A DNA stretch of 12,843 nt from an uncultured Deferribacteres bacterium (GTDB taxonomy: Bacteria > Zhuqueibacterota > Zhuqueibacteria > Zhuqueibacterales > Geothermadaptataceae), in assembly GCA_964014485.1 (NCBI GenBank), contig CAXHAT010000212.1, forward strand, positions 1 through 12,843. The letters are read 5' to 3'. This document shows, piece by piece, positions 1-12,843 of this stretch. The notes under the pieces were generated by a model that was given only the letters and a program-made list of their open reading frames with translations, ran no database searches and was not told the origin of the DNA. Both the position numbers and the translations under genes were made by a program. The first letter of the stretch is position 1. Each line of letters starts with the position of its first letter.

Positions 1-320
1 CGCCCGCTGAGATCGTCGCGCTGCCGCCCGCGCAAGTCGATGCGTCGGCCACGGTGACGCTTGGATTTGAAACGACTGTGACTGTTGCACTGCCCGCAGA
101 AGTCCCGGCAAGATTGACGTCACTCAGCGAAGTAATGGTATAAACGGTCGTGTTCGTCGGGCTAACGGTGCGCATCACCGGGCTGGCGGTTACGCCGTTT
201 TGAACCGCGCCGTCCGACCAAGTAATGTTCCATGGAGAGGCGCCGGTCAATGCAGCAGAGATTGTCGTCGAGCCGCCGGAGCAAATCGTCGCGTCGCCGC
301 TAACGGTCGCAGTAGGCGGC
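1..320 (-). repeat. Start of an Ig-like repeat array (TIC-x-G-x-S type)
   Basis: PTATVSGDATICSGGSTTISAALTGASPWNITWSDG...TVSPTNTTVYTIT...SATVTV followed by PSVTVADASTCAGGSATIS; resembles the Ig-like repeats of large FCB-group secreted proteins. The second copy is cut by the window edge. Confidence 0.65.
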
Positions 321-1759
321 GTGAAATCATCATCGGTGATCGTGGCCGTCACCATCGTCGTCGCTCCGACTGTTGCGTTCACCAATCCGCCGGTATTGAT
401 CGAAACTTCGACAGTTTCGTCGCCTTCAACATCGGTATCATCGACGCCGGTCAATGTCGTAACGCCGCTCGGACTGCCGGCGGCAATTGAAATGGTTGTC
501 ACTGAAGCAGTGTAATCATCTGATGCGCCAGGCCCGGCCGCGCCGCCGCCAAAAGTGAGCGGCACGGTGACGGGCAGCCCGGAAACCGCGCTCAAGGTTG
601 CGGTCACGGTGGCCGTCCCCGCGTTTTCATCGAAAGGACTGCCCGAAAGCGACAAGCTCACTGTTGGCGTTGGATCGTTGTCATTTATATCGGTGCTCGC
701 GGAAGTCGTCGCTCCCAACGTCAAGCCGGAGGAAGGATTGCTGATCGTGAACGTCGCGGTTTCATTGTTTTCGTCCAGCGCGTCGTCGAAAACCGCTGCC
801 GTGACTGATCCGCTGGTTGCGCCGTCGGCAATGGTGATTTGCGTGGGCAGCGCCCCGGAAAAATCCACCGCCGTCGCCGCGCCGCTCAGAGCAAGATCGA
901 CTGTTTGTGCGCCGCTTACAGCGCCCCCGGCAGTCGCCGTAATCGTGATATTGCCGCCGTTCTCGGCAATGCTTGGCGTCGGGCTGACGCTCACGTTGAC
1001 CGTTTGGGTGGGACTAAAGTTCGCGGCGTTGATATTCATGGCCATGTGGATGATGGCTTCACCATTTGTTGTGAAGTTGCTGGTAACGCTTGTCGCCCCA
1101 TCCTGCGTGGTTGTGGTGTAAGTTCCCTCCCCGCCACTATCAATTGACTGACTCCCCGTACTGTGAACAACTGTTTTGCCTGCGCCGAGGGTCGTTGTCA
1201 CAGTGGCCGTGTTATGAAATGCGTCAAACACCGCGAACACAAGGTCACCGTCTTCGCTGGTGACTGTCAGGGTGGAATTAATTCCGGCTGCGTTCTGTTC
1301 CTCCCGGTTCATTGCGCTGCTGGTTGGCGTTGTTTGATCCACATTTGAATAGGCAACCGCCGCCATAAATTTTTCATCAGGCACTCCTGCCCCGGGCGTC
1401 ATGACTATATCCCCGGTTACAGCGGAACCGGTCCCCAATTCCAGGATATAAAAAGCATCGCTGGCAAAACCGTCCTGCTCAAACGCCACCTGGGTCATCG
1501 CTGTCCCCCCGAACGTACAATTTGTGATGCTCGTTGAGTTTGTATGCCCGACAGAGACGACAAGAAGTCGATCGGTTCCGGCTGGAACGGTGAAGCTAGA
1601 CAATGTGTTGCTGGCGCCATATTGGGATGCTGGAGTCCCCAACTGGGTAACTGCTGACGGGACTGCCATTGCTGAAGTCGCACAGGCGACTATAAGTGAA
1701 AGAGCGGTCAAAATGGAACGTCCTTTCAAGAATCGTTGAAATCTATTTTTCTTTTTCAT
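1..1759 (-). CDS. Secreted modular surface/adhesin-like protein (N-terminal beta domain, 2 Calx-beta domains, Ig-like repeats); 3'-truncated by the window edge
   Basis: Missing from the ORF track because it has no stop in the window. Hand translation from ATG 1759 is open for 586 codons: MKKKNRFQRFLKGRSILTALSLIVACATSAMA-VPSAV... (basic n-region, hydrophobic core, AMA cleavage site), with AAGGA Shine-Dalgarno upstream. An alternative in-frame ATG lies at 1777. Confidence 0.93.
   Translation of the reverse strand, partial: MKKKNRFQRFLKGRSILTALSLIVACATSAMAVPSAVTQLGTPASQYGASNTLSSFTVPAGTDRLLVVSVGHTNSTSITNCTFGGTAMTQVAFEQDGFASDAFYILELGTGSAVTGDIVMTPGAGVPDEKFMAAVAYSNVDQTTPTSSAMNREEQNAAGINSTLTVTSEDGDLVFAVFDAFHNTATVTTTLGAGKTVVHSTGSQSIDSGGEGTYTTTTQDGATSVTSNFTTNGEAIIHMAMNINAANFSPTQTVNVSVSPTPSIAENGGNITITATAGGAVSGAQTVDLALSGAATAVDFSGALPTQITIADGATSGSVTAAVFDDALDENNETATFTISNPSSGLTLGATTSASTDINDNDPTPTVSLSLSGSPFDENAGTATVTATLSAVSGLPVTVPLTFGGGAAGPGASDDYTASVTTISIAAGSPSGVTTLTGVDDTDVEGDETVEVSINTGGLVNATVGATTMVTATITDDDFTPPTATVSGDATICSGGSTTISAALTGASPWNITWSDGAVQNGVTASPVMRTVSPTNTTVYTITSLSDVNLAGTSAGSATVTVVSNPSVTVADASTCAGGSATISAG
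325..1005 (-). repeat. Two tandem Calx-beta domains
   Basis: Unit 1: ...SIAENGGNITIT...ITIADGATSGSVTAAVFDDALDENNETATFTISNP...TDINDND. Unit 2: ...PFDENAGTATVT...DDYT...ISIAAGSPSGVTTLTGVDDTDVEGDETVEVSI...ATITDDD. Both show the Calx-beta DD-x-x-x-E-x-x-ET and I-x-D-x-D signatures. Boundaries approximate. Confidence 0.85.
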
Positions 1760-1955
1760 GCTTATTCCTTTTGCCATGAAGTGTTTGGCCGAAACAAATT
1801 GTCAGCTCAATTATGCAGCAACTCAACCGACGTTGATTTTATCATTACGACCGTATTATCCTGCGATGATCGTCTTCCAAATGTCCATCCTGAGAAGGAA
1901 CCGCAGATGGTTTCACGTAAGTGTTTCTTGCCTCCTCAATTTCATCGCGCGGTGA

Positions 1956-2729
1956 TTATTCGTCTTCTTCAGAGGAGCTTTGAAAACGCCAGTTGAGAAT
2001 TTTGTGCATCTGGCAGGCCCGGCCTGTCGAAGCCACAAAGCCAACAAACGCTTTACCGTCTTCCAGCGCCAACTGTGTTGATAGTTCAACGTCCACGGTT
2101 AATACTGGTGTGTTGAAGTCGTTGAGAAATATGTCAAGCGTCCCTGCTTCATAGTTAATTTTGACCGTATGCACTGAGCCGTCGTTTAGATCGGCAATTC
2201 GGCTTGCGACCCCAAGCCGTGCATTCAGCTCGGTAGGTGAATTCGATGAAGTACGAAGACTGTGAACAGCGATATGGTTGCTGTTGGGATCAGCTTCTCC
2301 CGTTCTGAAAAAATCAAACTCAATAGCAATACTGTTTGAAATCCCTGCATAGCCCAACCCGTCTCCGCCACGGCCAACCGCTCTTGTATTGCCATTATGG
2401 ATCAAAAAAGCCATACCTTCTCCGGCCACCCTCCGCGAGCGCAAGATCTGCAGCTGAAATGTCGTCGAAAAGCCATCCTGAACTGTCTGTTTTGCATTGA
2501 ACCATACCGCCCCTTTCTGGTTTTCAGCATCAGCGGTAATTCGCATCTCGCCATCTGATATTCCGGCGTCACCAACTAAGACTAATCCGTCGGAAGAACT
2601 GAAGTCAGAGAAAGCTATTTGCGCCTGAGCCGCTAGCGGCAGCGCAATCAAGCATCCCAGAAGTGATAACTGCTCTCCAAGTTTGCGCACTAATCTGATT
2701 ACTGAGAACGTGGTTGTCATTTTTTTCAT
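1956..2729 (-). CDS. Secreted L-type (legume-like / ConA-fold) lectin domain protein
   Basis: 257-aa ORF; AAGGAG upstream of ATG 2729; signal peptide ending ALPLAAQA-Q; legume-lectin motifs QKGAVWF, GFSTTF, GEGMAF (cf. ADGxAF), GGDGLGY, IAIEFD, DPNSNHIAV, HTVKINY, FVGFVASTG, HKILNWRF. Confidence 0.9.
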   Translation of the reverse strand: MKKMTTTFSVIRLVRKLGEQLSLLGCLIALPLAAQAQIAFSDFSSSDGLVLVGDAGISDGEMRITADAENQKGAVWFNAKQTVQDGFSTTFQLQILRSRRVAGEGMAFLIHNGNTRAVGRGGDGLGYAGISNSIAIEFDFFRTGEADPNSNHIAVHSLRTSSNSPTELNARLGVASRIADLNDGSVHTVKINYEAGTLDIFLNDFNTPVLTVDVELSTQLALEDGKAFVGFVASTGRACQMHKILNWRFQSSSEEDE

Positions 2730-2838
2730 ATGAATCTCTCCTTTAAATAATTTGATCAGCGCCTTTAAGCTGCAACCTACTTAGGAAAATTTATCGTCGG
2801 GAGTTTGTTTTCGAATAAGTTTGAGAGATATGATGAAA

Positions 2839-2863
2839 GTAGGAGATGCGTGACATCTCCTAC
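2839..2863 (-). terminator. Perfect 10-bp stem-loop just downstream of the propeller gene (possible terminator, mRNA stabiliser or REP-like element)
   Basis: Minus strand GTAGGAGATG-TCACG-CATCTCCTAC followed by only TTT; begins 11 nt after the stop codon ending at 2875. The short U tract makes it a weak intrinsic terminator at best. Confidence 0.55.
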
Positions 2864-2874
2864 CCTATCGACTC

Positions 2875-3162
2875 TCACTTCATCAACAACAACTTCTTCT
2901 GGGCGGTGAATTGTTGCCCGACTTTAATCGTATACAAATACAATCCGCTGGAAACCCGCTGACCTGAATCGTCACGCGCATCCCAGGTCACTTTGTGCGC
3001 GCCGGGAGCGTAATCGCCGGAAACCAGTGTTCGCACCAACTGTCCCGCGCTGTTGTAAATGTTCAGCGACACATAACCTGCATCGACCAGATCAAACTGA
3101 ATCGTCGTGGTCGGGTTGAACGGATTCGGATAATTCTGATGCAAAGCGAAATCCGTCGGCAA
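2875..3162 (-). other. C-terminal secretion/sorting domain (T9SS type A-like / FlgD Ig-like)
   Basis: LPTDFALHQNYPNPFNPTTTIQFDL...IYNSAGQLVRTLV...WDARDDSGQRVSSGLYLY...KKLLLMK; matches the YPNP...IY...G...SGxY...K pattern. Confidence 0.88.
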
Positions 3163-4773
3163 AGCCTGTTCATTGTTTATTGCCAATTGATCATTGAAGG
3201 CAGCGGCCTTCGGATTCTGGCAACGATCCAACGCCGAACAATAGTCTTCCCACGCCTTACGGAAGTCCTTGATCGCGTCGCCGAAGTAAGGGCCGTCAGG
3301 ATCATTGTATTCTTCATCGCCGTCCGCAAGATCATTGTCACCGTCTTCGAGATCGTCAGCCACATCGCCGGAGGGCGTCGGGTCACATTCGAAGACTTCC
3401 TCTCGCTTTTCTTCGGCGACGCTGCGCGCCAGATCAGCCAGCGCGGCGGCGATGGAATCCGTGCCTTCCATTTCTTCCCTCGCTTCTTCCAAAGCGTCAG
3501 CCGCGTCGCGCAGGGCGTTCAGCATGTCTTCGATCTCATCTCCTTCGGCAAAGCCAAGCGCTTCTTCGAGGGCGTTCTTTGCGTCTTCCAGAGGCTCAAT
3601 CGCATCAGGCGGCGTTCCTGAGTCGTCAATCAATGCCTGCAGTTCTGCACACTGTTGCGTGATGACCTCCGTTGAGGTCAAAGGGATCACGATCTTAAAG
3701 ACATTGTCTGTACTCGATCCTGTCACGAAAACATGACCAGGGGCGCCAACCGCAAGACTAAGCGTATTTTCAAGTCCATTGCCTCCGCCGTCGCCGGAAG
3801 CGTCGATGATCTGCGTAATGGTTCCGTCAGGGGCGATCTTGAACGCATTATCGGAAGTCTTACCCGTAACGAAGACGTTGCCAAAAGCGTCGACGGCTAA
3901 GCCCGTCGCCAGTTGCAGACTATTGCCTGCGCCATCGCCGGCGGCGTCAATTATTTCCGTAATCGCACCGCCGGGCGTGATCTTAAAAACGTTATGCGAA
4001 AAATGCCCCGAGACATACACGTTGCCCGCAGCATCGACAGCGACGTCGTGAGGGCCGATCAGGGTATTCCCGGCGCCGTCGCCTGCGGCGTCGATGATTT
4101 CGGTAATAGCGCCGCCGGGCGTAATTTTGAAGACATTGCTGGAAGCCAGTCCAGCCACAAAAACGTTTCCGAAAGCGTCTACAGCAACGCCATAAGCATG
4201 AACAAGCGTGTTGCTGTTGCCATCCCCTGTCGCGTCAATGATCTCGGTAATGACGCCATCGGGCGTGATCTTAAAGGCGTTCGGGGTCAGGCCAGTTACG
4301 TAGACGTTCCCGGACGCATCTACGGCAACGTCCTTAGGTGCTAAAAGAGTATTTCCGCTTCCGTCGCCAGCGGCGTCAATGATCTGAGTGATTACGCCGC
4401 CGGGCGTAATCTTGAAAACATTGTTGGTAATTTCCCCTGCTACGTAGACATTACCGGAAGCGTCTACGGCTACACCGCGAGGAAATACCAGAAAATTACC
4501 GCCGCCGTCGCCCGTCACATCAATAAGCTCTGTAATCGTACCGCCGGGCGTGATTTTAAAAACGTTAGAGCTACCGCTTCCGGACACGTAAACGTTACCG
4601 GATCCGTCCACGACGATGCTGAATTCGTCCGGACCTTCGAATCCGTTTCCTGCGCCGTCACCGGTTATGTCAATGATTTCAGTGATGGTCTGTCCCGCTG
4701 CAGAATTGAGAAACAAACCCATCGTGAACACAACACTGCAAGTAAGCGTCAACAGTTGTTTAACTCTCCTCAT
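2875..4773 (-). CDS. Secreted NHL/SBBP-like beta-propeller protein with acidic helical domain and T9SS-type-A/FlgD-Ig-like CTD
   Basis: Start reassigned from 4833 to ATG 4773 (AAGGAG 6 nt upstream; MRRVKQLLTLTCSVVFTMGLFLNSAAG-Q signal peptide); 632 aa; seven repeats with the GVAVDxxGNVYV NHL-type core; C-terminal FALHQNYPNPFNP...SGLYLY...KKLLLMK. Confidence 0.92.
   Translation of the reverse strand: MRRVKQLLTLTCSVVFTMGLFLNSAAGQTITEIIDITGDGAGNGFEGPDEFSIVVDGSGNVYVSGSGSSNVFKITPGGTITELIDVTGDGGGNFLVFPRGVAVDASGNVYVAGEITNNVFKITPGGVITQIIDAAGDGSGNTLLAPKDVAVDASGNVYVTGLTPNAFKITPDGVITEIIDATGDGNSNTLVHAYGVAVDAFGNVFVAGLASSNVFKITPGGAITEIIDAAGDGAGNTLIGPHDVAVDAAGNVYVSGHFSHNVFKITPGGAITEIIDAAGDGAGNSLQLATGLAVDAFGNVFVTGKTSDNAFKIAPDGTITQIIDASGDGGGNGLENTLSLAVGAPGHVFVTGSSTDNVFKIVIPLTSTEVITQQCAELQALIDDSGTPPDAIEPLEDAKNALEEALGFAEGDEIEDMLNALRDAADALEEAREEMEGTDSIAAALADLARSVAEEKREEVFECDPTPSGDVADDLEDGDNDLADGDEEYNDPDGPYFGDAIKDFRKAWEDYCSALDRCQNPKAAAFNDQLAINNEQALPTDFALHQNYPNPFNPTTTIQFDLVDAGYVSLNIYNSAGQLVRTLVSGDYAPGAHKVTWDARDDSGQRVSSGLYLYTIKVGQQFTAQKKLLLMK
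3691..4689 (-). repeat. Seven ~48-aa NHL-like repeats (probable 7-bladed propeller)
   Basis: Consensus xITEIIDxxGDGxGNxLxxPxxVAVDAxGNVYVxGxxSxNVFKITPGG, seven copies counted in the translation; ~144-bp periodicity also visible in the DNA. Confidence 0.9.
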
Positions 4774-4839
4774 GGTCTTCTCCTTCTCTGAATGAATTTT
4801 CGATACTGTCGCTTTATCAAACGTCGGACTCAAAACGGT

Positions 4840-5127
4840 TTACTTCATTAATAAGAGCTTTTTCTGCGCCGAAAACTGTTGACCGATTTTGATCGTGTAA
4901 AAATAAAGTCCGCTCGCCACACGAACACCCGACTCATCTCTTGCATCCCAAACAACTTTGTGTGCGCCGGGAGCGAAATTGCCGGAAACAAGTATGCGCA
5001 CGAGTCGTCCCGTGCTGTTGTAAATATTGAGCGAGACATGCCCCGCTTTCGGCAAATCAAATTGAATCGTGGTGTTCGGATTGAACGGGTTCGGATAGTT
5101 TTGATGCAGCGCGAATTTGGTCGGCGT
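4840..5127 (-). other. C-terminal secretion/sorting domain (T9SS type A-like / FlgD Ig-like)
   Basis: PTKFALHQNYPNPFNPNTTIQFDL...IYNSTGRLVRILV...WDARDESGVRVASGLYFY...KKLLLMK, preceded by a Ser/Thr-rich linker. Confidence 0.88.
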
Positions 5128-8100
5128 AAACTGTGAACTGTAAACTGAAGATGCATCTTCGCTTGCAGTTAACGGTTCACTGTTTACAGTTGACCGCTTA
5201 CTGACCGCCGGACCAGAATAAACTTCCAGTTCGTTAACGGCGAGACTTGATTGATTAAAGCCGGTTGCGAGCAGACGAACGTAGCGCGCCGTGGTTTGCG
5301 TGAAGGTAAATTCCTGATTTCCAGAAGCGCCGCTCGTGGTCGAATAGATCGTGAACCAGTTAACGTCATCATCGGAAGCTTGGAATTCATAGCTCGTCGC
5401 AAAGCGCGAACTGTTCCACCGGACTATCGCGCGGCCAACCGGCTGCGGCGAACCCAAATCAATGCGCAGCCACTGGTTGCTGCTTACGTTTCTCGTTCCC
5501 CAAGCCGTACTCTCGTTACCATCGTTGCCGTTTGAAGCGACAAAGGATGAGGCGACGCTTGACGCAGTCGCAGGTTGGTTCAGGGCCAAATTGGTGTTGG
5601 GATCAACGCCGGAATCTTCAGTCGTCGCTGAGGCTTCGTTCGAATAGCCCGAATCGCCGACGCCGTTGCTCGCGCGGACGCGATAAGTGTAGGTCGTACT
5701 CGCGCTCAAGCCCGTGTCGTCATAGTTGGTCACGTTAGCGCCGACGGTTGCGATTTCGGCAAAATTGCCGTCGCCAGCGTGACGCTCGATTTTGAAATTA
5801 TCTTCGTTGTTTGCGTTGTCCGTCCAACTCAAATCGATTTGGGAAGAACCGTTCGCCGTCGCGGTCAAACCTGACGGATCGGCGGGCGGCGGGGGCGGAT
5901 CGTCCGTCGTTGCCGAAGCGTCGTTCGAGTAGCCCGAATTGCCTGCGCCATTGCCCGCTCTCACACGATAGGCGTAGGTCGTGCTCGCGCTCAAGCCCGT
6001 GTCGTCGTAGCTGGTCACATTCGCGCCGACGGTTGCGATTTCGGCGAAATTGCCGTCGCCCGCGTGGCGCTCGATTTTGAAATTGTCTTCGTTGTTGGCG
6101 TTGTCCGTCCAACTCAAATCGATTTGGGATGCGCCATTCGTCGTCGCGATCAAACCACTTGGTGCGGCGGGCGGCGGGGGCGGCGCATCCGTGGTGGCCG
6201 CAGCTTCATTGGAGTAGCCCGAATTGCCGACGCCGTTGCTCGCGCGGACGCGATAAGCGTAGGTCGTGCTCGCGCTCAAGCCCGTGTCGTTGTAGCTCGT
6301 CACATTTGCGCTAACCGTGGCGATTTCGGCGAAATTGCCGTCACCGGCGTGTCGCTCGATTTTGAAATTATCCTCGTTATTTGCATTGTCCATCCAACTC
6401 AAATCGATCTGTGAAGCACCGTTGGCCGTCGCAGTCAAGCCGCTCGGAGCGGCGGGCGGTTGCGGCGGCGCGTCCGTGGTTGCACTGGCCGTATTCGAAT
6501 AGTTCGAATTCCCGGCGCCGTTGTAAGCGCGCACGCGGAAGGTGTAGGTTGTGCTCGCGTTCAAACTAGTGCTGCTGAAACTCGTCACGTTCGCCCCGAC
6601 GGTCGCGATCTCGGCGAAATTGCCGTCGCCGGAATGACGTTCAATGCGGAAGCCGTCCTCGTTGTTCGAATTATCCGTCCAGCTTAAATCGATTTGCGAA
6701 ACGCCGTTTGCACTGGCTGACAAGGCCGTCGGCGCAGCGGGGGGCGTGGGCGTTCCGCCGCCGGAGCAGCCATAAACTTCGAATTCGTTGATGCGATAGG
6801 TCGATTTGTTGTTTTGCGTCATGTGCAAGCGCACGTAGCGCGCGGAAGCGGCGGCGAAGGTATGCTCGTCGATTCCTTTGTCGTTCTTTGTCGCGCTCAC
6901 CACAACCGTCCAGTTCGCATCGTCGGTCGAATGCTGAATTTCATAAACTTCCGCGTAATCCTTGCTCTCCCAATTGATCACCACGCTGTCCACGGTTACG
7001 ATTTCACCAAAATCGACTTTGAGCCACTCAGGCACGCCGGACTGCACGTCGTCGCTGCGCCAGTAGGAATCGACGTCACCGTCATTGGTGTTTGAAGGCG
7101 GATCGTCCGGGTCTTGTGAAGAAGCCGTCATCGTGTTGCCCGAGGCCAGATTTTCGCCGGGCGTGCAATTCACCGGCGCCGCGTCGGTTGTTGCGGAAGC
7201 CTCGTTGGAGAAGCCGGAGTCGCCCTCGTTGTTAAAAGCGAAAACGCGATAAGTGTAAGTCGTTTCGGCATTCAGGCCAATGTCGTTGTAACTCGCAACG
7301 TCAGCGCCCAAAGTTGCGATTTCAGCAAAATTCCCGTCGCCGCTGTGACGCTGAACTTTGAAGCCGTCCTCGTTGTTTGAATTGTCGCTCCAGCTTAAAT
7401 CAATTTGCGAAGAACCGTTGGCCGTTGCGGTGAGCCCGCTCGGATCAGCAGGCGCGGTCGGCGGATCGTCCGTCGTCGCGGCGGCTTCGTTGGAATAGCC
7501 CGAATCGCCGTTGCCGTTGCTGGCGCGCACGCGATAGGTGTACGTTGTACTGGCGCTCAAGCCGGTATTGCTGTAGCCGGTCACATTCGCGCCGACCGTC
7601 GCGATTTCGGCAAAATTGCCGTCGCCGGAATGACGTTCGATTTTGAAGTTCGACTCGTCGGAAGCATTGTCCGTCCACGCAAGATCAATCTGTGAAACGC
7701 CGTTCGCCGTCGCGGTTAAAGCGGAGGGATCGGCGGGGGGCGGCGGGTCGTTCGTCGTTGCCGAAGCTTCGTTGGAATAGCCGGAATCCCCAGCGTCGTT
7801 GGTTGCGCGCACGCGATAAGTGTAGGTTGTGCTTGCGCTCAAACCCGTGTCGTTATAGCCGGTCACGTCCGCGCCGATTGTTGTAATTTCCGCGAAATTA
7901 CCGTCCCCGGCATGGCGCTCAATTTTGAAACCGGTTTCGTTGTTGGCGTTGTCCGTCCAACTCAAATCGATTTGGGATGCGCCATTCGCTGTCGCAGTCA
8001 AACTACTTGGTGCGGCGGGCGGTGGCGGAGGTGCGTCCGTCGTTGCGGCGGCTTCGTTCGAATAGCCGGAGTCGCCGACGCCGTTGCTGGCGCGCACGCG

Positions 8101-11100
8101 ATAAGTGTAGGTCGTGCTCGCGCTCAAGCCCGTGTCGTTGTAACTGACCACGTTCGCACCAACGGTTGCGATTTCAGCAAAATTGCCGTCGCCCGCATGA
8201 CGCTCGATTTTGAAATTATCTTCATTATTTGAATTATCCGTCCACGAAAGATCGATTTGCGATGCGCCGTTCGCCGTTGCAGTCAGGGTTGCGGGAGCGG
8301 CGGGCGGCGTTGGCGCTGCGTCGGTCGTGGCCGAAGCTTCGTTGGAATAATTCGAATCGCCGTTGCCGTTCGTGGCGCGCACGCGATAAGTGTAGCTCGT
8401 CGAGGCGCTCAATCCGGTGTTGTTGTAGCTCGTGATGTTCGCGGCGGTAACGGCGATCTCGACAAAATTGCCGTCGCCGGAATGGCGCTCGATTTTGAAG
8501 CCGGTTTCATTGGAAGAATTGTCCGTCCAGCTCAAATCGATTTGCGAAGCGCTGTTCGCCGCTGCGGTCAAACCGGACGGCGCGGCGGGCGGCGGCGGAT
8601 CGGCCGTCGTTGCAACGGCGACGTTGGAATAGCCTGAATGGCCTGCGCCGTTGCTGGCGCGCACACGATAATTATACGTCGTCGAGGCGCTCAATCCCGT
8701 ATCGTTAAAATTCGTTACACCCGCTCCAACACTCGCAATTTCGACGTAATTGCCGTCGCCGTCGTGGCGTTCGATTTTGAAGCTGGTTTCATTCAACGAA
8801 TTGTCCGTCCAGGAAAGATCGATTTGTGACGTGCCGTTTGCTGTTGCAAATAAGCCGGACGGCGCCGCGGGCGGTTGCGGTGAACCGCCGGCGTTATCGC
8901 AGCCGTACGTTTCCACTTCCGCGATCTTGTAGGTCGATTTCCGATTTTGCGTCATATAAATGCGCAAGTACTGGCCGGTCGTTCGCGTAAAAACATGGGT
9001 TTCCACGCCTTCGTCGTTCTTGGAAGCGACGAATGTCGTCGTCCAATTCACGTCGTCATCGGACATTTGAACTTCGTAAGCTTCAGCATAATCCTTGTCC
9101 TGCCAGTCAATGATCACACTATCAATTTGCACGAAGCTGCCGTAATCAACTTTAAGCCACTCGGCCACGCCGGTTTGAACATCGTCACTGCGCCAGAGCG
9201 TGCCGTCGTCGCCGTCGGTCGCGTTTTCAGGATTGTCCGGCGCATCGGTTGAAAAAGCCGTCGTCGCTTTGTTCAAAGCGAGATTAACGTCCTGGTTGAC
9301 GCACTCATCCGTTGTCGTCGCGGAAGCTGCGTTCGAAAAATCCGAGTCGCCGGCATTGCTTGTCGCGACGACGCGATAGGTGTAAGTCGAGGCCGGTGCA
9401 AGCCCGACGTCACTATAAGACGTCACATTTGCCGCTACGACAACAACGGTTGCGAAATTGCCGTCGCCGGAATGGCGTTCGAGTCGAAAGCCTGTTTCAT
9501 CGAAAGAATTGTCCGTCCAGGCAAGATCGATTTGATACGCGCCGAACTCGTTCGCCGTGAGCGCGCTTGGCGCAAGCGGCGGCGGAATCACCTGAACTTC
9601 ATCCGCGCCAATGTCGACGCGACCGTCGATGATGCGAATATCGCCGTCAAGGTCGGTTTCGTCGGCGTCTGCGACAAAAGTTGGATCACCGGCATTCACA
9701 GCGGGCGATGTTTGCGAGACATGGAAATCGGCGTTGGCCGCGTCGTCAAAAAGAGGATCGTTAAAGACTGAATTCGCGTCCTGCCCGGAGCCGGATTGGA
9801 AATCGCTAAAATTGCCGTACCAGGTGCTCTGCCAGGTAAATTGCGCGCTGCCGGCGCCCGATTCCGTGTACCAAAGGTTGTAGTCGAGCGTGTTGTTGAC
9901 GTTGCCGCCTTCGGAATAGAGCAGCACGTTTTGGCCGGTGCTGTAGAAAATGTTGTTGCGCAGGTCGTTGTTTTGGGCGAACTGAATCCAGACCTCGCCG
10001 ACGCCTTCGTTCAAAACGTCGTTTTTGTAGAGAACATTGTTGGTAAAAGAGCAGTTTTCGACCGAGCCAACCGTCGCGTCGTAGCCTCCAAAAACCAGCC
10101 CGGCCTTGTCGTTGTTGTAGAGCACATTGTTGCGAACAGTGATATTGCTGGTGATCAAACCCGCGTTTTCCGCGCCGACTTCGACGCCAAAATCGCATTC
10201 ATAAACGGTATTGTTTTCGATCACGATGTCCTTGCCGCCGTCGACGTAAATCCCGCCCGCGTAGCCGCCGGTTCCGTTTTCGCGCGCGCGATAAACCGTG
10301 TTGCCGCGACAAATTCCGTTGCGCGCCACTTTGGTTTGATCCGGTTGCAGCCAGGTTTCGCCGCCGATGAAATCAATGCCGATGTTGTTGACGTCGCGCA
10401 CGATGTTGTTGGTCACCTCAAAATCGGTGACGTTGCCGTTAATTGTGAGCGCTTCGCTCGGCAGAGGTTCGCAGTCGTAAATTTCGTTGCCGTCGATAAT
10501 GATGTTCGAAATCGGGTCAAACGCCCCGCCATAAATCGTAATCCCCATGGCGTCCGTTCCGCGAATGTCGTGGATGACGTTGTTGCGAAATTCAATGTGC
10601 GAACCGGAGCCGACCATGCGAAAACCGGAGCCGTCACTCACGCCTGTGTTATTTCGAATTTCAAAGCCGTGAATTTTTATATAGCTCTTGGAGTCGATAA
10701 AAATCATGTTGTCGCCGACCACGCCCGTGCCGTCGAGAATCGGGAATTCGTTGGCGTATGCGGAAAGAACGATGTGGCCGTTAACTGCGTCGCCGCCGGT
10801 CGGGAAAATGAGTTTTTCAAAATAGGGCGAGGCTTTTTCGCGCACGGCAATCGAATCGCCGGGCTGCGCCGCGTTCAAAGCTGCTTGAATCGTGGTGAAA
10901 TCACCGCCGGTTTCCGCGACAATGTAAGTTTGCCCAAAAGTCGTCGCCGAAGCTTCATTCGTCGGATCGGAATTGCCCGCTGCGTTGACGGCGTGAACGC
11001 GGTAGGTGTAGGTCGTGCCGCGCATCAGCCCGGAATCGGTGAATGAAATAAAATCCGCTCCGGTTGTGGCGACTTCCGCAAAATTTCCGTCCCCGCTGTG

Positions 11101-12513
11101 GCGCTCGATACTGTAGCCGGTCTCGTCGGTCGCGTTGTCCTTCCAGGCCAGGTCGATTGATGAAACGGTCGCCGTCGTCGCCGTCAAACCCGTCGGCGCG
11201 GCGGGAGCGCCCACGCCTTTGATGATGGTGAAGTAGTCGAGCGTATTGCCGAGCTCGTCGATATAAGTCACGTCCGCACGTCCGCCGTCAATGTCCAGTA
11301 CGACGGAGCCGAGTTCCAGAACGGAATAATACATCGCCGGATGATCCAGCGGCGCGCTGCTCGTTTGCCCGCCGCTGCCCGCAACGATATAAACCGCACC
11401 CTGACGCGCGCCAGGGCCAAGCGTCGCCTTGGTGTAAGCGCCCGTGCCGTCTTCGCGTCCGTCGCCGTCGTCGAGCTTGTGTTCAGGCAAAAGACTCACG
11501 GAATCGCCGTAGTGGCCGTCGAGCAAGTACGAGCGTTCGTAGGAATGGCTGTGCCCGGTAAAAACAAGATCAACGCCGCCGTTTTCCAGAATCGGCAAAG
11601 CGTTTTCACGCATCTGGATCAGTCTGTTTTCCGAATCTGAATCGTGCGACCCTTTCGAATATGGCGGATGATGCCAGAAGGCAACGACCCAGTCCAGCGT
11701 GTTGGCGGCGAGATCGTTTTCAAGCCAGGTCAGCATCGCGTCATTGACGCCGCGGGGAATGTCTTCCGAGTTCAGGCAAACAAAGTGAATATTGGCGTAG
11801 TTGAAAGAATAATACGCTTCCGTTCCGCTGGCAAAACCGCCGGATTCCGCATTGCGCGGCAATGAAAAAATATCATAAAAAGGCCCTGATTCCGTCGGCG
11901 ACTCCGCACTCAAGCCGTCGTGATTACCGAAGGCGGGCCATAACACGGATTTGCGCAGCATTTCAGGAAAAATATCGAACACCGCTGATTGATATTCGCT
12001 GTCATTGCCGACATTGTAAGCGTTATCGCCGAGCATAACCCAAAGATTCGTATGCGTCGCGCCAGTGTAATTTTCATAAGCGTCGCGCACATCCATGACG
12101 TCCTGATCCGCCGTACCCGAATCGCCGATGATCCAAATTCGCGACGCCTGCCGCGTGCCGTCGGCGGGATTGGTTTCGAAAAAATAGCTGCTGTCCGAAG
12201 CCAGCGTCGCCGTCGTCGTGCCAATGGAATAATAATAAACCGTGTTTGGCGAGAGCCCCGTGAGCTCGATTTCGTGCTCAGTCGTGCTGGTCAAATCGTC
12301 GACCGTCAAGTTCAGATTGAGTTCATCCGTTCCATACTGCACCCGACTGTTTACGGCCGTGTCCGTGCGCCAACGCACGATGACGCTTGTCGGCGTTCCG
12401 GTTTGCAAGTATGGTCCGCGCGTCACGGTTTGTGCGTGGACGTTTTCCAGATTTGGAGCGGTTAACGAAAAAGCGGCGGCAAAAGCGGCAAAGACTCGGA
12501 GTTTGTTCAGCAT
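4840..12513 (-). CDS. Giant secreted multidomain protein: purple acid phosphatase - FN3 - beta-helix - FN3 - F5/8C - 6xFN3 - F5/8C - 4xFN3 - F5/8C - CTD
   Basis: Uninterrupted ORF. Start preferred at ATG 12513 (GAGGAAGG immediately upstream; MLNKLRVFAAFAAAFSLTAPNLENVHA-Q signal peptide), giving 2557 aa rather than the 2587 aa from 12603. Domain motifs are listed in the sub-features. Confidence 0.95.
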   Translation of the reverse strand: MLNKLRVFAAFAAAFSLTAPNLENVHAQTVTRGPYLQTGTPTSVIVRWRTDTAVNSRVQYGTDELNLNLTVDDLTSTTEHEIELTGLSPNTVYYYSIGTTTATLASDSSYFFETNPADGTRQASRIWIIGDSGTADQDVMDVRDAYENYTGATHTNLWVMLGDNAYNVGNDSEYQSAVFDIFPEMLRKSVLWPAFGNHDGLSAESPTESGPFYDIFSLPRNAESGGFASGTEAYYSFNYANIHFVCLNSEDIPRGVNDAMLTWLENDLAANTLDWVVAFWHHPPYSKGSHDSDSENRLIQMRENALPILENGGVDLVFTGHSHSYERSYLLDGHYGDSVSLLPEHKLDDGDGREDGTGAYTKATLGPGARQGAVYIVAGSGGQTSSAPLDHPAMYYSVLELGSVVLDIDGGRADVTYIDELGNTLDYFTIIKGVGAPAAPTGLTATTATVSSIDLAWKDNATDETGYSIERHSGDGNFAEVATTGADFISFTDSGLMRGTTYTYRVHAVNAAGNSDPTNEASATTFGQTYIVAETGGDFTTIQAALNAAQPGDSIAVREKASPYFEKLIFPTGGDAVNGHIVLSAYANEFPILDGTGVVGDNMIFIDSKSYIKIHGFEIRNNTGVSDGSGFRMVGSGSHIEFRNNVIHDIRGTDAMGITIYGGAFDPISNIIIDGNEIYDCEPLPSEALTINGNVTDFEVTNNIVRDVNNIGIDFIGGETWLQPDQTKVARNGICRGNTVYRARENGTGGYAGGIYVDGGKDIVIENNTVYECDFGVEVGAENAGLITSNITVRNNVLYNNDKAGLVFGGYDATVGSVENCSFTNNVLYKNDVLNEGVGEVWIQFAQNNDLRNNIFYSTGQNVLLYSEGGNVNNTLDYNLWYTESGAGSAQFTWQSTWYGNFSDFQSGSGQDANSVFNDPLFDDAANADFHVSQTSPAVNAGDPTFVADADETDLDGDIRIIDGRVDIGADEVQVIPPPLAPSALTANEFGAYQIDLAWTDNSFDETGFRLERHSGDGNFATVVVVAANVTSYSDVGLAPASTYTYRVVATSNAGDSDFSNAASATTTDECVNQDVNLALNKATTAFSTDAPDNPENATDGDDGTLWRSDDVQTGVAEWLKVDYGSFVQIDSVIIDWQDKDYAEAYEVQMSDDDVNWTTTFVASKNDEGVETHVFTRTTGQYLRIYMTQNRKSTYKIAEVETYGCDNAGGSPQPPAAPSGLFATANGTSQIDLSWTDNSLNETSFKIERHDGDGNYVEIASVGAGVTNFNDTGLSASTTYNYRVRASNGAGHSGYSNVAVATTADPPPPAAPSGLTAAANSASQIDLSWTDNSSNETGFKIERHSGDGNFVEIAVTAANITSYNNTGLSASTSYTYRVRATNGNGDSNYSNEASATTDAAPTPPAAPATLTATANGASQIDLSWTDNSNNEDNFKIERHAGDGNFAEIATVGANVVSYNDTGLSASTTYTYRVRASNGVGDSGYSNEAAATTDAPPPPPAAPSSLTATANGASQIDLSWTDNANNETGFKIERHAGDGNFAEITTIGADVTGYNDTGLSASTTYTYRVRATNDAGDSGYSNEASATTNDPPPPADPSALTATANGVSQIDLAWTDNASDESNFKIERHSGDGNFAEIATVGANVTGYSNTGLSASTTYTYRVRASNGNGDSGYSNEAAATTDDPPTAPADPSGLTATANGSSQIDLSWSDNSNNEDGFKVQRHSGDGNFAEIATLGADVASYNDIGLNAETTYTYRVFAFNNEGDSGFSNEASATTDAAPVNCTPGENLASGNTMTASSQDPDDPPSNTNDGDVDSYWRSDDVQSGVPEWLKVDFGEIVTVDSVVINWESKDYAEVYEIQHSTDDANWTVVVSATKNDKGIDEHTFAAASARYVRLHMTQNNKSTYRINEFEVYGCSGGGTPTPPAAPTALSASANGVSQIDLSWTDNSNNEDGFRIERHSGDGNFAEIATVGANVTSFSSTSLNASTTYTFRVRAYNGAGNSNYSNTASATTDAPPQPPAAPSGLTATANGASQIDLSWMDNANNEDNFKIERHAGDGNFAEIATVSANVTSYNDTGLSASTTYAYRVRASNGVGNSGYSNEAAATTDAPPPPPAAPSGLIATTNGASQIDLSWTDNANNEDNFKIERHAGDGNFAEIATVGANVTSYDDTGLSASTTYAYRVRAGNGAGNSGYSNDASATTDDPPPPPADPSGLTATANGSSQIDLSWTDNANNEDNFKIERHAGDGNFAEIATVGANVTNYDDTGLSASTTYTYRVRASNGVGDSGYSNEASATTEDSGVDPNTNLALNQPATASSVASSFVASNGNDGNESTAWGTRNVSSNQWLRIDLGSPQPVGRAIVRWNSSRFATSYEFQASDDDVNWFTIYSTTSGASGNQEFTFTQTTARYVRLLATGFNQSSLAVNELEVYSGPAVSKRSTVNSEPLTASEDASSVYSSQFTPTKFALHQNYPNPFNPNTTIQFDLPKAGHVSLNIYNSTGRLVRILVSGNFAPGAHKVVWDARDESGVRVASGLYFYTIKIGQQFSAQKKLLLMK
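5212..5595 (-). other. F5/8 type C domain 3
   Basis: NLALNQPATASS...NDGNESTAW...QWLRIDLG...YEFQASDDDVNW...ARYVRLL...VNELEVY. Confidence 0.9.
5620..6745 (-). repeat. Four tandem fibronectin type III repeats (FN3 9-12)
   Basis: Same unit as the upstream block; copies 10-12 are nearly identical. Two further single copies lie at ~10939-11208 and ~9313-9585. Confidence 0.95.
6766..7167 (-). other. F5/8 type C domain 2
   Basis: NLASGNTMTASS...NDGDVDSYWRS...EWLKVDFG...YEIQHSTDDANWT...ARYVRLHM...INEFEVYG; Cys at each end. Confidence 0.9.
7186..8877 (-). repeat. Six tandem fibronectin type III repeats (FN3 3-8)
   Basis: ~94-aa units PAAPSGLTATANGASQIDLSWTDN...FKIERHxGDGNF...GLSASTTYTYRVRAxN...SNEASATT joined by Pro-rich linkers; ~280-bp DNA periodicity. 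Confidence 0.95.
8899..9303 (-). other. F5/8 type C (discoidin/CBM32-like) domain 1
   Basis: NLALNKATTAFS...NATDGDDGTLWRS...EWLKVDYG...YEVQMSDDDVNWT...QYLRIYM...IAEVETYG; Cys at each end. Confidence 0.9.
9595..10935 (-). other. Right-handed parallel beta-helix (pectin-lyase-like fold) with C-terminal cap
   Basis: N-cap FTTIQAALNAAQPGDSIAVR; asparagine-ladder coils (IEFRNNVIHD, IIIDGNEIYD, FEVTNNIVRD, IVIENNTVYE, ITVRNNVLYN); C-cap DPLF...DFHVSQTSPAVNAG...DLDGDIR...VDIGADE. Confidence 0.9.
11221..12430 (-). other. Purple acid phosphatase module (N-terminal FN3-like domain + calcineurin-like metallophosphoesterase)
   Basis: All five PAP metal-ligand motifs in order: GDSG (DxG), GDNAY (GDxxY, 12016-12030), GNHD (11917-11928), VAFWHHP (VxxH-like), GHSH (11545-11556); preceded by an RGPYLQ...HEIELTGLSPNTVYYY FN3-like domain. 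Confidence 0.92.
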
Positions 12514-12702
12514 GACCTTCCTCGGCGTCGGTTCTTGTCGGTTTCCGTGTTGACGTACAGATATTCCGGCTGCGGGTACAACGTACAGATTGATCGCGCG
12601 CATTCAGCGGCGACGGTTCTTATAAAGCAGGGAAATTGATTTTGAAAACAGGTTCCGTTCTTGGAAGGATTAAATGCGAGACGCTTCCTTGCGCATCATT
12701 TA

Positions 12703-12731
12703 AATATACCCCCGGCGAGATGTTGTGCGAA
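12703..12731 (-). promoter_or_regulatory. Candidate sigma70-type promoter for the giant gene
   Basis: Minus strand TTCGCA-17 bp-TATATT (4/6 and 5/6 matches to TTGACA/TATAAT), about 190 bp upstream of ATG 12513. Consensus match only. Confidence 0.3.
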
Positions 12732-12772
12732 TGTAAAATCCGAATGACTTTCTGATCGAGTCAGTTCAGAGC

Positions 12773-12843
12773 GTTGGAGTGTTGGAGTGTTGGAGTGTTG
12801 GAGTGTTGGAGTGTTGGAGTGTTGGAGTGTTGGAGTGTTGGAG
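12773..12843. repeat. Perfect octamer tandem repeat (GTTGGAGT)n / (ACTCCAAC)n, truncated at window end
   Basis: 71 nt = 8 full units plus 7 nt, no mismatches; preceded by a degenerate partial unit (GAGC at 12769-12772). Confidence 0.98.

Follow-up and report, generated by a model that had tools for sequence, protein, structure and literature searches.

A predicted type IX-secreted protein with a purple acid phosphatase in front of a beta-helix cassette is probably an isolated outcome of domain shuffling

The stretch of DNA analyzed here in full (12,843 bases, hereafter the window) carries a gene that probably encodes a mosaic protein with two co-localized and mechanistically independent catalytic modules, a purple acid phosphatase (PAP) and a right-handed parallel beta-helix, brought together by recent lineage-specific domain shuffling. 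The gene is a single uninterrupted open reading frame at 4840..12603 on the minus strand, stop codon included, corresponding to 2587 amino acids from the first ATG, which is the reference for residue numbering throughout, and to 2557 amino acids from the likely start codon, Met31 at 12513. The latter start is preferred because a typical Sec signal peptide directly follows it and because the database copy of the protein (P0258; 2557 amino acids, 2556 of them identical and one different) begins there.

All features of the protein are encoded on the minus strand. The signal peptide (residues 31-57; 12433..12513) was recognized by inspection from its positively charged start, hydrophobic core, and A-x-A cleavage site. 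It is followed by the N-terminal fibronectin type III (FN3)-like domain of the PAP (residues 58-150; 12154..12432; Pfam PF16656, E 9.3e-39), the catalytic metallophosphoesterase domain (151-470; 11194..12153; PF00149, motif search, and phmmer against solved PAPs), FN3 no. 1 as the linker (471-556; 10936..11193; Pfam), and the beta-helix (557-1003; 9595..10935), which was delimited by its structural model, fold matches, and conservation. Downstream come FN3 no. 2 (1004-1100; 9304..9594; Pfam and colinearity with the homologue P0004), a first CBM32-like F5/8 type C domain (about 1100-1235; 8899..9306; PF00754/PF22633), six tandem FN3 domains (about 1241-1812; 7168..8883; Pfam), a second CBM32-like domain (about 1813-1945; 6769..7167; PF00754, best stretch 1825-1935), four tandem FN3 domains (about 1946-2335; 5599..6768; Pfam), a third CBM32-like domain (about 2336-2475; 5179..5598; PF22633, best stretch 2359-2444), and a type IX secretion system (T9SS) type A C-terminal sorting domain (2503-2587; 4843..5097; TIGR04183 and FlgD_ig). 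The initial annotation had placed the CBM32 domains and the export tag within 9595-12513, a segment that corresponds to residues 31-1003; they are indeed present and lie outside it, at 4843-9306. Pfam also delineated 12 fn3 stretches in the protein, which that description had left out.

The phosphatase module was identified by a pair of Pfam domains, namely Pur_ac_phosph_N (PF16656; residues 68-142, E 9e-39, 132.3 bits vs a cut-off of 30) and Metallophos (PF00149; residues 155-355, E 6e-14, 53.4 bits vs 21.5). A pattern search found all five PAP motifs (GDSG, GDNAY, GNHD, WHH, and GHSH), so that the active site, the tyrosine of GDNAY included, appears as intact as had been proposed. The candidate metal ligands are D161 (GDSG), D193 and Y196 (GDNAY), N227 (GNHD), H311 (WHH), and H351 and H353 (GHSH), and they are presumably equivalent, residue by residue, to those of kidney bean PAP. 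Four of the motifs (GDSG, GDNAY, WHH, and GHSH) were aligned by phmmer to solved PAPs including 6git, whereas only the pattern search supports GNHD. Among the solved structures, 6git, which we take to be a wheat phytase-type PAP, matched best (E 1.9e-19), and 1kbp was matched with E 1.5e-10. By its domain pair and its five motifs with seven ligands, the protein is thus a predicted member of the PAP family.

The second module gave a Beta_helix match in Pfam (E 1.6e-13), and the model of its 447 residues reached a pLDDT of 96.6. Structural alignment of this model with many beta-helix lyases, hydrolases, and epimerases yielded Z scores of 27-35 (VIA-align). Fold alone does not separate an enzyme from a binding protein, as NosD and the adhesin PfbA fall in the range of Z 29-33 by the same method. 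Among 50 family sequences of 39-60% identity, E717 and D788 (E166 and D237 in domain numbering) were invariant, and D744, R761, E796, E808, and E812 (D193, R210, E245, E257, and E261) were at least 90% conserved. In the model, E166, D193, D237, and E257 (domain numbering) lie on four successive coils, each time in the first strand. All four beta-helix motifs that had been quoted initially occur in the translation and hold E717, D744, D788, E808, and E812. The description of the domain as a beta-helix with acidic motifs was borne out, the conserved acidic residues being placed on coils that follow one another.

This beta-helix belongs to a large, uncharacterized family that comprises 856 clusters at E ≤ 1e-30 from many phyla. 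According to the Pfam annotations of the 120 members listed, it is fused to GH26 (four cases), GH8 (two), GH9 (two), GH5 (one), GH114-associated (five), and CBM32 (three) domains. The nearest cultured homologues found are Paenibacillus/Cohnella proteins with 40-43% identity. A family search of control genomes also gave a Beta_helix match in Bacillus subtilis, with no locus assigned. YwoF of that species, which the initial annotation had suggested as a possible relative, is described in papers only as a putative pectate lyase or beta-helix repeat protein. In 13 of 21 Bacillota loci (Paenibacillus/Bacilli; 14 of 80 loci overall), a secreted beta-helix homologue ends an operon composed of a regulator, a sugar ABC transporter, a GH4 alpha-galactosidase, and a PfkB kinase, and in the 13 Bacillota loci it is the only secreted protein of that operon. 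The Paenibacillus operon contains no phosphatase. This genomic setting supports a role of the beta-helix as a glycan depolymerase.

The three F5_F8_type_C stretches (E 7e-60 in Pfam), over which PF00754 and PF22633 exceeded their cut-offs with total scores of 201.2 and 161.2 bits, are CBM32 or F5/8 type C modules with a putative glycan-binding function. At the C terminus, the T9SS type A sorting domain TIGR04183 scored 29.4 bits (NCBIfam cut-off 23); in Pfam, the tail (2503-2583) gave 40.7 bits for FlgD_ig and 26.2 bits for Por_Secre_tail, slightly below the cut-off of 27. The genome encodes SprA (872 bits summed, cut-off 200) and a PorV-like protein (247.9 bits, slightly below the cut-off of 250). 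Judged by its sorting domain, its Sec signal peptide, and the T9SS machinery of the genome, the protein is a predicted T9SS type A cargo.

Since the assembly consists of 465 contigs, the gene sits on a short one (12,843 bases), and FN3 repeats are very numerous, we considered whether two genes had been joined artificially via similar FN3 repeats. This is highly improbable. No other FN3 copy exceeds 72% DNA identity to the one at the junction, and the longest exact match between this FN3 and any other part of the genome is 22 bases. A 1216-base Logan contig from run X1, which may be the source sample, spans positions 10103-11318 with no difference, reading from the beta-helix through FN3 into the PAP uninterrupted. 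Furthermore, the protein is encoded, with a single residue differing, in a second database record, a contig of 49,995 bases. Only parts of the stretch are covered by runs X2 and X3, and neither gave a record that extends at least 31 bases to each side of a domain junction.

The fusion is genuine, then, and it is also rare. None of 256 fetched beta-helix homologues contained a PAP catalytic domain, none of the best 120 near-length PAP proteins contained a beta-helix, and a PAP-like stretch was present within 10 kb of the beta-helix gene in only one of 80 loci. The window's beta-helix was found in none of 30 relatives at E ≤ 1e-20 and occurs once in its own genome. Among the best 120 long PAP proteins, both domains were present only in the window's own copy and in one further protein (P0289), whose beta-helix is distant (27% identical) and located far downstream. 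Weak phmmer hits to the PAP in three of the 256 homologues (P0004, P0018, and P0187; 23-32 bits) were attributed to FN3-like segments and rejected; in Pfam, a Metallophos domain is absent from P0004 and P0018. The initial annotation had read the fusion as a Rosetta-stone clue to the function of the beta-helix family, and had itself named lack of co-occurrence in other genomes as an outcome that would speak against this idea. In the proteins and loci covered, the two domains together turned out to be essentially absent, and the clue is for the most part not borne out. Its remark that no enzyme with this architecture has been described agrees with the literature, in which we found none: titles and abstracts on bacterial PAPs and beta-helices contained nothing relevant, and titles on PAPs and polysaccharide lyases concerned plant, fungal, or proteomic work only.

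The likely origin of the combination is indicated by a stand-alone homologue, P0004 (902 amino acids), which is composed of a signal peptide, beta-helix, two FN3 domains, CBM32, and a T9SS tail and is colinear with residues 557-1240 of the window protein (58% identity over 548 columns, and 38% over the 232 columns of FN3 and CBM32). On this comparison, the window gene looks like a beta-helix/FN3/CBM32/T9SS cassette with a duplicated PAP-FN3 unit in front. Shuffling of domains in this single case would explain the combination better than a bifunctional enzyme that has been conserved.

The PAP module, on the other hand, is found with very diverse partner domains. At E ≤ 0.001, 7677 of 8000 scored candidates matched the PAP query, and the best 120 near-length matches covered 42-57% of it, which fits a PAP with or without FN3 no. 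1. The Pfam annotations of the best 120 long PAP proteins included 11 with an M23 peptidase, two with a phytase, many with PKD/Ig arrays, and five, counting the copy from the window, whose partner was a beta-helix or lyase domain. M23 peptidases, PKD arrays, phytases, and others thus accompany PAP-FN3 at a frequency equal to or above that of glycan-lyase-like partners. Fusions of the latter kind in other organisms involve Chondroitinase_B (P0291), Alginate_lyase with CBM96 (P0335), and the distant beta-helix of P0289. Judging from these sequence comparisons, PAP together with FN3 no. 1 is a conserved, widespread, and promiscuous mobile unit. A literature search on PAPs with fibronectin type III domains in bacteria returned nothing on bacterial PAP-FN3.

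Elsewhere in the same genome, PAPs reside in four large T9SS/FN3 proteins or open reading frames (C92, C271, C95 with two copies, and C178), and the PAPs of C92 and C271 share 75% and 65% identity, respectively, with that of the window. Of the 30 relatives, only G013 and G014 had PAPs with at least 60% identity, encoded in open reading frames of 798-1315 amino acids. The nearest paralogue in the genome, a 2266-residue open reading frame on contig C92 of genome G000, has a heparinase II-like lyase domain as its fusion partner. The identity of this N-terminal domain was settled only by a profile of 26 relatives (E 3.3e-29 against 2fuq) and by its predicted structure (Foldseek 3e-34 and TM 0.71-0.75). 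It gave no Hepar_II_III_C match at E ≤ 1 in the Pfam search of the genome, nothing below E 0.3 with the genome's own heparinase-family proteins (phmmer and BLASTP), and no match in the PDB by single-sequence phmmer.

The C92 fusion and the chondroitinase B and alginate lyase fusions of other organisms challenge the independence of the two modules, and fusions of this type may point to a genuine functional link with glycans that are polyanionic or phosphorylated. If so, the window protein might be truly bifunctional, the beta-helix depolymerizing the backbone of a phospho-polymer (a teichoic-acid-like polymer, a phosphorylated exopolysaccharide or capsule, or phosphomannan) and the PAP removing exposed phosphates, and the fusion would then report the substrate class of the beta-helix family. 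That both sites look intact, that a single FN3 separates them, and that the genome's closest PAP paralogue and the independent fusions in P0291, P0335, and P0289 have lyase-like or beta-helix partners is in line with such a function. We nevertheless regard it as unlikely, as a PAP hardly ever accompanies members of the beta-helix family and the nearest relatives of the window's beta-helix work without one, the Paenibacillus operon suggests ordinary use of neutral sugars (alpha-galactosidase, sugar kinase, and ABC importer, without a phosphatase), and M23, phytase, and PKD/Ig partners of long PAP proteins outnumber the five with a beta-helix or lyase. The proposed coupling of a PAP to a glycan depolymerase finds no support for this beta-helix family in particular and survives in a weaker, general form, in that PAP-FN3 recurs with varied glycan-lyase-like modules. 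In its broadest form, PAP-FN3 would have been repeatedly recruited to polyanionic-glycan depolymerases with CBMs, yielding an unrecognized class of surface enzymes, the truly bifunctional window protein among them, that dismantle phosphorylated or phosphodiester-bridged extracellular polymers and harvest the phosphate; we give this, too, a low probability. The depolymerases in question would be the window's beta-helix, the heparinase II-like domain of C92, and the chondroitinase-B-like and alginate-lyase modules.

Still less probable is that the beta-helix is a non-enzymatic binding or scaffold module, like adhesins or NosD, making the protein a surface-anchored phosphatase with several glycan-binding parts. 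NosD (Z 32.9) and PfbA (Z 29.3) score as high as enzymes, no known catalytic constellation could be mapped, the matches to solved enzymes concern mainly the N-terminal cap, and the local Pfam search gave no Pel9A-like match to the window domain at E ≤ 0.1. Against this stand the acidic residues, invariant or nearly so on consecutive coils in 50 diverse members, the repeated fusions of the family to glycoside hydrolase domains, and its position as the sole secreted product of the sugar-uptake operon in 13 Bacillota loci, which fits a depolymerase feeding a transporter. We assign a slightly lower probability yet to a tool that degrades the matrix of other microbes' biofilms or detritus, in which extracellular DNA or phosphodiester-linked polymers would be the main target of the PAP, as a phosphodiesterase or nuclease, and the beta-helix would cut exopolysaccharide. 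Some PAP-family enzymes are reported to degrade DNA, for example plant PPD1 (PMC4062093). One source names the homologue P0384 a cyclic-AMP phosphodiesterase, and a weak match to the NCBIfam model of SpdA, a 2',3'-cyclic-nucleotide phosphodiesterase, was obtained (E 1.7e-4). However, the names of homologues are automatic annotations, the SpdA match lies far under the cut-off (21 bits vs 400), and monoesterases and diesterases are not separable from PAP sequence.

The reading that we prefer, a mosaic of independent modules, leads to the following scheme. A protein of about 270 kDa would be exported by Sec and then by the T9SS and would probably stay tethered to the cell surface, with a binuclear-metal purple-acid-type phosphatase as its N-terminal module and a secreted glycan depolymerase of an uncharacterized family as its beta-helix. 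The three CBM32-type modules and 12 FN3 spacers would hold these enzymes on glycan-rich particles or polymers, the CBM32 domains docking presumably on galactose-type glycans. E717, D744, D788, E808, and E812 would line the groove in which the beta-helix cuts polysaccharide, and the phosphatase would free phosphate from whatever phosphoesters are nearby. Docking, cutting, and phosphate release would together produce sugars and phosphate next to the cell, the PAP and the beta-helix sharing a location and neither depending mechanistically on the other. As for its origin, we infer that a duplicated PAP-FN3 unit was joined in front of a signal/beta-helix/FN3/CBM32/T9SS cassette, which stands alone in other phyla, and that the FN3 and CBM32 repeats may have expanded afterward.

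If this ordinary explanation is true, the protein is a further case of uncultured bacteria building very large, surface-exposed multi-enzyme proteins by module shuffling, and such proteins bear on the joint mineralization of organic phosphorus and polysaccharides on particles. Two by-products of the analysis are possibly more useful than the fusion itself. One is the PAP-FN3 unit, a very common bacterial module with almost uncharacterized biochemistry. The other is the secreted beta-helix family: being large, widespread, and uncharacterized, and having in the sugar-transporter/alpha-galactosidase operon of Paenibacillus a testable handle in cultured species, it is a candidate new carbohydrate-active enzyme family.

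In the Bacteroidota/FCB group, T9SS cargo proteins that are large and multidomain combine a Sec signal with catalytic and binding modules, Ig/FN3 spacers, and a type A C-terminal sorting domain, and the window protein resembles them in its signal, modules, FN3 spacers, and sorting domain, with a translocon encoded in the genome. It differs in its content, as the titles and abstracts of the literature revealed no described cargo that joins a PAP to a beta-helix. With solved PAPs (6git; kidney bean 1kbp/4dhl; mammalian TRAP 1qfc/1ute), the phosphatase shares the N-terminal FN3-like domain and metallophosphoesterase core, the five motifs, the seven metal ligands, and the tyrosine of GDxxY, but the sequence matches amount only to E 1.9e-19 to 8e-07, and the window PAP comes from a bacterium, has a conserved FN3 behind it, and forms part of a T9SS protein of 2557 residues.

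The beta-helix shares its right-handed parallel fold with the lacto-N-biosidase LnbX (GH136; 5gqc), the pectate lyase Pel9A (PL9; 1ru4), the xylosidase XylC (GH120; 3vst), PL6 lyases, and the epimerase AlgE4 (2pyg), with Foldseek values of 8e-12 to 7e-08 and VIA-align Z scores of 34.6 for AlgE4, 29.4 for Pel9A, and 28.7 for LnbX, and has an N-terminal cap motif in common with GH120, PL6, and PL9. It differs from these enzymes in that identities are 12-22%, no single match is outstanding, and the sequence likeness lies largely in the cap. The best Foldseek matches were GH136 lacto-N-biosidase (8.4e-12; 406 aligned residues, 22% identity), PL9 Pel9A (20% identity in the structural alignment), and GH120 XylC. 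By sequence profile, GH136 gave E 1.4e-06 over the N-terminal part and GH120 gave E 2.6e-22, although the cap accounts for 63.6 of the latter's 82 bits; D382 of XylC, which we take to be the nucleophile, falls on a conserved glycine of the beta-helix family in a weak HMM alignment of the catalytic region (14.6 bits). For PL9, the window domain gave no PF22842 match at E ≤ 0.1 in the local Pfam search, and many family members carry PF22842 in precomputed annotations.

The closest relatives of the whole arrangement are of two kinds. The stand-alone metagenome proteins P0002, P0004, and P0018, with beta-helices 65%, 61%, and 45% identical to that of the window, agree with the window protein in the order of their domains, from the beta-helix through FN3 (replaced by Calx-beta in P0002) and the F5/8 type C domain to the T9SS tail, whereas their beta-helix comes straight after the signal peptide, a phosphatase is absent, and their length is 900-960 amino acids vs 2557. 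The sister protein on C92 differs in that its PAP lies mid-protein and has as its partner a heparinase II-like alpha/alpha-toroid with a beta-sandwich in place of a beta-helix, while its PAP (75% identical over the catalytic part and 72% with FN3 included), FN3 array, two CBM32 domains, T9SS tail, and glycan-lyase-like module are the features that it has in common with the window protein.

The largest open reading frame of the window lies on the minus strand between positions 12603 and 4840, and the region delimited in the initial annotation, 9595 to 12513, corresponds to residues 31-1003 of this frame. Translation likely starts at residue 31, which is followed by a signal peptide with charged, hydrophobic and A-x-A segments (by inspection of the translation); a database copy of the protein (P0258, 2557 aa), derived from a separate 49995-base contig and identical to the window protein at all but one of its 2557 residues, begins at that same residue. 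Pfam and NCBIfam assignments, combined with motif counts, gave the following order of domains: signal peptide, Pur_ac_phosph_N, Metallophos, FN3, beta-helix (aa 557-1003), FN3, F5/8 type C (CBM32-like) domain, six FN3, a second CBM32-like domain, four FN3, a third CBM32-like domain and, last, a T9SS type A sorting domain. Of the T9SS machinery, the genome has the translocon SprA (872 bits; cut-off, 200) and a PorV-like protein that scores 247.9 bits against a cut-off of 250. The observation of a purple acid phosphatase (PAP) joined to a beta-helix, CBM32 domains and an export tag is therefore confirmed, but the CBM32 domains and the tail fall outside the extent originally assigned to them, and the full count of 12 FN3 domains had not been given. 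Three same-strand genes downstream resemble proteins that are secreted or surface-located and bind glycans or calcium, i.e. an SBBP/NHL beta-propeller with a T9SS tail (652 aa, 2875-4833), a legume-lectin-like protein (257 aa, 1956-2729) and a Calx-beta/LapA-like protein that continues past the window edge (2-1777).

The phosphatase module carries all five PAP motifs (D161, D193, Y196, N227, H311, H351 and H353), four of which fall within the printed phmmer alignment blocks, with GNHD outside them. The 15 hits to solved structures were purple acid phosphatases throughout (best 6git, E = 1.9e-19), and by every sequence criterion the window phosphatase is a member of this family. The PAP catalytic domain has seven matches in the source genome at E ≤ 1e-30: besides the window, single copies in a 2266-aa frame on contig C92 (75% identical to that of the window), a 1316-aa frame on C271 (65%), a 503-aa protein on C178 that consists of PAP and a T9SS tail, and a 418-aa protein on C154, and two copies within one 3391-aa frame on C95. 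In four of these proteins (window, C92, C271 and C95) PAP is accompanied by FN3 arrays and CBM32 domains. The C95 frame (C95:2-10174), which runs past the contig end, contains 22 FN3 stretches and two CBM32 domains next to its two PAPs, and no further catalytic domain was recognized in it. The C271 protein (C271:433-4380) bears N-terminally to PAP a domain of about 160 residues (aa 63-219) with no Pfam match, which is found as two or three repeats (42-44% identity) in PAP proteins of 1314-1315 aa from the relatives G013 and G014. Among 30 relatives, 16 have a PAP at E ≤ 1e-30 (15 of 28 when G016 and G023 are left out). A close PAP homologue from the protein searches, P0439, bears the source name "candidate division KSB1 bacterium." PAPs at least 60% identical to that of the window were found only in G013 and G014, in frames of 798-1315 aa that have in common with C271 a core of PAP and its C-terminal FN3 (PAP-FN3); the window and C92 copies therefore look like recent duplicates that would have been recombined with other modules. 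The source genome (8.4 Mb, versus 4.0-5.9 Mb in nine relatives of the same family) is also rich in giant FN3-array frames of 1280 to 4072 aa, and both features suggest an expansion of mosaic surface proteins specific to this lineage.

The beta-helix module was modeled with AlphaFold2 using an alignment of 50 family members, which predicted a right-handed parallel beta-helix with a mean pLDDT of 96.6. Foldseek placed GH136 lacto-N-biosidases first (8e-12), followed by PL9 Pel9A and GH120 XylC. In VIA-align, dozens of beta-helix proteins (epimerases, lyases, hydrolases and tailspikes) reached Z scores of 27-35, with no single one standing out. The sequence profile matched GH120 at 2.6e-22, yet 63.6 of the 82 bits came from the N-terminal cap. 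Across the alignment, E717 and D788 are invariant, and D744, R761, E796, E808 and E812 are conserved in at least 90% of members. In the model, four coils in a row carry E717, D744, D788 and E808, respectively, in their first strand, a coil position on which the active groove of beta-helix enzymes is usually found, and these conserved residues may thus map to such a groove.

With 6978 cluster representatives at E ≤ 0.001 and 856 at E ≤ 1e-30, the family is a large one, and it has members in Binatia, Myxococcota-type MAGs, Lentisphaerae, Verrucomicrobiota, Planctomycetota, Gemmatimonadota, Acidobacteriota, Bacteroidota, Chloroflexota and cultured Paenibacillus/Cohnella; the members met in our searches carried no functional names beyond automatic ones. 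According to the Pfam column, the 120 longer homologues listed include fusions to GH26 (4), GH8 (2), GH9 (2), GH5 (1), GH114-associated domains (5), CBM32 (3) and T9SS tails (8), as well as PD40, FG-GAP and Ig arrays, and neither PF00149 nor PF16656 occurs among them. Among the 80 loci fetched, the beta-helix gene follows a conserved operon in 13 of 21 Bacillota loci (L074:3172-11461, and L062, L066, L067, L070, L071, L073, L075, L077, L078, L079, L083 and L084) and in one Anaerolineae locus, the gene order being regulator, sugar ABC binding protein, two permeases, GH4, PfkB kinase and beta-helix. The GH4 scores above the NCBIfam cut-off for the alpha-galactosidase subfamily (498.6 versus 486 bits), and a signal peptide precedes the Paenibacillus beta-helix; a secreted depolymerase supplying an importer is the usual arrangement of such operons. 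Because of this layout, the galactose-type CBM32 and the GH26 fusions, galactose-bearing polysaccharides are hinted at as the family's substrate, which is a lead, not a result.

Searched from both sides, the PAP/beta-helix fusion is nearly unique. The PAP catalytic domain was present in none of 256 beta-helix homologues fetched (best spurious match, 32 bits), and of the 80 loci examined by tblastn, one had a PAP-like stretch no more than 10 kb away. This stretch (L023:21091-21294; 68 residues of the N-terminal PAP domain matched at 50% identity) lies about 10 kb downstream and is cut by the locus end. In the source genome the beta-helix occurs once, in the window gene, and a search at E ≤ 1e-20 found it in none of 30 relatives drawn from the same family, order and class (none of 28 without the unpublished-flagged G016 and G023). 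Conversely, the best 120 PAP proteins of near length (535-1703 aa), which cover 42-57% of the 973-aa query, i.e. at most PAP plus FN3, had no beta-helix Pfam domain, and among the best 120 long ones (1422-4528 aa) both domains occur, besides the window's own P0258, in P0289 alone. These counts largely fail to bear out the proposal that the fusion is a Rosetta-stone clue to a family acting on phosphorylated polymers.

A second fusion in the source genome, the C92 protein (C92:18881-25678), consists of a heparinase II-like domain of about 810 residues, an FN3 array, PAP, FN3, two CBM32 domains and a T9SS tail. Its first 810 residues are homologous to free-standing proteins of about 800-1000 aa, found in 27 of 28 relatives at family and order level (25 of 26 once G016 and G023 are left out), and the source genome itself has such a stand-alone paralogue on contig C311. 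A profile of 26 such homologues, from which unpublished genomes were left out, matched heparinase II (2fuq) at 3.3e-29, and the predicted structure (pLDDT 88.9) matched it in Foldseek at 3e-34 with a TM of 0.71-0.75, the next family being thirteen orders of magnitude behind; an NCBIfam HepB match (9e-10, far below cut-off) and a protein-atlas assignment to heparinase II/III clusters (0.96) pointed in the same direction. Given both architectures, the source genome thus appears to have twice joined PAP-FN3 to a differing, otherwise stand-alone, glycan-depolymerase-like module with CBM32. Elsewhere, PAP accompanies Chondroitinase_B (P0291) and Alginate_lyase with CBM96 (P0335), and such repeated lyase-like fusions are the strongest sign that these phosphatases have a general functional connection to the breakdown of glycans. 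This connection must be weighed against the many other partners: by the Pfam column, the best 120 long PAP proteins include 11 with an M23 peptidase, 2 with phytase and many with PKD, cadherin or Ig arrays, whereas 5 have a beta-helix or lyase domain.

On balance, we lean towards the window protein being a surface-held scavenging array, in which the CBM32 domains would dock it on glycans, the FN3 chain would supply reach, the beta-helix would cut polysaccharide and PAP would free phosphate from phosphoesters nearby. The coupled phospho-glycan enzyme originally proposed gains from the C92 fusion and from the lyase-type partners in P0291 and P0335, but the near uniqueness of the PAP fusion and the beta-helix family contexts examined (the 120 longer homologues and the operon loci), in which no phosphate-related feature was seen, make it unlikely. 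NosD and the adhesin PfbA also lie within the Z range of 27-35, which is consistent with a non-catalytic beta-helix, a reading we consider quite improbable, and a diesterase/biofilm-matrix variant seems very improbable. That the architecture is an assembly chimera is hardly credible: at the DNA level the junction FN3 is no more than 72% identical to the other FN3 copies in the genome, with no identical run longer than 22 consecutive bases, a 1216-base Logan contig of sequencing run X1 (labelled marine metagenome, which may be the source sample) spans 10103-11318 with zero differences, and a further record, P0258, shows the same architecture.

More promising to follow than the fusion itself are the beta-helix family and its Paenibacillus operon, which offers a cultured-organism handle on an uncharacterized candidate CAZyme family. 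The closest relatives of the window's beta-helix are stand-alone proteins; P0004 (signal/beta-helix/FN3/FN3/CBM32/T9SS) aligns in the same order along residues 557-1240 of the window protein, at 58% identity over 548 columns and 38% over 232. The P0289 beta-helix has 27% identity and lies about 700 residues downstream of PAP, with other domains between. The building of mosaic T9SS proteins is a known habit of such bacteria, and the window architecture, itself new, is one more variant of them.
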